64,000 nt of DNA. It comes from an uncultured Fibrobacterota bacterium. Its GTDB lineage: Bacteria; Fibrobacterota; Chitinivibrionia; Chitinivibrionales; FEN-1185. Location of the stretch: assembly GCA_963753345.1 (NCBI GenBank), contig CAVWBU010000015.1, positions 120,203 to 184,202 of the forward strand, written 5' to 3'. Position 1 is the first letter of the stretch, and each line of letters begins with the position of its first letter. The notes below the pieces were generated by a model. That model ran no database searches. It had not been told where the DNA came from and saw only the letters and a list, made by a program, of their open reading frames with translations. The position numbers and the translations under genes were made by a program. Positions 1 to 64,000 of this stretch are shown piece by piece.

Positions 1-137
1 GTGAAACGCGCGCCGATTTCCGAGAAGTCAAGCATCGACGCCGGATACCTGGTTCCGTGCACCACGACGGAGGAGGGACACGACACCCTGAGGGCTTTTC
101 GTCCGGCCCTGCGGCGTTCGGCGTCCTTTGTTTTCAC
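1..137 (-). CDS. PilZ-domain protein, N-terminal part (runs off the window edge)
   Basis: Not in the ORF track. Reading the minus strand from GTG at 137 gives VKTKDAERRRAGRKALRVSCPSSVVVHGTRYPASMLDFSEIGARF, with the PilZ c-di-GMP motifs RxxxR and DxSxxG. Confidence 0.65.
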   Translation of the reverse strand, partial: MKTKDAERRRAGRKALRVSCPSSVVVHGTRYPASMLDFSEIGARF

Positions 138-161
138 GGTGCGCGTCCGATCCGTACGGCG

Positions 162-1136
162 TCATGCCGCCACAGGTGCGGCGGGTTCTGTTGCCAATGT
201 CGCATCCACAAACCGGCTCACGAGACGGTCGATGTCGTCCTTCCGCGCCAGCGAGCGAAGCCACTCGTCGGGCACCGATTCGAGACCGTGCGCGATGCCG
301 GCAAGGCCGCCCGCCACCATGCCCGTGGTGTCGGTGTCGAGGCCGAGGTTGACGGCCGCGAGGAGGATTTCCTTCGTGCTGTGGTATCTGAGCGTGCACC
401 ACAGGGCCGCCTCCAGCGTGTCGACGATGTATCCCGAGGAGCGGATTTCACTTTCGGCAAGGCCGGGCAGCTCGTGCGAAATGATGCGCATGAAATGCGG
501 CAGCTCGTTCTTAAAAATCGGATCGTGCGAATAAAAATCGAGGGCCTGCGCCACGGCGCTTTTGTATGCCGCCTCTTTGTCGGGCGTGCCGAGCAGTTCC
601 CTTACGTAAAGGCAATAAAAACCGCACCCCATTTTGGACCGCGGGTGCGCATGCGTTATCGCCGAGATTTCGTGTGCTCGCGCAAGCAGGTCGGCGGTGG
701 AACGGGTGCGGAAGTGCATCGCCACGGGGAGCATGCGCATGAGGGAGCCGTTGCCGTTGTCGTCTTCGGAGCGGCCGCCCGAGGCTGCGGCGCTCGCGCC
801 GCCGTTTTTGATCCTGTCAAGGGCGAGATAGGTGGTGAGTCCCGCATCGAACACGAACCCCGTGGCGGTCCAGTACGATTCGAAAAGCCATTGTGAGAAA
901 AGCTTGCCCATGGATTCGAGGTCATAGCCGTTCACCATGGTTTCCATGGTACACAGGACAAGAGCCGCGTCATCGGACCAGGTTCCTTCCGGCTGGTCGT
1001 AGCGGCCGTACCCGAGCATGTTCTTGACGGAGCAGAGCGCAAGCTGCTGCCTGGTCGACGATTCCACGGGAACGCCGAGCGCGTCGCCGATGATGCCGGC
1101 GAGGAGTGCGGATTTCATTTTTTCGCGGAGATTCAT
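162..1136 (-). CDS. ADP-ribosylglycohydrolase (DraG/ARH family)
   Basis: Motifs GDALG, GTWSDD, GNGSLMR, ITH and GLDTDT; 324 aa. Confidence 0.9.
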   Translation of the reverse strand: MNLREKMKSALLAGIIGDALGVPVESSTRQQLALCSVKNMLGYGRYDQPEGTWSDDAALVLCTMETMVNGYDLESMGKLFSQWLFESYWTATGFVFDAGLTTYLALDRIKNGGASAAASGGRSEDDNGNGSLMRMLPVAMHFRTRSTADLLARAHEISAITHAHPRSKMGCGFYCLYVRELLGTPDKEAAYKSAVAQALDFYSHDPIFKNELPHFMRIISHELPGLAESEIRSSGYIVDTLEAALWCTLRYHSTKEILLAAVNLGLDTDTTGMVAGGLAGIAHGLESVPDEWLRSLARKDDIDRLVSRFVDATLATEPAAPVAA

Positions 1137-1160
1137 GGGCGACAGTTAAAATAACATTTA

Positions 1161-1508
1161 ATGGAAACGCCGAACTACTCTTTTTTGAGAATGGAGATCG
1201 CAAAGGCGGTGTCTGTGCGCTCCGGAATTCAATGCGGTGATGCGTCGCGGGTGGAAATCGTCCCGTCGGGCTTGTGCCGGTTCACCGCCGCGGGCTTTGA
1301 CATGGATAAGAGCAACAACATATATTTGGACATTCCGGAATTGAAGAACCCCGCAACCAGCTTCGAGAAGTCGCTCGCTGTGGGATTCGCCCTGAGCAAT
1401 GCCGCACCCCGAAAAACACCTTGTTATCGCCATCGACGGCCCGGCCGGTTCAGGCAAGAGCTCGACCGCGAAGCTCGTGGCGCAGCGTCTGGGCATACTC
1501 CATCTTGA
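1161..1508 (+). CDS. Possible small hypothetical protein or gene fragment (3' end overlaps cmk)
   Basis: ATG-initiated ORF filling the gap before cmk. The first ~80 codons look coding, but the ORF overlaps cmk by 110 nt. Confidence 0.3.
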   Translation: METPNYSFLRMEIAKAVSVRSGIQCGDASRVEIVPSGLCRFTAAGFDMDKSNNIYLDIPELKNPATSFEKSLAVGFALSNAAPRKTPCYRHRRPGRFRQELDREARGAASGHTPS

Positions 1509-2082
1509 CACGGGCGCGATGTACAGGGCCGTGACCCTCAAGTGTCTGAGACGCGGCATACCGCACGGCGACCACGGCGCGATTGCCGAGCTTGTGAGTA
1601 ACACCGGGATCTCATTCACCGGCGCGCCTGCCGCGATGCGCGTGCTGATGGACGGCGAGGACGTGACAAGCGCGATCCGCAGCGACGAGGTTACCAAGAA
1701 CGTTTCGGACTACTGCACCGTGCCGGCGGTGAGGAAGGTGCTGGTGGACCTTCAGCGGAAGATCGGCAAAGGCGGGTCTCTTGTTTGTGAAGGACGCGAC
1801 ATCGGCACCGTCGTTTTTCCGAAGGCGCGCCTGAAGTTCTTTATGGTCGCGTCCGACGAGGAGCGGGCCAGAAGACGTCAAAAAGACTTCGCGGCGATGG
1901 GAATAAAGAAAAGTCTTGATGAGCTTGTTGACGAAATCCGCGCGCGCGACCACAAGGATTCGAGCAGGGAGAACAGCCCACTGTGCAAGGCGGATGATGC
2001 AGAAGAAATAGACACGACGAATATGACGCTAGACCAACAGGTGAAATACATAGTTGACAAGGCAAGAAAATTGATTGAGTAA
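1399..2082 (+). CDS. cmk: Cytidylate kinase
   Basis: IAIDGPAGSGKSS P-loop, LDTGAMYRA and EGRDIGTVVFP; lies upstream of rpsA. Confidence 0.97.
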   Translation: MPHPEKHLVIAIDGPAGSGKSSTAKLVAQRLGILHLDTGAMYRAVTLKCLRRGIPHGDHGAIAELVSNTGISFTGAPAAMRVLMDGEDVTSAIRSDEVTKNVSDYCTVPAVRKVLVDLQRKIGKGGSLVCEGRDIGTVVFPKARLKFFMVASDEERARRRQKDFAAMGIKKSLDELVDEIRARDHKDSSRENSPLCKADDAEEIDTTNMTLDQQVKYIVDKARKLIE

Positions 2083-2117
2083 AAACAGCAGTAGTTATTT
2101 TGCGCAAAAAATGTTTC

Positions 2118-2279
2118 TTGACTGAATAGAGTTCCGTTTGCGCGCGTTAGGCGGACTGGAGTGGTGCGCTGGAGCGCAGTACCGCCTGATCCCTAGCCGA
2201 AGGCGGTAGGGACAGAGCGGTACCGAGGCCTTGGCCGAGCCCGGAAGGAGGCCGACCCCGCGAAGCGGGGGAACGCCCA
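2118..2279 (-). repeat. Structured intergenic repeat family 1, copy A
   Basis: The reverse complement aligns with copies at 13895, 40089 and 48904 (GGGCGTT...CCTAACGCG...TATTCAGTCAA). Confidence 0.85.
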
Positions 2280-2355
2280 TGATTATTTTTTTCAGAATTT
2301 TCATGTTTCTTTAATCATAATCCATTAACCTTAACCCAGTTTTTCAGGAGTATGT

Positions 2356-4197
2356 ATGTCCGAGTCCGAAGCAAAGGCAAAGAAGTCCCTGTCGGCCGTT
2401 GACGCGCAGGGGAACGCCGTCGATCTTTCCGATTTCGAGGAAACGTACTACCAGGCCGACCAGGTCCAGAACACCCTCGAACAGTACAAGGAATCGCTCG
2501 AGGGAATCGAGGAGGGCAAGGTCGTCAAGGGCCGCATCCTCAAGATCACCGAAAAGGAAGTTTTCGTCGATGTCAATTTCAAGTCCGAAGGCATCATCCC
2601 GCTTGCCGAATTCAAGGACGTCGCATCATACAAGGAAGGGGACGAAATCGATGTCTTCCTGGAACAGGTGGAAGACAGCGAGGGCCAGCTTATTCTGTCC
2701 AAGTCGCGCGCCGATTTCCTGCGCGTGTGGGACCGCATATACCAGGCATTCGAGAAACAGGAGACCGTGGAAGGCCGCATCCTTCGCAGGATCAAGGGCG
2801 GCGTGGTGGTGGATCTGTTCGGTGTGGACGCGTTTTTGCCGGGTTCGCAGATCGACCTCCGCCAGATCCCCGACATGGACTCCCTTATCAACAAGACGTT
2901 TAAATTCCGGGTCATCAAGGTCAACAAGGCCCGCCGTAACATCGTGGTGTCGCGCCGCGTGATCCTCGAAGAGGACCGCAACCAGCAGCGCGAGAAGATC
3001 CTTGCCGAACTGGAAAAGGGTCAGATCCGCGACGGCACGGTGAAGAACATCACCGACTTCGGCGCATTTATCGATCTCGGCGGCGTGGACGGACTGCTCC
3101 ACATCACCGACATGTCGTGGGGCCGCGTGAACCACCCGTCCGAAATCGTGGCTCTCGGTGACAAGGTGAAGGTGAAGGTGCTCGACTTCAACGAGAACAA
3201 GGAGCGCATTTCGCTCGGTCTCAAACAGCTCACCGAGCATCCATGGAAGGGCATCGAGGATAAGTTTCCCGAAGGCGCGCGCGTGCGCGGCAAGATCGTT
3301 TCCATCACCGACTACGGCGCGTTCATGGAGCTCGAAAAGGGAATCGAGGGCCTCATCCATATTTCCGAAATGTCGTGGACCCAGCACATCAAGCACCCGT
3401 CCAAGATCGTGGGCATCGGCGACATCGTGGAGGCCGTGGTGCTCAAGGTCGACAAGGAGAACCAGAAGATTTCCCTCGGGTTCAAGCAGCTCGAGCCCGA
3501 TCCGTGGACGAACGTCATCACCGAGTTCCCCGTGGGCACCGTGGTGAAGGGCAAGGTGCGCAACATCGCCGCATTCGGCGCTTTTGTCGAGCTCAAGGAG
3601 GGCGTGGACGGCCTGGTGCACATTTCCGACATGTCGTGGACCAAGAAGGTGAACCATCCCGGCGAGCTCCTTCGCAAAGGCGACACGATCGAGGTGAAGG
3701 TGCTCGACATCGACGTTGACAAGCGCAGGATTTCCCTCGGCGTCAAGCAGCTTACCGAAGACCCGTGGGGCGACCTTGCCAAAGAGTACTCCGTGGGCAC
3801 CGAAATGGAGGGCGAAGTGGCCCGCATCCTCGACCGCGGCATGATTGTGAACCTCTCGGCGACCGTGGAGGGGTTCGTGCCGCTCAACCAGCTCGGCCAG
3901 AGCGTCAACCACCCGTCGGAGGTGTACAAGGTGGGCGACAAGGTTCCGGTCGAGGTTGTGGAATTCGACATGGAGGGCAGGAAGATCATCCTGAGCATCG
4001 CCGAATACTTCAAGGACAAGGACGAGAATCTGTGGAAGGAATACGAGGCCGCGCACGTGCCGAGGAAGTTGACAAAGGCCGAAAAGGCCGAGGGTCATTC
4101 CAAGGGTGAAGAGGCGGAGAAGCCGGAAAAGAAGCCCAAGGAAAAGGCGGCACCGGAAGAGAGCGCCGAGAATGCGGAAAAAACGGAAGGGGCTTAA
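2356..4197 (+). CDS. rpsA: 30S ribosomal protein S1
   Basis: Repeated S1 domains (FGAFIDLGGVDGLLHITDMSW etc.), 613 aa, cmk-rpsA synteny, AGGAG RBS. Confidence 0.98.
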   Translation: MSESEAKAKKSLSAVDAQGNAVDLSDFEETYYQADQVQNTLEQYKESLEGIEEGKVVKGRILKITEKEVFVDVNFKSEGIIPLAEFKDVASYKEGDEIDVFLEQVEDSEGQLILSKSRADFLRVWDRIYQAFEKQETVEGRILRRIKGGVVVDLFGVDAFLPGSQIDLRQIPDMDSLINKTFKFRVIKVNKARRNIVVSRRVILEEDRNQQREKILAELEKGQIRDGTVKNITDFGAFIDLGGVDGLLHITDMSWGRVNHPSEIVALGDKVKVKVLDFNENKERISLGLKQLTEHPWKGIEDKFPEGARVRGKIVSITDYGAFMELEKGIEGLIHISEMSWTQHIKHPSKIVGIGDIVEAVVLKVDKENQKISLGFKQLEPDPWTNVITEFPVGTVVKGKVRNIAAFGAFVELKEGVDGLVHISDMSWTKKVNHPGELLRKGDTIEVKVLDIDVDKRRISLGVKQLTEDPWGDLAKEYSVGTEMEGEVARILDRGMIVNLSATVEGFVPLNQLGQSVNHPSEVYKVGDKVPVEVVEFDMEGRKIILSIAEYFKDKDENLWKEYEAAHVPRKLTKAEKAEGHSKGEEAEKPEKKPKEKAAPEESAENAEKTEGA

Positions 4198-4239
4198 GGA
4201 TAAAATTGGGGTAACGGTTGCCGATAACCGACAACAATG

Positions 4240-4271
4240 AACGGCTGCGAATTACCGCAGCCGTTTTTTTT
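4240..4271 (+). terminator. Rho-independent terminator of rpsA
   Basis: AACGGCTGCG-loop-CGCAGCCGTT followed by a T run. Confidence 0.8.
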
Positions 4272-4347
4272 GTTTCGAGCGTTGATGCGGCTCCAATCAA
4301 AGAGCGTACAGCAGTGAAGGTGTATGTCTCTCGTTCCGGATGGATTT

Positions 4348-5439
4348 CTAGGGCACAAGGTGCCTGAACGCGCCGTCCCGTGCTCCCACCACGTAAACGC
4401 CGGACGGAAGGCGCGCCAGGGCAGCGGAAAGGGACGAGTGTGCCGGAACGTCAAGCGCACAGGCAAGTCTGCCGTCCAGATGATAAAGACGCAGGCGCCC
4501 ATTGACAATACGCGAAGCAGCATGCACGGCGGGCGTCTGGACCTGCAGACCGATATCCGATGCGGAAACAAACACCGGGGCGGCGACGAGAATATCGTCG
4601 CTGGTCGCGCTCACGCCCAGGGAAACTTTGTACGCGCCCGTGTCTTTTGCAATGAGCACCTGGCCGGTGCCCCCCGAAACAGCAGCCACCGGAATTCCCT
4701 GACAGTACCATTGGTACAGCGACGCTCCAGCCGGCGCCTCAAGCCTGTTCTTCTGCTTAACGATCTTGAGCGTGTCGCCCATGAGCATCCCGTACACTTT
4801 CTGGGCCAATTTCAGGTAGCCGGCGGCGGTCGGATGAATGCCGTCTGCAAACAGACCGGGTTGGCCGCTCATCCAGGTGAAAAGATCAATGAGCGGGATT
4901 CCTTTTGCGAGAGCAACGGTCTTGATTTTCGGCAAAATCTGGTAGTGAATCACCATGCTGTCGATAAAAAGGATCGAGCTATACGCGGGCAGCGGATAGC
5001 ATGCCCACACCTTGGGGTTGGAAGAAATGGCGGCGAACGTGTCGACCATTGCCTCGTAATCGCCCACGAATTCGTCCTGGTGGGACGGCCAGTTGTCAAC
5101 CCCGCCGCTCGACTTTGAATCGTTGGTGCCGAGTTCGATGATCACGATTTTCGGCAGAAAGGCCATGGCGGCGGCAAATTCCGTGACGCCGAATGTCCAG
5201 TAGGGCTTGTTGCCGTTCTTGAGCATGGTGGCGCCGGCAACCCCGCAGTTGAGCACGTTGTATCCGGGACCAAGCATCTGCCCGAGCCGCGCCGGATAGC
5301 TCGCGGTGTCGCGGCCGGCCAGCCCGGTGCCGTCGGTTATGCTGTTGCCCACGCACGAGACATGGATGGTGTCGGCCGCGTGGGCGGAAAAGCCGGCGCA
5401 GAAGAAAAGAAAGGTGAGCGCAATAGCGAAGGTTTTCAT
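4348..5439 (-). CDS. Secreted SGNH/GDSL hydrolase (esterase) with C-terminal sorting-like domain
   Basis: Signal peptide MKTFAIAL...AHA; blocks GNSIT, LGTND and DGIHP; C-terminus RLRLYHLDGRL...LPSGVYVV. Start set at ATG 5439. Confidence 0.85.
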   Translation of the reverse strand: MKTFAIALTFLFFCAGFSAHAADTIHVSCVGNSITDGTGLAGRDTASYPARLGQMLGPGYNVLNCGVAGATMLKNGNKPYWTFGVTEFAAAMAFLPKIVIIELGTNDSKSSGGVDNWPSHQDEFVGDYEAMVDTFAAISSNPKVWACYPLPAYSSILFIDSMVIHYQILPKIKTVALAKGIPLIDLFTWMSGQPGLFADGIHPTAAGYLKLAQKVYGMLMGDTLKIVKQKNRLEAPAGASLYQWYCQGIPVAAVSGGTGQVLIAKDTGAYKVSLGVSATSDDILVAAPVFVSASDIGLQVQTPAVHAASRIVNGRLRLYHLDGRLACALDVPAHSSLSAALARLPSGVYVVGARDGAFRHLVP

Positions 5440-5537
5440 AGACGAGTTACCTTGTAAATAGTATAACAAGAAACCGGCTTGGGTGCATGAGATTTTTTCT
5501 ATGCCTTGGCTGAGCTTGATATTTTTTTCAAAGGAAA

Positions 5538-5550
5538 GGGGAACGCCCAA
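5538..5550 (-). repeat. Possible truncated remnant of the family 1 5' end
   Basis: GGGGAACGCCCA matches the terminus of copy A, in a similar T-rich flank; only 12-13 nt. Confidence 0.35.
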
Positions 5551-5661
5551 TTTTTTTATTATTCTTTTATCCTTCTCTCGTACTTCCTCATAATTCCCTA
5601 ACCAAGAAATACTATTTTAGAAAGCTCGCCAACCATGCACTGTCATCGATCGGAGGCGTTT

Positions 5662-6339
5662 GTGAACATCATCGAAACGCGCGCGCTCACCAAGGACTAC
5701 CCCTTGGGGAACACCACGGTGCACGCTTTGCGGGGGATAGACCTTGCCATCGAGAAAGGCGATTTCCTCAGCATCGTGGGCCCGTCGGGAAGCGGCAAGA
5801 CCACGCTGCTCAACATCATCGGCTGCATCGATTTTGCCACGAAAGGCAGCGTGCGCGTGGGCGACCGGGAGATCACGTCGCTTGACGACCGGCAAATCAC
5901 CGACATGCGGCTGCACAAGATCGGATTTATCTTCCAGACGTTCAACCTGATTCCGGTGCTCAATGCCCTCGAAAATGTGGAGTTTCCGCTCCTTCTCATG
6001 AAGAACCGTTCAAAGGCAGACGTAAAGAAGAAAGCCGAAACGCTGCTTGACGAAGTGGGACTCAAGGACTATGGTAGGCACAAGCCCGCCGAACTTTCGG
6101 GCGGCCAGCGCCAGCGGGTCGCCATCGCGCGCGCGCTCGTGACCAATCCGGACATCGTCCTTGCCGACGAGCCCACGGCCAACCTCGACTCGGTGACCGG
6201 CGCCTCGATCCTCGACGCGATGCGGGAAATGAACAAACGGGAGCACACCACCTTCATCTTCTCAACGCACGACGCGAACGTGCTCAAATACGCAAGCCAC
6301 GTGATAAAAATCAAGGACGGCTGCATAAGCAGGGACTAG
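5662..6339 (+). CDS. ABC transporter ATP-binding protein (LolD/MacB-like)
   Basis: GPSGSGKT, LSGGQRQRVAIARAL, DEPTANLD; GTG start with GGAGG RBS. Confidence 0.93.
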   Translation: MNIIETRALTKDYPLGNTTVHALRGIDLAIEKGDFLSIVGPSGSGKTTLLNIIGCIDFATKGSVRVGDREITSLDDRQITDMRLHKIGFIFQTFNLIPVLNALENVEFPLLLMKNRSKADVKKKAETLLDEVGLKDYGRHKPAELSGGQRQRVAIARALVTNPDIVLADEPTANLDSVTGASILDAMREMNKREHTTFIFSTHDANVLKYASHVIKIKDGCISRD

Positions 6340-6342
6340 GGA

Positions 6343-7875
6343 ATGGACCTTGTTCTCAAGATCGCATGGCGCAACATCATGCGCCACAGGGGCAAGAGCC
6401 TTGTCATCGGCTTGATGCTGTTCGTGGGTGCATTTATCATGACGGTAGGCAACGGTGTGGTGTCGGGAATGGACGCCGGCCTCAGGAAAACGATTGTCAA
6501 CAGCTTCACGGGCGACATCGTCCTTATTTCGGACAAGCAGGAAAGCGACAACGTGTTGGATGTCTGGACCACATTCATGAACAAGCCCGTGGCGCCCGTT
6601 TACAATTACATCGACATTAAGAAAGAACTTGCTCGGCAGCCGTACATAGAACGCATTCTGCCGGCCGGAAAAAACCTTGCCATGGTGCTCAACGAGGAAG
6701 GCGGCATGCCGGGAAGCGCATATCTTGTCGGCATCGATTTCGCGCAATACGGCTCAATGTTTCCGGGCAATATCAACGTGGTTGAAGGCAGGCTTCCTGA
6801 TAAAGGGGAACATGGAGCGGTTGTGCCGGTCTGGGCGCGCAAGGAATTCGAGGCCTACACCAGCATGTGGTTCCTTTCCGAAGGCCATACGCTCGACACC
6901 GCCCTTCTCCCCAAGGAAGTGAAGCCCGACATCCCGTCCCTGTTGCCCAGGACCAGCGCCGTGCTTATGGGGTACAACGAAGACAATTCGACCACGGATA
7001 TCCGGCTCGACATCAAGGGTATCATCGAATACAAGGCGCTCAATTCGCTGTGGGGGAAGTTCGTGATTGTGGACATAGAATCGTATCGTCGTTGCTTCGG
7101 GTACTTTGCCGCGTCGGACAAGGTGGATCTATCGGACGACGAGAAAAGACTTTTTTCCATGAGCAGCGAGAATCTGGACGGTCTGTTCACCGCCGACGCA
7201 GTGACGGCCGGGGACCCCGGCGTTGCGCCGAAGAAGGCTGCACTAACACACCCGAAAGAGGTTGACAAAAAACCCTTAGATCTCGATGCGGGTGCCTACA
7301 ACCTGGTGTTCGTTCTCCTCAAGAAGGGGGAAAATCAGGCGCGGGCGCTTGCACGGCTTAATACGGTCCTCAAGGAGAAAAAGCTTGGCGTTCGCGCCGT
7401 CTCATGGAAGAAGGCGCTTGGCGTGGTGGGAAGCATGGCGACCTTGATAAAGGCAGCCCTGTTCATGTTTGTCATGTTTCTGTTCTTCGTGGTTATCATC
7501 ATCATCGTCAACACCCTGAGCATGGCGGCCATCGAGCGCACCGCCGAAATCGGCATGATGCGCGCCGTGGGCGCGAAAAAAGGCTTCATCTCAATGATGT
7601 TTCTTGCCGAGACTTCCATGCTGTCGTTTGTGTTCGGCGGTGCAGGCATCATCATCGGCATTGTCGGGGTCAACGTTCTTGCACTGTTCAATATCACCAG
7701 CACAAACGACATGGTCCAGCTTCTGTTCGGCGGCGACACGTTTCATCCGCTGCTCACGGCGCTGGACATTCTGCTGTCCGTTGTCCAGCTGGCCATCGTG
7801 ACGCTTATCGCGGTCGTGTATCCCGCGCGCGTTGCGCAAAGCATCACTCCGCTTGACGCGGTGGCGAGGGAGTAA
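6343..7875 (+). CDS. ABC transporter permease (FtsX/LolE-like)
   Basis: IAWRNI N-terminus, large periplasmic loop, ERTAEIGMMRAVG, three C-terminal TM helices. Confidence 0.9.
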   Translation: MDLVLKIAWRNIMRHRGKSLVIGLMLFVGAFIMTVGNGVVSGMDAGLRKTIVNSFTGDIVLISDKQESDNVLDVWTTFMNKPVAPVYNYIDIKKELARQPYIERILPAGKNLAMVLNEEGGMPGSAYLVGIDFAQYGSMFPGNINVVEGRLPDKGEHGAVVPVWARKEFEAYTSMWFLSEGHTLDTALLPKEVKPDIPSLLPRTSAVLMGYNEDNSTTDIRLDIKGIIEYKALNSLWGKFVIVDIESYRRCFGYFAASDKVDLSDDEKRLFSMSSENLDGLFTADAVTAGDPGVAPKKAALTHPKEVDKKPLDLDAGAYNLVFVLLKKGENQARALARLNTVLKEKKLGVRAVSWKKALGVVGSMATLIKAALFMFVMFLFFVVIIIIVNTLSMAAIERTAEIGMMRAVGAKKGFISMMFLAETSMLSFVFGGAGIIIGIVGVNVLALFNITSTNDMVQLLFGGDTFHPLLTALDILLSVVQLAIVTLIAVVYPARVAQSITPLDAVARE

Positions 7876-7883
7876 GGGTATTT

Positions 7884-9653
7884 ATGACCGCCATTCTCAC
7901 TGTCGCCCTGCGCAACCTCCTGCGCCAGAAACGACGCAGCATCCTTCTCGGCACTGCCATTGCCTTCGGCATGATGATCCTGGTTATCGCTCATTCGTTT
8001 TCGCACGGCATATCCGACGTTATCTTTAATAAGATCCTCAAGTACGCCTCGGGTCACATCAGCGTAGGTTTTTCCCAAAACGGCAACCTGTACCGCATGC
8101 TGTTCAGCGACGGCGATCGGATGAAATCCATAGTGAAACGGGCCGTTCCCATAATCGCGAGCATGGAGGAAGGCATAGGAATAATTGCGCGCGCCGTTGG
8201 AAACGGCGCAAACGACAACGTGATCATGATCGGTATTGACCCCCGCGGGAGAGGAAGCGAGGAGGAACGGCGGGACGCCATGGAAAACTTTAGGATGCTC
8301 CAGGGGTCTTTCTTCGACCTCTCCCGCACCGACGTGGAAAACCCGATGCTGATTTCCGATTCCAAGGCGAAATCCCTCAACGTGAAGCTTGGGGACCTCG
8401 TGCGCGTCCGGTTTCAGGACGTTCACGGTCAGAACCAGGCGGGCCGGCTCACCGTTGTGGGGGTCTTCAAGCCGGCCAACGTCTTCATGGCCGCGCCAAT
8501 GTTCTTGCATATCAAGAACCTCAAGAGGCTCGCGGGGTACGGTCCGAACGACATCGGCCAGCTTTACATCATGCTCACCACCGACCCCAAGAGAAACGCG
8601 GTGCGGTATGCAGACTCCCTCTACAAGGCCATGGAACCGGGGCTGGCGGCTGCTGCCGGATCGCTGAGGTTTGCCGGAAAAGCCGTCTCTGCAATCGCGG
8701 TGGGATACAGGAACGACTCGCTCCTGCGGTCGGCGCTTGGCGGGCTGCTCAAGAGTGCCTCGGTCGCGCCGGGGAAAAAGGAATTTGCCAAAGACGGCGT
8801 TGTGCTCGGAGCAGACGCTGCCGCGTCGCTCGGCGTGCTTCCAGGCGACACCTGCACCTTCGTGTATCGTCCTAAGTACGAGGCCGCAGACATTGTGGAA
8901 AAACTGCCGGTAACGCAAGTCCTCGCTCCGTCGGCCCTTGTTCCCGGCACTATTGCGCTTGTCAACGAAAACAGGTTTTACGGTTTCTTTTACGACCATT
9001 GGCCGCGTCCACTTGATTCCGACAGTGCAGTGCTGCCGCGAAAAGACAGCCCGCTGTACGCAGCGTTCGCGCCTGAATGGATCCTGCTCAAGCGCACCAA
9101 AACCACCGCGGAAATGCAGAAGCAGACGAGGGAGGTGGCCAAGTTGCGCACGCGCGCGTTTACGGTGAAGGTCCAGTCTATGTATGAAAGTGCAAGCATG
9201 GTGGTGAACCTCGAATACGCTCTCAATTTCATTACGTTTGGCGCGGTGATGGTGCTGTTCTTCATCATCCTCATCGGGGTGGTCAATACGCTTCGCATGA
9301 CCATACGGGAACGCACGCGCGAGATCGGCACCATGCGCGCCATCGGCATGCAGAAGACTGATGTACGCAATTTGCTCCTTCTCGAAACGTATTTTCTCGC
9401 GCTGTTTTCAACGCTCACCGGCACGCTTGCCGCGTTCGGCGTCATGACAGCGCTTTCTTTTGTCAAAATAGATCCGCAGGATAACCCGCTGGGCATGATC
9501 CTCGTGAACGGCCATCTCAACTTTGCACCCACCGTGGCGGGAACCGTGGGCTACCTGATTCTTATTCAGCTCATCGCCGTGGCCACGGCCTATTTCCCGG
9601 CGAGACGCGCGGCCAATCTTTCCGCTGCCGCGGCGTTCAGGCACTATGAGTGA
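7884..9653 (+). CDS. ABC transporter permease (FtsX/LolE-like)
   Basis: VALRNL N-terminus, ERTREIGTMRAIG, C-terminal YFPARRAA. Confidence 0.9.
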   Translation: MTAILTVALRNLLRQKRRSILLGTAIAFGMMILVIAHSFSHGISDVIFNKILKYASGHISVGFSQNGNLYRMLFSDGDRMKSIVKRAVPIIASMEEGIGIIARAVGNGANDNVIMIGIDPRGRGSEEERRDAMENFRMLQGSFFDLSRTDVENPMLISDSKAKSLNVKLGDLVRVRFQDVHGQNQAGRLTVVGVFKPANVFMAAPMFLHIKNLKRLAGYGPNDIGQLYIMLTTDPKRNAVRYADSLYKAMEPGLAAAAGSLRFAGKAVSAIAVGYRNDSLLRSALGGLLKSASVAPGKKEFAKDGVVLGADAAASLGVLPGDTCTFVYRPKYEAADIVEKLPVTQVLAPSALVPGTIALVNENRFYGFFYDHWPRPLDSDSAVLPRKDSPLYAAFAPEWILLKRTKTTAEMQKQTREVAKLRTRAFTVKVQSMYESASMVVNLEYALNFITFGAVMVLFFIILIGVVNTLRMTIRERTREIGTMRAIGMQKTDVRNLLLLETYFLALFSTLTGTLAAFGVMTALSFVKIDPQDNPLGMILVNGHLNFAPTVAGTVGYLILIQLIAVATAYFPARRAANLSAAAAFRHYE

Positions 9654-9668
9654 TCATGAGGGGGACTA

Positions 9669-10427
9669 TTGATGAAGAAGACGATGGTGATCTTGCTTGC
9701 ACTGTGTCTGCCCACTGCCGCTGCGCCCACCATAGCCAGCCTGCTCGAAAAAATCGAGGCAAGCCACAAGATGATGTCCGACATTAAGGCCAGCGTCACG
9801 CTCACGCAGCAGAAGTCCAACCAGGGGATCAAGCAGTTCAACGTGTTGTATTACCGCCGCGACGCCGACGATTCATATTTGATCATCATGACCGCACCGG
9901 AATCCGATAAGGGTAATGGCTACCTGCGCGTCGGCGACAATTTCTGGATGTACCGCGCAAACACCCGCACGTTCCAGCCTATCAACAGGGACGAGGGCAT
10001 TGCCGGCTCGAACGCCAAGGGTGAGGATTTCGAGCGCCGGCCGGTCACCGAATTGTACGAGGCGCTCAAGGATTCGTCGGGAAGGGAAACCGTGACCGAA
10101 GAGAAACTGGGCCAGATTCCCGTGTACGCGTTCGAGGTCAAGGCAAAGGTGAATGACGTGGACTATCCCAGAAAAAAATTCTGGGTACGCGTCGACAATG
10201 CGTTCGTGCTCAAGGAGGAAGACTATTCGTCGTCGGGTACGCTCATGCAGACCGCTCGCTGTCTCAAGTACTCGATAATCAAAGGCCGTTGTATTCCGGT
10301 GGTGCAGGTGTACGTTGACGAATTCGAAAAAGGCAACATGACCAAGGTGGAAATCCGCGGTGTTTCCACGAAAAACCTCGATCGCCGTATATTTACAAAG
10401 GCGTATCTCGAAGACTTGAGCAAGTGA
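9669..10427 (+). CDS. Outer-membrane lipoprotein-sorting (LolA-like) periplasmic protein
   Basis: Signal peptide, APESDKGNGYL..DNFWMY, C-terminal IFTKAYLE; in an operon with LolDE-like ABC genes. Confidence 0.75.
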   Translation: MMKKTMVILLALCLPTAAAPTIASLLEKIEASHKMMSDIKASVTLTQQKSNQGIKQFNVLYYRRDADDSYLIIMTAPESDKGNGYLRVGDNFWMYRANTRTFQPINRDEGIAGSNAKGEDFERRPVTELYEALKDSSGRETVTEEKLGQIPVYAFEVKAKVNDVDYPRKKFWVRVDNAFVLKEEDYSSSGTLMQTARCLKYSIIKGRCIPVVQVYVDEFEKGNMTKVEIRGVSTKNLDRRIFTKAYLEDLSK

Positions 10428-10591
10428 AAGCGTGTATTGGTGAACGCCTGAATCACCAAGCAGCATTTCGCCGGGGAGACATGCAGTGCACGGAGAAGAG
10501 ATTCGGGCGTTGACAGTTGACGGTTGACGGCAAATCACCGACGTTTGAAAAAAGGTTTAAGCATTTCAATCTGTAATCTGGACTTTGGAAT

Positions 10592-11338
10592 ATGAATTTG
10601 TTTGACATTCTTGTCATCGCCCAGCTTTCCCTTGCCGCCATTGTCTTCATGTTCCTCATGTTTATCAACGCTCCCTACGGTCGGTACGTTCGGAAAGGGT
10701 GGGGGCCGGCAATTCCGGCCCGGTTCGCATGGATGACCATGGAATTCCCCGCATTCTTTGTGATTGCATTTCTGGTCATTGCGAATGCGGAAAAGGCTGG
10801 ATTATTCGGCGTCCTGTTTCTTTTGATGTGGGAAGCGCATTATGTGTATCGCGTCTGGATATATCCGTTCTTAATCTCGTCTCCGAAAAAGCCGTTTCCG
10901 CTCGTGCTCGTGTTTTTTGCCATCTGTTTCAATACACTCAACGGCACCATAAATGGGGGCAGCCTCGTCGACATGGGCGCGTGGTACACGGCGCACCGGT
11001 GGGCCCTTGATCTTCACATGATTGTCGGATGTATTATGTTCGTTGCCGGGTTCGTCATTCATGCCCATTCCGATACACTGCTCCGGCATCTTCAACGCGG
11101 AGAATATGTCGTGCCTGGCGGCGGAATGTTCCGCTTTGTGTCAAGTCCGAATTACTTTGGAGAAATGGTCGAATGGACCGGATGGGCCGTGGCCACATGG
11201 TCTGTGGCGGGCCTGGCGTTTGCTGTCTTCACAATTGCGAACCTGCTACCCCGAGCGGTGAGCAATCACCGCTGGTATCAAAAAACCTTTTCGGAATATC
11301 CGGCCGATCGCAAAATCCTCATCCCGTTTCTCTGGTGA
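10592..11338 (+). CDS. 3-oxo-5-alpha-steroid 4-dehydrogenase (steroid 5-alpha reductase) family membrane protein
   Basis: APYGRY, AWMTME, PNYFGEMVEW, NLLPRAVSNHRWY, RKILIPF. Confidence 0.85.
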   Translation: MNLFDILVIAQLSLAAIVFMFLMFINAPYGRYVRKGWGPAIPARFAWMTMEFPAFFVIAFLVIANAEKAGLFGVLFLLMWEAHYVYRVWIYPFLISSPKKPFPLVLVFFAICFNTLNGTINGGSLVDMGAWYTAHRWALDLHMIVGCIMFVAGFVIHAHSDTLLRHLQRGEYVVPGGGMFRFVSSPNYFGEMVEWTGWAVATWSVAGLAFAVFTIANLLPRAVSNHRWYQKTFSEYPADRKILIPFLW

Positions 11339-11356
11339 CGTGCCGAAAGGCCCGAC

Positions 11357-13867
11357 ATGCAACTGCCGATTTACAATTGCGCCAGCGACATTCTCGCGGC
11401 TTTGCGGGACAAGAAGCGCCTCATTGTTCGTGCACCCACCGGCTCGGGCAAGTCGACGCAGGTGCCGCAGATGATGTTGGATTCCGGGCTTTTCGACGGC
11501 CAGATCCTCGTATTGCAGCCGCGCAGGCTCGCTGCGCGCATGCTCGCGGCCCGCGTGGCCGAGGAACGGGGGAGCACCCTTGGCGCGGAGATCGGGTTCC
11601 AGACGCGGTTCGAGACGCTCGTGTCTCCGGAAACGCGCGTGCGATTCATCACCGAGGGGATCCTTCCGAGGATGCTCCTGTCGAACAGGAGTCTTTCAGG
11701 CGTGTCGGCCGTGGTGTTCGACGAATTCCACGAGCGAAGCCTTGCCACCGACGTCGGGCTTGCGCTTGCAAAGAACCTGCAGGCGTCATTACGGCCCGAT
11801 CTTTTCATCGCGGTAATGTCGGCTACCATGGACGTCTTGCCGGTTGCCGCCTTCCTGGGAAGTCCGGCGGTCGTCGAATCCGCGGGCCGCGTATTCCCCA
11901 TAGACATCCGCTATTCATCGTCGATGCCGTCTGTAAAGACGCCGGTATGGGATATGGCCGCGTCCGCCGCCTCAAGTCTCATCGCGGCCGGCGCAGAAGG
12001 CGACATTCTTGTTTTCATGCCGGGCGCGTACGAGATCCGACGGACCGTGGAGGCAATCGGCCGGAGCGTGCGGTCGGAGAGCGCTGCGGTCATGCCGCTG
12101 TACGGCGATCTCCCCGCAGACCGCCAGCACTTGGTGATGGAACACTTGACACGAAGGAAGATCATCGTTGCCACGAACATCGCGGAAACGTCGCTTACCA
12201 TTCCGGGCGTGCGGCACGTCATCGACAGCGGGCTTGCTCGAATCAGCCGGCATGATCCCGGCCGCGGGTTCAATACGCTTTTCACCGAGCCGATAAGCAT
12301 GGATTCCGCTGACCAGCGCGCGGGCCGCGCGGGTCGCGAGGCGCCGGGCATATGCGTGCGGTTGTGGACGCAGGCGTATCAGGCGGGCCGGCCGCGGCGA
12401 TCCGCGCCGGAGGTGGGGAGGGTTGATCTTGCGGAGACAGTCCTTCACCTTCGGATGACCGGCTATGGTTCGCCGCAGGAATTTCTCTGGTTTGAGAAAC
12501 CGCCCGAAGCCGCGCTGCAAGCGGCAAACGAACTGCTCGCACTTCTCGGGGCTTTCGATTCTTCCGGAGAAGTCACCGGTCTCGGAAGAGAAATGTCCGA
12601 GTTTCCCATGCATCCGAGGCTTTCGCGGCTGCTTCTTGAGGCGGGCAGACGGGGAGCGTCTCTGCTCGCGTCGTTTGCCGCCGCGCTCCTGTCGGAGCGT
12701 TCCGCGCTGGCCGGCAAGCCCGAGTATCCCGAGGAAGCGCACCGCCACGAGATCGCTTCCGACTTTTACGGACAGTACTGTCTTTTTGAAAAGGTCCGGC
12801 AGAGCTCTTTTGATCCGGCGATGTGTGCGAGGTATGCGGTAAACGCCGGGGCGGCGCGAAACATCCTGCGCACACAGGCCCTTTTTCTCCAGATGTGCAG
12901 GCGCAAGGGTCTGCATACGAGGGAGGCGGCCGACGCGCCGCTCGCGCTTGCGGAAAGCCTGCTTCTTGCGTATCCGGATCACCTTGCAGTCCGTAAAGAC
13001 AAAGGGACGCTCATCTGCAGGCTGCGCGAGGGTCGGCACGGCGAGCTTGCGAAAGACAGCCTTGCCCGCAGCGCTGAGTTCTTGGTTGCGGCCGAGATCC
13101 GCGAAACCAAGGACCGCAAGCAGCAGCGCGCGACCGTTCTCTCGCTCGCCACCGAAATCCAGAGGGAATGGCTCACGACTCATTTTGCGGATAGGATGCG
13201 CGAGGATTCGGGCCTCGAATGGGACCCGGCAACTCAGTCCGTGGAACAGCGCGAGCGGGCATGGTGCCTCGATGTGTTGATAGATGAGAAAATGGTGCCG
13301 GTTGCCGATCCGGCCGCTGCCGGAGATCTGCTCGCGCATACCATTATTGAAAGGAATATGCCGTTGTCGAGCTGGAACAGTGAGGCTGATGATTTTGTCA
13401 ACCGGGTCCGCTGGGTCGCCGAGAAGCTGCCGAACGAGGCATTGCCGCTCTTTGCAGAAGAAGACCGTAAGCTGGTGATTCACGCATTGTGCGAAGGGGA
13501 GCGACGGTACGAAAAAGTTAAGGACAAGCCTGTGTTGCCGTTTCTTTTGGAACTGTTGAGCGCAAAGCAACGGGGGCTGCTTGATTCATTCGCTCCGGCC
13601 GAGATAGAACTTCCCTCTGGCCGGCGCATGAGAATAACGTACGGGCCCGGAAAGCAGCCGCGCGGCCGCACGCGCATCCAGGACCTTTACGGAATGCGAA
13701 GCACCCCGGCCGTGGGCAACGGGAACGTGCCGGTCCTCATTGAAATTCTCGCGCCAAGCAACCGCCCCGTCCAGGTCACCGACGATCTGGAGAGTTTCTG
13801 GAAAGTCCATTACCCGGAAATCAAGAAGACTTTGTCAAGAAGGTATCCGAAGCATGAGTGGCGATAA
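11357..13867 (+). CDS. hrpB: ATP-dependent RNA helicase HrpB
   Basis: APTGSGKST, DEFH, MSAT, ATNIAETSLTI, QRAGRAGR and C-terminal RYPKHEW. Confidence 0.95.
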   Translation: MQLPIYNCASDILAALRDKKRLIVRAPTGSGKSTQVPQMMLDSGLFDGQILVLQPRRLAARMLAARVAEERGSTLGAEIGFQTRFETLVSPETRVRFITEGILPRMLLSNRSLSGVSAVVFDEFHERSLATDVGLALAKNLQASLRPDLFIAVMSATMDVLPVAAFLGSPAVVESAGRVFPIDIRYSSSMPSVKTPVWDMAASAASSLIAAGAEGDILVFMPGAYEIRRTVEAIGRSVRSESAAVMPLYGDLPADRQHLVMEHLTRRKIIVATNIAETSLTIPGVRHVIDSGLARISRHDPGRGFNTLFTEPISMDSADQRAGRAGREAPGICVRLWTQAYQAGRPRRSAPEVGRVDLAETVLHLRMTGYGSPQEFLWFEKPPEAALQAANELLALLGAFDSSGEVTGLGREMSEFPMHPRLSRLLLEAGRRGASLLASFAAALLSERSALAGKPEYPEEAHRHEIASDFYGQYCLFEKVRQSSFDPAMCARYAVNAGAARNILRTQALFLQMCRRKGLHTREAADAPLALAESLLLAYPDHLAVRKDKGTLICRLREGRHGELAKDSLARSAEFLVAAEIRETKDRKQQRATVLSLATEIQREWLTTHFADRMREDSGLEWDPATQSVEQRERAWCLDVLIDEKMVPVADPAAAGDLLAHTIIERNMPLSSWNSEADDFVNRVRWVAEKLPNEALPLFAEEDRKLVIHALCEGERRYEKVKDKPVLPFLLELLSAKQRGLLDSFAPAEIELPSGRRMRITYGPGKQPRGRTRIQDLYGMRSTPAVGNGNVPVLIEILAPSNRPVQVTDDLESFWKVHYPEIKKTLSRRYPKHEWR

Positions 13868-13894
13868 AGAGTTTCAATAATACTTAGAAAAAAT

Positions 13895-14080
13895 TGGGCG
13901 TTCCCCCAAATGCTCGCACGCATCGTGGTGCGTGCATTTGGGGTCGGTCTCCCTTCGGGCTCGGCCTTCGGCCTCGTTGCCGCTTGTCCCTACCGCCTTC
14001 GGCTAGGGATCACGCGGCAATTCGCTCTAGCTCATCCTCCGGTCCACCTAACGCGCGGCAACGGAATTCTATTAAGTCAA
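13895..14080 (+). repeat. Structured intergenic repeat family 1, copy B
   Basis: Aligns with copies A, C and D; contains several cTTCGg hairpins. Confidence 0.85.
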
Positions 14081-14163
14081 TCATTTTGTCTGGCGCCAAT
14101 CGGCATCCACAATATATCAGTAAGGATTTTTCTTGCATTTTCTACTTTTCAACTACTCTCCGT

Positions 14164-14312
14164 GGGTGCCCCCCAACCGAAGCATCTTTCTTGCAAATAA
14201 ACTTCCTTGGGGGCCACCCAGGAGGGGGTAGCGGAGGACCGGCCGCGTTATTGTAGGTTTGGACAATTGAAAAATGCGGCCGGGCCGGAGCGAGGGGGAA
14301 ACTTCCCCCTCC
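14164..14312 (+). repeat. Structured intergenic repeat family 2, copy 1
   Basis: GGGTGCCCC..GGGGCCACCC-AGGAGGGGGTAGCGGAGGAC..GGCCGGAGCGAGGGGGAAACTTCCCCC, shared with copies at 18028, 40335 and 60886. Confidence 0.85.
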
Positions 14313-14325
14313 TAGAGGTATTCTA

Positions 14326-15195
14326 TTAAGGAATTACTTTATTCACCGGATACTCAACAATTCCGGTCGCGCCGGCGCGCTTGAGCAGGGGAATGATCTT
14401 CTTGATCTCGTCCACGCGGATCACGGTCTCCACGGCGCACCATTTCGCATCCGACAAGTTCGAAACCGTGGGGTTGTGCAGGGCGGGAAGAACCGTAAGC
14501 ACGCGGCTGAGAGCCGATTTCTGGACGTTGCACTTGAGACCGGCGTAGTTTTCCGCGTTGAGTGTGCCCTGAAGCAGGATGGTGATATTTTCCAGCTTCC
14601 GCCGCTTCGCCTCGTTTTCCCATGAGCTTTTGTTCGCGATGAGAATGGTCATGGTCTCCATGAGAACGTCGATCACGCGGAGGCGGTTGGCGCGCAGCGA
14701 GGAACCGGTTTCGGTGATGTCGACAATGGCGTCGACAAGACGCGGCGGCTTTACTTCCGTGGCGCCCCAGGAAAACTCGACGTCGACCGGGATTTTTTTC
14801 GCCCGGAAGTACCGTTTCGTGGTTGAAACCAGCTCGGTTGCAATGCGTTTGCCCTTGAGATCGGACGGTTTCCTGAAAGGCGAGTTTTCCGATACGGCAA
14901 GGACCCATTTGCACCGCTGGCGAGACGACTTGGAATACTCGAGCTCGCACACGCGCACCACTTTCGCATTGTTCTCAATTGTCCAGTCGAGGCCGGTAAT
15001 TCCCGCGTCCAGGATCCCCTGTTCCACGTAACGAGGTATCTCCTGCGGCCGCATGAGGATCAGGTCGAGCTCCGGGTCGTCGGACGCCGGGAAATATGAT
15101 CGCTCGTCGGCACGGATGTGAATGTCCGCCTTCTGGAACAGCTCGATGGTCGGGACTTGCAGGCTTCCCTTGGGGAGGCCGAGGGTGAGTTTCAT
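14326..15195 (-). CDS. hisG: ATP phosphoribosyltransferase (long form)
   Basis: [40 protein letters not shown] and a C-terminal regulatory domain. Start set at ATG 15195. Confidence 0.95.
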
Positions 15196-15217
15196 AACGA
15201 AATCCTTGAAAAAGTGA

Positions 15218-15310
15218 ATGCGCGAATGCGTATATGCGTGGATGCGAGGGAGAATGAAAACTGACCGTGAACCTGCGTTTTCCGCATCAACGCATCTACG
15301 CATACACGAT
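15218..15310. repeat. Phased 8-bp inverted array (ATGCGnnn)4 ... (CGCATnnn)3-4
   Basis: ATGCG at 15218, 15226, 15234 and 15242; CGCAT at 15283, 15291 and 15299. Confidence 0.75.
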
Positions 15311-15312
15311 TT

Positions 15313-16515
15313 TTATTTTCCCAATTGTTCCTTAAACGCCTTTGTCAGCGCCGGAAGAATTTCCAGGGCATCGCCCACGATGCCGAGATTGGCGATCTGA
15401 AAAATGTCGGCTGCCGGGTCTTTGTTGATGGCGATGATATAATCGGCCGACTGCATGCCCGCCATGTGCTGCACCGATCCGGAAATGCCGCACGCAACGT
15501 ACAGTTTCGGACACACGGTCTTTCCCGTTTGTCCAACCTGGTGGGAATAGGGGACCCAGCCGGCGTCGACTGCGGCGCGGCTTGCGCCGACCGCACCGCC
15601 AAGCACGGACGCGAGATCGAACAAAAGCTGCATGTTCTTCGGGTCCTGCATGCCGCGGCCTCCCGACACGATGATGTCGGCCTCGGTGATATTGACCGTT
15701 GAGGACGCTTCCTTCACAACATTCACAATAGTTGTTCGGATTGGAATGTCCGAATCCGCAACATCGACGACCGCGACTTCGCCGGTACGGCCATCGTCCT
15801 GCGCCGCCTGCTTCATTACCTTGTGCCGCACCGTTGCCATCTGCGGCCGGTGATGCGGGCAGACGATGGTCGCCATCAGGTTGCCGCCGAACGCAGGCCG
15901 CGTGCCCAAGAGCAGGCGCTTTTCCGCGTCCACTTCAAGCTTTGTGCAGTCGGCCGTGAGTCCGCCCCACACGCGCGCTGCCACTTTCGGGATAAAGGAG
16001 CGCCCGATCGCCGTGGCGCCTGCAAGCACAATGCCTGGTTTTTCCTTGTCGATATATTCCGCGAGGACCCGGCCGTAGCTGTCGTCGTGGAAATGCGCGA
16101 GCTTCGCAGCGTTGTAATACACCACACGGTCGGCGCCGAACTTGACAAGCGCGTTCGCCGCGAGGTGCATGTTGTTGCCGAGCAGCACGGCAACAAGCTT
16201 TTCACCGAGCCGGTCGGCCAGCTTTCTTCCTTCGCCAAGCATCTCGTACGACACACCCGCTATTGCGCCCTCGCGCTGCTCAACGAATACGGCCACGTTC
16301 TTGTATGCCGAAACGTCAACCGCCCGTGCCGATGCATCTTTCGCAATAGTAATGGCCTGATACTTCTTGCACGCTTCGACGCAGGCAGCGCAAAGGTTGC
16401 ACGTTGCCTCGTCGATCACGGCTTTCTTGCCGGCAATCGTGATCGCGTTCTGACTGCATGCACGCACGCACAGCGAGCACCCGATGCATTTTTCAAGATC
16501 GACTCTTATGCCCAT
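15313..16515 (-). CDS. etfA: Electron transfer flavoprotein alpha subunit with N-terminal 2[4Fe-4S] ferredoxin domain
   Basis: Two CxxCxxCxxxC motifs, then TADCT, SGGRG, QVGQTGK, GISGSVQH and AINKD. Confidence 0.95.
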   Translation of the reverse strand: MGIRVDLEKCIGCSLCVRACSQNAITIAGKKAVIDEATCNLCAACVEACKKYQAITIAKDASARAVDVSAYKNVAVFVEQREGAIAGVSYEMLGEGRKLADRLGEKLVAVLLGNNMHLAANALVKFGADRVVYYNAAKLAHFHDDSYGRVLAEYIDKEKPGIVLAGATAIGRSFIPKVAARVWGGLTADCTKLEVDAEKRLLLGTRPAFGGNLMATIVCPHHRPQMATVRHKVMKQAAQDDGRTGEVAVVDVADSDIPIRTTIVNVVKEASSTVNITEADIIVSGGRGMQDPKNMQLLFDLASVLGGAVGASRAAVDAGWVPYSHQVGQTGKTVCPKLYVACGISGSVQHMAGMQSADYIIAINKDPAADIFQIANLGIVGDALEILPALTKAFKEQLGK

Positions 16516-16529
16516 CGGTCAAGGTTCCT

Positions 16530-17321
16530 TTACCGTAGTACGCCGAGATCGAGAATGACAGACTTGATCTTGTTAACCATAGCTGCAGTTTCTCCGCTCA
16601 CTTTTTCGCCGCCGCTCTTTCGCTGCGGGACAAACGACCGCAGCACCTGCGTGGGGCTGCCCTTGAGACCGATTTTCTCTCCATCGGGCTTGAGGGATTC
16701 GGCGTTAAGCACGGTCACCGCGGCTTTCTTTGCCCGCATCTTGCCTTTAAGCGAGGCCATGCGCGGTACGTTGATCTCCTTGACAACCGTGATAAGGCCT
16801 GGCAGCGGCATCTCAACGATCTCATAGCCGTCTTCCATCATCCGTTCAATACGTATTGTCGACTCCGAAATTTGCTCGACTCTTCTCACCCATGCGACAA
16901 ACGGGATCCCGAGCATCTCCGCGACGCCCGGTCCCACCTGGGCCGTGTCGCCGTCGATCGCCTGCTTTCCGCAGATGATGAGATCGATTTTACCGAGGGT
17001 CTTTATTGCCGTGGAAAGCGTGTATGATGTCGCCCAGGTGTCGGAACCGGCAAAGGCGCGGTCGGTCACCAGATACGCCTCGTCGGCGCCTAGCGCGATC
17101 GCGCTCTTGAGCGCCTCTTCCGCCTGCGGCGGGCCCATGGAGATCACCTTGACCGTTGCGCTGCCGAGCCGCTCCCTGATGCGCAGCGCTTCTTCAATCG
17201 CGTATTCGTCGAACGGATTCACCACGGCCTCAACCCCGTCGCGTATGAGCGTGCCGGTGTCCGGATTGATCTTTACCTGCGTGGTGCCGGGCACCTGCTT
17301 GATGCAAACGACGATATTCAC
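16530..17321 (-). CDS. etfB: Electron transfer flavoprotein beta subunit
   Basis: VCIKQVP, NPFDEYAIEEA, GKQAIDGDTAQVG. Confidence 0.96.
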   Translation of the reverse strand: MNIVVCIKQVPGTTQVKINPDTGTLIRDGVEAVVNPFDEYAIEEALRIRERLGSATVKVISMGPPQAEEALKSAIALGADEAYLVTDRAFAGSDTWATSYTLSTAIKTLGKIDLIICGKQAIDGDTAQVGPGVAEMLGIPFVAWVRRVEQISESTIRIERMMEDGYEIVEMPLPGLITVVKEINVPRMASLKGKMRAKKAAVTVLNAESLKPDGEKIGLKGSPTQVLRSFVPQRKSGGEKVSGETAAMVNKIKSVILDLGVLR

Positions 17322-17455
17322 GAAGATTGCTCCCCGACTTGCTATTTACAGATAATAATCATTCGGGCTGATGAAACAAACGTCAAAAATACTTGATGAG
17401 GGGATGAGAGGCAATGGCGGGTATGGTGAATTGCTTATTTGCTGTTTGGAACAAT

Positions 17456-17899
17456 TTATTTCACGTATAGCATTTCCTTCTTTCGCATCTTCTTTCTGTC
17501 CTTCTCCGTCTCGTGATCGTATCCCAGCAGATGAAACATTCCATGCACGAACAGCCGCTGCACTTCATTCGCATAGGTCACCTTGTATTCTTTTGCCTGT
17601 GCCACGGCCCTTTGCAAGGAAATGTAAATTTCGCCGAGCAGATCGGATTCGTCGTAGTTGAAGGACATCACGTCCGTGGCGCGGTCCTTGTGGCGGAACA
17701 TTGCGTTGAGCTTTTTGATGGCCCGGTCGGAACAGAGGATGACATGGGTCTTTTGAGTGAAAGAGATATGTTCGCGATTGCAAATGAGGCGAGCCGTGCT
17801 GATGATTGCATTCCTCGGGCAGGGGAGTGAGTCACACGCATGGAAAATGGCCACGGGATTGTGCAAGGCTCGTTTTCGTGATTTGATTTGTTGAGTCAT
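17456..17899 (-). CDS. ybeY: rRNA maturation endoribonuclease YbeY
   Basis: TDVMSF, LGEIYIS and HGMFHLLGYDH; start uncertain. Confidence 0.93.
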   Translation of the reverse strand: MTQQIKSRKRALHNPVAIFHACDSLPCPRNAIISTARLICNREHISFTQKTHVILCSDRAIKKLNAMFRHKDRATDVMSFNYDESDLLGEIYISLQRAVAQAKEYKVTYANEVQRLFVHGMFHLLGYDHETEKDRKKMRKKEMLYVK

Positions 17900-18027
17900 G
17901 AAGACGGGTCTCTTTGATATTGGATAGGTATGAATATACGTCACATTATTGGTGTTCTTCTAGCCTGATCCCATGCATTTCAACGGCGTTCCTCCTTCAT
18001 ACGAGACTTTTTTCAACTATCGCTCGT

Positions 18028-18134
18028 GGGTGCCGCCACAACAATGCATGGTCTTGCAGCTACTTTGTCAAGGCGGTCACCCTGGAGGGGGTAGCGGAGG
18101 ACCGCAGGGCCGGAGCGAGGGGGAAACTTCCCCC
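18028..18134 (+). repeat. Structured intergenic repeat family 2, copy 2 (minimal form)
   Basis: Same conserved blocks as copy 1; the first stem shows a compensatory CGCC/GGCG change. Confidence 0.85.
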
Positions 18135-18265
18135 GCTTAAAAGTGTTTTCTATCATTGGCAAAAATCATTAGCGGATTCACAAACGTACACACCGAACCG
18201 CCCCGGCCAAACGGCTAAATAGTATTTTGATTCCACAAACATTCTCATCGGAGCAGGTTAGCTCA

Positions 18266-19534
18266 ATGATCCGTTCCTCAAAATCAAGAATTCTTCTCCT
18301 TACGTCGCTCATTATTTTATATAGTGGTCTCAATTGTTTTTCCATGCTCCTGGTCCCCATGGACGATTCGCAGACCGACCACCTCAAGGCCTACGGCCTC
18401 GCGTACAAGATGCTCAAAGCCGGCGCAAAGGTGTACTGGCTGCTCAATTACAAATGCGGCTCGTTTGCAACCGACGATTCACGAGAGTTCGAACTCAAGG
18501 CCCGGCTTGACGGGGTGGAAATCACGCACATCTCCACACAGGAGTGGGCCGGTATCCTCGAAGTGATCGAAAACAGCAACATGGAGCGCGTGACCCTCGA
18601 AAAGGCGCCGCGCATCGCGGTGTACTCGCCGCCCACCGAGAAGCCGTGGGACGATGCCGTGGTCCTTGCGCTCACCTATGCAGATATCCCGTTCGACAAG
18701 GTGTACGACAAGGAGGTGGTGGCGGGCAAACTTTCCGAGTACGACTGGCTGCACCTGCACCACGAGGACTTTACCGGGCAGTACAGCAAGTTCTACTCCC
18801 ATCATAACGAGCCGTGGTACCAGGAAATGAAGATGGAACTCGAGAAAACCGCCAAGGAGCTCGGGTTCAAGAAGGTGACCGACTGCAAAAAGGCCGTGGC
18901 GCTGGCCATACGGAACTATGTCCAGAAGGGCGGTTTTCTTTTTGCCATGTGCTGCGCCACCAACACGCTTGACATCGCGCTCGCCGCGCTGGGGACCGAT
19001 ATCGTGGACGCGGTGTTCGACGGCGACGGCGTCGACCCGAACTATGCGGCCAAGCTCAATTACGGCAATTGCCTGGCGTTCGAGAACTTCACGATCCAGA
19101 CAAGCCCCTACGAATTCTATTTCGACAACATCGACGTCAACCGGGTCAACACGGCTATGCGGCTGCCAGCTCTCGATTTCACGCTGTTCGATTTCAGCGC
19201 GAAGCTCGATCCGGTGCCGTCCATGCTCGTGCAGGACCATCGGCAAACGATAAAAGGCTATACCGGCGTGTGCACGTCGTTCAACCGCAAGGTGATCAAA
19301 AAGAGCATCGTGGTGCTTGGGAGCGTGCCCGGCACCGACTGCGTCAACTATCTCCACGGCGTGCTCGGCAAGGGCCAGTTCGCGTTTCTCGGCGGACACG
19401 ACCCGGAAGCCTACGAACACGCAATTCACGATCCGCCCACCGACCTGCGCCTCCACAGGACTTCGCCGGGATACCGGCTTATTCTCAATAACGTCCTGTT
19501 TCCGGCGGCGGAGAAAAAAGAGAAGAAGACATAG
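18266..19534 (+). CDS. Conserved secreted protein of the type often labelled 'asparagine synthetase B' (class I GATase-like fold; function unknown)
   Basis: Signal-like N-terminus; QTDHLKAYG, WLHLHHEDFTGQY, GGFLFAMC, GGHDPE and PGYRLILNN motifs, recognised from memory of this family. Confidence 0.7.
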   Translation: MIRSSKSRILLLTSLIILYSGLNCFSMLLVPMDDSQTDHLKAYGLAYKMLKAGAKVYWLLNYKCGSFATDDSREFELKARLDGVEITHISTQEWAGILEVIENSNMERVTLEKAPRIAVYSPPTEKPWDDAVVLALTYADIPFDKVYDKEVVAGKLSEYDWLHLHHEDFTGQYSKFYSHHNEPWYQEMKMELEKTAKELGFKKVTDCKKAVALAIRNYVQKGGFLFAMCCATNTLDIALAALGTDIVDAVFDGDGVDPNYAAKLNYGNCLAFENFTIQTSPYEFYFDNIDVNRVNTAMRLPALDFTLFDFSAKLDPVPSMLVQDHRQTIKGYTGVCTSFNRKVIKKSIVVLGSVPGTDCVNYLHGVLGKGQFAFLGGHDPEAYEHAIHDPPTDLRLHRTSPGYRLILNNVLFPAAEKKEKKT

Positions 19535-19591
19535 TTTGAAAATGCCGTAAAGGATCGGAAAGTCCGAGAGTCCAAAGGCCGGGGTGAACTG

Positions 19592-20905
19592 ATGGCTCGT
19601 TTCAAGTGGTTGACGGACGCAAAACGGCGCGCCGTGGCGGGCTGGTGCATGTACGACTGGGCGAATTCAGCGTTCGCCGTGGTGGTGCTCACCGCATTTT
19701 TTCCCTATCTGTTCAAAACGTTTTGGGACAGCGGCGCCGACGCGGCCCTCAACACAGCGCGTCTCGGCATGGGAGATTCGATCTCAGGGCTGTTGGTGGC
19801 GTTCCTGTCGCCGTTGCTGGGCGCCCTGGCGGATGCCGGAAGGGCTAAGAAGAAATTTCTGTTGTTCTTCATGACGCTCGGGACACTAATGACCGGTGCG
19901 ATATTTTTTGCGGGCGCCGGAGCATGGGTGGCGGCGATCGGCCTTTTTATCGCGGCAAATATCGGGTTCGCGTGCGGGAATCTTTTTTACGATTCACTTC
20001 TTGTCGACGTTGCCCCTCGGACCGAAATGGACTACGTCTCCTCGCTCGGATATGCCACGGGCTATGTCGGCGGCGGACTTCTTTTTCTCATGGACATCAT
20101 TCTCGTCACGTTCTGGAAACGCGCCGGTTTCGCAAACCAGGTCGACGCGGCAAGGACCGGATTTATACTGGTGGCGGTATGGTGGCTGATATTTTCGTTG
20201 CCACTTCTCATGTTTGTCAAGGAGCAGGGAGCCTCTTCCCGGGGTAGTCCCGTTTCCGTGATTGCCGCCGGGATACAAAGGCTGTGGAACACGTTCCGAA
20301 AAATTCTCGGCAACCGTCTCTTGATCATTTTCATCATCGCGTTCTGGCTGTACATGGACGGCGTATATACCGTGATCACCATGTCGGTCAATTTTGGTTT
20401 GTCAATTGGAATCTCATCTCAGATTCTGATGCTAACCATTCTCCTTGTGCAGTTCGTCGCCTTCCCGGCCGCCATCGGTTTTGGTCGCCTCGCACGCGCC
20501 ATTGGGGGCGGAACGGCGATTCTTGCTGGCATTGCCATCTACATCGTCGTGTGCGCCGTCGGCTTCTTCGTGCTCCGCAATGCGGCGCAGTTTGTGGTAC
20601 TTGCCTGTCTTGTGGGAATGGTCCAGGGAGGCGTGCAGGCCCTGAGCAGGTCCTATTTTGCAAAAATCGTTCCTGCGGAGGATGCAGCGGAGTACTTCGG
20701 TTTTCTCAACCTGATCAGCAGGTTTTCCATCGTTCTGGGCCCCGTGCTGGTCGGCGTGACAACACTTTTCTGCCGCAGGATGGGCGCGGGGAATGTTCTG
20801 TCTCAACGGCTGGGCATGTCGTCGATCACGGTCCTGTTTGCCGCCGGAGGGTTTCTCTTGCTGCTTGCGGAACAGGAACGAAGGCGCAGGAGCGCGGTCG
20901 CATGA
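19592..20905 (+). CDS. MFS transporter (UMF1/Atg22-like)
   Basis: WCMYDWANSAF, SPLLGALAD, QALSRSYF; about 12 TM segments. Confidence 0.9.
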   Translation: MARFKWLTDAKRRAVAGWCMYDWANSAFAVVVLTAFFPYLFKTFWDSGADAALNTARLGMGDSISGLLVAFLSPLLGALADAGRAKKKFLLFFMTLGTLMTGAIFFAGAGAWVAAIGLFIAANIGFACGNLFYDSLLVDVAPRTEMDYVSSLGYATGYVGGGLLFLMDIILVTFWKRAGFANQVDAARTGFILVAVWWLIFSLPLLMFVKEQGASSRGSPVSVIAAGIQRLWNTFRKILGNRLLIIFIIAFWLYMDGVYTVITMSVNFGLSIGISSQILMLTILLVQFVAFPAAIGFGRLARAIGGGTAILAGIAIYIVVCAVGFFVLRNAAQFVVLACLVGMVQGGVQALSRSYFAKIVPAEDAAEYFGFLNLISRFSIVLGPVLVGVTTLFCRRMGAGNVLSQRLGMSSITVLFAAGGFLLLLAEQERRRRSAVA

Positions 20906-21522
20906 AGCGTAACGACGCCAGCGGCATCGAGACCAATTTCGAGGTCCGCTCGCTGGACGCGAAGATCCCGCTGGAAGAGTATAGCCGCCTTCCCAAGAAT
21001 CCGCTGTATATTATTCTTGACAATCTGCGAAGCGCATTTAATGTTGGCGCAATTTTCAGGCTCTGCGACGTGATGCGCGTCCAGGGCCTTTTCCTGTGCG
21101 GGTACACGGCGTGCCCGCCTCATTGCAAATTGGCGAAAACCTCGCTGGGCACCATCGACTACGTTCCCTGGAGAAAGTTCGAGAGCGCGGAACAGGCCGT
21201 GTTTTTCCTCAAAGAACGCGGGATTCCCGTGTGGGCTGCGGAGACGACTTCCCAATCGAAACCCTACGACGCCGTTGTCTACCCGGTCCGGCTCGGCGTG
21301 GTGTTCGGGAACGAGGCGCTCGGAGTGGAAAGGAAAGTGCTTGATTTATGCGATGAGATCGTGGAAATACCGGTGTACGGGTTCAAGAACTCGCTCAACG
21401 TGGCGAGCTCATGCGCGGTGATTGGATGCCGGATACTTGCGGAAATGCGAAACAAAAATCACCCCGCCGGGAGCGGCGCGGTGATTTTCCGTAAGGGCAC
21501 GGAGCAGAAGGGTCAGTTGTAA
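20902..21522 (+). CDS. TrmH/SpoU family RNA methyltransferase
   Basis: LDNLRSAFNVGAIFR, FGNEALG and SLNVA; ATG overlaps the MFS stop codon. Confidence 0.9.
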   Translation: MKRNDASGIETNFEVRSLDAKIPLEEYSRLPKNPLYIILDNLRSAFNVGAIFRLCDVMRVQGLFLCGYTACPPHCKLAKTSLGTIDYVPWRKFESAEQAVFFLKERGIPVWAAETTSQSKPYDAVVYPVRLGVVFGNEALGVERKVLDLCDEIVEIPVYGFKNSLNVASSCAVIGCRILAEMRNKNHPAGSGAVIFRKGTEQKGQL

Positions 21523-21731
21523 TTCCGCGGCGGGCGGAACGAGAAGCGTTTCTCGTCGCGGACCTTTTTCCTGCGCGACGCATTCATCTTTCTCTTTCGT
21601 TCCTCGCTCGGTTTCTCGTAGTGACGGTATTTCTTGATGTCGGAAAGAATGCCTGCACGCTCGCAGGTCTTTGTAAAGCGGCGAAGCGCCTTTTCAAATG
21701 GCTCGTCTTCTTTGAGAATAATGCCGTTCAT
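21513..21731 (-). CDS. rpsU: 30S ribosomal protein S21
   Basis: EPFEKALRRF...YEKPSEERKRK. Confidence 0.95.
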   Translation of the reverse strand: MNGIILKEDEPFEKALRRFTKTCERAGILSDIKKYRHYEKPSEERKRKMNASRRKKVRDEKRFSFRPPRNYN

Positions 21732-21818
21732 GACTTCATCACCTGCTTTCCTCGTGAAGATTTTTCCCACAACAAAAATAAGTTCCTCGTATACAAATAG
21801 CAAGAGGAGACTTGACCA

Positions 21819-23804
21819 CTAGTCCAGCCCCCGTTTTCTGCGAAGGATCCACTCGACTGCCCACAGCCCGAAAATTGCGGTGAGAAGCACCCAGGTCTGC
21901 CGGACGTGAAAATACTGCGCAACGGTCAAGCGTTTCCCCTGCGGCCGGGCGGCAAAGGCCGAAAGAACCGTCCGTGCGTTTCCCGGCCGGAGCGGCGCGG
22001 CAATTTCGCCGAGAAGGAGCGCGTTCTGCGATTGGACGCACAGCTCCGGACTGGAAGCCCCGACGTACACCGTGTCCGAAAACGAACGCATGGCCCCGTT
22101 GACGGATGCGCCGCATGTAAAGGTATAGGTGCCCGCGTCAAGAGGCGGGAGCTTGACGACTGCCCGGTTCTCGGGATCCATGCCGGTAACGGCGAACCAG
22201 GAGTCGAAGCGGATTTTTCCGGACGACGCAACCGTAAACCGGACTCGCGGCGCGGCAGTGCCCGCGGAAAAGGATGAAGGGCCGAAAGCAGGGGGCAGCA
22301 GCACGGTAAAGGTGATGGAATCCCGCTCGAAAAGCTCCGCTTCCTTGGGGTAGGCGGCGAGGTTGTCCCGAAGGTTGGCCACGAGCCGCTGTTTCACAAA
22401 AGAAGTGAGACAGTTCAGCAGCGCCGGCGTCTCACGCTCCCTGGCAACCGAGAGTGGCAGGAAGTCGGAACGCCACAGCCCCCGCGCGAACACGGCGGCC
22501 GCGTCATGGCCCGCGAACGACCCGGCCGCCAGAAAAGGGATCGTGTCCGGCTGCCGGGCCGGGCCGCCCTCGCGTCTGACAAGAGCCCACAGCACGGTGC
22601 AGCGGTGTGCAGGAAACGCGGACAAGCAGGTCTGGACGCGAGAGGGAGGTGCGAGGTCCATGGCGGCGAATCTTGCGAAGAGGGTGTCGTAGGGATCGGC
22701 TGGCGCAAGAGAAAACGATACGGGAGTCGTTTCAACCCGGCTTGAGCAGGGGGCGGCGCCGAGGAGCATCACCACGCCGCGGGGGCCAAGATCGCGGAGT
22801 CGCTCGAACGCAGCGCTGGCGCAGTCAAACAGAAACAGCGCGTCGCAGCGACCGCCGTTCTGCGGCGCGAGGCTCCATTGGCCGTCTTCAGCAAGCGCAT
22901 TCGTGAGAAAGCGCCGGTCAAGAAGGGGCGAGGAGGAATACACGGCCGCAACGAACCGATGGGGAACAACCGTTTGGGAGAAGTACGGCACCGAGCGCAG
23001 CGTGTCTGCGGCGTTTTCGGTGAGCACCGAGTACACATGTCTGCCTTCGGGCCCGGGCGGCAGTTTCAGTACGACGGTGTCGGAAAAATATCCGGAATCA
23101 ACGGGAATTGATTTTCGCACTACGGGAACTCCGTGGCGCCTGCACGTCATAACAAGCGTGCGCCGCGCAGGCGCGAATCCCCGCGTTTCCACGGTGACCG
23201 CGGAGGCCGAATCGAGCGCCATGCTTTCCGGCAGGCCAAGGATCTCCGTTTGAAGATACGGCCGGGGAGCAATTGCGGGCAGTTCCAAATAGCGGCACGA
23301 CTTGTCCCGCAGGCCGCCCTGGGGGAGCGAGACATTGGAAAAATTGCCGTCGGAAACGATCAGAATAAACGGCGCGTCGCGGAGTGCGGGATCGTTCGTC
23401 GAATCCGGAAGCGAACTTTGCAGATCGGAAAACCTGATTTCTCCCGGATTCCGGCAGACGCGAAGAGAGTCGCCGAAACAGTAGAATTGGAACCTGGGAC
23501 CGCCGGTGCCGGTGCGGCCGAGCGAGTCAAGGCTTCTGAGAAAGGGCAGGACCGCAACGTCGGGCCGAAACAGCTGCATGCTCATCGACGCATCCACGAG
23601 CACCGGAATCGTTTTCCCTTTGGTTTCCAGCTGTTCAAAGGTGATGACGGGTTCGAAGAATGCGAGCAGGAGCGTGGTGATCATCAGCGCACGGACCGCG
23701 AGAAAAAGAAACGCGGGAAGCCTGCCGCGGCGCCGGACGTAGAAGAATGCCGCAAGCACGGCGCCGGCGGCTACCAGACAAATTGCGAGCATCGAGATGA
23801 GCAT
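21819..23804 (-). CDS. Hypothetical membrane protein with vWA-like N-terminal motif
   Basis: Two N-terminal TM helices, LVDASMSM (DxSxS), SDG and C-terminal TM plus EWILRRKRGL. Start set at ATG 23804. Confidence 0.7.
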   Translation of the reverse strand: MLISMLAICLVAAGAVLAAFFYVRRRGRLPAFLFLAVRALMITTLLLAFFEPVITFEQLETKGKTIPVLVDASMSMQLFRPDVAVLPFLRSLDSLGRTGTGGPRFQFYCFGDSLRVCRNPGEIRFSDLQSSLPDSTNDPALRDAPFILIVSDGNFSNVSLPQGGLRDKSCRYLELPAIAPRPYLQTEILGLPESMALDSASAVTVETRGFAPARRTLVMTCRRHGVPVVRKSIPVDSGYFSDTVVLKLPPGPEGRHVYSVLTENAADTLRSVPYFSQTVVPHRFVAAVYSSSPLLDRRFLTNALAEDGQWSLAPQNGGRCDALFLFDCASAAFERLRDLGPRGVVMLLGAAPCSSRVETTPVSFSLAPADPYDTLFARFAAMDLAPPSRVQTCLSAFPAHRCTVLWALVRREGGPARQPDTIPFLAAGSFAGHDAAAVFARGLWRSDFLPLSVARERETPALLNCLTSFVKQRLVANLRDNLAAYPKEAELFERDSITFTVLLPPAFGPSSFSAGTAAPRVRFTVASSGKIRFDSWFAVTGMDPENRAVVKLPPLDAGTYTFTCGASVNGAMRSFSDTVYVGASSPELCVQSQNALLLGEIAAPLRPGNARTVLSAFAARPQGKRLTVAQYFHVRQTWVLLTAIFGLWAVEWILRRKRGLD

Positions 23805-23815
23805 GTGTGTCCCGG

Positions 23816-25450
23816 CTACCGGGCGCGGCGGCCGGCCAGCGGATTGACAAGTGCGGTGTTTTTCCTCCAGTAACGGTCGTTTGGCGCCGGAAAATCGGTG
23901 GTGTAGTGCAGGCCCCGGCTCTCGTGGCGCATAAGGGCCGACGCCACGATAAGTTTCGCGGTCGTTACGATGTTCCTGAGTTCGAGAAGCCGCGGGGTTA
24001 TCCTGGTTCGCTTGTAGAAATTCTCCGTCTCCCTTTCGAGAAAGGCGATGCGCCGCATGGCGCGCGCAAGGCGCAGGTTCGACCGCACAATGCCCACATA
24101 GTCCCACATCACGCTCTGCACCTCGGTGATGTTGTGCGAGAGGAGCACCCATTCTTCGTTGTCAATGGTCCCGCTGTCGTCCCAGGCGGGAATCATGGCG
24201 TGGGGCATAGGCGGGATGGCGCGGACCCTGTCAATCGCTTCGTCGGCCGCTCGCCGCGAGAACACAAGCGCCTCCAGCAGCGAATTCGACGCGAGCCGGT
24301 TGGCGCCGTGGATGCCGGTGCAGGCGACTTCACCGCACGCATACAGGTTGGGTATGGTGCTTTGGCCGTTGGTATCCACCTTGATGCCGCCGCACAGAAA
24401 ATGAGCCGCGGGCACCACGGGAATAAGGTCGCGGGTGATATCGATACCCAACTCTTTGCATCGTGCGTAAATGGTGGGGAAATGCCGCCGCGTCCTTGAG
24501 GCCGGAATGTGCCGTATGTCAAGATAAACGCAGCTGTCGCCCGACTTCTTCAATTCGTTGTCGATGGCCCGGGCAACGATGTCACGTGTTGCAAGAGACC
24601 TCATGGGGTGATACCGGTTCATAAATTCAACGCCGCGCGAATCTTTGAGAACCGCTCCAAATCCCCGCAGGGCCTCGGAAATCAGAAACGAACCGCCGTG
24701 TTCGTGATACAGGGTGGTGGGGTGGAACTGGATGAACTCCATGTTTTCTATTGTTGCGCCGGCCCGATAGGCCATTGCCACGCCGTCTCCCGTGGCGATT
24801 TCTGGATTCGTGGTGTGGAGATACACTCTGCCGCATCCGCCCGTGGTGAAGCAGGTGATTTTTGCCTGCACCGCGAAAATGGCCCTTTGCACCGTGTCGA
24901 GCACATACATGCCGTAACATCGGTTTCTGCCCCGTGAAGACCTGCCGTGGATATGGTGATCGGTTATCAATTCGACGCCGCAATGGTTTTCGTACAGCGT
25001 GATGTTGCGCATGCGGCGCAACTGTTTGATGAGCGATTCCTCAACAGCCCTCCCGGTGCAATCGCGCATGTGAACGATCCGGTTGGCCGAATGCCCACCT
25101 TCGCGGCCGAGGTCAAGGTGGTGCGGAGCGCTGGAGCTTTTGGAGGTTGAAAAATGCGTTCCCCATTCGACAAGTTCTTCGATTCGCTCCGGTGCTTCGC
25201 TCGCCAGGATGCGGACCGCCTCCTGGTTGCACAACCCTGCTCCTGCGACAAGCGTGTCGTGCACATGGCTTTCGATGCTGTCGTTCGGGTCGAGAACGCA
25301 TGCGATGCCGCCCTGCGCATGGTTCGTATTGGACTCACTGTCGGTTTTTTTGGTGATCATTATCACCGATCCCACCCTTGCCGCGCGAATGGCAAAACTG
25401 AGTCCGGCAATGCCGCTTCCGACGATGAGAAAATCGCACGATGTTTTCAT
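23816..25450 (-). CDS. nadB: L-aspartate oxidase
   Basis: GSGIAG, AQGGIA, REGGHS, QFHPT, LISEALRG, HGANRLASNSLLE, ESRGLHY. Confidence 0.96.
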   Translation of the reverse strand: MKTSCDFLIVGSGIAGLSFAIRAARVGSVIMITKKTDSESNTNHAQGGIACVLDPNDSIESHVHDTLVAGAGLCNQEAVRILASEAPERIEELVEWGTHFSTSKSSSAPHHLDLGREGGHSANRIVHMRDCTGRAVEESLIKQLRRMRNITLYENHCGVELITDHHIHGRSSRGRNRCYGMYVLDTVQRAIFAVQAKITCFTTGGCGRVYLHTTNPEIATGDGVAMAYRAGATIENMEFIQFHPTTLYHEHGGSFLISEALRGFGAVLKDSRGVEFMNRYHPMRSLATRDIVARAIDNELKKSGDSCVYLDIRHIPASRTRRHFPTIYARCKELGIDITRDLIPVVPAAHFLCGGIKVDTNGQSTIPNLYACGEVACTGIHGANRLASNSLLEALVFSRRAADEAIDRVRAIPPMPHAMIPAWDDSGTIDNEEWVLLSHNITEVQSVMWDYVGIVRSNLRLARAMRRIAFLERETENFYKRTRITPRLLELRNIVTTAKLIVASALMRHESRGLHYTTDFPAPNDRYWRKNTALVNPLAGRRAR

Positions 25451-25465
25451 GGGGCAGGCGCCGGT

Positions 25466-26086
25466 CTAGCGGACGGCCGCGCCCGGATGGGGCAGACGCG
25501 CCTTCTGGCCAAGATAGCCGCCGTGGTGGCGAAGGCCGAACTGTTCTTTGGAGAATTTTCTTTTTTCCATGAGGACGAGGGCTAACGCGTCGCCGAGCGC
25601 CATCATGACGGCAGTGGAGGCGGTCGGCGTGAGCCCCAGCGTGCAGGGCTCGGTGATTTCCCCCATGTTGATCACCACGTTGCACAGCGACCGGATGGAT
25701 GAATCGGGGTGCGACGTGATGCCGATGATGGCATGGATGCCGAGGCCCCGGCTCCGTTCGAGCATTTCGATGACCTCGCGGGTCTTGCCGCTGGTGGAAA
25801 ACGCCATGATGACGTCGCCTTTGTCCAGAAGCCCGAGGTCGCCGTGCGCCGATTCACCCGGATGCAGAAAACAGGAAGGCGTGCCCGTGGAACACAGCGT
25901 TCCGGCAATTTTCTGCGCGATGTCGCCGGCTTTTCCCATTCCTGTCGTGACCACTTTGTTTCTGCACCTGAGAAGGATGTCGATGGCCTTGGAGAAGTTC
26001 CCGTCGATTCTGACGTTTTGTATGGCGTCTGCCTCGGCGGCAAGGATCTGGCGGGCCCGTTTCCGAATATCATTCATAGTTGTCAA
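25466..26086 (-). CDS. SIS-domain sugar-phosphate isomerase (KdsD/KpsF/GutQ family, no CBS domains)
   Basis: TGMGKAG, HGDLG, PTAST and HHGGYLG; ends right after the SIS domain. Confidence 0.88.
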   Translation of the reverse strand: MTTMNDIRKRARQILAAEADAIQNVRIDGNFSKAIDILLRCRNKVVTTGMGKAGDIAQKIAGTLCSTGTPSCFLHPGESAHGDLGLLDKGDVIMAFSTSGKTREVIEMLERSRGLGIHAIIGITSHPDSSIRSLCNVVINMGEITEPCTLGLTPTASTAVMMALGDALALVLMEKRKFSKEQFGLRHHGGYLGQKARLPHPGAAVR

Positions 26087-26252
26087 ACCTTTGGTTTCGG
26101 CGTGCAGATTTAAAAGAATACGCCTGCATTCTCATGGCGAGGCGAGGAAGCACCGTACAAATATAAATCACAGGGGAAAAACGGTGCACATGGTATTTGA
26201 GCGGCACCGGGAGCCTGGGGCGGTCTTTCCCGACGGGATTGCAAGCGATGCG

Positions 26253-27635
26253 CTAGACCAGCGGAATGATTTGCTCTTCTACGCGGGTGACCTTGCTCTT
26301 GAGCTCGGCGTCGGAGAGCAGGTCGGATTCGATTTTCCTGCACGCGTGGATGACGGTGGAATAGTCGCGGCCGCCGAAATCCAACCCGATGGTGCGGAGC
26401 GATTGCTTTGTCCATTTTTTGCATAGATACATGGCAACGGAACGAGGCAGCGAGACGTCCCTTTTGCGGGTATGGGCGGTGAGCTGGTTGGGGCTTGTGC
26501 AGAACACTTCGGCCACTTTTTGCTGGATAAAACTTACCGAGACGCGCTGATCTTTTCGTGAAATCACATCTCCGCAGATTTCTTTCGCCACGTCAAGGGA
26601 GATGTCCTTCCCGGTGAACGATGAAGAAGCGATGAGCTTGATGAGGGTGCCTTCCAGTTCGCGGATGTTGGAAGTTATATGGCCCGCCACATACTGGATG
26701 ACTTCATCGGGGAGGGAAAGGCCGTCCGTTTCCGCCTTCTTGCGGAGGATCGCCATGCGCGTTTCCAAATTGGGCGGCTGGATATCGGCGATGAGACCGC
26801 CCATGAACCTGTTGATAATATGCTCCATCATGTCGGTTATCTTGTCCGGCGAGCGGTCTGAGGAAAGGATGATTTGCTTCTTTTCAAGGAGGAGCCTGTT
26901 GAAAATGCGGAAGAATTCCTTTTGTGTGCCCGGTTTGCCGCCCAGGAAATGGATGTCATCGATGAGCAGGAGGTCGACATCGTTGAATTTCTTGTAGAAT
27001 GAGGTTGAATCCTTCTTTTCAACAACATAACCGATATATTGCGTGGTGAATTCCTCGCTTGTCATATAAAGCACGTGGTCTGCCGTATTCTCAGTCTGGG
27101 CAAAATGCCCGATGGCTTGAAGAAGATGCGTTTTCCCGAGTCCGGTTCCCCCGTGAATGACAAGGGGATTGAAGGTCGTTCTTCCAGGGGCTTCGGCAAC
27201 CGCCATTGCGGCTGCGTGCGCCATCCTGTTGCCGTCACCCACAATGTACCTATCGAAGATGTAATTAGGGTGAAACTGTCCTTTCTTTTCAACGGATTGA
27301 GGAATTTTCCGCAATTGTGCTTCGGATATCGTCCGGGCAAGCGGCTGCACGATCTTCCAGTCTTTCTCGGTGGGGGAGAATGTGAGGGACTGAAAAGAAA
27401 TCGAACATTCCGGGAGTGCGTTTCTTATTATGCCGGAAAAGTGTTGTTCCATAAAATCCGCAAAAAACTGGTTGGGCACAAGAACGCTGACGTGCCCTTC
27501 GGGAGATATAAAAAGATCGGTTGTACGGAACCACGTTTCGAACGAAGAAGGGGGGATTTTTTTTTGTATTATCCGAAGACACTCCTGCCACAAAGAACTG
27601 GTTGAAATCGCGCAAGATAGGTTGTTCGTCAACAT
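26253..27635 (-). CDS. dnaA: Chromosomal replication initiator DnaA
   Basis: FETWF, FNPLVIHGGTGLGKTHL, LLIDDIHF, SNIRELEG and domain IV GGRDYSTVIHA. Confidence 0.96.
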   Translation of the reverse strand: MLTNNLSCAISTSSLWQECLRIIQKKIPPSSFETWFRTTDLFISPEGHVSVLVPNQFFADFMEQHFSGIIRNALPECSISFQSLTFSPTEKDWKIVQPLARTISEAQLRKIPQSVEKKGQFHPNYIFDRYIVGDGNRMAHAAAMAVAEAPGRTTFNPLVIHGGTGLGKTHLLQAIGHFAQTENTADHVLYMTSEEFTTQYIGYVVEKKDSTSFYKKFNDVDLLLIDDIHFLGGKPGTQKEFFRIFNRLLLEKKQIILSSDRSPDKITDMMEHIINRFMGGLIADIQPPNLETRMAILRKKAETDGLSLPDEVIQYVAGHITSNIRELEGTLIKLIASSSFTGKDISLDVAKEICGDVISRKDQRVSVSFIQQKVAEVFCTSPNQLTAHTRKRDVSLPRSVAMYLCKKWTKQSLRTIGLDFGGRDYSTVIHACRKIESDLLSDAELKSKVTRVEEQIIPLV

Positions 27636-28020
27636 GTTGTCAACATCCAGATATTATTAACTATGCGGTGGGGAAAGAATTGCCGAAATATCTAATCTAG
27701 CTTATTAGTTGACTTTATTATTGATTTGTTATTCATCGTAATGTCAGTGCGTTAGTTGATATTGTCAAATACTGACAGCCGCATCGTTATGGATGCTACA
27801 CCACTTATTAACATGCTCTCAACGAGTTGTCAACAATAAGTTATCAACACTAAATATTTACTTCAGGGCTTCGATAATATAATTACCCTTGTACTTATGT
27901 CAAAGGTTTTTTTTCACCATTCTGTAATCGGAATGTAACAATCCTGTGTCAATTTACTTTTTGAAGAAGCAAGCGTATTTCCCTGTGTGTAAAGTGTTTT
28001 TTCATTGTCAAAACAGCCCA
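27626..28020. promoter_or_regulatory. Putative oriC / dnaA regulatory region with variant DnaA boxes
   Basis: AT-rich ORF-free region upstream of dnaA with co-oriented 9-mers: TCGTCAACA 27626, TTGTCAACA 27637, TTATTAACT 27654, TTATTAACA 27805, TTGTCAACA 27827, TTATCAACA 27841. Confidence 0.65.
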
Positions 28021-28329
28021 ATATCGGGAAGTAAAGCCCCGGTTTCCGCGATGCCCGTAATTGCGGCATTCCTTGCAGGGCGGTTTGACGGGGCGGGAGA
28101 GGCGGTTTGACGCAACGACATTTTACAAACAGAGCGGTTTAGGGACTTGGTAAATGGCGCGGATCGATGGTGCAGGTTCGCAGGCGGTAAGAAAAAAAAA
28201 TAGCAACGTATGAGGATATCGTTTGGATTTTGTTAGAATAGTTCGCCGTGCATGGAGTCCCCAACGTTGAAGATGCAATTTTGTGGGTTTGCTGGAAACA
28301 TTTGATATGCTCGTGTCGGGGTATGATCC

Positions 28330-29308
28330 CTATTGATTGGCAGTCTGCTTCTTAGGCAGAAAGCGGTACCCGATCCACAGACGGTGGATAAGAAGGCCTG
28401 GATACGTTGTGCTTATTCCAAGATCGTATCCGGCGAAAAGGGGGTTGTCATTCATATGGCGCAATTCCAATCCAGTGTGGATACAGTTTCCAATGTCCGA
28501 AAAGTACCCGAAATCGGTGCTGTATCCCAAAAGGAAACCGAATATCTTGTATATCTTTAGCGAAACCATGGTCTTGAAAACTTCATAGTTGTACCCCGAC
28601 GAGGTATAAAACGACTCCCCTGACTTCAAGGTAAGCGTATATTCCGCCGACCCGTTGAGCAGATCATCAAACAATTTCAATCGAAGTCCTAGCTTTGAGT
28701 TGCCGTCAATATACATTTGCTGCCAAAAAGTGCAGGTGGCCATGGCTGTGGCCGAGATGGAGACACAATTGAAGAAGAATGGTGTGAGGATCCCCAGTCC
28801 TCCTCGCGTGACGAGAAAATTTGATGAACCGCCGTAACCGTCGGGCAACATTTCTGCTCCGATATCAATGAGGATGCCGGCGGAGCCGAACTTTGGGAGG
28901 TTGCCGCCCAGCGCAATTTGGCAGCTGGGATTCGAAAATGTGAATTGGCTGTTATAACTTACGCCGGAAGATGTGGCCTGTCCCGACTGCGGTTCCGACC
29001 GGGGATATTCCTGTACCCATGAGGCCAAATCCTGCGCCGAATCTTCCGAGAAACGGGAACAGATATTTCACCGATGCGAGAGTATACCGGTATCCGAGAG
29101 GAGTGGCGTTGATGGTGTACGCGGAGGGAACGTCTATTTCTCCCGTAAGCGCCGGATTCGCCCACCAACCGCCGGGCGTCCACAGGTTCTCCAAGTACGT
29201 AGTACGCTGGTACAGAAAATAAAGACTGTCGTTTGCGGCCTCGGTGGCGCCCGCAAACAAAGCGCAGATGAGGGATAGCGCGGCAAAGTTTCTGGAAGTG
29301 CAGATCAT
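28330..29308 (-). pseudogene. Putative outer-membrane beta-barrel protein split by a frameshift near 29000
   Basis: A signal-peptide ORF from ATG 29308 (with WWANPAL) switches frame into ORF 28330..29028, which ends WIGYRF. May be a sequencing indel. Confidence 0.6.
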
Positions 29309-29312
29309 GGTA

Positions 29313-30233
29313 CTACAGTTTGAGATAGACCTTGAATTGGAGCAGGCGCTGTTGAATCGCTGCGATGGCCGACTGCAACTCCACGAGATGTTTTCCAATG
29401 TCTTCAATATCGTTTTTCCAGAGAATGTTGGCTGGATTCCTGAGGGAGGCGGAGAGCGCGGCAAGCGTGTCCGCGCTCCTGCGCAGCGTTGAGGCGAGCG
29501 CGGTAATTTCTCCGAGCCGCGTCCTGGTGCTTTCGACATATTCCGGCGCCGCGGTTGCCAATGACCTGGTCATGGTCGTCGTTGACTTCACGAATGAGTT
29601 TAGTGACCGTACCTGTGCATCGGCAGTGAAGCCCGCATTCCGCGTCATGCCCAGGACCATTGTTGAAATCGAATCGGCCGAAGATACGGCCTGGTTGACT
29701 TGTGCAACAAAAGATTTCTGCGTACCTGCGCCGTGCGCCAGCGTCTCGCTGACAGCGAGAAAGGTATCGATGACCCCTCGCAGCTGCAGGGCATTGTTGA
29801 GCGCTTCGGAAACGCCGGGATAAAACGTGCCGACAAGAGTATCCCTTACGGGAATGAGCGGCGCGGCGGAATCACCGCAATCGATCAGGATCACTCTGTC
29901 TCCCATCAGGCCTTCGTCCATGTTGACAATAAGATATCCCCGATGGATTGGAATCGGCATAGTGCTCTTGACGGTTACATAGGCACGCATTGTCTTCCCG
30001 GCATAATCGCTTTTCCACTCGATTTTCTTCGCCGTTCCGAACTCGACTCCACGCACACGGACCGGATCCTGATACCTGAGGTTGCCGATCTCCTTGAAAG
30101 CCACCACGCGTGTTTCGCCGTGAGAAAGCAGGGGACGCAGACCGTAGAAAAGGATGACCGCGACGATAAGAAGGAAAAGCGTGATGATCATGTAACCGAG
30201 TTTTCTGTCCGACATGCATGTAAGATATGTCAT
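29313..30233 (-). CDS. MlaD/MCE family protein
   Basis: N-terminal TM, IGNLRYQDPVRVRGVEFG, GLMGDRVI and a helical C-terminus. Confidence 0.85.
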   Translation of the reverse strand: MTYLTCMSDRKLGYMIITLFLLIVAVILFYGLRPLLSHGETRVVAFKEIGNLRYQDPVRVRGVEFGTAKKIEWKSDYAGKTMRAYVTVKSTMPIPIHRGYLIVNMDEGLMGDRVILIDCGDSAAPLIPVRDTLVGTFYPGVSEALNNALQLRGVIDTFLAVSETLAHGAGTQKSFVAQVNQAVSSADSISTMVLGMTRNAGFTADAQVRSLNSFVKSTTTMTRSLATAAPEYVESTRTRLGEITALASTLRRSADTLAALSASLRNPANILWKNDIEDIGKHLVELQSAIAAIQQRLLQFKVYLKL

Positions 30234-30357
30234 AGCTCGAAGGGAATCAAGACCGGTTGGGAACAGACCCTGCGCCGGTGCGGCGGGCTATTGACATGCT
30301 GCCACATGCGCGGTGAAACTTCATGTCCTCGTCTTCGCAGATTTCCGAGGCGCTGCG

Positions 30358-31170
30358 TTACCGGCACTCGATGAAGTCCGTCTTCCTGTCCCGGAACGCG
30401 GTGCGCACCTCGGGGGCAAAACCGTGCAACGCGAGAGCGGAAGACACATGAGCGATTGCGAGGCTGTGCGAATTGTGGTCCTTGCTCAAATGGGAGAGCA
30501 CCACGATCCGCGGCACCGCGCGGGACGCGGCGCAAATCTTGACAAGCGCCTGAGCCGCCTGTTCGTTGGAAAGGTGGCCCGAGTCGGAAGCAATCCGTTG
30601 TTTGTTGGCACGGGGCCTGTACGGATTGTTCCAGAGCATGTCGGTGTCGTGGTTTGATTCCAGCACGATGCAGTTGCAGTCGGCAAAGTAACGCACCATG
30701 GCATCGGGAAAGCATCCGAGATCAGTGGCGAACGAAACGCGCAGCAGGGGTTTCTCGGAGGGAAAGAACATAAATCCGCAGGTAATCCCTTGCGCGTCGT
30801 GGTCCACGGCAAAGGGGGAGAACTTGATTGTGCCGATCGAGAAGCCTCGGCATGAAAACGTTTTTACCCGCACGCCGGCGGTGCGGTTTTTGTTCATGAG
30901 AGCATCGAGCACCGTTTCGTTGTTTTCGTGAACGAACAGCGGCACGCCATGCTCTTTGCAAAGGCTGAGTGCGCTTGCGTTGAGGTGGTCGGAGTGCAGG
31001 TGGGTAACGACCAGGGCCTGCAGGTCAGAAAACGCCATGCCGATTTCGGCAAGCGCCGATGTCAGGCCGCGCCTGCTGAAGCCGCCTGCGTCGATGAGCA
31101 GGCGCGTGGCCCCGTGCTCCACAAAGGTGCAATTCGCGCTCGACCCGCTGCGGAGCACGCACAGTCTCAT
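30358..31170 (-). CDS. MBL-fold metallo-hydrolase (YycJ-like)
   Basis: SGSSAN, THLHSDH, HDA, TDLG, ESNHD, GHLSN and HLS. Confidence 0.9.
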   Translation of the reverse strand: MRLCVLRSGSSANCTFVEHGATRLLIDAGGFSRRGLTSALAEIGMAFSDLQALVVTHLHSDHLNASALSLCKEHGVPLFVHENNETVLDALMNKNRTAGVRVKTFSCRGFSIGTIKFSPFAVDHDAQGITCGFMFFPSEKPLLRVSFATDLGCFPDAMVRYFADCNCIVLESNHDTDMLWNNPYRPRANKQRIASDSGHLSNEQAAQALVKICAASRAVPRIVVLSHLSKDHNSHSLAIAHVSSALALHGFAPEVRTAFRDRKTDFIECR

Positions 31171-33248
31171 GGCGCGGCCGTTTCCTGGACGCCTGTTTTG
31201 CCCAGCGCCTGCGCCACGATTCTGGAAAGCATTGCAGTGTCGAACGGTTTCTGCAATACGGCCGCTATGCCCTCGGACCGTATCTCCTGCAGCTCTCCCG
31301 ACATGCTGTAACCGCTCGAAAGGATCGCCTTCACATGAGGATCTATGGTTCGCAATTTTCTGAAGAACTCGCGTCCGTTCATGCCTTCCATGATCATGTC
31401 GATGATAAAAAGGTCTTCGGCAATTGCGTGGGTGCTGTAATATTCAAGCGCCTTGGTGCCGGTCTCGAACTCCCGCACCGAATAGCCCAGCGCCGTGAGC
31501 ATTTCACGGCAGATGAGGCGGATCGACTCGTCGTTGTCGATGACGACGATCGTTCCTGTTCCGCGCACGAGCCTGTAACCGGTCTCGGCGCGGTCACGCT
31601 GCAGCGCATTTGGATCAACGGGGAAATACACGGTGATGTCCGAGCCGCATCCCTTTTCCGAGCGGACGTCGATGTATCCGTTATGGCTGGTCACCGAGCC
31701 GTATACGCTTGCCAGCCCCAGGCCGTAGCCCTGTCCTGTCTCTTTTGTTGTAAAAAAAGGTTCAAAGAGCCTTGCCTTCGTATGTTCGTCCATGCCCACG
31801 CCCGTGTCGCTCACGCACACGGCGATGTACGGACCGTGCGAAGCCGTAGGATGGGCCTTCCGCAGAAGATCGTCGAGGTCGCGGTTCTCGGTTGAAAAAG
31901 TAAGCGCGCCGCCCTCGGGCATTGCGTCGCGGGAATTCATGGCAAGGTTGAGCAGAATGTTCTGCACCTGCGTCGGATCGCCGATCATGGCCGGATTTTC
32001 CGCGGCAAGATCGAGCACGACCTTTACCTTTTCGTCAAGCGAATGCTGGAGGAGAAGGGAAATGTGGGAAATCGTTTCGTGAATGTCCATGCCGGTTTTC
32101 CGGATTCTTCCCTTGCGGGCAAAGGCGAGGAGCTGCGCCGTGAGTTCGGCCGCCTTGCGGGCGCTTGAAAGAATGGCCGACGAGTATTTATCCAGCTTGG
32201 GGTTGTCCTTTGCGAACCTTTGTCGGATCATCTCGGCGTACCCCGATATGGCCCCAAGAATGTTGTTGAAATCGTGGGCCACGCCGCCGGCGAGCTGACC
32301 AATCGCCTCAAGCGTCTGCGCGTGCCTGAGCTGGCCTTCGAGAACCGATTTTTCCTGCTCGGTTGTCAGTTGATCCATGCGCATACGCACAATGCCCGTC
32401 ATCTCGAGGACGAGCGCGGTCTCGGCCTCGGTCCATTCGCGCTCCCGGTCGCGGTCGGAAAACGAAAAGAATGAATGGTCTTCGCGGTTGAAAACCACGA
32501 GCAGCACGGACCGGATGCCGTGCGTGGCGAAGTAGGCGCCGACGGATTCGCGGATCGGTTCGGGAATGTTGTTCCGTGAAAGCCGGGCGAGTCCTGTTGC
32601 GTACAACGACGACACGCTGCGGAAAATCGTGAGGGGTATTTTTTCGCCGAGGAAGCTGTCGAGACCGGCGGCGCCCCACTGCACTTTGCAGACCGACGAC
32701 GAGGCATCGCCGTCGTATTCGTAATAGCTTGCGCGGCTCACGTTGAGAAATTGCCCGAGAATGGCCAGCAGCCGCGTGATAAGTTCTTCTTTCGTAAGTG
32801 ATTTGTCCGCCGCAACCCTCCATATTTCCGCGCGAACCGCATGGTAACGGTTCTCGTCGAAGGGAAGGCCGATTTGTTGTTTACCGACCGGCATGCCGGG
32901 CATGACTTCCACGATTCCGTCGATTGTTGCGCGGCGGTTGACATGCGGTATAGCCGTCACGACACGGCTGGTGCCGTCGGAAAACGCCACGGCCGCCAGC
33001 GATGGCTGGCCCGATGAGATCGCGCGGCCGGCCGGGCATGCCGTGCACGGCGACGAACGGGAATGCCAGACATCGTAACAATGCCGCCCCATAATCTTGT
33101 CGGGAGGGAGGCCGCGTTCCGCGAGAGCGGCGCGATTAGCCCAGGCAATGCGGTGGTCTTTGCCGAGAATCAGGATGCTTTCGGGCATGCAATTGAGGAC
33201 GTCGTTATTGACATCAGCAAACGGTTGTGGTTTTTTACGTGGCGGCAT
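31167..33248 (-). CDS. Hybrid sensor histidine kinase (PAS-GAF-HisKA-HATPase-REC)
   Basis: H-box AHDFNNIL, NLAMNSRDAM, DTGVGM, FEPFFTTK, GLGL and a C-terminal receiver domain. Confidence 0.93.
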   Translation of the reverse strand: MPPRKKPQPFADVNNDVLNCMPESILILGKDHRIAWANRAALAERGLPPDKIMGRHCYDVWHSRSSPCTACPAGRAISSGQPSLAAVAFSDGTSRVVTAIPHVNRRATIDGIVEVMPGMPVGKQQIGLPFDENRYHAVRAEIWRVAADKSLTKEELITRLLAILGQFLNVSRASYYEYDGDASSSVCKVQWGAAGLDSFLGEKIPLTIFRSVSSLYATGLARLSRNNIPEPIRESVGAYFATHGIRSVLLVVFNREDHSFFSFSDRDREREWTEAETALVLEMTGIVRMRMDQLTTEQEKSVLEGQLRHAQTLEAIGQLAGGVAHDFNNILGAISGYAEMIRQRFAKDNPKLDKYSSAILSSARKAAELTAQLLAFARKGRIRKTGMDIHETISHISLLLQHSLDEKVKVVLDLAAENPAMIGDPTQVQNILLNLAMNSRDAMPEGGALTFSTENRDLDDLLRKAHPTASHGPYIAVCVSDTGVGMDEHTKARLFEPFFTTKETGQGYGLGLASVYGSVTSHNGYIDVRSEKGCGSDITVYFPVDPNALQRDRAETGYRLVRGTGTIVVIDNDESIRLICREMLTALGYSVREFETGTKALEYYSTHAIAEDLFIIDMIMEGMNGREFFRKLRTIDPHVKAILSSGYSMSGELQEIRSEGIAAVLQKPFDTAMLSRIVAQALGKTGVQETAAP

Positions 33249-33339
33249 GGTACGAAACAATATTAATCGTGCGCCTGAAATCAAACAAGAATAATCGGGG
33301 AAAAGAATCGCGCACGCAACGCGATGGGAAGTCGCGATC

Positions 33340-34104
33340 CTAGATTTTTCCTATGGACGAACTCTGAACCCAGCCGGAGAGTCCGGTCGGCAGGCTCACG
33401 AACGACCAGTCGTTGATGGTCTTTTGCACCCTGAATTTCGTCCCTTCGTGCACGGTGAAGATCACCTTGGAACCGTTCGGCTCGTTCTTTGCCTCGAGCG
33501 ACGGTGACAGGACCACGGCATATTCGACCCGTTCGCTGTTGTAAATCTTGACGCCCGCCGACACGCCGACCGCCGCACCAAAGAGGAGCACAAGGCTCGA
33601 CAGGTAGATGAGCCACAGCCGAGCGTTTGAGGACGCGTACAGACCAGCCGCGAACATGATGCCGAGCGCAAGCAACAGGAAAAACAGGAGCCACAGCTGG
33701 GCGCTGAGCGGCAGAAAGGTGTGAAGTCTGAGGAGGACAGCCTCAAAAAAGGTCTTCTCGGGGGCCGGGATGCGGTCGGTGATGGCGGCACTGGTAAATC
33801 TGATGTTGGCCTGTATTTCCGGGTCGTTCGGCGAGAGACGGTGCGCCCGCTCGTACGCGAGCAGGGCGAGGCCGACCTTTTTGAGCCGGTAGTACGAATT
33901 GCCGAGGTTGAAGTAGACCGCGCTGTTTGTAAAGCCCGACGAAAGGATCTGCTCGTAGTAAAACGCGGCGCTGTCGTAGGCCTGGCGTTCGTACAGCGCA
34001 TTCGCCTTTTCGAACCAGAAATTGACCGGCGCGCAATCGGAGCGGCCCGCAAAGAGCCCCAGCGCACAAAGCGCGCCGCACAGGAGAACGTTCCGCCGCA
34101 TCAT
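33340..34104 (-). CDS. BatE-like TPR + SH3 protein
   Basis: YFNLGNSYY...YERA TPR, two TM helices and HEGTKF..GWV SH3; last gene of the Bat cluster. Confidence 0.85.
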   Translation of the reverse strand: MMRRNVLLCGALCALGLFAGRSDCAPVNFWFEKANALYERQAYDSAAFYYEQILSSGFTNSAVYFNLGNSYYRLKKVGLALLAYERAHRLSPNDPEIQANIRFTSAAITDRIPAPEKTFFEAVLLRLHTFLPLSAQLWLLFFLLLALGIMFAAGLYASSNARLWLIYLSSLVLLFGAAVGVSAGVKIYNSERVEYAVVLSPSLEAKNEPNGSKVIFTVHEGTKFRVQKTINDWSFVSLPTGLSGWVQSSSIGKI

Positions 34105-35937
34105 GATGCCTCCGGTTTCCGTTTTGCAAAATCGCGGACGAGACGGCCCGTTTTTTCGAGCATGCCGGCGCGCGCGGCCGCGTCGAGCGGCCGCATGCCG
34201 AAGCGGAACACGTCCATGCTCTCAAGAAACGACACCAGCCTGTCCACAAGGTCCGCGGCCGCGTGCCGTTCCAACAGCTGATGCCGGAGTTCGTCGAGGG
34301 TCGCGCCGGTTGCGGAAAATCCGAACTTGTGCGTGATGAAGTCTTCGAGGCATCCGGAAATTTTCGCGCAAAAGTCTGTCGCGGGCATTGATGCCGCATT
34401 TTTCCGGAGTCCGGCAATGGTCCTTATGGCCGTTACGGCAGCTTTCTGCCGGAGGGCCAGAGACGCGTCTTTTTCGTAGCGCTGCGCCTGTATTTTGTAC
34501 AAAAGCGAAAAAACAGCGATAAGGAATGGGAGCGGAAACAGGATGATGAAAATGGGGTTTCGGTACGGCCGGTCCGTTTGCCTGCCGCCGGCAAGGCTGG
34601 TCTTGATATACCGGATGTCCTGGCCCACCTGACGGATCTCTTCCTGGGTGAGGTAGCGTGTCTGGCCGGCGGCAATGGTCTTGCCCTTGGTGACCGCTAT
34701 CGATATGGGGTCGGAGCTAAGCGTTTTGTAAACCGCCGCCGAGGGGTCGAAATACACCCAGGAAAGCGGCGGAACGCTCAACGTTCCTTCCTGCCGCGGA
34801 ATAAGCAGGTATTTGTATCCCTTGAGGCAGGTGATGCCGTTTTGCGTGGTGTCGACCGACACGTGCTTTTCGGGTGCGAATACTTCGCAGTCGGAAAGCT
34901 GCGGAATCGACACGTCGCCCATGCTGCCGGGCCGTGTTCCTCCGCGGATGGAAACCGAAAGCGTGACCGCCTCTCCCGAAGGGACGGTCTTCGGGTCCGC
35001 GCCCACGTTCATGGAAAACGAGCCGACCGCGCCGGAAAATCCCGCAGGCGGGGGCGGGAGCTGGCTCGAATGGATGACGATGCCGTTTGACAGCAACGCT
35101 CTTTGCGATCTGCTGCACGCCGCCGCCGAAGAACTGGTCGGCATCCGGGAAGAAATCGTCGAACGGACTGACGCCCCTCCGTCCCTGGACCCGTTTGAGA
35201 CTGGCGTATTCGAAGGAAACGGGAGGAATGGCAAGGTCGCCGCCGGCAATGGGAAAAAGCGCGTACTGCATTTTTACCGCCAGTTCCTTTTCGCCGTTTG
35301 AGACCTCCATGGCCATTTTGGACGGCAACTGGTTAAAGAGACGCACCACGGCAAAATCCCTGCTCATGCTTTTTTCCAGCCTGTCGCACAATGCCGCCAG
35401 TCCCTGCATCGACAGCTGGACCTGGGCGCCCGGTTTCTGGGCGACCTTGACGGTAAGGAGCGTCTGCTCTCCCTGATAGAGGTTTCTCTTCGACACTGCG
35501 AGAACAACGTGCACTTCCGCGGCCTGCGGCGCTTCCTTGCCCACGGTGATGGTAAAGGGGTTCGAGGAGTATGTCTTTCCGTCAACGACCGCCTTGAGAG
35601 CGGGGAAGGTGAAAGAACCCACTTTCTTCGGCGCAATGGAATAATAGAACGAGTACGTGATGCTCACGCTCTGCATCATTTTTCCGTTTATCGATTGGAT
35701 GGATTGCGACGACGACGAGTTCTGGTTCGTGCCCAGAACGTCGAAATCGTCGCTCTTGGGGACCTGCGGCGCGGACAATCCGGAAAGCTCTTTGTTGCTC
35801 ACGATCTGCGCCGTCACCTGGATGCGTTCGCCGAGCATCACCGAGGTTCTGTCGGCCGAAGCGGAGAATGAGATATCCTGTGCGAAGGCCGGCGCGAACG
35901 CGCAGAAAATGGCAAACGGTAAAAAAGTCCGGATCAC
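34101..35937 (-). pseudogene. BatD-like protein split by a frameshift near 35095
   Basis: The N-terminal ORF (..QIAKSV) continues in another frame (LSNGIVIH..FSGAVG..DIRYIK). Removing one base restores a full-length BatD; probably a sequencing indel. Confidence 0.75.
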
Positions 35938-35949
35938 CCTCGATTCCCC

Positions 35950-36801
35950 CTACCAGTCTTTCTCAGTCTTCTTTTCCACGGCCGCGCCGATTTTCTGCGG
36001 CTTTTTGTTCAAATCCTTGTCGTCGTCCGAGAACTGCTCGATGAGCCGCCTGGCCTGGTCTTTCTTCATGTCTTCCTGCTTCTGCTGCTGCGGCGTGGGT
36101 TCTGGTTTCTGCTGGTCGTTTTTATTCTGGTCCTGCTGTTGGTTTTGCTGCTGGTTGTTCTTATCCTGTTGGTTCTTGTTCTGCTGGTTTTTGTTTTGAT
36201 CCTGATTCTTTTTGTCCTGATTATCCTTGTTTTTCTGGTCATTCTGGTTCTTGTTGTCTTTGTTCTGCTTGTTGTCCTTATTATTCTGCTGTTGTTCCAT
36301 CTGCTTGATTTTTTTCTGCACAAGCTGTACGTTCCATTTCGCGTCCCTGTCGGACGGCCGCAGATCGAGCGACTTAATATAATTCTCAAGCGCGGCCTTG
36401 TATTTCTCCATGGCCTGCTGATTGTTCTGCGCGGACAGCTGCTCTCCCTGCATGTAAAGCGCGTCGCCGAGGTCGTAGTGCAGCGAGGCCAAGGCCTTCT
36501 TGTCTTTGGTTTCCTTTGCCTGGTTGTACGTCTCCTCGGCCTTGTCGTACTGGCCGAGCCGGTATTGCGCGGACCCCTTGTTCATTTTGAGCTTGGGCTC
36601 GGCCGGGTATTCGAGGATCAGGTTGTCGTATGCTTTGAGGGCGCTGTCGTAGTTTTTGGTTTCGTATTGCTTGTTTGCCGCCTTGTTTTTTGAATACAGC
36701 TCGTCCGAGAATGAAACAGGCGTGACTGCGGCAACAATGAAGGCGGCAACGATGCAGGTCGTGCATGAAAGCAGTTTGTAAAGTAATGGTTGCGGATGCA
36801 T
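35950..36801 (-). CDS. BatC-like TPR protein with N/Q/K/D-rich linker
   Basis: TPR repeats, DAKWN, low-complexity tract and terminal EKDW. Confidence 0.85.
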   Translation of the reverse strand: MHPQPLLYKLLSCTTCIVAAFIVAAVTPVSFSDELYSKNKAANKQYETKNYDSALKAYDNLILEYPAEPKLKMNKGSAQYRLGQYDKAEETYNQAKETKDKKALASLHYDLGDALYMQGEQLSAQNNQQAMEKYKAALENYIKSLDLRPSDRDAKWNVQLVQKKIKQMEQQQNNKDNKQNKDNKNQNDQKNKDNQDKKNQDQNKNQQNKNQQDKNNQQQNQQQDQNKNDQQKPEPTPQQQKQEDMKKDQARRLIEQFSDDDKDLNKKPQKIGAAVEKKTEKDW

Positions 36802-36803
36802 GA

Positions 36804-37826
36804 TTACTCTATGCGGCCTTTCCATTGCTGCTTGGACTTGACAAGCTCGGGAACAAAAAATTCCAGAAGAAGAAAGAACAGCGCGATAGCGAGGAAAACC
36901 TGGTATTGCTCTTCGAAAATGTTCATGCGGTCGGTCCCGAGCTCGTTTTTCTCAAGTTTGGCAATTTCGCCGTAGATCGCAGGCATGTCGAGAGCGGTGC
37001 CTGCGTGGAAGTACTTGCCGTGACCTTCGCCGGCGATTTTTTCGAGCATGAGCGGATTAAGCCGCGTCATCACCAGATTACCTTCGGCGTCCTTTTTGTA
37101 GGAGATATTTCCCTTGCCTTTGTTAAGCGGAATGGGCGCTCCGCCTTCTGCGCCGAGCCCCACGGTGTAAATCTTAATGCCGAATTGCGCGGCCTTAGCC
37201 GCCGCGCTCGCCGCGTCGCCCTCGTTTTCTTCGCCGTCCGAAAGGATAATGAGGACCCGGGACTTGCTTTTCTGGGTACGGAACGCCTCGACGGATTGAT
37301 TGATGGCCTGATCGATAGCTGTTCCCTGGGTCTGCACCCAGTCGGTGGTGATGACGCTCAGAAACATTTTCGCGGCGCCGTAATCCAGAGTAAGCGGGCA
37401 CTGTATGAAGCTTTCTCCTGCGAAGACCACGATACCCACGCGGTCGCCCCGTAACAGGTCGATGAGTTTCGCTATTTCAAATTTTGCGCGTTCGAGCCGG
37501 TTCGGCGCAATGTCTTCCGCGAGCATGCTCCGGGAAATATCGAGTGCCACGATCACGTCGACGCCCTTGCGTTCCACAACTTCGGTTTTCACGCCGAACC
37601 TGGGCTGCGCCAGCGCGATCACCGCGAAGAATACAAAGCCCGTGAACAGGACCCACTTGAGGACCTGCTGCTGGAGGAGTTTCTCCGGCGTGAGGCGACG
37701 CATGAGGTCGGGCGCGGCGAAACGCGACAGCGCAGCCCGCTTCCACTGGTGGGCGAGGATAAACAGGCCCGCAAGGAGCGGAATGCAGAACATGAGCCAG
37801 AAATATGCCGGACTGCCGAACCTCAT
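36804..37826 (-). CDS. BatB-like vWA protein
   Basis: ALAQPRFG, DISRSM MIDAS, PLTLDY and SDGE. Confidence 0.9.
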   Translation of the reverse strand: MRFGSPAYFWLMFCIPLLAGLFILAHQWKRAALSRFAAPDLMRRLTPEKLLQQQVLKWVLFTGFVFFAVIALAQPRFGVKTEVVERKGVDVIVALDISRSMLAEDIAPNRLERAKFEIAKLIDLLRGDRVGIVVFAGESFIQCPLTLDYGAAKMFLSVITTDWVQTQGTAIDQAINQSVEAFRTQKSKSRVLIILSDGEENEGDAASAAAKAAQFGIKIYTVGLGAEGGAPIPLNKGKGNISYKKDAEGNLVMTRLNPLMLEKIAGEGHGKYFHAGTALDMPAIYGEIAKLEKNELGTDRMNIFEEQYQVFLAIALFFLLLEFFVPELVKSKQQWKGRIE

Positions 37827-37854
37827 GGTTTGTTACCTTTGTCCCCGCAAGTAA

Positions 37855-37970
37855 ATGCGTGTGTGCGTAAAAGCGTATATGCGGGAAGACCGGGTTGATT
37901 GAACATGGTATGGTTTTTTTTCAAACGCATTTCCGCCTCCTCGCATATATGCATTCTCGCATCCACGCAT
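37855..37970. repeat. Phased 8-bp inverted array (second copy)
   Basis: ATGCG-like units at 37855, 37863, 37871 and 37879; CGCAT-like units at 37926, 37934, 37942, 37950, 37958 and 37966. Confidence 0.75.
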
Positions 37971-38974
37971 CATGGAATTCTTCTGAACCACGTATTCGAC
38001 AGCAGGCTTTCGGCGAACAGAAGAACACATCCCGCAATGAGCCAGGGAAAAAACCTGTCCGCGTAGCTGGTATACAGTTTGGTCTTGATTTCCGTTTTTT
38101 CCATTTTGTCTATGGTGTCGTAGATTTCCCTGAGTTTCTCCGCGTTCTGCGCCCTGAAGAACTTGCCGCCCGTCGCCGCGGCGATGTCGGCAAGCAGTTG
38201 TTCGTCGAGGTCCGACTGGACGTTTTGAATTTGGGTGCCGACAACCTTGCCGGTAAACCGGTCCACAATCTGCATCGGGTAGGGGATCATGCCCTCTTTG
38301 CCTACGCCGATGGTGTAAATCTTGATGCCGAGTTCTGCGGCGGCCTTTGCCGCGGCGAGCGGCGCGATTTCGCCGAAGTTGTTTCCGCCGTCGGTGAGAA
38401 GAATCATCACCTTGCTCTTTGCGGGCGTGTCCTTGATCCGGTTGGCAGCGGTTGCTATCGCGGTTCCGATGGCCGTGGCATCGCCGAAGTCCTCGAAGTC
38501 TATTTTGTCGACAAACTGGGTAAGGACGTTGTAGTCAAGGGTGAGCGGGCACTTGGTGTAGCTGCGTTTGGCGAATATCACGAGCCCGATGCGGTCGTTG
38601 CGGCGTTTCTTGATGAAATCCTTGATCGTCTCTTTTGCAACAAACAGCCTGTTGTTCGGCTGAAAATCGAGCGAGCGCATGCTGAACGACACGTCGAGGA
38701 TGAGCATGATGTCAACGCCCTCGGTGGTCACCTCTTCCTCGGACGTGCCCTGCTGTGGGCGGGCAAGCGCAACGGCGAGAAGGCCGATGCCCGCACAGCG
38801 GAGCACGAACGGCACATGGCGCAGGTGGACAAAGCGCGAGGCCGGGATCTTCTTGAGGGTTGACAGATCTGAAAAATGAACCGCAGGCCGGTTTTTTTCG
38901 CGGCGCAGGTAGACCCACACCATGGGAACCCACGCGACAAGCAGGAGCAGGTACCAGGGGTCCCTAAGAAGCAT
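37970..38974 (-). CDS. BatA-like vWA protein
   Basis: ALARPQ, DVSFSM, TAIGTA, LTDG, IYTIGVG and TGGKFFRA. Start set at ATG 38974. Confidence 0.92.
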   Translation of the reverse strand: MLLRDPWYLLLLVAWVPMVWVYLRREKNRPAVHFSDLSTLKKIPASRFVHLRHVPFVLRCAGIGLLAVALARPQQGTSEEEVTTEGVDIMLILDVSFSMRSLDFQPNNRLFVAKETIKDFIKKRRNDRIGLVIFAKRSYTKCPLTLDYNVLTQFVDKIDFEDFGDATAIGTAIATAANRIKDTPAKSKVMILLTDGGNNFGEIAPLAAAKAAAELGIKIYTIGVGKEGMIPYPMQIVDRFTGKVVGTQIQNVQSDLDEQLLADIAAATGGKFFRAQNAEKLREIYDTIDKMEKTEIKTKLYTSYADRFFPWLIAGCVLLFAESLLSNTWFRRIP

Positions 38975-39938
38975 GGTCCCTCCGCGCGGGTGCCTGTCCG
39001 GCCGCCGGCGGAACGGCCGCAGGGCTTTTGTCGACAGACGGCAGCGGTCTGGTCCGCTCAAGAAAGGCCCGCGCCTCGGGGCCGAAACGATTCGCCGTAT
39101 CGTTGTCCGGAAGCCACTTGGCGAATTTGACCGGGTCGGTAGTTGAAAAGAACCAGTCGAGCACCTTTCGGTCCGCAGGCTCGAGCGGCGAGCGCTTCAC
39201 CCATTCGAGCATCTCGTAGGTGGTGAATTCGGCGGCGTTGACGTCGAACCTGCGCTCTATGTATCGTTTGACGATTTCCGACAGTTCAAACGCGTATTCC
39301 CTGATCATGCCCTTTGCCGGATAGTTTTTCGCCTCAAGGAGCGCCAGCGCGGCAATGGCCTCTTCATAGGGAGGCTTTCGCGGGATCTGGGGAACGGGTT
39401 TGGCTTTTTTCGACAGGAAACGGCGGCCGAGAACAACGGCAGTGACAAGCGCACTTATGACGAGAACCAGCCACAGCCAGGCAAAGGACGGCCTGCCCAC
39501 GCTCTGCTGGGGCTTGAGATCCTTGATCGACGCGGTGTCGGGCGAGGAAACCAAAAGGACGCGCAGGGGAACGGCCTGGGTGCGGAGCGTTTCGGCAGTT
39601 TTCTCTTTTGTCACATAGAAATCGAGCGCCGGAATAGTGCACGGCTCGGCGGTGTAGGTGGTGACGGAATAGTGGAAAACAACGCTGTCGGCGTTCTTCA
39701 TTTCCTTCCTGTCCGATGTCCATTCCTTCACCGAGAGCGCGCCGAAGCCGTTGTCCGTTGGCGGCGGGGTGATCTGGCTTCCGGGCGGCACGACCAGCGT
39801 CACGCCGAGATGGACTCTGTCGCCTATGTAGAGACTGTCCTGGCTCACGGAATTGGCAATTATGCTGCCGAAGCAGAGCGCCGGGAGCGCAGCGACGATG
39901 ATGGGATAAACAGTCAGGAGGTTCAGCATGGATCGCAT
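38964..39938 (-). CDS. Bat-operon conserved membrane protein (precedes batA)
   Basis: IGD N-terminal Ig-like part, IKDLK, one TM, PPYEEA..YIERRF..A.EFTT..D.VKFAK. Confidence 0.8.
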   Translation of the reverse strand: MRSMLNLLTVYPIIVAALPALCFGSIIANSVSQDSLYIGDRVHLGVTLVVPPGSQITPPPTDNGFGALSVKEWTSDRKEMKNADSVVFHYSVTTYTAEPCTIPALDFYVTKEKTAETLRTQAVPLRVLLVSSPDTASIKDLKPQQSVGRPSFAWLWLVLVISALVTAVVLGRRFLSKKAKPVPQIPRKPPYEEAIAALALLEAKNYPAKGMIREYAFELSEIVKRYIERRFDVNAAEFTTYEMLEWVKRSPLEPADRKVLDWFFSTTDPVKFAKWLPDNDTANRFGPEARAFLERTRPLPSVDKSPAAVPPAAGQAPARRDHAS

Positions 39939-40088
39939 AGTCAGTGGTCAGTCATGCATCAAGGCACGATAATTCGAATGAGTGAAAAAGCCCAACAGGA
40001 AAATCTCTTCATTACGTTTCGGTAACTCAATTTATTATTGAATGTTGCGGCTACTTAAAATAACTCTAAACATTAATAATATAAAGTC

Positions 40089-40265
40089 GGGCGTTTCCCT
40101 CCCCCTCGACCTCGCTCGGGGTCGGGTCGGTCTCCTTACGGGCTCGGCTATTCGCCTCGTTGCCGGACCGCCCCAAGTCGCCTGCGGCGAGGGGTCGGCC
40201 GGCAATTCGCTTTAGCTCACCCTCTAGTCCACCTAACGCGCGGCATAAGAAATCTATTCAGTCAA
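40089..40265 (+). repeat. Structured intergenic repeat family 1, copy C
   Basis: Aligns with copies A, B and D. Confidence 0.85.
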
Positions 40266-40334
40266 CTGTTTGTTCTTGCGCCAGCCTTCAACTTTTCAAC
40301 GCTTTAACATTTTTTCTTTTCAACTGCTCACCAT

Positions 40335-40476
40335 GGGTGCCCCTCAACCGAGGTTTGGTATGTGCAACTAATCTTTCTTGGGGGTCACCCAGGAGGGGGT
40401 AGCGCAGGACCGGCGCGGAATGAGATGAACTTTGAAAATACGAGCGCCGGGCCGGAGCGAGGGGGAGCCGTCCCCC
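40335..40476 (+). repeat. Structured intergenic repeat family 2, copy 3
   Basis: Aligns with copies at 14164, 18028 and 60886. Confidence 0.85.
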
Positions 40477-40602
40477 ACATGAAGATCTTCCTGCAAGATT
40501 ACCATAGATTTATGCCAGAATAATCCTCCTTTGCCATGTAGTAGTTTATCCTTCATCAATAAGCAAGAATGAAATGGAGTCACGTCGGTGCCCAAAAGAT
40601 TC

Positions 40603-41475
40603 ATGTACTTTATGCAAATCCTTCTTGCGTTTGCATTGGTATTCTGTTGTCAGGCAGGGGGAACCACGGATTCACATACCGGAAAAACTTCGGCGGGTTT
40701 CAAATTTGCTCCGGAATTCCATTTCAACGAGGACCTCCACCTGTTTTTCAATCAGAAGGACTCTATTTTCCAGCGCCGGTACTTGATGGAATGGAACAGC
40801 AGCGCCGAACTCGCGTTTTTCTCTTTTCGAGACCGGTTCTTCTTTTTCGGCGAGATGGAGGCTACGCTGGGGCTGGGCAAGTGGCCGAACAAGGCAATTC
40901 TATTCGATCCCAACGATATCGACATCGGCTTTGGCCCAATGCTGGAGTACAGGTTCGCTCCTGTCAATATCTCGCTGGGCCTCGACCATCACTGTTTTCA
41001 TGGAATCGACACCCTGGATTATGAGCCCGTCTACTGGAACAAGGTGACGCTGGGCGCTTCCTCGCCGCAGTTCAGGCACGAAGCGTTCCGGCAGGCGATT
41101 GCGGGGGAGACACCGCTTTCGTGGGACCGCAGGATCGCGTGGCAGGCCGGGATTGAGTATTCGCTGCACAGTTTTTTCGGACTCGATACCTCCGTGGTTT
41201 CCTGGAACCTGCCGTACGTGTTCGACGTCAACGGCGAGGTGCGCTGCGCCGTTGCGCGTTTCCGGTGGATTGCCGCGGTGCTGGACGCAAAGACCGGCGC
41301 GTACCTTACCCGCGCGAACCAGACAAAGTGGAATCAGCAGCTCTGCGCGGAATTGCTGGCGACGCAGGGGTTGTTCGGGCTTGATCTGTTTGTAAACTGG
41401 GTGGTCGTGGACCAGGTTCAGTGGCGCGGCAACAAGGACCGTCTCGTCGCCCTCGGCATCGACGGTTTCAGGTGA
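40603..41475 (+). CDS. Hypothetical secreted protein, probable beta-barrel
   Basis: Signal peptide, alternating hydrophobic strands and DHHCFH motif; start uncertain. Confidence 0.6.
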   Translation: MYFMQILLAFALVFCCQAGGTTDSHTGKTSAGFKFAPEFHFNEDLHLFFNQKDSIFQRRYLMEWNSSAELAFFSFRDRFFFFGEMEATLGLGKWPNKAILFDPNDIDIGFGPMLEYRFAPVNISLGLDHHCFHGIDTLDYEPVYWNKVTLGASSPQFRHEAFRQAIAGETPLSWDRRIAWQAGIEYSLHSFFGLDTSVVSWNLPYVFDVNGEVRCAVARFRWIAAVLDAKTGAYLTRANQTKWNQQLCAELLATQGLFGLDLFVNWVVVDQVQWRGNKDRLVALGIDGFR

Positions 41476-41500
41476 GCCGTCTATTATTTTTTAGTGCACC

Positions 41501-42667
41501 ATGAAAACCGAATTCGACATCATCCGCATCCTCAGCGAAAACGAGGAGAAGCTTTCTCCCTTTGCAAAGAAGAGCGCGCAAACGCTCGGGAGAAAGTTCC
41601 CTATACGGCGCGACCCGTTCCGCCTGGAGTTCGCGCGCGACGAGACGCGCATCCTGCACAGCCCGCCCTTCCGGCGGCTCAAGCACAAGACGCAGGTGTT
41701 TTTGTCGCCCGATAACGACCATATCTGCACGCGCATGGAGCACGTGCTCCATGTTTCGAGCATCGCCTCGGTGATCGGCCGCTGCCTCAACCTCAACATC
41801 GATCTCATCAACGCCATCGCCAAGGGGCACGACCTGGGCCACCCGCCGTTCGGCCACGCGGGCGAGCGCGAGCTTGACAAACTCCTCAGGGCCCACGGCG
41901 TGGCGCAGGGCTTCAAACACGAAATCCACGGGCTCCGTGTGGTCGACAAGCTCACCAACTATGGCGCGGGGCTCAACCTCACCTACGAGGTGCGCGACGG
42001 GATCATCACGCACTGCGGGGAAAGCTTCGACCGGGAAGTGGTGCCCGACCGGGGCCGCGACCTCACCAGGCTGGAGGACATTCACGAACGCAACGCTCTG
42101 CCCTCCACGCTTGAAGGGTGCCTCGTGAGAATGGTTGACCGCAGCGCGTATCTGGGCCGCGACCTCGAGGACGGAATCAAGGCCGGGCTCGTCCGCAAGT
42201 CCGATATTCCCGCCGCGGTCGTCCGCGGGCTGGGCGACGACAATGGCGCCATCATCGGCCGTTTTGTCAACGACATCATCGCCAACAGCATCGACCGGGA
42301 CGCCATTGCCATGAGCAGGGAAGCGCTCGACCTGATGGAGCGGCTCAAGGACTTCAACTACGAGCGCATCTACGACCATCCGGAGGTGGCGGGCAAGGCG
42401 AGGAAATCCGGACATATTCTGGGACTGCTGTTCGAGGAACTCATGAGCATTCTCAAGAGGTCGGACCGCGGCAAAGACCTTTCGGCGGTCCACGCCATTG
42501 TGCGCGACGCGCCGACCATGGAGGTTTTTTTCCATTTTATCAAGAACACGAACTACGTCGATGCAACGCCCGCCTGGCGCATCGCGGCCGACTATATTGC
42601 GGGAATGACCGATCATTTCGCGGAAAGGACGTATATCCAGCTCTTCGTGCCCACGCCCATGATTTAA
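41501..42667 (+). CDS. dGTPase-like HD-domain dNTP triphosphohydrolase
   Basis: FRRLKHKTQVF, TRMEH, GHDLGHPPFGHAGE and DYIAGMTD. Confidence 0.92.
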   Translation: MKTEFDIIRILSENEEKLSPFAKKSAQTLGRKFPIRRDPFRLEFARDETRILHSPPFRRLKHKTQVFLSPDNDHICTRMEHVLHVSSIASVIGRCLNLNIDLINAIAKGHDLGHPPFGHAGERELDKLLRAHGVAQGFKHEIHGLRVVDKLTNYGAGLNLTYEVRDGIITHCGESFDREVVPDRGRDLTRLEDIHERNALPSTLEGCLVRMVDRSAYLGRDLEDGIKAGLVRKSDIPAAVVRGLGDDNGAIIGRFVNDIIANSIDRDAIAMSREALDLMERLKDFNYERIYDHPEVAGKARKSGHILGLLFEELMSILKRSDRGKDLSAVHAIVRDAPTMEVFFHFIKNTNYVDATPAWRIAADYIAGMTDHFAERTYIQLFVPTPMI

Positions 42668-42712
42668 CGGGGAAGGACGCGGCCTGCGCCGTCGCGCCGC
42701 TGGAACATCGCC

Positions 42713-42976
42713 ATGGCATCCAACCGTATTAAGCTTTCGAACGGCAAACAGGAATACCAGTCCTTTTTCGAGGAGTTGTGGAATTCCTTCTGGTATCCTC
42801 CGCGCATCAATTGCCCAAAGTGCGGGAGCGTCAACGTGGAGTACTACGATCCCTTCTTTTTTTCGCCCGTCCGCACCCTTAAGGGACACCGCCGCGTGAA
42901 GTGCCCGGCGTGCAAGTTCATCTGGAGACCGAGCAGGCGGCGCAAGCCGTTCTGGCAGGGACGCGGGCCGTTGTGA
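42713..42976 (+). CDS. Small zinc-ribbon hypothetical protein
   Basis: CPKC...CPAC; 87 aa; host-like codon usage. Confidence 0.6.
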   Translation: MASNRIKLSNGKQEYQSFFEELWNSFWYPPRINCPKCGSVNVEYYDPFFFSPVRTLKGHRRVKCPACKFIWRPSRRRKPFWQGRGPL

Positions 42977-43090
42977 TGTATATTTTGACCGAAGTTCGTG
43001 GGGCAAGAGAGAATCGCCGGTTCCGTGATTCCAAGGGGCGGACGTGACATGATGCCGCTGCCCGCGGTCTAACGAATAACGGAGGGAGTT

Positions 43091-43591
43091 ATGCGGAACA
43101 CCGGTGCCGTAATCGTGTTGCTGTTTGTTTGCCTGGCGGGAGGCCAGGACGCGCAGTCTTATAAGTCAACAGGTGATTCCCTCAAAGGCAGTCTCCTGGA
43201 CGCGTCGAGATTCTCCATTCATAACAGCCTTAGTTTCGGCATGGCCTCGGCAAGCGGTTACTCGCTGCAATCCCAGGGCCTGTACAGCACCATGCTCAGC
43301 TACAGGGTTTCGCAGCCGATCACGCTCAACCTGAATTTCGGGTTCCCGCTTTTTTCCACGTTCAGCGCGGGCCAGAACCTCACGTCGCAGAACATAACAT
43401 CGGCAGAATACTTCCGGAACATGCCGCTGGCCGCGTCGCTTTCCTGGAAAGCTACCGACAACATGTTTTTCCTTCTGAGCGTTGAACATGTGCCGGAAGG
43501 ATACTATTCCGATTTCAATTCCCCGCTGTACTACCTTCCCGTCAACAGGGGCGCGGCCGCCGCCATCGCGCCGTTGTCGGGCGGCCGCTGA
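43091..43591 (+). CDS. Hypothetical secreted protein
   Basis: GGAGG RBS, signal peptide and beta-rich sequence. Confidence 0.65.
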   Translation: MRNTGAVIVLLFVCLAGGQDAQSYKSTGDSLKGSLLDASRFSIHNSLSFGMASASGYSLQSQGLYSTMLSYRVSQPITLNLNFGFPLFSTFSAGQNLTSQNITSAEYFRNMPLAASLSWKATDNMFFLLSVEHVPEGYYSDFNSPLYYLPVNRGAAAAIAPLSGGR

Positions 43592-43596
43592 CGCGC

Positions 43597-43836
43597 CTAC
43601 AGGTTCAGTCCCTTCAACTTTTTTTCGATGCGAAGACCCACCTTCTGCCACAGCTCGGGCATCTTGATGGGCTGGCCCTTACGGAGCTTGAATGATTTCA
43701 TCGCCTCGGCGATTTCAGCCTCGACCAATCTTGTCCCAAGCCCGTGACGGATGCTGAAGTAATTGCACAGTTCCTGCTTTGAGCGCCACCGGAACGAGTC
43801 GCTCCGGGGCACAAGCTTCTTTTCGTGCATGTTCAT
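43597..43836 (-). CDS. Small hypothetical protein
   Basis: ATG overlaps the ispE stop codon, GGAGG RBS, 79 aa. Confidence 0.6.
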   Translation of the reverse strand: MNMHEKKLVPRSDSFRWRSKQELCNYFSIRHGLGTRLVEAEIAEAMKSFKLRKGQPIKMPELWQKVGLRIEKKLKGLNL

Positions 43837-44720
43837 CCCTCCCGCCGGATGTCCGGCTTATTTTCGGGACAGGTGGAAACCAGCACCGACGCGTGACCAA
43901 CGCGTTCTTTGATACGATCGAAGTCGGCAGGCGAATCGAGCATGCCGACCACCGTGGAACCCGAACCGCTCAATACCGCACTTTCGCATCCCGCGTCAAG
44001 GAGACGCCGCTTGATGTCCAAAAGAACCGGGTACCGTGGAAATACGAAAAGCTCGAAGTCGTTGTGCATGGCGGCGCAAACGCCCGGCCGGTCGCCCTTG
44101 AGCAGACATTCCCTCATAGCAAGCGTTTGGGACTTGTCGCGCCCGATGCGGGAATAGTCGATGTGCCGGTACGCCTCGGCGGTGGAAACGCCGAAGTCGG
44201 GCGTGACGAGGATCGCGTCGAAACGAAGCGGGGTAGGCACGGGTTCGACGGTTCCGCCCGCCTCGGTGTCGAGCGCCGTGCCTCCGGTAAAATAGTAGGG
44301 AACGTCCATGCCCGCTCTGCACGCCAGATCAATGAGTCTGATTTTGTCAATATCGAGGCCCCAAAGCTCCGGCAGAAGCAGAAACATAACGGCGGCATCG
44401 GCGCTCCCGCCTGCCAGCCCGCCCTGCACGGGAATGCGCTTCTCGATGGTGACCTTGACATTGCGGGAAATGCGGCATTCGCTTTTGAGAATGTCGGCGA
44501 CCTTCCAGCAGATGTTCGAGGCGTCGAGGGGCACAAGCGGGTTGTCGCAGACGATGCGCATCTGCGGCGAGTCTTCGACGGTGATTGTGTCGTGAAGGCT
44601 TATGGCGTGTTTTATCGCCGAAAGCTCGTGGAAGCCTGCGAAGGGACCGGAACGGACTTTTCCGATGATGTCAAGCGCAAGCGTAATGCGGGTGTAACAG
44701 CGGGCCGAAACGCTCTTCAT
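43833..44720 (-). CDS. ispE: 4-diphosphocytidyl-2-C-methyl-D-erythritol kinase
   Basis: KRIPVQGGLAGGSADAA, GMDVPY, NDFE and LSGSGST; adjacent to dxs. Confidence 0.9.
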   Translation of the reverse strand: MKSVSARCYTRITLALDIIGKVRSGPFAGFHELSAIKHAISLHDTITVEDSPQMRIVCDNPLVPLDASNICWKVADILKSECRISRNVKVTIEKRIPVQGGLAGGSADAAVMFLLLPELWGLDIDKIRLIDLACRAGMDVPYYFTGGTALDTEAGGTVEPVPTPLRFDAILVTPDFGVSTAEAYRHIDYSRIGRDKSQTLAMRECLLKGDRPGVCAAMHNDFELFVFPRYPVLLDIKRRLLDAGCESAVLSGSGSTVVGMLDSPADFDRIKERVGHASVLVSTCPENKPDIRREG

Positions 44721-44735
44721 GGCAACCAAAATATA

Positions 44736-46631
44736 TCACTGCGCGACCCGGTTACCGTGCCAGACGAAACCGGCGACCTGGTTGGCCACCGACTGCGGGT
44801 CGAGCCTTATTGTTTCGAGAATGCGGGCGCTGGCGCCGTGTTCGAGGAAACAGTCCGGATAGCCCAGCCTCAGGATACGGGAGACGGGGACGCCCGCGCC
44901 TGCGGCGAATTCCAGCACCGCCGAACCGAACCCGGCTGCAAGCGTGTTGCTCTCCAGCGTGACCACCTGCACATGCTCGGCGAAAAGCCGCGCGTAGAAT
45001 TCCGCGGAAAGCGGCTTCACGAAGCGCGCGTTCACCAGGGTGGGGCAAAGACCTTGCTTTTCGAGAATTGCGCGGACGGCGCGGCCGGTCGAAAGCGTGT
45101 CGCCGGCGCACACGATTGCGCATCCGGTCCCGCGCTCGGCAACCTCGGGTTCGGGGATTGAAAGAACGGCGACGTCGCCGGCAACGTCGTCGGGTACGCA
45201 CCCGCGCGGATAGCGGATGAACACCGGTCCCTTGACATAGGCCATGGCCGTGTGCAGCATGCGCCGGAGCTCGGTGCCGTTTGCGGGCGCCATAATAACT
45301 GCGCCGGGCACGGTCCGGAGAAAGGACAGGTCGAGCGTGCCGTGATGAGTGGGACCGTCCTCTCCCACGAGCCCGGCGCGGTCGATGCAGAACGTCACGT
45401 TGAGGCTGTCGAGCGCGACGTCGTGGATCACCTGGTCAAAGGCGCGCTGAAGAAACGTTGAATACACGGCCACCACCGGCTTGAGTCCCGAAAGGGCAAG
45501 TCCCGCGGCAAACGTCACCGCATGACCTTCCGCGATGCCCACGTCGAAGAACCGCGCGGGAAACGCTTCGGAGAATTGCGTAAGCCCGGTGCCGTCGGGC
45601 ATCGCCGCGGTAATCGCCACGACATCGCTGCGCGCAGCGCCGATTTCGACCATGGTTTTTCCGAACACGTCGCTGTACGACGGTTTTCCCCCGGACGAGC
45701 ACACCGGGTCGCCGGTGTCGATTGAAAACCTGGAGACCCCGTGGTACTTGGTGGCGTTGTCCTCCGCGAAGCGGTAGCCCTTGCCCTTGGTGGTGAGCGT
45801 GTGCACCAGCACCGGGCCTTCGGTGTGGTCTTTGACAAAGCGGAATATCTCAACGAGTTCGCCGGTGTTGTGGCCGTCCACCGGCCCGAAGTAGCGGAGG
45901 CCCATGTCCTCGAACAGCTTGCCCGGAATCACCACGTGCTTGACCGTTTCGTCTATATTGTGAAGCAGTGTTCGGATCCGGCTGCCGAACCCGGCGAGGC
46001 GCCCGGTGAGCTCCCACACTTCGTCCTTGAGCTTCTTGTACCGTTTGTCGGTGATCACCCTCGTAAGGTACCGCGACAGCGCACCCACGTTTCTGGAGAT
46101 CGACATCTTGTTGTCGTTCACCACGATGATCATGTTCGTCGACAGCGAGCCCAGGTTGTTGAGACCCTCAAAGGAAAGGCCGCCCGAAAGCGAGCCGTCG
46201 CCGATGATCGCGACGACCGCGTGGTTCTCCTTTTTCAAGTCGCGGCCGATGGCAAGGCCCAAAGCGGCGGAAATCGAGGTTGACGCGTGACCGACGCTCA
46301 CCGCGTCGTATTCGCTTTCGGAGGTCCTGGGAAATCCGCTGATGCCGCCGAATTGCCTGAGGTTTTTAAACTGGTCTCTCCTGCCGGTGAGAATTTTGTG
46401 CGCATAGGCCTGGTGGCCCACGTCCCATACCAGCTTGTCGGTAGGCGTGTCGAAGCAGTAATGGAGCGCAACGGCCAGTTCCACCGCGCCCAGGCTTGAC
46501 GCGAGGTGGCCGCCGCTCTGGCTCACGTGCTCGAGCATGAAGCCGCGGATCTCCTCCGCCACCGCAGGGAGTTTGTCAAGCGGAAGTTTTCTCAGGTCGG
46601 CGGGGCTGTTAATTGAGGCTATGAGGCCCAT
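44736..46631 (-). CDS. dxs: 1-deoxy-D-xylulose-5-phosphate synthase
   Basis: GGHLASSLG, WDVGHQ, GDGS..NDN, DVGIAE, DRAGLVGEDGPTH and RYPRG. Confidence 0.97.
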   Translation of the reverse strand: MGLIASINSPADLRKLPLDKLPAVAEEIRGFMLEHVSQSGGHLASSLGAVELAVALHYCFDTPTDKLVWDVGHQAYAHKILTGRRDQFKNLRQFGGISGFPRTSESEYDAVSVGHASTSISAALGLAIGRDLKKENHAVVAIIGDGSLSGGLSFEGLNNLGSLSTNMIIVVNDNKMSISRNVGALSRYLTRVITDKRYKKLKDEVWELTGRLAGFGSRIRTLLHNIDETVKHVVIPGKLFEDMGLRYFGPVDGHNTGELVEIFRFVKDHTEGPVLVHTLTTKGKGYRFAEDNATKYHGVSRFSIDTGDPVCSSGGKPSYSDVFGKTMVEIGAARSDVVAITAAMPDGTGLTQFSEAFPARFFDVGIAEGHAVTFAAGLALSGLKPVVAVYSTFLQRAFDQVIHDVALDSLNVTFCIDRAGLVGEDGPTHHGTLDLSFLRTVPGAVIMAPANGTELRRMLHTAMAYVKGPVFIRYPRGCVPDDVAGDVAVLSIPEPEVAERGTGCAIVCAGDTLSTGRAVRAILEKQGLCPTLVNARFVKPLSAEFYARLFAEHVQVVTLESNTLAAGFGSAVLEFAAGAGVPVSRILRLGYPDCFLEHGASARILETIRLDPQSVANQVAGFVWHGNRVAQ

Positions 46632-46751
46632 GTGGTGAAACGTATTTTAAGAATTGTCTTTGTGGTGATTTGATAAACGGCGTTACGTAAAAGATACCTG
46701 AAAGCGAAATCGATATCAACAATTACGTCTGCGGATCACCGGTTATTTGTT

Positions 46752-47948
46752 ATGAGTGACGGAGAGGAAAAGAAGTTTTTCGAGCTTGTGGGTGCCGATG
46801 CCGCTTCCGGGGCGCGTGCCGGCGTGCTGCGCACCGCGCATTCCGTTGTCGAAACGCCGGTCTTTATGCCGGTGGGCACGCAGGCAACCGTCAAGGCGCT
46901 GTCGCCGGCCGACCTTGACGAGTGCGGATGTTCCATCATTCTCGCCAACACCTACCATCTGCACCTGAGGCCCGGCGACGCGCTGGTCGCGGAGGCGGGC
47001 GGGCTGCATTCGTTCGAACACTGGAACAAGTCGATCCTCACCGACAGCGGCGGGTTTCAGGTGTTCAGCCTCCGCGACATATCGAAGATCACCGACGACG
47101 GCGTGTGGTTCCAGTCGTACATCGACGGGTCGAAGCATTTTTTCTCGCCCGAGCGCTCGGTTGAGATCCAGCGCAATCTCGGCGCCGACGTCATCATGAT
47201 GTTCGACGAGTGTCCACCCGCCAACGCGGGCGAAAAGGCCATTGCGTCCGCGGTGGACCGGACGCTGCAGTGGGCACGGCGGTGCTGTCAAGCGCATCTG
47301 TCAATGCCGTTGCGCCATGCGACCCCCCAGGCGCTTTTTGCCATTGTCCAGGGAGGGACAAACAGGGAGCAGCGCCGCCGCTGCGCGGAAGAACTCGGCG
47401 CGCTTGCCGTGCCGGGCTACGCGCTGGGCGGGCTTGCGGTGGGGGAATCGGCCGCCGAAATGTACGATACCGCCGAGTATACGTGCGGTCTTTTGCCGCG
47501 CGACAAGCCGCGGTATCTGATGGGCGTGGGCACGCCGGAAAACATTCTCGAATGCATCGGCCGTGGCGTGGACATGTTCGACTGCGTGCTTCCTACGAGA
47601 AACGCGCGCAATGGGACAGCGTTTTCCTGGAACGGCACGGTCCACATCCGCAACGCCTGCAATACCCGCGACTTCAGCCGCGGGATCGACCGTTCGTGCG
47701 GGTGTTATGCGTGCCGCAATTTTTCACGAGCATACCTGCGGCACCTGTTCTGTGCGGGCGAAATCCTGTCGCTGCGCCTGCTCACGCTGCACAACGTGTA
47801 TTTCTACATGGAGCTTGCGCGCCGGGCGCGCGAAAGCATTCTTGCCGGCACTTTTGCTTCGTTTCGCGTGGAAGCGCTGCGGAGCATGAACCCGGTGCCG
47901 GATGAAGAAGAAACGGAAGCAAAGGAGTCGCATGACCAATCCGCTTGA
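46752..47948 (+). CDS. tgt: tRNA-guanine transglycosylase
   Basis: TPVFMPVGT, NTYHL, TDSGGFQV, YLMGVG, DMFDCVLPTR and CxCxxC..H zinc site. Confidence 0.96.
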   Translation: MSDGEEKKFFELVGADAASGARAGVLRTAHSVVETPVFMPVGTQATVKALSPADLDECGCSIILANTYHLHLRPGDALVAEAGGLHSFEHWNKSILTDSGGFQVFSLRDISKITDDGVWFQSYIDGSKHFFSPERSVEIQRNLGADVIMMFDECPPANAGEKAIASAVDRTLQWARRCCQAHLSMPLRHATPQALFAIVQGGTNREQRRRCAEELGALAVPGYALGGLAVGESAAEMYDTAEYTCGLLPRDKPRYLMGVGTPENILECIGRGVDMFDCVLPTRNARNGTAFSWNGTVHIRNACNTRDFSRGIDRSCGCYACRNFSRAYLRHLFCAGEILSLRLLTLHNVYFYMELARRARESILAGTFASFRVEALRSMNPVPDEEETEAKESHDQSA

Positions 47949-48884
47949 AGAATGCGCGCGCATCGCGCTGTCGGAATGTCTTGGCCTTGGACGGAGGGAG
48001 CGGCTTCTTGTCGTATGCGACCCGCCGTGCTCAGAAATAGGGGACGCGTTCTGGAGCGTAGGGTCCGCCCTGTGCCGCGAGGCCGTGATGGTGAGAATTG
48101 CGCCCCGCAAGCAGAACGGGAACGAACCGCCGCAGCCCGTGGGCGGGTGGTTCGGCCAGTTCGACGTTGCAGTGATGCCCACCTCTCGCTCACTGTCGCA
48201 CACGCAGGCGCGAAGAAAGGCGAGCGAGGGGGGAACGCGCATCGCCACTCTGCCCGGCATCACCGCCGACATTTTCACGCGCACCATGCGTGCCGACTGG
48301 AAGAAACTCGGCATTGTCACGCGCCGGGTGGCGGCGCAGCTCTCGGGCGCTTCGCGGATAAGGATCACAACGCAGGCAGGCACCGACCTTTCGTTCGATA
48401 CGGGCGGCCGGTCTGCAAAACCGGACGACGGGAGGCTCATTTACAAAGGCGCGTTCGGCAACTTCCTTCCGGGGAGGCGTACCTGGCGCCGCTGGAAGGG
48501 ACCGCAGAGGGAACGCTCGCCGTCGACGGCTCGTTTCCGCTCGGTGGCCTTTTGTCAACGCCGCTCGTTGTTCGCGTTCGCAACGGAAAGGTCGAAGAGG
48601 TTGGCGATCATCCGTGCAGGGCCGAGCTTGAGCAGCTCTTCAGGAAATATGGTTCGCCCGCCAGGAATATTGCGGAATTCGGCGTGGGCACGCTTGACAG
48701 CGCAAGAATATCCGGCAACACGCTTGAAGACGAGAAGGTGAAGGGCACCTGCCACATTGCTTTGGGCGACAACGCGTCCATGGGCGGGGCCGTGCGGGTT
48801 CAGATGCATCTGGATGGGATACTAAGACGTCCGACGGTTTGGTTGGATGAGAAATTGTGGATGAAAGATGGTGTAATAATATGA
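47932..48884 (+). pseudogene. M29-like (thermophilic metalloprotease) aminopeptidase split by a frameshift near 48463
   Basis: SLSHT..ATLPGIT, then GN|LPSGEAY, NIAEFGVG, EDEK and HIALGDN..HLD in the other frame. One missing base; probably a sequencing indel. Confidence 0.8.
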
Positions 48885-48903
48885 GACAAAATGAGATCTC
48901 GTA

Positions 48904-49067
48904 TGGGCGCCCCGCCGCTTTGCGGCGGCGGCCGTCCTTTCGGTCTCGGCCGGTGGCCTCGGGCCACCGTGGCCCTATGCCGCTACGCGGCGGGTCCGGG
49001 TGGCACCGCGCTCTAGCGCGGCCTTCAGTCCTGCCTGGCGCGCGGCAAGGGGGATACTATCAGTCAA
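48904..49067 (+). repeat. Structured intergenic repeat family 1, copy D (divergent)
   Basis: Same architecture as copies A-C, with a compensatory closing stem GCGCC/GGCGC. Confidence 0.75.
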
Positions 49068-49152
49068 TTGAATTTTCTGCGCCATCCGAAGTCTCCGCAA
49101 AGAACATCAAAGAATTTTCTTAAACTATTCAACGTTTCAACTTTTCAACTCT

Positions 49153-49617
49153 TCAACTTCTTAACATTTCCATCATTCTCGCCGCCATCTCCGGTTCTAC
49201 TCTATACGGGCTTCCTCTTCCCTGAAAAAAGCCGTGTTTGTCAATAAGATGCAGTGAAAGCGGCGAGACGGAAAACGACTCGCCTGTTTCATCATCCGAG
49301 AATATGGTTTCGCCTTTTGGAAAGGTCCCTTCTCCCGGGAACGGCGACGGTATCCTGCCGCGCCAATCGCGGCTTATCGCAGAAACGCCGCCTGTGAGGC
49401 GGACAGGCGCGCCAAGGGCGCGTTCCGCGGCGGCGCAAGCGCTGCGCAATGCGTCAACGAGTTTGGATTTGTCGATTCCAAGCCGCGCGAGCGTGGCGAG
49501 GTCATCATGAATGATGTCTTCCGGACTCCGTTTATCTGATCCTAGAAAACCATCTGCGGAAAACATGGAAGGACCGAGAAGTTTTCTGAGATCGGTTGCT
49601 TGAACAGGCAATTTCAT
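49153..49617 (-). CDS. Conserved hypothetical protein
   Basis: GFLGSD.R..EDII..D and LHLI..HGFFQGRGSPYRVEP look like conserved motifs. Confidence 0.7.
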   Translation of the reverse strand: MKLPVQATDLRKLLGPSMFSADGFLGSDKRSPEDIIHDDLATLARLGIDKSKLVDALRSACAAAERALGAPVRLTGGVSAISRDWRGRIPSPFPGEGTFPKGETIFSDDETGESFSVSPLSLHLIDKHGFFQGRGSPYRVEPEMAARMMEMLRS

Positions 49618-49632
49618 AGACAAAACCTTTGT

Positions 49633-50655
49633 TTATGCAAACTTGTCAAAAAAGATTTTATCGGCAGGCATGCCGCACTGTGTGAGCATTGCGACGCAGG
49701 CGTTGATCATGCCGGGTGAGCCGCACAGGTATGCTTCGAACCGCGAGCAGTCCGGCACACGGCGACGCACGACGTCGGTGATGAGACCGCGTTCGGCGGT
49801 CCAGCCGCTTCCTTCAGCCTCGTTTGACAAGGCGGGGATAAACTTGAAGTCCGGCAACACGGTTTCCAGTTTGCGGAGTTCGTCAAGCATGAAAAGATCC
49901 TTTTGCGTGAGCGCTCCGAAAAAGCACCGGATCGTGCGGCGGCAGTTCTTCTTGACAAGGTCCTGTAAAATAGACCAGATCGGAGCCAGACCGGTTGAAC
50001 CGCACACCATAAGCATCGGCGTGTCGGTTTCCGAGGCGCGGAAGGTGCCGTACGGACCGGAAAAAGAGACGATGTCGCCCTCCTTGAGATGGTCGAACGC
50101 CCAGCCGGTGAAAATGCCGTTTTTCGTCCGTCGTATCATGAGGTCGACAAAGGATGTTTCGAACGGCGGTGAAGCAATCGAAAAATCGCGCAGCACCGCG
50201 TCTCTGCCTTGGTAGGGCATGGACTTCATCTGCACATATTGGCCCGCGGTAAATTCGATGGATTTCGGATTTGTCAATTCTATCTTGAGGCCCAGAGTGT
50301 CATAGGTGAGAAGCGCCTTTCCGGTCACCCTTCCTGAGAAACGCTTGATGGAAAAGATCTCGGGCGGAATTTCGATTGCGATATCGTCGAGGGGTTTGGT
50401 CTGACACCCAAGCCGCATACCCGTGTTTTTTTCGCTTTCGGAAAGCAGGGGAAACTCAAGGTCGGATGGCGGCGTTGAGGGATCGATCACCTTTATTTTG
50501 CAGTAGCCGCACCGTGCGTTGCCGCCGCACGCCGAAGGCAGAAACAGTCCGCTTCTGGCAAGACCGGCAAGCAGGGACGTTCCGCGTCTGATCTGAATTT
50601 TTGCGCGGCCGTTGTTGATGTCCACGGTAACGGTTGTGGCCTGAGCAGAATCCAT
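49633..50655 (-). CDS. 2Fe-2S/FAD/NAD oxidoreductase (NqrF-like or hydroxylase-reductase type)
   Basis: SACGGNARCGYC..RLGC, RDFSIAS, GPYG, TGLAP and YLCGSPGM..FDKF. Start set at ATG 50655. Confidence 0.88.
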   Translation of the reverse strand: MDSAQATTVTVDINNGRAKIQIRRGTSLLAGLARSGLFLPSACGGNARCGYCKIKVIDPSTPPSDLEFPLLSESEKNTGMRLGCQTKPLDDIAIEIPPEIFSIKRFSGRVTGKALLTYDTLGLKIELTNPKSIEFTAGQYVQMKSMPYQGRDAVLRDFSIASPPFETSFVDLMIRRTKNGIFTGWAFDHLKEGDIVSFSGPYGTFRASETDTPMLMVCGSTGLAPIWSILQDLVKKNCRRTIRCFFGALTQKDLFMLDELRKLETVLPDFKFIPALSNEAEGSGWTAERGLITDVVRRRVPDCSRFEAYLCGSPGMINACVAMLTQCGMPADKIFFDKFA

Positions 50656-50934
50656 TGTTTTATTTATTCCTGAGTTGCCCGGGATTGAAGTGATGGCGAA
50701 ATTTAAAATTATGTGATGAAGCGAAACAATCCAAGAGCTAATGCCTGTGGTTTTGTTCCGGAAGGTTTGCGGGAGTCTTCGTTTTGATACAACGGTAAAT
50801 CCACGGAAGGTGTAATTTGTCATTCATGAATCCGTATTCCATTTAGATGATATGAAGATGCGGTACGTATATGCAGGATGATTGAAGTGCCTGAACGTTG
50901 GGAACGTGTGAGTACCAGGGAGAGGTGAATAAGA

Positions 50935-51741
50935 GTGCGAATACCGGAACTGATACGAAAACTCGATAAAGTATACGCGAAGTATCATCGCCCCGCCTTT
51001 CTTCGCATGGATCCTCTTGAGTATGTGCGCCGGTTGCAAGGAAAGAAAAACCGCGAGATTGCCGGGCTTGCTTTCTCGTCGCTTTCCTACGGCCGCGTCG
51101 AGCAGATTCGCTCGACCATCGAAGAAATACTGGCAAGGACCGGCGCCGACCTGTACGGGTTTGCAGCGGGGACCACGCTTGCCGAAAAGAAGAAAACATT
51201 ATCTAACGTCAAGCACCGATTCAATGCCGGCGACGATGTTGCGGTTCTCATGGAGTGCGCAGTGATGGCCATGGAACGCAGCGAATCCCTTGAGGATTAT
51301 TTTTGCAAAGGGCTTGACAAATCGCACAAAACCGTGCGCGAGGCGCTCGATAGATTCTCGTTTGGGCTGCGGGGCATCGCACAGACTTCATGCGGCAGGC
51401 CATCACGCCATTTTGCCTTTCTTCTGCCTGCGCCCGGGTCCGGCAGCGCGTGCAAGCGGCTTGCCATGTTTCTCCGCTGGATGGTCCGCGACGACGACGG
51501 CATAGACCTGGGTGAATGGAATCGCGTGCCGTCTTCCATGCTGGTGATGCCGGTGGACACGCATATTGCCACAGTGTCAAGATGCCTGGGGCTCACGAGG
51601 CGGAAAACGCCGGACTGGACCATGGTCGAGGAAGTGACCGCCGCTATGAGAAACGTGTCTCCCTGCGATCCGGCGCGGTACGATTTTTCTCTGTGCCGGG
51701 CCGGCATGATTGATTTTAGGGGCGTGGAAGGCGCAGCCTGA
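50935..51741 (+). CDS. TIGR02757-type conserved protein
   Basis: DPL, SYGRV, SACKRLAMFLRWMVR, PVDTH and DPARYDFSL. Confidence 0.85.
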   Translation: MRIPELIRKLDKVYAKYHRPAFLRMDPLEYVRRLQGKKNREIAGLAFSSLSYGRVEQIRSTIEEILARTGADLYGFAAGTTLAEKKKTLSNVKHRFNAGDDVAVLMECAVMAMERSESLEDYFCKGLDKSHKTVREALDRFSFGLRGIAQTSCGRPSRHFAFLLPAPGSGSACKRLAMFLRWMVRDDDGIDLGEWNRVPSSMLVMPVDTHIATVSRCLGLTRRKTPDWTMVEEVTAAMRNVSPCDPARYDFSLCRAGMIDFRGVEGAA

Positions 51742-51774
51742 CGTCTATTGAGCAAACTGTTTTAAGGAACGAGC

Positions 51775-53478
51775 ATGAAGGAATTCGAAGGACTCGCAAT
51801 CAACCCGGGCAAGGTGATGGCGCCCGCATGCCTGTATTCCGCGGAGCTTCACAAGTCAATTGCCGAGTACGACATACCCGAGGCGCAGATCGAGGACGAA
51901 CTGCTCAGGTTCGAAGACGCCCTCAAGGAAAGCTCCCGCGAGCTGGAGTCGATTTCAACGCGGGTCGCCGACAGGGTGGGGAACGTGGAGTCCGAGATTT
52001 TCATGGCGCAGAAGCACATCATGAACGACGATGCCGTGGTGCGGCAGATCAGGGAGGGGATACGGACGAGGAAGAAGAACGTGGAAGCCGTGATTTTCCA
52101 GGTGTACGGCGCGTTCGAGGACAAATTCAAGGCAATGGACAACCTGTATCTCCGCGAACGGGGGTCCGACATCCGTGAAATCCGCCGCAGGCTGCTTGAC
52201 AACCTGAAAAAGGAAAAAGGCGGCTTCAAGTGCGAAGGGCAGGCGCATTGCCAGCGCGGCGCGAACAGGATCATCGTGGCCGAGGATTTCACAGCCGACA
52301 TGATGGCGCACATGAATTTCGATCGCGTGCGCGGGTTCGTGACCGAACACGGAGGCGTGACGTCGCACGCGGCGATCATCGCGCGGTCCCTCGGAATACC
52401 GGCCGTCACGGGCGTGCGCGGCATCACCGACCACGTAAAATGCAGCGACATCGTGCTTGTCGACGGCGACAAGGGCAAAGTGTACCACATGCCTTCCGAG
52501 GAGATCATCAGGAAGTTGATGGCCTCCGCCGAAGTGCAGGAACGCGCGCGGAGTATGCCAGCATCGCCGCCCGGCACCGAGGTGCTGGCCAACGCAAGCA
52601 TGCTCGAAGATGTGCGCCAGGCGCGCGCACTAAGGGCCGACGGCATCGGTCTTTACAGGACGGAAATCATGTTCATCCGCGAGGACCGCCTTCTGTCCGA
52701 GGACGAACAGTTCGACCGCTACAAGGGCGTTGTCGACGAGATGGGGAACAAGCCGGTAACCTTCCGTCTTCTCGATGTGGGCGGCGACAAACCGCTCCCG
52801 TTTCTCAGAATTCAGAAGGAATCGAACCCGTACCTCGGATGGCGCGGCGCGCGGTTTTTGCTCGGCAACCCGGACATATTCGCCGGCCAGGTGCGCGCGC
52901 TCGCACGGCTGGCAAAAACCAACAGGATACGGATCCTTTTCCCCATGGTGATCGACGAACGCCAGCAGAAGGAGCTTGTTGACGGCGTACGGGGAATCTT
53001 GCAGGGAGTCCCGGGCGCAGCGGAGAACGTGGAACTCGGTGCCATGTTCGAGGTGCCGAGCGCGTGCATGCAGGCGAAACAGATCTTTAAGCATGTCGAT
53101 TTCGGCAGCATCGGTTCGAACGACCTCATCCAGTACCTCTTCGCGGTGGACCGGAGCAACGAGCAGGTCTCCTCGGATTACAATCCGGAACATCCTATAT
53201 TATGGAAACTTCTTGAAGACCTCGTTTCGGCCTCCAAGGAAACGGCCAGGCCGCTGTCGATATGCGGTGAAATGGCGGGCAGGGCGGGTTTCGCAGGGAA
53301 ACTGCTTGACATAGGGATAACGTCGCTGAGCGTGAGCCCGCGTCTCATTCCGCAAGTAAGGATGGAAATGACCGAACACCGCGCGGCCGCGACGCACCCG
53401 GACAGACACGTCAAGCGCCGCCGGGAACCGGGCGCGCAGCCTCAGGCGGCAGCCGCAGGCGTCCTGCCTCCGGCCTGA
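51775..53478 (+). CDS. Phosphoenolpyruvate-protein phosphotransferase (PTS enzyme I)
   Basis: GGVTSHAAI phospho-His, GIGLYRTE, NPYLGWRG, SIGSNDL and ICGEMAG. Confidence 0.92.
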   Translation: MKEFEGLAINPGKVMAPACLYSAELHKSIAEYDIPEAQIEDELLRFEDALKESSRELESISTRVADRVGNVESEIFMAQKHIMNDDAVVRQIREGIRTRKKNVEAVIFQVYGAFEDKFKAMDNLYLRERGSDIREIRRRLLDNLKKEKGGFKCEGQAHCQRGANRIIVAEDFTADMMAHMNFDRVRGFVTEHGGVTSHAAIIARSLGIPAVTGVRGITDHVKCSDIVLVDGDKGKVYHMPSEEIIRKLMASAEVQERARSMPASPPGTEVLANASMLEDVRQARALRADGIGLYRTEIMFIREDRLLSEDEQFDRYKGVVDEMGNKPVTFRLLDVGGDKPLPFLRIQKESNPYLGWRGARFLLGNPDIFAGQVRALARLAKTNRIRILFPMVIDERQQKELVDGVRGILQGVPGAAENVELGAMFEVPSACMQAKQIFKHVDFGSIGSNDLIQYLFAVDRSNEQVSSDYNPEHPILWKLLEDLVSASKETARPLSICGEMAGRAGFAGKLLDIGITSLSVSPRLIPQVRMEMTEHRAAATHPDRHVKRRREPGAQPQAAAAGVLPPA

Positions 53479-53618
53479 GCGGATGCGAACACCGCAAAGG
53501 TGGCTGAGCGCCGCTCCATAGTTTATTTTGTTTGACCGGACGGTCCTGTCTGCAGAACCAAGAACTATTCATTCTGAAGCTGCGCCGCTTGCAAGGACTA
53601 TCTTGAAGGAGCGATTGT

Positions 53619-54836
53619 ATGCCAAAACAAAGGAGAATTCTCAGAGTGCTGGGCGTTTCGCTGGCAATGGCCCTTTCGTTTGTGGTGACCACTGCTGCCT
53701 CTGACGCCGACAGGATTCAGCAGCTTATCGACGTCATCAAAAACGGTCCATCCCTGTACCGGTCGCCCGAGGCCGCGTCGGCCTATGCGAAATTCAATCA
53801 GCAGGGCGGCATCCCCGCGGTTTCCACGGCCGACGGCCTCGTTGCCATCAAGCAGAGCCTTCGCGCGGCAATCAGCCTGGGTGATTTCGGCGACAAGGCA
53901 CGCTCGGCGATTCCGACGCTTGTCGAGGTGTTCCCGCAGGCCGAATACGAATCGGTGATCACCAATGCGCAGTTCTCGCCGGGCATGGGACCTTTCGACG
54001 ACTGGGTGCAGACTTATGTGATCAGCGCGAAGAGCAAGTTTCTGCTTGCCGCGCCGTTCGTCGATTATCAGACGCTTTCCAGATGCGAACAGTTTGTAGA
54101 GGCGTCCGGCACCACCGATATTCACCAGAAACGCATGGCCGGCAGCAAGATGGTGGAGGCCACCCTCGACATTTACGTGACCATACGCGTGAATGCCGCG
54201 GCATGCGCGCTTTCCAAAATTACCGGCGCCGACGCAGGAACGACGCGCGACTCGTGGCGCGCCTGGTACTCGCGCTCCAGCGACGTTTCGGCACAGGCAA
54301 CGGGCCAGCCGGTTCAGGTTAGGGTGACGGTTGTCAACACGCCCGCGAATCCTCCCGCCGATTACGTGCCGGGTGCGCGCTATCAGATTTCACTCACCAC
54401 CGGCGACGTTATCACCGGGGTCGTGGAATCTTCGGACGAAACGTCGTTCACCTTGCGGGTTGACGGCGGCGCGCGGTACAGCTACGAAAAGAACTTTGTA
54501 AAGAACCGGGTCATGCTTTCCGCCGCGCCTTACCAGTATGCGCCGGCGCCCGCCGTGGCCGCTCCGGTGACTCCAGCGTCGGCAGGCTCGGTCCCGTACG
54601 AAGATCTCATGAATTTCTCCTATTCGGGCAGGACCATGGAAGTGGTGATGCTCAACGGAACGGTGATGAGGGGCGCGCTCGGGGTTGTCGACGCGAGCAT
54701 CCTGCATCTGACCGTTGACGGAACGGAAATGCCTATCTCGCGCAGCCTCATCCTGAGGGTCTCGGTCGTCCCGGACCCGGCTGCCGCGCGACCGGCCGAC
54801 AAGCCCGCGGCAAGCCAGTCGCCGTCGCCGTGGTAG
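53619..54836 (+). CDS. Secreted hypothetical protein (HEAT-like region plus two Sm/LSm-like repeats)
   Basis: Signal peptide; AAISLG..AIPTL; repeats ISLTTGDVITGVV and VVMLNGTVMRGAL separated by P/A-rich linkers. Confidence 0.65.
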   Translation: MPKQRRILRVLGVSLAMALSFVVTTAASDADRIQQLIDVIKNGPSLYRSPEAASAYAKFNQQGGIPAVSTADGLVAIKQSLRAAISLGDFGDKARSAIPTLVEVFPQAEYESVITNAQFSPGMGPFDDWVQTYVISAKSKFLLAAPFVDYQTLSRCEQFVEASGTTDIHQKRMAGSKMVEATLDIYVTIRVNAAACALSKITGADAGTTRDSWRAWYSRSSDVSAQATGQPVQVRVTVVNTPANPPADYVPGARYQISLTTGDVITGVVESSDETSFTLRVDGGARYSYEKNFVKNRVMLSAAPYQYAPAPAVAAPVTPASAGSVPYEDLMNFSYSGRTMEVVMLNGTVMRGALGVVDASILHLTVDGTEMPISRSLILRVSVVPDPAAARPADKPAASQSPSPW

Positions 54837-54855
54837 CAATAAGGATTTCTTGCGC

Positions 54856-55164
54856 ATGAAACTTGTCGTCGCCATAATCCGTCCGGGCAAACTTCCTGAT
54901 GTCAAGGATGCTCTTCTCGACGACGACATCGAGGGATTTTCGGCGACCGAAGTCATGGGCTGCGGCAACCAGTGGGGCCACACCGAAAGCGAAAAGAACT
55001 CCACCGTTGAGTCGAATCTCATGAAGAAAGCCAAGATCGAGCTCGAGGTGCCGGACGCAAGCGTGAAAAAGGTGGTCGAGCGGATAACCGGCGTGTGCCG
55101 TTCTGGCCGCATCGGCGACGGCAAGATATTCGTGCTCAACCTTGCGCAAACCATGGCGCTGTGA
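54856..55164 (+). CDS. PII-family nitrogen regulator, atypical (C-loop truncated)
   Basis: MKLVVAIIRP..V.DAL, G.GNQ.G and SGRIGDGKIFV. Confidence 0.9.
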   Translation: MKLVVAIIRPGKLPDVKDALLDDDIEGFSATEVMGCGNQWGHTESEKNSTVESNLMKKAKIELEVPDASVKKVVERITGVCRSGRIGDGKIFVLNLAQTMAL

Positions 55165-55171
55165 CATCCTT

Positions 55172-55513
55172 ATGAAACTCATCACCGCAATAATACAGCC
55201 GTCCAAACTCTCCGATGTCAAGCAGGCGCTGTTCGACGCCGGTCTGGGAAAAATGACGGTCTCCAACGTGAGCGGTTCGAGTCAGGTCACGCATAATCCG
55301 GACATCCACCAAGCCAACGACTACGAGCCGAACCTTATCGGCAAGGTGAAACTGGAACTCGCGGCCAACGACGATGCGGTGCAAAAGATGGTCGACATCA
55401 TCAAGAAGCACGCGACAACCGGCACCGTCACCGGCGGCGGCAAGATTTTCGTGCTCGATATAGAACAGTGCATCAGGATTCGCACCGGCGAAGAGGGCCC
55501 CGCCGCCATCTAG
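55172..55513 (+). CDS. PII-family nitrogen regulator, atypical (T/B-loop changes)
   Basis: MKLITAIIQP..VKQAL, GKIFV and IRIRTGE.G..AI. Confidence 0.9.
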   Translation: MKLITAIIQPSKLSDVKQALFDAGLGKMTVSNVSGSSQVTHNPDIHQANDYEPNLIGKVKLELAANDDAVQKMVDIIKKHATTGTVTGGGKIFVLDIEQCIRIRTGEEGPAAI

Positions 55514-55550
55514 CCCCGCGCGGTTTCCTGCATCGCAAGAGAACATCCTC

Positions 55551-56633
55551 ATGAAGAACCCCGTCTTTTTTCTCCCCGTTTCATTGGCCGAAAAGACTCC
55601 CGCGATCGAGGCCGGCCTGGCAAGGCTTCTTTCGGAAAGTGCCGTTTTGGGATGCGTTGACAAAGGCGATGTCGCGGTAATCAAGATGCATTTCGGCGAA
55701 GAGGGGAACACGGGGCATGTGGCGCCCGGCCATGTCGGCGTGATAAGCGGGCTTCTGCGGCGCACCGCCTCCGACGTGATCGTCGCGGACACCAACACGT
55801 TGTACAAGGGAAGAAGGACCTCCTCCGCAGAGCACGAGAAGCTCGCAATGGAGCACGGGTTTGTTGCCGAGCGCACCGGAGCGAGGCTCGTAGTGCCCGA
55901 CGAGCGGAACCCGGACAACTGTCACACGATCGAGGCGGCCGGGAAGTACGTGAAGAAGGCCAAGGTTTTGCGGCTGTACAGGGAGGCTCAGGCGCTTATC
56001 GGCGTCGCGCATTTCAAGGGTCATTTAATGACCGGCTTCGGCGGCGCGATCAAGAACATCGGCATGGGGTGCGCGTCGCGCGAGGGCAAGCTGGCGCAGC
56101 ACAGCACCGTGTGCCCGGTCGTGCGTAGCAAGAAATGCACCGGCTGCGGCGCATGCGAGGCCGTGTGCCCGGCGGACGCGGTTGCGGTTGTCAACGGTAA
56201 ATCGAAAATCAACCCTGCGAAATGCATCGGCTGCGCGAGCTGCATCGCGGCATGCACCTACGGCGCCATGGACGTCAACTGGGGCGCGGGAAGCGGCACC
56301 ATGACGGAGCGCATGGTCGAATACGCCGCGGCTGTTTTGCGCGGCAGGAAGAAAGCCGCGTATGTCAACTTCGCGCTGAAGATAACGGCCGAGTGCGACT
56401 GCCTCGCCAAGGACGATCCGCGCATCGTGGACGACGTCGGCATCTTCGCGTCGGCAGACCCGGTTGCGCTCGATCAGGCCTGTTTCGAGATGGTGAAGGA
56501 AAAAGCCGGGGGTATAGACGTCTTCAAGAAAGCTCACCCGGAACGGGACAGCCTCCAGCAGCTTGCGTATGCGGAAAAGCTTGGGCTCGGGTCTCGGTCG
56601 TACGAACTCGTAAGGGTGACACCGGCAAGTTGA
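55551..56633 (+). CDS. DUF362-type Fe-S protein with 2[4Fe-4S] domain
   Basis: IKMHFGE.GN, HFKGH..GGAIKNIGMGC, two CxxCxxCxxxC, CDC and DPVALDQA. Confidence 0.9.
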   Translation: MKNPVFFLPVSLAEKTPAIEAGLARLLSESAVLGCVDKGDVAVIKMHFGEEGNTGHVAPGHVGVISGLLRRTASDVIVADTNTLYKGRRTSSAEHEKLAMEHGFVAERTGARLVVPDERNPDNCHTIEAAGKYVKKAKVLRLYREAQALIGVAHFKGHLMTGFGGAIKNIGMGCASREGKLAQHSTVCPVVRSKKCTGCGACEAVCPADAVAVVNGKSKINPAKCIGCASCIAACTYGAMDVNWGAGSGTMTERMVEYAAAVLRGRKKAAYVNFALKITAECDCLAKDDPRIVDDVGIFASADPVALDQACFEMVKEKAGGIDVFKKAHPERDSLQQLAYAEKLGLGSRSYELVRVTPAS

Positions 56634-56677
56634 CAAGAAAGATGTAGGACCCCATTATTTGATTTCGAAATATCAGC

Positions 56678-58660
56678 TTACCGTTTGACCAAAAACGTCT
56701 TGAGAAACAGCGCCTCGCAGCAATCGAGATAATCCTGGTTCGCCTTCCGCCGCATGCCGTGGCCCTCGTTGCGCGCTACAATCGACCACACCGTTCCGTT
56801 GTTCGCGCGCACCGCAGCCGCCATCCGTTCCGATTCACTGAGAGGAACCCGCGGGTCGTTTGCCCCCTGAAATATCAAAAGCGGGCGCGTGATGCGGGAG
56901 GCGTTTGTCAAAGGGGAAATACGCAGAAGGAACGCGCGCATGTCCGGATCGCGTTCGTCGCCGTACTCCACGCGGCGCAGGTCGCGGCGGTAGGCCGACG
57001 TGCGCTCGAGGAACGTAACGAAATTGCATATTCCGTACAAATCGATCCCGGCCCGCAGGCTTTCGCCGTACCGGACAAGGGAGGCGAGCGCGACGTAGCC
57101 GCCGTACGATCCGCCCGACACAGCCGCGGCCGACGCGTCCATGTCCGGCCTGTTCTTAACCCACCCAAGCAGCGCGCCGATGTCCTTCACCGCGTCCTCG
57201 CGCATGTACCCGTTGTCAAGCGACAGCCAGGCTTTGCCGTAGCCGCCCGAGCCGCGGATATTGGGAGCGAGTACGCACAGACCCAGCTCGCAAACGTCGA
57301 ACTGGATCTCGGGCCGGAAATAGGGCCAGAACTGGCTTTCCGGCCCTCCGTGAATGTCCACGAGCACTGCGAAGGGCCCCGGCCTGTTTTTTGGTTTGTA
57401 AACGAAACAGGGAACCAAACGCGGTTGCCCGCCGGCGCTGTCGAAAGTGGAATAACGGACGACCTCCGGCGTCACCAATGCGTTCGAGTCGAGACCGCCG
57501 AGTCCGCTTGCGGTCCAGCGGACAAGGGAGAAATCGGAAAGCCTCAGGGAGTACGCCTCCTCCGGCTGCACGGCAGTGGTGAGGGTCATGCCCAGGCGTT
57601 CTCCCGAAGGATCCAACCGCAGTCCGTTGATGCCGCCTTTGGGCAATCCGGGTATTTCCCTGAACCGGAACGTGGCGGTATTCATGATAAACACATGCGA
57701 ATATCCATGCTGGTTCGTCTGGAATGCCAGACATGAGCGGTCGCGGGACATGTCGATCTCGCGCACGTCCCAATGAATGTCCGCGGTGAGCACGGTCTCG
57801 CGCCGTGAGGCCAGGTCGAAGTAGCGGAGCGTACGGAAATCCGTGGCTTTGTCGGAGGTGAGAAAGATGCCACGTCCGCCCGGGCCCCAGGCGCCGACCT
57901 CCTGCGACACTGTGTCGAGGGTGTCGTGCAGGGGCGTGCATTCGCCCGTGCGCCAGTTGCACACGTAAAGATACGAGGCGGTCCGGGAAAGGTAGTGTGA
58001 GACAAGCAGAAGGCTGTCCCCAGGTGACCAGTCTTCGACCGACCACGATCCGGTCCTCGCAAGTACGGGCCCGGCGAGCGCGGGGTTGCGGACATCGCAC
58101 ACGTAAACGTCGAAATCGACCCCGTTGCGCCTGTTGCTCTGGAACGCGAATCGGTCGCCGGCATTCGACCACACGATGCCCTCGTTCTGCCATTTTCCGT
58201 CGGTGATGCGCACCGGCGCGGCTGAGTCGAGGAACAAAGAGTAAATCTGGAAATTTTCGTCGCCGGCGCTGTCTTTTGTAAACAGCAACGTCCGGCGCAG
58301 GGGATCGGGACACACTGCAACGGTCGTGACCGGCTCGTTGAGAAAGGTGAGCTGCCGCAGCGGCGCTCCCGGCGCAGGAGCGAAATGGATCTGGTTTATC
58401 TCCCCAACGCGCGAAACAACGATCATCCCGTCTCCCCCCGACGCCCATCCGGCAAAGGTGGCGAAATTCCAATTCCGGTAGCGCGAGACGGCCCGGGCAA
58501 TCGAATCAGGAATGGGGGGGATGCTGCGCACAACGAGCGAGGGTGGCGGTGTAACGGAACTGGTGGAATTGACGCAGGAGAACAGTACATGCGTCGAAAC
58601 TGCGGCAAGCGCAAAAAGAACGGCGCAACGGGTTAAGAGTAAAATTCGGTGAAGGTGCAT
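56678..58660 (-). CDS. S9 family (prolyl oligopeptidase-like) peptidase, probable lipoprotein
   Basis: Lipobox-like LFSC, beta-propeller, HGGPE, GGSYGG, GANDPRV and EGHG. Confidence 0.92.
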   Translation of the reverse strand: MHLHRILLLTRCAVLFALAAVSTHVLFSCVNSTSSVTPPPSLVVRSIPPIPDSIARAVSRYRNWNFATFAGWASGGDGMIVVSRVGEINQIHFAPAPGAPLRQLTFLNEPVTTVAVCPDPLRRTLLFTKDSAGDENFQIYSLFLDSAAPVRITDGKWQNEGIVWSNAGDRFAFQSNRRNGVDFDVYVCDVRNPALAGPVLARTGSWSVEDWSPGDSLLLVSHYLSRTASYLYVCNWRTGECTPLHDTLDTVSQEVGAWGPGGRGIFLTSDKATDFRTLRYFDLASRRETVLTADIHWDVREIDMSRDRSCLAFQTNQHGYSHVFIMNTATFRFREIPGLPKGGINGLRLDPSGERLGMTLTTAVQPEEAYSLRLSDFSLVRWTASGLGGLDSNALVTPEVVRYSTFDSAGGQPRLVPCFVYKPKNRPGPFAVLVDIHGGPESQFWPYFRPEIQFDVCELGLCVLAPNIRGSGGYGKAWLSLDNGYMREDAVKDIGALLGWVKNRPDMDASAAAVSGGSYGGYVALASLVRYGESLRAGIDLYGICNFVTFLERTSAYRRDLRRVEYGDERDPDMRAFLLRISPLTNASRITRPLLIFQGANDPRVPLSESERMAAAVRANNGTVWSIVARNEGHGMRRKANQDYLDCCEALFLKTFLVKR

Positions 58661-58774
58661 GAGAGGAAAAATAGCGTCCGGCAGGCCTATTGGGCGAAGC
58701 AGTTTCGGCGGAGAGGAGGGAGGTCAGAGATCAGCAACGTGTGCGGTCGTACGGTAGCGTACGGTGAGAATTGA

Positions 58775-58868
58775 CCACAACGTGCGCCGCATTGCACAAA
58801 GACGCGGCCTATCAATACATTCAACAATCCGACAGGTCAGCCGCGCTTTTGTGCTGCGGCTGTTGTGT
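58775..58868 (-). other. attC-like recombination hairpin
   Basis: Minus strand: ACACAAC-a-GCCGCA-GCACAAA-..-CGCGGC ... GCCGCG-..-TTTGTGC-aa-TGCGGC-gcac-GTTGTGG. A 94-bp imperfect inverted repeat bounded by AAC/GTT with unpaired bases. Confidence 0.6.
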
Positions 58869-59363
58869 TCCCCGTCTTGCGGTACATTGCGGTGAGGCAA
58901 AGGGCGGGGCCAAATTCGGCCCCGAGTTGCCGTTTGTTTCTTATTCCTTAACCGTTTCGCGCACAGTTATTACATCCTCAATTAATTCTATTTTAGCAAT
59001 TATATTTCAGCCATTTTAACCCGCATGGCGTTGTTCCATTGAGCAATGGAATGACGGCCATGTGCAGGTTGGGCGCAGTTCGCGGATGCGAATTGCGCTG
59101 GGTGTTTAGATTTGTTTTATTGCCTTTCGCACCGCCAGCATGGCGGTGCTTTCATGCGCAAAACGGATTTAATTCATTCGCGAGCGGCTATAAGTTTAGA
59201 CATTCAATCCTAAATCTCGTCTTTTCCCGCTCGTGAATATAATTATTAGTCAGTTAACAAACGGCAATTGAACACGAACTACATCATGCCTGCCACTCAA
59301 ACACAAATTGCCCGATAGCGGACAATCAACCATTCCGAACCCGTTTTCTGGCCTTTTCATGGC

Positions 59364-59370
59364 ATACAAC
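59364..59370 (-). other. attI-like core site (GTTGTAT)
   Basis: Lies about 24 bp downstream of the recombinase stop codon and is complementary (6/7) to the ACACAAC box of the attC-like hairpin. Confidence 0.4.
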
Positions 59371-59393
59371 GCTCCTTTAGTCTGCCCATCTCT

Positions 59394-60662
59394 TCAGGAA
59401 ACGTTCAAGGAGGCAAGCGGACTTCTGATTTTTGCAATCTCCTCTCTGCTGACATGCGTGTAAATTTGGGTGGTCTTGATGCTCGAATGGCCGAGCAGCA
59501 CCTGTATTTGACGGAGATCAACGCCTTGCTCAAGAAGGTGCGTGGCGTAACTGTGCCGTAAGGAATGAATACCTCCTCGGCGCTGGATACCGGCCTTCTT
59601 GCACGCATTGTCATAAATCTTTTCTACGGTTCGTGAAGGATAGGGTCGTCCTTTTTCCGAGCCTTCAAAGAAATAAACCAGATCGGAGTTTCTTGCCAGG
59701 TATCGCCGGATCGGCAGTACCATGCATTGATCGAGCGGCATGTCGCGCTCCTTTGATCCCTTGCCATGAATTCGTATGACTGCGCGGTCCCAGTTGATAT
59801 CGTTTGGCTTCAACATGACGATTTCATTCAATCGCAGGCCGCAGCCATAGGCCAGCACAAGGACCAACTTATGTTTGGGATTGGATGCAGCCTCAAGGAG
59901 CTTTTGCACATCTCCTTGTCCGTAAACCTTTGGAAGACTCTTGCCAACCTTCATGCGAGGTAATCCGGAAACAGCTTCCGCGTTGCCGACAACTTTGCTG
60001 TAAAAAAAAGAAATCGCGGCTGCGGCGAGGTTTACCGTTCGGGGAGCCAACCCTCTGTCCGATTTGAGGTGCAGCAAATGGGTCTTTATCCTATCATCGT
60101 CTGTGGGTGCAGGGTGTCTGCCTAGGACTTCAAGATACCGCCTTACCGCGTTGCTGTAAATGGCCAGGGTTCTTTGACTGAAATTTTGTACCTTCAATTC
60201 TTTGGACAGGCGAGAGATCCATTGGTCCAGTTCGGGCTTCCAGTTTGTCGTGGGATTGCAATAGATAGTCTTCTTTGTTTCAGGCAAGGCAGCCGGAATT
60301 TGCGGTACTGTATCGCTCGAATTGATGGGAGTTTCAATCCGATTCTTACGTGTGGGGACCTCTGATGGCTGTCCGGATGGCTTACTCAGCGCCGCCAGGT
60401 GCTTTTCCGACCGCGCCACGGTCTCGTAAAACATCACCAGGGGCTGCCGGACGTCGTTCTGTTGCCTCCCGATGAACGAAAGCAACTTGTCGACGTCGAT
60501 GTCCCTCGGGTTCCCCGGATTTTCCGATAGAAACTTATTGACAATGGCATAATGGAACCGCGAAAGGTTCTGACCGATCCCGCGCGCGGTCAATTCGCGT
60601 GACAACTTCTTGAGCCAGACTTCTCGCCATTCGTCATTTGTGGTAGGGCTGGTCGTTTCCAT
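59394..60662 (-). CDS. Tyrosine recombinase (integron-integrase-like, no IntI insertion, duplicated N-terminal domain)
   Basis: YGCGLRLNE (R), GKGSKER (K), HSLRHSYATHLL (HxxR), LLGH and TTQIYTHV (Y). Start set at ATG 60662. Confidence 0.92.
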   Translation of the reverse strand: METTSPTTNDEWREVWLKKLSRELTARGIGQNLSRFHYAIVNKFLSENPGNPRDIDVDKLLSFIGRQQNDVRQPLVMFYETVARSEKHLAALSKPSGQPSEVPTRKNRIETPINSSDTVPQIPAALPETKKTIYCNPTTNWKPELDQWISRLSKELKVQNFSQRTLAIYSNAVRRYLEVLGRHPAPTDDDRIKTHLLHLKSDRGLAPRTVNLAAAAISFFYSKVVGNAEAVSGLPRMKVGKSLPKVYGQGDVQKLLEAASNPKHKLVLVLAYGCGLRLNEIVMLKPNDINWDRAVIRIHGKGSKERDMPLDQCMVLPIRRYLARNSDLVYFFEGSEKGRPYPSRTVEKIYDNACKKAGIQRRGGIHSLRHSYATHLLEQGVDLRQIQVLLGHSSIKTTQIYTHVSREEIAKIRSPLASLNVS

Positions 60663-60885
60663 TCGGGGCCTGATCTCCCGCGGGTTGGAGTGGGGCGTGT
60701 CGCGGGGACTGGTTAAAAAACAATTCATGCGGTGTATGGATGCAAGGATAATTGCAAAAGCGGAAATGGACATATCAATCAATCCGGAGATTGCTTCGTC
60801 GCCTGCAGTTCCTCGCAATTACACCTCTTCGTGATTAGCCGAAAGAAAATTTGCCATCCGATATTCCGCAACAACAGCTCTCCGC

Positions 60886-61011
60886 GGGTGCCCCCACAAC
60901 ATAGGTTGATACTTGCCAGTTTACTACCTCGGGGTGCACCCAAGAGGGGGTAGCGCAGGACACCGCAGGCCGAAGGCCGAGGAGTCCGGAGCGAGGGGGA
61001 TACTTCCCCCC
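60886..61011 (+). repeat. Structured intergenic repeat family 2, copy 4
   Basis: Aligns with copies at 14164, 18028 and 40335. Confidence 0.8.
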
Positions 61012-61074
61012 TTGAAATCCGCTTTTCTCTTAGCCTTCAACAACCTCTCTTCAGATAGTATTTTATCTCTGCTC

Positions 61075-63552
61075 ATGAAAAACTCTCCATTTTTTCGTCA
61101 GAAAACAGGCGCATCGATCCGTCCAGTCCATGCATTTGTGCTTGTTGCCGCGTGGTCTGCTGCCAGCATGTTCCTTCTTTCCGGCGGCTGCGGAAACCCG
61201 GTTGCCGATAAGCGCATTGCGCCTCGCTTTGCCGCGCCTGCCGACACCGCTGTGTTTGTGAAGGACTCCGTTGTTGTCAAGGCGCACCCGCTCAATGCCG
61301 GGACCGGCGGCATGGATTTCGTGTGGTACCTTGACGGAAGCAAGCTGCCCGGCCGCTCGAAGACCGACAGCGCGTGCGGGCTGTACTTCGGCATCCGCGA
61401 CACCGGCGGCCACAGGCTGGTGGTGTTTGCAGAGGGGAACAACGGTTTATGGTCGGGTCCGGAAACTTCGACTGTTTACGTGCGTCTCGGCAGGCCTGTT
61501 TTGCATCTTTCCGTGCGCGACACGATGGTTTTCCCCGGCGAAACTCTTGCGGTTTTCCCGAAGGCGTTCGATACCAACGGGACAATCGCCGGGTTCTCCT
61601 GGCGCGTTGATTCCGGCGGCCCGGTGTTGTTCGGCCCGCAGGACACCCTTCGTTTCGTGTTTTCGAAACCGGGGAGCGCTCATCGCATTGTGGTGACCGC
61701 AATGGACGACGACAGCCTGGTGTCCGCTCCGGAAAGCCTTGCGGTGGGCATTCTGTTCGATCCTCCTTCGGTTGCGATCTCATGCGCCGGATCCGTGGCA
61801 ATTCACGACACCCTCATGCTGCACGCAGCCCGGCGCGACGCCTTCGGCACCACGGTACGATGGCTGTGGGCAAAGGGCCTCAGGGCGTTTACCGACACGA
61901 CGCTGGCGGATTCCTTCGGGGTTGTCTTCAACCGCTCCGATTCCGGTCTGCGGCACGTGTACGTGAAGGCCGTGGATACGCACGGTCAGGAATCGAATGT
62001 CGACTCCGCGGCCGTTGTGGTGAGGCTCATGGGGCCGGTGGTCGCCATCACGCAGGATACCATGGTGTTCGTAAACGACACGGTCACCATAGCCGCGCGC
62101 GGCGCTGACACAAACGGCTGGGTAGCCCGCTATGTGTGGGCGTTCGACTCCTTGTTTTCCGACACCACCACCGTGCCGTTCGTGCGGCACGCATGGCCGC
62201 TGGCCGACACTGGCCGGGTGAATCTTGTCCGCGTGAAGGCCATCGACAACGATTCCATCGAATCGCGGCCCGACACCATGAGGGTCACCTTGACATATGG
62301 GTTTCCTTACATTGGACGTCCCATACCGGACACGGCCATGCGCTGGACCGACACCATCACCGAACGGTGCATTGCCAACAGCACCGGCGGCAGAATAGAA
62401 AAGTACCTGTGGAATGTCGGCGGCGCGGGCTGGACCGACAGCTCGGAGTCCGATTCAATACGCATCACGGGAAAGCGGCACGGCCTTCTCACGGTGGTCG
62501 CAGGCGCGCGCGATGTCTCCGGGATTGTCGCGGTCGACACGTTTGTCATCAACTGCACTGCGGTGGTATGCTCGGTGTTTGTCATCAATCCCGGGCAGGC
62601 GGATACCCTGTACGTGCCGCTGTGCGGTCTTGGAAAGGGGAAAGTCCGGTTCATGTTCCTGGCCCAGCGCGCGGACCAGGTCGAAGACGCATTTGTCTAC
62701 AAGGTTTTCACGGGCACGTCGCCGTCGAGCATGAGCGCGCAGTTCAGCGGCACGGCCAATGCCACGATTCTTTCCGTGCTTGACACGGGGACATGCTTCT
62801 GGAAGGTGCTCGCCGTGGATTCGCATAACGACAGCGGGTGGACCGCCGGCAGCCAGGTGTGCCGCCTCCAGAAACGCATGTGCTTTGTCGGCCATTCCAT
62901 CGTGACCGGGCTCGGCGGCGATGCGGGGCGCGGCGGCTTCCGAAGGTCCGTGATCGACAGTCTGCGCGCGCGCGCAGGATACCCGCATGGAATAGGCTGC
63001 GAGGGCGCGCTGACAACAGGCCAGCTCAAACCCGATGATGACGATTCATGCATGGCAAGGATCGGCGCGATGGCGTTTGACATTTATGATTCGCTTGCCA
63101 TGTATCCCGATGTCAACGCGGATATTTGGGTGTTCATGAACGGCGTCAACGACGGATACACCAGGTTTCCCGGCTTTTTCTACTGCCAGAACACGATCGA
63201 CATGATGCATTCACGGAACCCGAACAGCGAGATCTACGTCATCAACGGCCTGCCGCTGCCTCACGACACCATGGATGCGCTGTACGTCATCGATTCCACC
63301 GACAGAAAAAACCTCTACACCTTCAACCGGGCGCTCGATTCCCTTGCAATCCAGCGATGCGCGTCCTGGGAGTCGCAGAAGCAGAACGGCGTATGGCTCG
63401 TGGACGCGTTTTCGCCCCTGTCGCTGCCGGACAGTTCGTACAACCCAGCCTACTTCTACGACTTCGTGCATCCGAACCAGTCCGGTTACGAGCTCATGGC
63501 GCAACGTATTCAAAGTACGATGAAATCCGCGAACAGCGCTTATTTCCGGTAG
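61075..63552 (+). CDS. Lipoprotein with tandem PKD/Ig-like repeats and C-terminal SGNH hydrolase
   Basis: Lipobox-like SGGC; repeats D.NG.I..F.W..D and V.A.D.D...S; GHSIVTG, NGVND and DFVHPN. Start set at ATG 61075. Confidence 0.8.
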   Translation: MKNSPFFRQKTGASIRPVHAFVLVAAWSAASMFLLSGGCGNPVADKRIAPRFAAPADTAVFVKDSVVVKAHPLNAGTGGMDFVWYLDGSKLPGRSKTDSACGLYFGIRDTGGHRLVVFAEGNNGLWSGPETSTVYVRLGRPVLHLSVRDTMVFPGETLAVFPKAFDTNGTIAGFSWRVDSGGPVLFGPQDTLRFVFSKPGSAHRIVVTAMDDDSLVSAPESLAVGILFDPPSVAISCAGSVAIHDTLMLHAARRDAFGTTVRWLWAKGLRAFTDTTLADSFGVVFNRSDSGLRHVYVKAVDTHGQESNVDSAAVVVRLMGPVVAITQDTMVFVNDTVTIAARGADTNGWVARYVWAFDSLFSDTTTVPFVRHAWPLADTGRVNLVRVKAIDNDSIESRPDTMRVTLTYGFPYIGRPIPDTAMRWTDTITERCIANSTGGRIEKYLWNVGGAGWTDSSESDSIRITGKRHGLLTVVAGARDVSGIVAVDTFVINCTAVVCSVFVINPGQADTLYVPLCGLGKGKVRFMFLAQRADQVEDAFVYKVFTGTSPSSMSAQFSGTANATILSVLDTGTCFWKVLAVDSHNDSGWTAGSQVCRLQKRMCFVGHSIVTGLGGDAGRGGFRRSVIDSLRARAGYPHGIGCEGALTTGQLKPDDDDSCMARIGAMAFDIYDSLAMYPDVNADIWVFMNGVNDGYTRFPGFFYCQNTIDMMHSRNPNSEIYVINGLPLPHDTMDALYVIDSTDRKNLYTFNRALDSLAIQRCASWESQKQNGVWLVDAFSPLSLPDSSYNPAYFYDFVHPNQSGYELMAQRIQSTMKSANSAYFR

Positions 63553-63647
63553 ACAGGGATGATTATTTGCATGATGTCAAGAGCAATGGATTAGTCATGC
63601 GATGAAGGGGTTAGCCATCCGCATTCCACAATCCGCAATCTGCAATA

Positions 63648-63682
63648 GAAAGGGCCCCGCGGCATTGCCGCAGGGCCCTTTC
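63648..63682. terminator. Hairpin between convergent genes (probable bidirectional terminator)
   Basis: GAAAGGGCCC-CGCGGC-ATT-GCCGCA-GGGCCCTTTC. Confidence 0.7.
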
Positions 63683-63706
63683 AGTCTGTTAATGCTACGC
63701 GTCCGC

Positions 63707-64000
63707 TCAGTGCGTGAGCACGATCTTCTTCGCGGGGCACGCTTCGCCGTTGACGGCAACCGTGACAAAGTAGACGCCGGCGGCGCGGATTCCCGCCTCA
63801 GCCCTTGGAGCGATTGAGACAGAATGCCATCCGGCGGGCTGGCGCAAGGCCGGAATTCGGCTCACCACCTGCCCGTGGGCGTTGAGGATGTCGATCACAA
63901 CGTCCAAACGCCGGGCAGGTAGTACTTGACAAGATGGCCGGCCGTGTAGACCCGCGCGCCCATCGCCCCGCCCGAAAGCGCATTCGGCAGCGCCGGATTT
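63707..64000 (-). CDS. C-terminus of a secreted protein (sorting/FlgD-Ig-like C-terminal domain), apparently frameshifted near 63908
   Basis: ..HLVKYYLPG | LDVVIDILNAHGQVV..QPAGWHSV..AAGVYFVTV..KKIVLTH; the gene starts beyond the window. Confidence 0.65.
   Translation of the reverse strand, partial: KSGAAECAFGRGDGRAGLHGRPSCQVLPARRLDVVIDILNAHGQVVSRIPALRQPAGWHSVSIAPRAEAGIRAAGVYFVTVAVNGEACPAKKIVLTH

Follow-up and report, generated by a model that had tools for sequence, protein, structure and literature searches.

A locus in the window (the whole 64,000-nt stretch of DNA analyzed here, from an uncultured Fibrobacterota bacterium) is probably a parallel integron-like platform run by a tyrosine recombinase that lacks the insertion of IntI enzymes, a reading which was drawn from compared assemblies of uncultured genomes. 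It would comprise the gene for this recombinase, an attI-like site whose core is TAGTT, and a single non-coding 498-nt cassette carrying an attC-like hairpin. We infer that the recombinase is the catalyst and that it recombines a folded single strand: it would bind repeats ahead of the core and carry out exchange at G|TT between the attI-like core and the 3'-foot GTT of the folded hairpin on a circular cassette, with the outcome that cassettes would be inserted or excised in one orientation. The hairpin would be read by its shape, namely a 6-bp R stem (AAC/GTT), an internal loop of 1 x 4 nt and a 6-bp L stem, with a 2-3 nt bulge in the 3' arm as a further cue, and the tandem second core-binding domain of the recombinase may partly replace the role of the I2 helix.

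The recombinase gene and its product

The recombinase ORF (59394-60662, minus strand) encodes a 422-aa IntI/XerA-like protein which matched the Pfam families Phage_integrase (1.6e-37) and Phage_int_SAM_4 (4.4e-15). Scores against the NCBIfam models XerA_Arch (215.9, cut-off 220), integrase_gron (189.1, cut-off 265), XerC (171.8, cut-off 335) and XerD (160.5, cut-off 330) were all under cut-off. With respect to IntI models, neither TIGR02249 (189.1, cut-off 265) nor NF011946 (121.5, cut-off 435) was reached, and the alignment to TIGR02249 fell into two pieces covering model positions 2-182 and 241-315. The best structures returned by Foldseek were 2a3v and 4a8e. The match to VchIntIA (2a3v) was split, with query residues 153-315 aligned to chain residues 10-174 and query residues 345-418 to chain residues 246-319, and P. 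abyssi XerA (4a8e) was aligned without a break. The region from the catalytic lysine to HxxR spans 29 residues compared with 71 in VchIntIA (IntI4), and the IntI insertion (I2 helix region) is thus absent. The Xer-like spacing proposed in the initial annotation was therefore borne out, as was its statement that the gene is directed at the element downstream.

An extra N-terminal helical domain (60384-60638, minus strand; residues 9-93) is followed by a disordered linker (residues 97-136) and probably represents a second core-binding domain of the SAM-like kind. The AF2 model of the recombinase had a mean pLDDT of 83.4, with blocks in residues 11-90 at 91-95, and residues 16-70 were 22% identical to the protein's own core-binding domain (pairwise E 2e-4). 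The N-terminal domain had no Pfam match at E<=1. A precedent for two sequential core-binding domains is provided by the RitA recombinases, as described in PMC8138268.

The source genome (a metagenome bin of 4.5 Mb, 94% complete with 4.8% contamination) carries two full-length recombinase paralogs which are 42% identical, together with remoter Xer-like genes on contigs C32 and C42. Homologs (E<=1e-40) were found in 16 of the 41 genomes compared, and the wider family extends across many phyla, including Bacteroidota, Ignavibacteriota, Chlorobi, Nitrospirae, Bacillota and DPANN archaea. A copy of a genome-wide repeat of about 140 nt lies at 60872-61010, and its end at 60872 falls exactly where the recombinase block stops on the upstream side.

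Boundaries and occupancy of the cassette

The boundaries of the mobile cassette (58781-59278, minus strand; 498 nt if exchange is at G|TT) were located by comparison with a second copy in the same genome. A block of 503 bp (58779-59281) was 99.6% identical to C16:81296-81798 with unrelated flanks, and both of its ends fell on GTT words. At the right junction, formed by the GTT of the 3' core (58779-58781, minus strand), the window and C16 copies part directly after GTT; a contig from metagenome run X2 departs from the window after 58783 and continues for 356 unlike bases, and in the sediment run X5 the cassette is linked to a third flank at 58777. The left junction is the TAGTT core (59277-59281, minus strand), about 113 nt past the recombinase stop. 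Identity with the C16 copy starts here, at TAG|TT of position 59281, contig C25 of the source genome begins at 59278, public contigs from runs X2 and X3 terminate at 59277, and the X5 contig carries unlike sequence beyond 59272 on the recombinase side. Strand exchange would probably take place at TAG|TT of the core 59281-59277.

These junctions correct the initial annotation, which had taken a GTTGTAT word for the attI-like crossover. The word is present at 59370-59364, but the block shared with C16 begins 83 nt beyond it, at 59281, and GTTGTAT was ruled out as the crossover. A recombination core does lie 3' of the gene as had been suggested, with only its coordinate misplaced, and the circle proposed for excision (58781-59369) becomes about 58781-59278. 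The attI-like region, from the stop codon to the core, is thus 59282-59393 (minus strand) and includes an inverted repeat at 59327-59306. Inverted or direct repeats were found ahead of the core in the same position at homologous loci, and when 16 distinct homologous loci were read by eye, 11 had [TG]AGTT at the equivalent position. Across the wider family, a conserved ...ATAAAC-nAGTT-R... core was found 72-282 nt past the stop in 31 of 68 loci, and in 30 of these 31 at 72-137 nt.

The expected stretch of about 500 nt without a long ORF was confirmed, the cassette having no ORF of at least 60 aa on the array strand, and in a scan of the 498-nt cassette for promoters and terminators counts were not above those of shuffled sequences. 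Occupancy of the site differed between metagenome samples, as judged from the X2, X3 and X5 contigs, variable content having been one of the checks proposed in the initial annotation. In the peat metagenome runs X2 and X3, depth was 0 across 58864-59235 with both flanks covered, where a gap in public contigs denotes absence from the contigs only and not from the samples. Beyond the right junction, a second ACGTTG word (58735-58740, minus strand; direct repeat D5), 43 nt past the crossover, may be the leftover of an older site.

The left flank of the C16 copy has 21 bases identical to the core site 3' of a homologous recombinase in another genome (G002:C40). The two insertion sites known for the 498-nt cassette therefore both belong to the insertion-less recombinase family. 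The C16 array itself has no adjoining recombinase and no remnant of one (tblastn best E 0.071), and a synteny comparison of G000:C16 with G002:C40 gave nothing but one 91-bp hairpin match. A further duplicated cassette of 764 bp, which carries a NYN gene, is common to C16 and C27 at 99.7%, and its ends are GTTG and T|AGGCGCAAT. Each of the two duplicated cassettes contains only one hairpin, at its 3' end; hairpin-dependent HUH transposons (IS200/IS605 and their miniature derivatives) are characterized by subterminal hairpins at either end and a Y1 transposase encoded in the genome. The C27 copy of the NYN cassette adjoins the same end of another copy of the repeat of about 140 nt.

Hairpin sites, arrays and the canonical integron of the same genome

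The imperfect hairpin reported in the initial annotation as ACACAAC...GTTGTGG is present at 58775-58868 (minus strand; 94 nt). It terminates the cassette on the 3' side and has the layout CACAAC-A-GCCGCA...TGCGGC-GCAC-GTTGTG. As a DNA fold it was better than most shuffled sequences on either strand, with -25.0 kcal/mol on the minus strand (z -2.6; 2/200 shuffles as good) and -24.2 kcal/mol on the plus strand (z -3.6; 0/200). The description as a single cassette ending in an attC-like hairpin held in that the 3' GTT is the boundary of the cassette; the geometry, however, is not that of a canonical attC, the R-L spacer being 1 nt on the 5' arm compared with 4 nt on the 3' arm and the extra bases lying on the crossover (L'-R') arm.

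A covariance model of this site class, R1, scored the window hairpin at 82.8 bits (E 4.9e-17), this hairpin being one of its training sequences. Base pairing covaries among the sites. In a family of 12 hairpin sites, 83.3% of cells were paired compared with 70.9 +/- 2.3% in shuffled controls, with 0/500 shuffles reaching the observed value, and pairing fell to 24-36% when the partner was slid by 1-3 columns. In the L-box all six pairs were altered on both sides, giving five distinct and perfectly complementary 6-mers. Per-site duplex z-scores were modest, ranging from +0.9 to -3.0 and lying above -1 in 5 of 14 distinct sites. The sites are 94-170 nt long and in a single orientation; conservation in sequence was seen in their 3' half and in about 15 nt past the crossover (G(G/T)TG.CAAT), and was poor in the 5' arm. 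Searches of Rfam with window positions 56000-64000 (E<=1) and with the C24 array (E<=5) returned no family, only chance snoRNA/miRNA rows.

Two simpler ways of locating sites were tried and rejected. A scan of the genome by folding energy alone, for AAC...GTT hairpins placed at ACGTT, passed 1058 of 7875 candidates, the top of which were GC-rich coding sequence, and gave no discrimination. Of the rule-based scans, which served solely for spotting sites by eye, the strict version missed 4 of 5 known sites and the loose version gave about equal numbers of matches on the control strand.

Sites of this class were rare: R1 had one match in the window and 13 at E<=1 in the 4.5-Mb genome (150 scored of 1689 candidates). 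Similar hairpins beside homologous recombinases, which the initial annotation had asked for, were found as co-oriented R1 arrays downstream of the gene at six loci in five genomes: G000:C15, G000:C24 (6 sites), G006:C103, G002:C40, G014:C377 and G004:C32 (5 matches, none of which was in the R1 training set). Genes within the arrays included toxin-antitoxin and defence-like genes (AbiEi/AbiEii, Fic, NYN and an AAA ATPase). Eight of the 16 homolog-bearing genomes had no R1 match, which may be a limit of sensitivity in a model drawn chiefly from a single family. At G003:C10 and G018:C1, two long-flanked homolog loci, neither core nor R1 match was found on the contig, and a crude hairpin scan 3' of 18 distant homologs from other phyla gave 8 hairpins on the array strand and 21 on the other, with no arrays detected.

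Contig C18 of the same genome served as an internal control. It encodes a canonical IntI (TIGR02249 430.6 bits, cut-off 265), a type found above cut-off in 15 of 41 relatives, and its array is divergent from the gene, with about 22 canonical attC repeats whose spacers are 5 nt and whose extra bases lie on the 5' arm. Within 19 kb of this IntI no R1-type site was found (best E 1.3), and no C18 array repeats were found on C15, C24, C16 or C27. The R1 and canonical attC classes are therefore distinct in the one genome, differing in geometry and never mixed in arrays. The N-terminal domains of the window recombinase and the C18 IntI had no BLASTP similarity (E 8.4). Inside the C18 array, a degenerate R1-like hairpin and a shared cassette leader were also observed.

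Comparison with known systems and alternative readings

The proposed platform shares with integrons (for example class 1, the Vibrio chromosomal integron and the canonical one on C18) a tyrosine recombinase which belongs to the Xer/IntI branch and has a SAM_4 core-binding domain, a site adjoining the gene, promoter-poor cassettes in one orientation with a 3' imperfect AAC...GTT hairpin, exchange at G|TT, and arrays with toxin-antitoxin and defence-like genes. It differs in having no I2 insertion and a score under the IntI model cut-off, in the conserved 3' half of the site and start of the cassette, and in the extra N-terminal helical domain. It also differs from most integrons in that the array is 3' of a co-oriented gene and the site follows the stop codon. 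In integrons of the Treponema group the integrase is oriented as the cassettes are and the IntI insertion is kept, so that the orientation of the gene toward the array is shared with the window system. The R-L spacer of integrons is about 5 x 5-6 nt, as given in PMC2727003, compared with 1 x 4 nt and extra bases on the crossover arm here.

With respect to the enzyme responsible, the hairpin units could be ordinary cassettes with an unusual attC which the C18 IntI moves in trans, the insertion-less recombinase being a bystander or having some other job; we regard this as unlikely. The source genome encodes a canonical IntI, as do 7 of the 10 genomes with R1 matches, R1-type sites also occur in two genomes (G005, with 4 R1 matches, and G033, with 1) where the window recombinase has no homolog at E<=1e-40, and the degenerate R1-like hairpin and shared leader lie within the C18 array itself. 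IntI enzymes are in addition described as accepting attC sites of very different sequence (PMC2095811). An insertion-less homolog was present in 8 of the 10 genomes, so co-occurrence cannot separate the two candidate enzymes. Against movement in trans, however, the two site classes are unmixed in arrays, and R1 sites occur in G002, G014 and G018, where canonical IntI was not found; G002, which is 96% complete, has 6 R1 matches and a homologous recombinase. The R1 geometry, in which the spacer is 1 x 4 and the L'-R' arm carries the extra bases, runs counter to the features by which IntI chooses a strand, the extrahelical bases of canonical attC being assigned to the R''-L'' arm in PMC2727003. 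Finally, at each of its two insertion points the 498-nt cassette occupies a core site 3' of an insertion-less recombinase gene, and an attI is described as being used by its own integrase only (PMC2095811).

We consider it improbable that this is instead an Xer-like double-strand system which acts on duplex core sites, as at dif, and in which the long palindromes serve as duplex binding sites or form cruciforms rather than folding as single strands. In Xer/dif-type systems the site can stand beside the gene and small modules can be bounded by recombinase sites. Xer/dif, Xer-integrating elements and plasmid dif modules share with the window system a simple recombinase with neither an arm-binding domain nor the IntI insertion, the closest score was to archaeal XerA, and the conserved 3' half with about 15 nt past the crossover is what a sequence-reading enzyme would need. 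The L-box covariation, with its five complementary 6-mers, nevertheless speaks for selection on pairing within a strand, the sequence of the 5' arm shows little conservation, and no 6-8-bp spacer with inverted arms was visible at the crossover, nor was a dif-like 28-bp site recognised. The gene is also patchy (16/41 genomes) and multi-copy, unlike a chromosome-dimer resolvase, and its sites are covarying hairpins.

It is very unlikely that there is no dedicated system and that the 503 bp are an artefact of assembly or strain mixing, or a small hairpin element of an unrelated enzyme beside the recombinase by chance. In favour of this, the genome was binned from a metagenome, C15 and C25 are contigs which overlap at 99.56%, and 59277-59281 is not spanned by any one public contig of X1, the probable source run. 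Against it, the copies share just 5 bases outside the block where a false join needs more, contigs from independent runs of a second study stop or depart from the window at these same two points, the NYN cassette has ends of a like type, other genomes retain the core, and arrays recur next to homologs.

An 'Integron-like' subgroup of simple tyrosine recombinases was described by Smyshlyaev et al. 2021 (PMC8138268), whose account of the subgroup mentions neither recombination sites nor cassettes nor a function for its insertion-less members. Weinberg et al. 2017 (PMC5737381) proposed that the DUF1874 motif, a structured motif which recurs after successive genes, is an unusual attC; as described there it differs from R1 sites in being multistem and in having no integrase found alongside, and the Rfam Transposase-resistance motif is equated with class 1 attC sites. 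A literature search, mostly at abstract level, returned no report of hairpin-ended cassettes tied to an insertion-less recombinase.

The single-strand cassette chemistry of integrons is credited to one innovation, the I2 insertion of IntI (PMC4792948, PMC7790495), which is described as what enables the enzyme to use folded single strands (PMC7790495), and an enzyme without I2 may be restricted to double-stranded sites. That a relative of IntI which never had, or has lost, I2 captures cassettes through folded hairpins of its own geometry, beside a canonical integron, can be put forward only tentatively. The conserved core across the family suggests that such recombination platforms may form a widespread class which has yet to be described, and programs which recognise integrons by the IntI insertion and canonical attC shape could overlook part of the cassette pool. 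The system may also offer a second, orthogonal structure-specific recombination tool. If the reading is true, single-strand cassette capture would have arisen more than once or would predate the I2 helix, and a platform with no I2, its own hairpin geometry and a canonical integron as built-in control would make the origin of integron recombination directly testable.

The recombinase and the boundaries of the cassette

The 422-aa tyrosine recombinase encoded on the minus strand at 59394-60662 was delineated by its open reading frame and by Pfam, which identified a Phage_integrase domain (1.6e-37) and a SAM_4 core-binding domain (4.4e-15). Four NCBIfam models matched under their cut-offs, namely the top-ranked archaeal XerA (215.9 bits, cut-off 220), the integron integrase TIGR02249 (189.1 bits in two stretches, cut-off 265), XerC (171.8 bits, cut-off 335) and XerD (160.5 bits, cut-off 330). 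The best structures by Foldseek were 2a3v and 4a8e. While P. abyssi XerA (4a8e) gave an unbroken match, VchIntIA (2a3v) matched in two blocks (query 153-315 with chain 10-174, and query 345-418 with chain 246-319); the blocks are therefore separated by 29 residues in the window recombinase versus 71 in IntI4, which bears out the initial annotation that the enzyme is missing the IntI insertion. The AlphaFold model (mean pLDDT 83.4, alignment of 40 homologs) contained a well-predicted additional helical domain (residues 9-93), tied to the usual two domains by a disordered linker (residues 97-136), and residues 16-70 were 22% identical to the enzyme's own core-binding domain (pairwise E 2e-4). 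Elsewhere in the genome a free-standing 122-aa ORF (C34:70205-70513) resembled only this extra N-terminal domain (33% identity to residues 4-106, E 1.2e-15).

Window positions 58779-59281 (503 bp) recurred in the same genome at C16:81296-81798 with 99.6% identity, and the flanks of the two copies were unrelated on both sides. Read on the minus strand, the shared block starts T-A-G-T-T-C-G-T-G and finishes ...G-C-G-C-A-C-G-T-T. Its left end is the TAGTT at 59281-59277, approximately 113 nt past the recombinase stop codon, and not the GTTGTAT at 59370-59364 which had been proposed as an attI-like core. The proposed hairpin, ACACAAC...GTTGTGG at 58868-58775, does exist and was more stably folded than its shuffles on both strands (z -2.6 and -3.6); the right end of the cassette is the GTT within its GTTGTGG, the next bases being GTGG in the window and CGTG on C16. 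Given G|TT exchange at both ends, the cassette would extend from 59278 to 58781 (498 nt). It had no ORF of at least 60 aa on the array strand and no match in Rfam. A 23-nt motif, CTCACCGnAnnGTACCGnAnGAC, was present before the hairpin (58896-58874) and past the crossover (58768-58746), and again past two other crossovers, after sites on contig C41 and at the end of C27. The last 4.7 kb of the window (59278-64000) was also found as C25:1-4724 at 99.56% identity, with an identical recombinase protein; C25 starts at 59278, i.e., at the core, and the simplest explanation of this duplication is that the bin contains a second strain.

With respect to occupancy in other samples, public contigs of four metagenome runs from two studies were compared with window 57500-61200; being contigs and not reads, they report presence and linkage and not absence from a sample. 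In two peat runs (X2 and X3) coverage of the S9-peptidase side reached 58783 and that of the recombinase side began at 59277, with zero depth across 58864-59235. The X2 contig reaching 58783 extended for 356 bases unlike the window, and the X2 and X3 contigs of the recombinase side stopped at 59277. In a sediment run (X5), one contig matched the cassette between 59049 and 58777, beyond which came 84 bases of a flank unlike either of the other two, and another tracked the recombinase side to 59272 before departing. All breaks and divergences in the four runs were at the two cores, and none of their contigs joined the two flanks directly.

Related hairpin sites and recombinase cores

Profile searches of the genome recovered related sites as a run on C24, two on C16 and two at the end of C27, with others on C41, C15, C49 and C16. 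The C24 sites (ends near 10967, 11979, 13818, 14731, 16204 and 18034) lie downstream of a paralog of the recombinase, on its strand (42% identical, gene 5313-6590, core near 6775), and the two C16 sites come after the shared cassette. The site plan is (CA)CAAC, 1 base, a 6-bp stem, a variable middle, a 2-3-nt bulge, the partner stem, 4 bases and GTTG. When 12 sites of four genomes were aligned, 83.3% of cells in the two 6-bp stems were paired, compared with 70.9 +/- 2.3% in shuffles (0/500 as high) and 24-36% when the partner was slid 1-3 columns. The covariation score was 0.379 versus 0.170 in shuffles (0/500 as high), all six pairs (6/6) of the inner (L) stem had changed on both sides, and five sites had different L stems, each perfectly complementary. 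An independent test, in which 3' arms found by sequence alone were paired against their own upstream regions, gave z of +0.9 to -3.0 across 14 distinct sites (above -1 in five), with a combined Stouffer Z of approximately -5.6 whose independence is overstated by the close kinship of some sites.

The covariance model R1, trained on the 12 sites, mainly of one family, gave at least 13 matches in the genome at E<=1 (150 of 1689 candidates scored), and one match in the 64-kb window. Matches at E<=0.001 were obtained in 10 of 41 related genomes. Every genome used is a metagenome bin or a single representative, and the relatives are kin rather than independent. Co-oriented sites were present downstream of a homolog at six loci, two in the window's genome, G000 (G000:C15 and G000:C24), and four in relatives (G006:C103, G002:C40, G014:C377 and G004:C32); at the last, five R1 hits outside the training set follow a recombinase fragment (60735-61190) on the same strand. 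None were seen at the long loci G003:C10 and G018:C1. Genes lying between sites encode AAA ATPase, DUF4238, short-chain dehydrogenase, AbiEi/AbiEii, Bro-N, NYN and Fic proteins. A second shared cassette of 764 bp (C16:82797-83560 and C27:350883-351646, 99.7%) carries an NYN gene and its hairpin, identity starting at T|AGGCGCAAT on the left and stopping at GTTG on the right. Many cassette starts share a leader, ..CAAT(A/T)AA.. then ..AAATAGCCGCCGCCGAAA.. (e.g., L010:14735-14790, and L033 and L034 after the core), which was also found in canonical integron cassettes of the C18 array (L131 near 13450).

Counting G000, 16 of 41 related genomes have homologs of the recombinase (E<=1e-40); at 9 of the 22 homolog places listed the contig stops inside the gene or no more than about 250 nt downstream. 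Eighteen loci were inspected, and removal of one without downstream sequence and of L002 (a duplicate of L001) left 16 distinct loci, of which 11, read by eye, have [TG]AGTT 70-260 nt past the stop, with inverted or direct repeats ahead and mostly G(G/T)nGCAAT after. The site that follows the G002:C40 homolog has 21 bases, the last of them TAGTT, in common with the left flank of the C16 copy; no recombinase remnant was found beside that copy. A wider scan of one genome per species produced 80 loci (31-46% identity, many phyla), where ATAxx..[GTA]AGTT followed within 300 nt of the stop in 31 of the 68 whose downstream sequence was 150 nt or longer, at 72-137 nt in 30 of these 31, compared with 1/68 when the other strand of these stretches was read. 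These insertion-less relatives (L051-L130) come from Bacteroidota, Ignavibacteriota, Chlorobi, Nitrospirae, Bacillota, Spirochaetes and DPANN archaea; the conserved core, ..ATAAAC-nAGTT-R..GCAA, lies approximately 90 nt past the stop, and many of the contigs terminate soon after the gene. Hairpin arrays did not show up in a crude scan downstream of 18 distant homologs of the wider family, and we assert cassettes only for the Chitinivibrionales clade, a label as given for one homolog and one locus.

Locus history and the 140-nt repeat

The locus is flanked by an S9-family peptidase (56678-58660) and an 879-aa protein with a GDSL lipase domain (60913-63552). In G004, of the same genus, these genes adjoin directly and divergently with no recombinase between them, and the likeness of relative G001 to the window stops 26 nt 5' of the start of the peptidase; judged from these comparisons, the genomes differ by insertion or deletion of the whole block at approximately 58.74-60.87 kb. 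The upstream edge of this block (60872/60871) falls at the end of a repeat of approximately 140 nt (60872-61010) which lies upstream of genes and gave 186 BLAST hits genome-wide (about 95-186 copies), with depth of up to several hundred in the public runs. The repeat had no match in Rfam, and as plus-strand RNA folded at -62.4 kcal/mol (z -2.2). In the window's minus-strand orientation its final bases are ...GGAGAGCAGTTG, and 44 of 95 copies reaching that end have at least two GTTG within the next 48 nt, compared with 1/95 on the control strand. These GTTG form tandem NNNNGTTG octamers, e.g., AAACGTTG and AATAGTTG, and the genome has 131 runs of three or more. The octamers have their words in common with the two cores and may be insertion targets; the NYN cassette on C27 adjoins the same end of another repeat copy. 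The G004 homolog of the 879-aa protein aligns only from residue 86; as the long ORF begins within the repeat, the true start of the gene is probably later.

Relation to the canonical integron and proposed mechanism

The same genome has a canonical integron integrase (C18:30734-32029, 430.6 bits against the full TIGR02249 model) that carries the insertion; its canonical attC array lies on the other strand in divergent orientation (2316-28476; 18 copies of one repeat type and 4 of another by BLAST). The repeats folded as AAC, 5 nt, GCTAA ... TTAGC, 5-6 nt, GTT with extra bases on the 5' arm, the geometry of attC as outlined in passages of PMC2727003 (extrahelical bases on the R''-L'' arm, crossover in R'). 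In contrast, the new sites carry their extra bases on the crossover arm, and their spacer measures 1 nt on the 5' arm and 4 nt on the 3' arm. More canonical repeats occur at the end of C26 and scattered elsewhere.

We propose that the recombinase would bind the repeats ahead of TAGTT and also the folded hairpin on a cassette circle, with strand exchange at G|TT. The insertion-less recombinase as catalyst is argued for by adjacency, site geometry and the finding that the shared cassette is inserted at insertion-less-family cores in both places. That canonical IntI acts in trans on these sites is unlikely. It scored over cut-off in 15 of 41 genomes, and among the 10 with R1 hits in 7 (absent from G002, G014 and G018), compared with 8 for the insertion-less homolog (absent from G005 and G033); a further eight homolog-bearing genomes, all of other families, had no R1 hit, and the reach of the model may not extend to their sites, so presence and absence do not identify the acting enzyme. 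A Xer-like reaction on double-stranded DNA, for an enzyme with an unbroken match to XerA, is somewhat less probable still; the covarying stems are consistent with a folded single strand as the substrate. An artefact or unrelated mover is highly improbable. What the comparisons do establish is where the cassette begins and ends, that its occupancy varies, that the hairpin stems covary, and that the sites adjoin the insertion-less recombinases and differ from canonical attC.

For the insertion-less recombinase, a role of its second core-binding-like domain is suggested; RitA has two core-binding domains according to portions of PMC8138268, in which Smyshlyaev et al. 2021 call the insertion 'not fully conserved' in the integron-like subgroup. 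The DUF1874 motif is another candidate unusual attC in sections of Weinberg et al. 2017 (PMC5737381). A literature search, mostly of abstracts, brought up no account linking hairpin cassettes to a recombinase without the insertion.

Within 19 kb either side of canonical intI, the best R1 row, with filters off, had E 1.3; one weak row was a degenerate look-alike within the C18 array, and no canonical C18 repeats were found on C15, C24, C16 or C27. The genome thus has two site classes in separate arrays, each adjoining its own class of recombinase.
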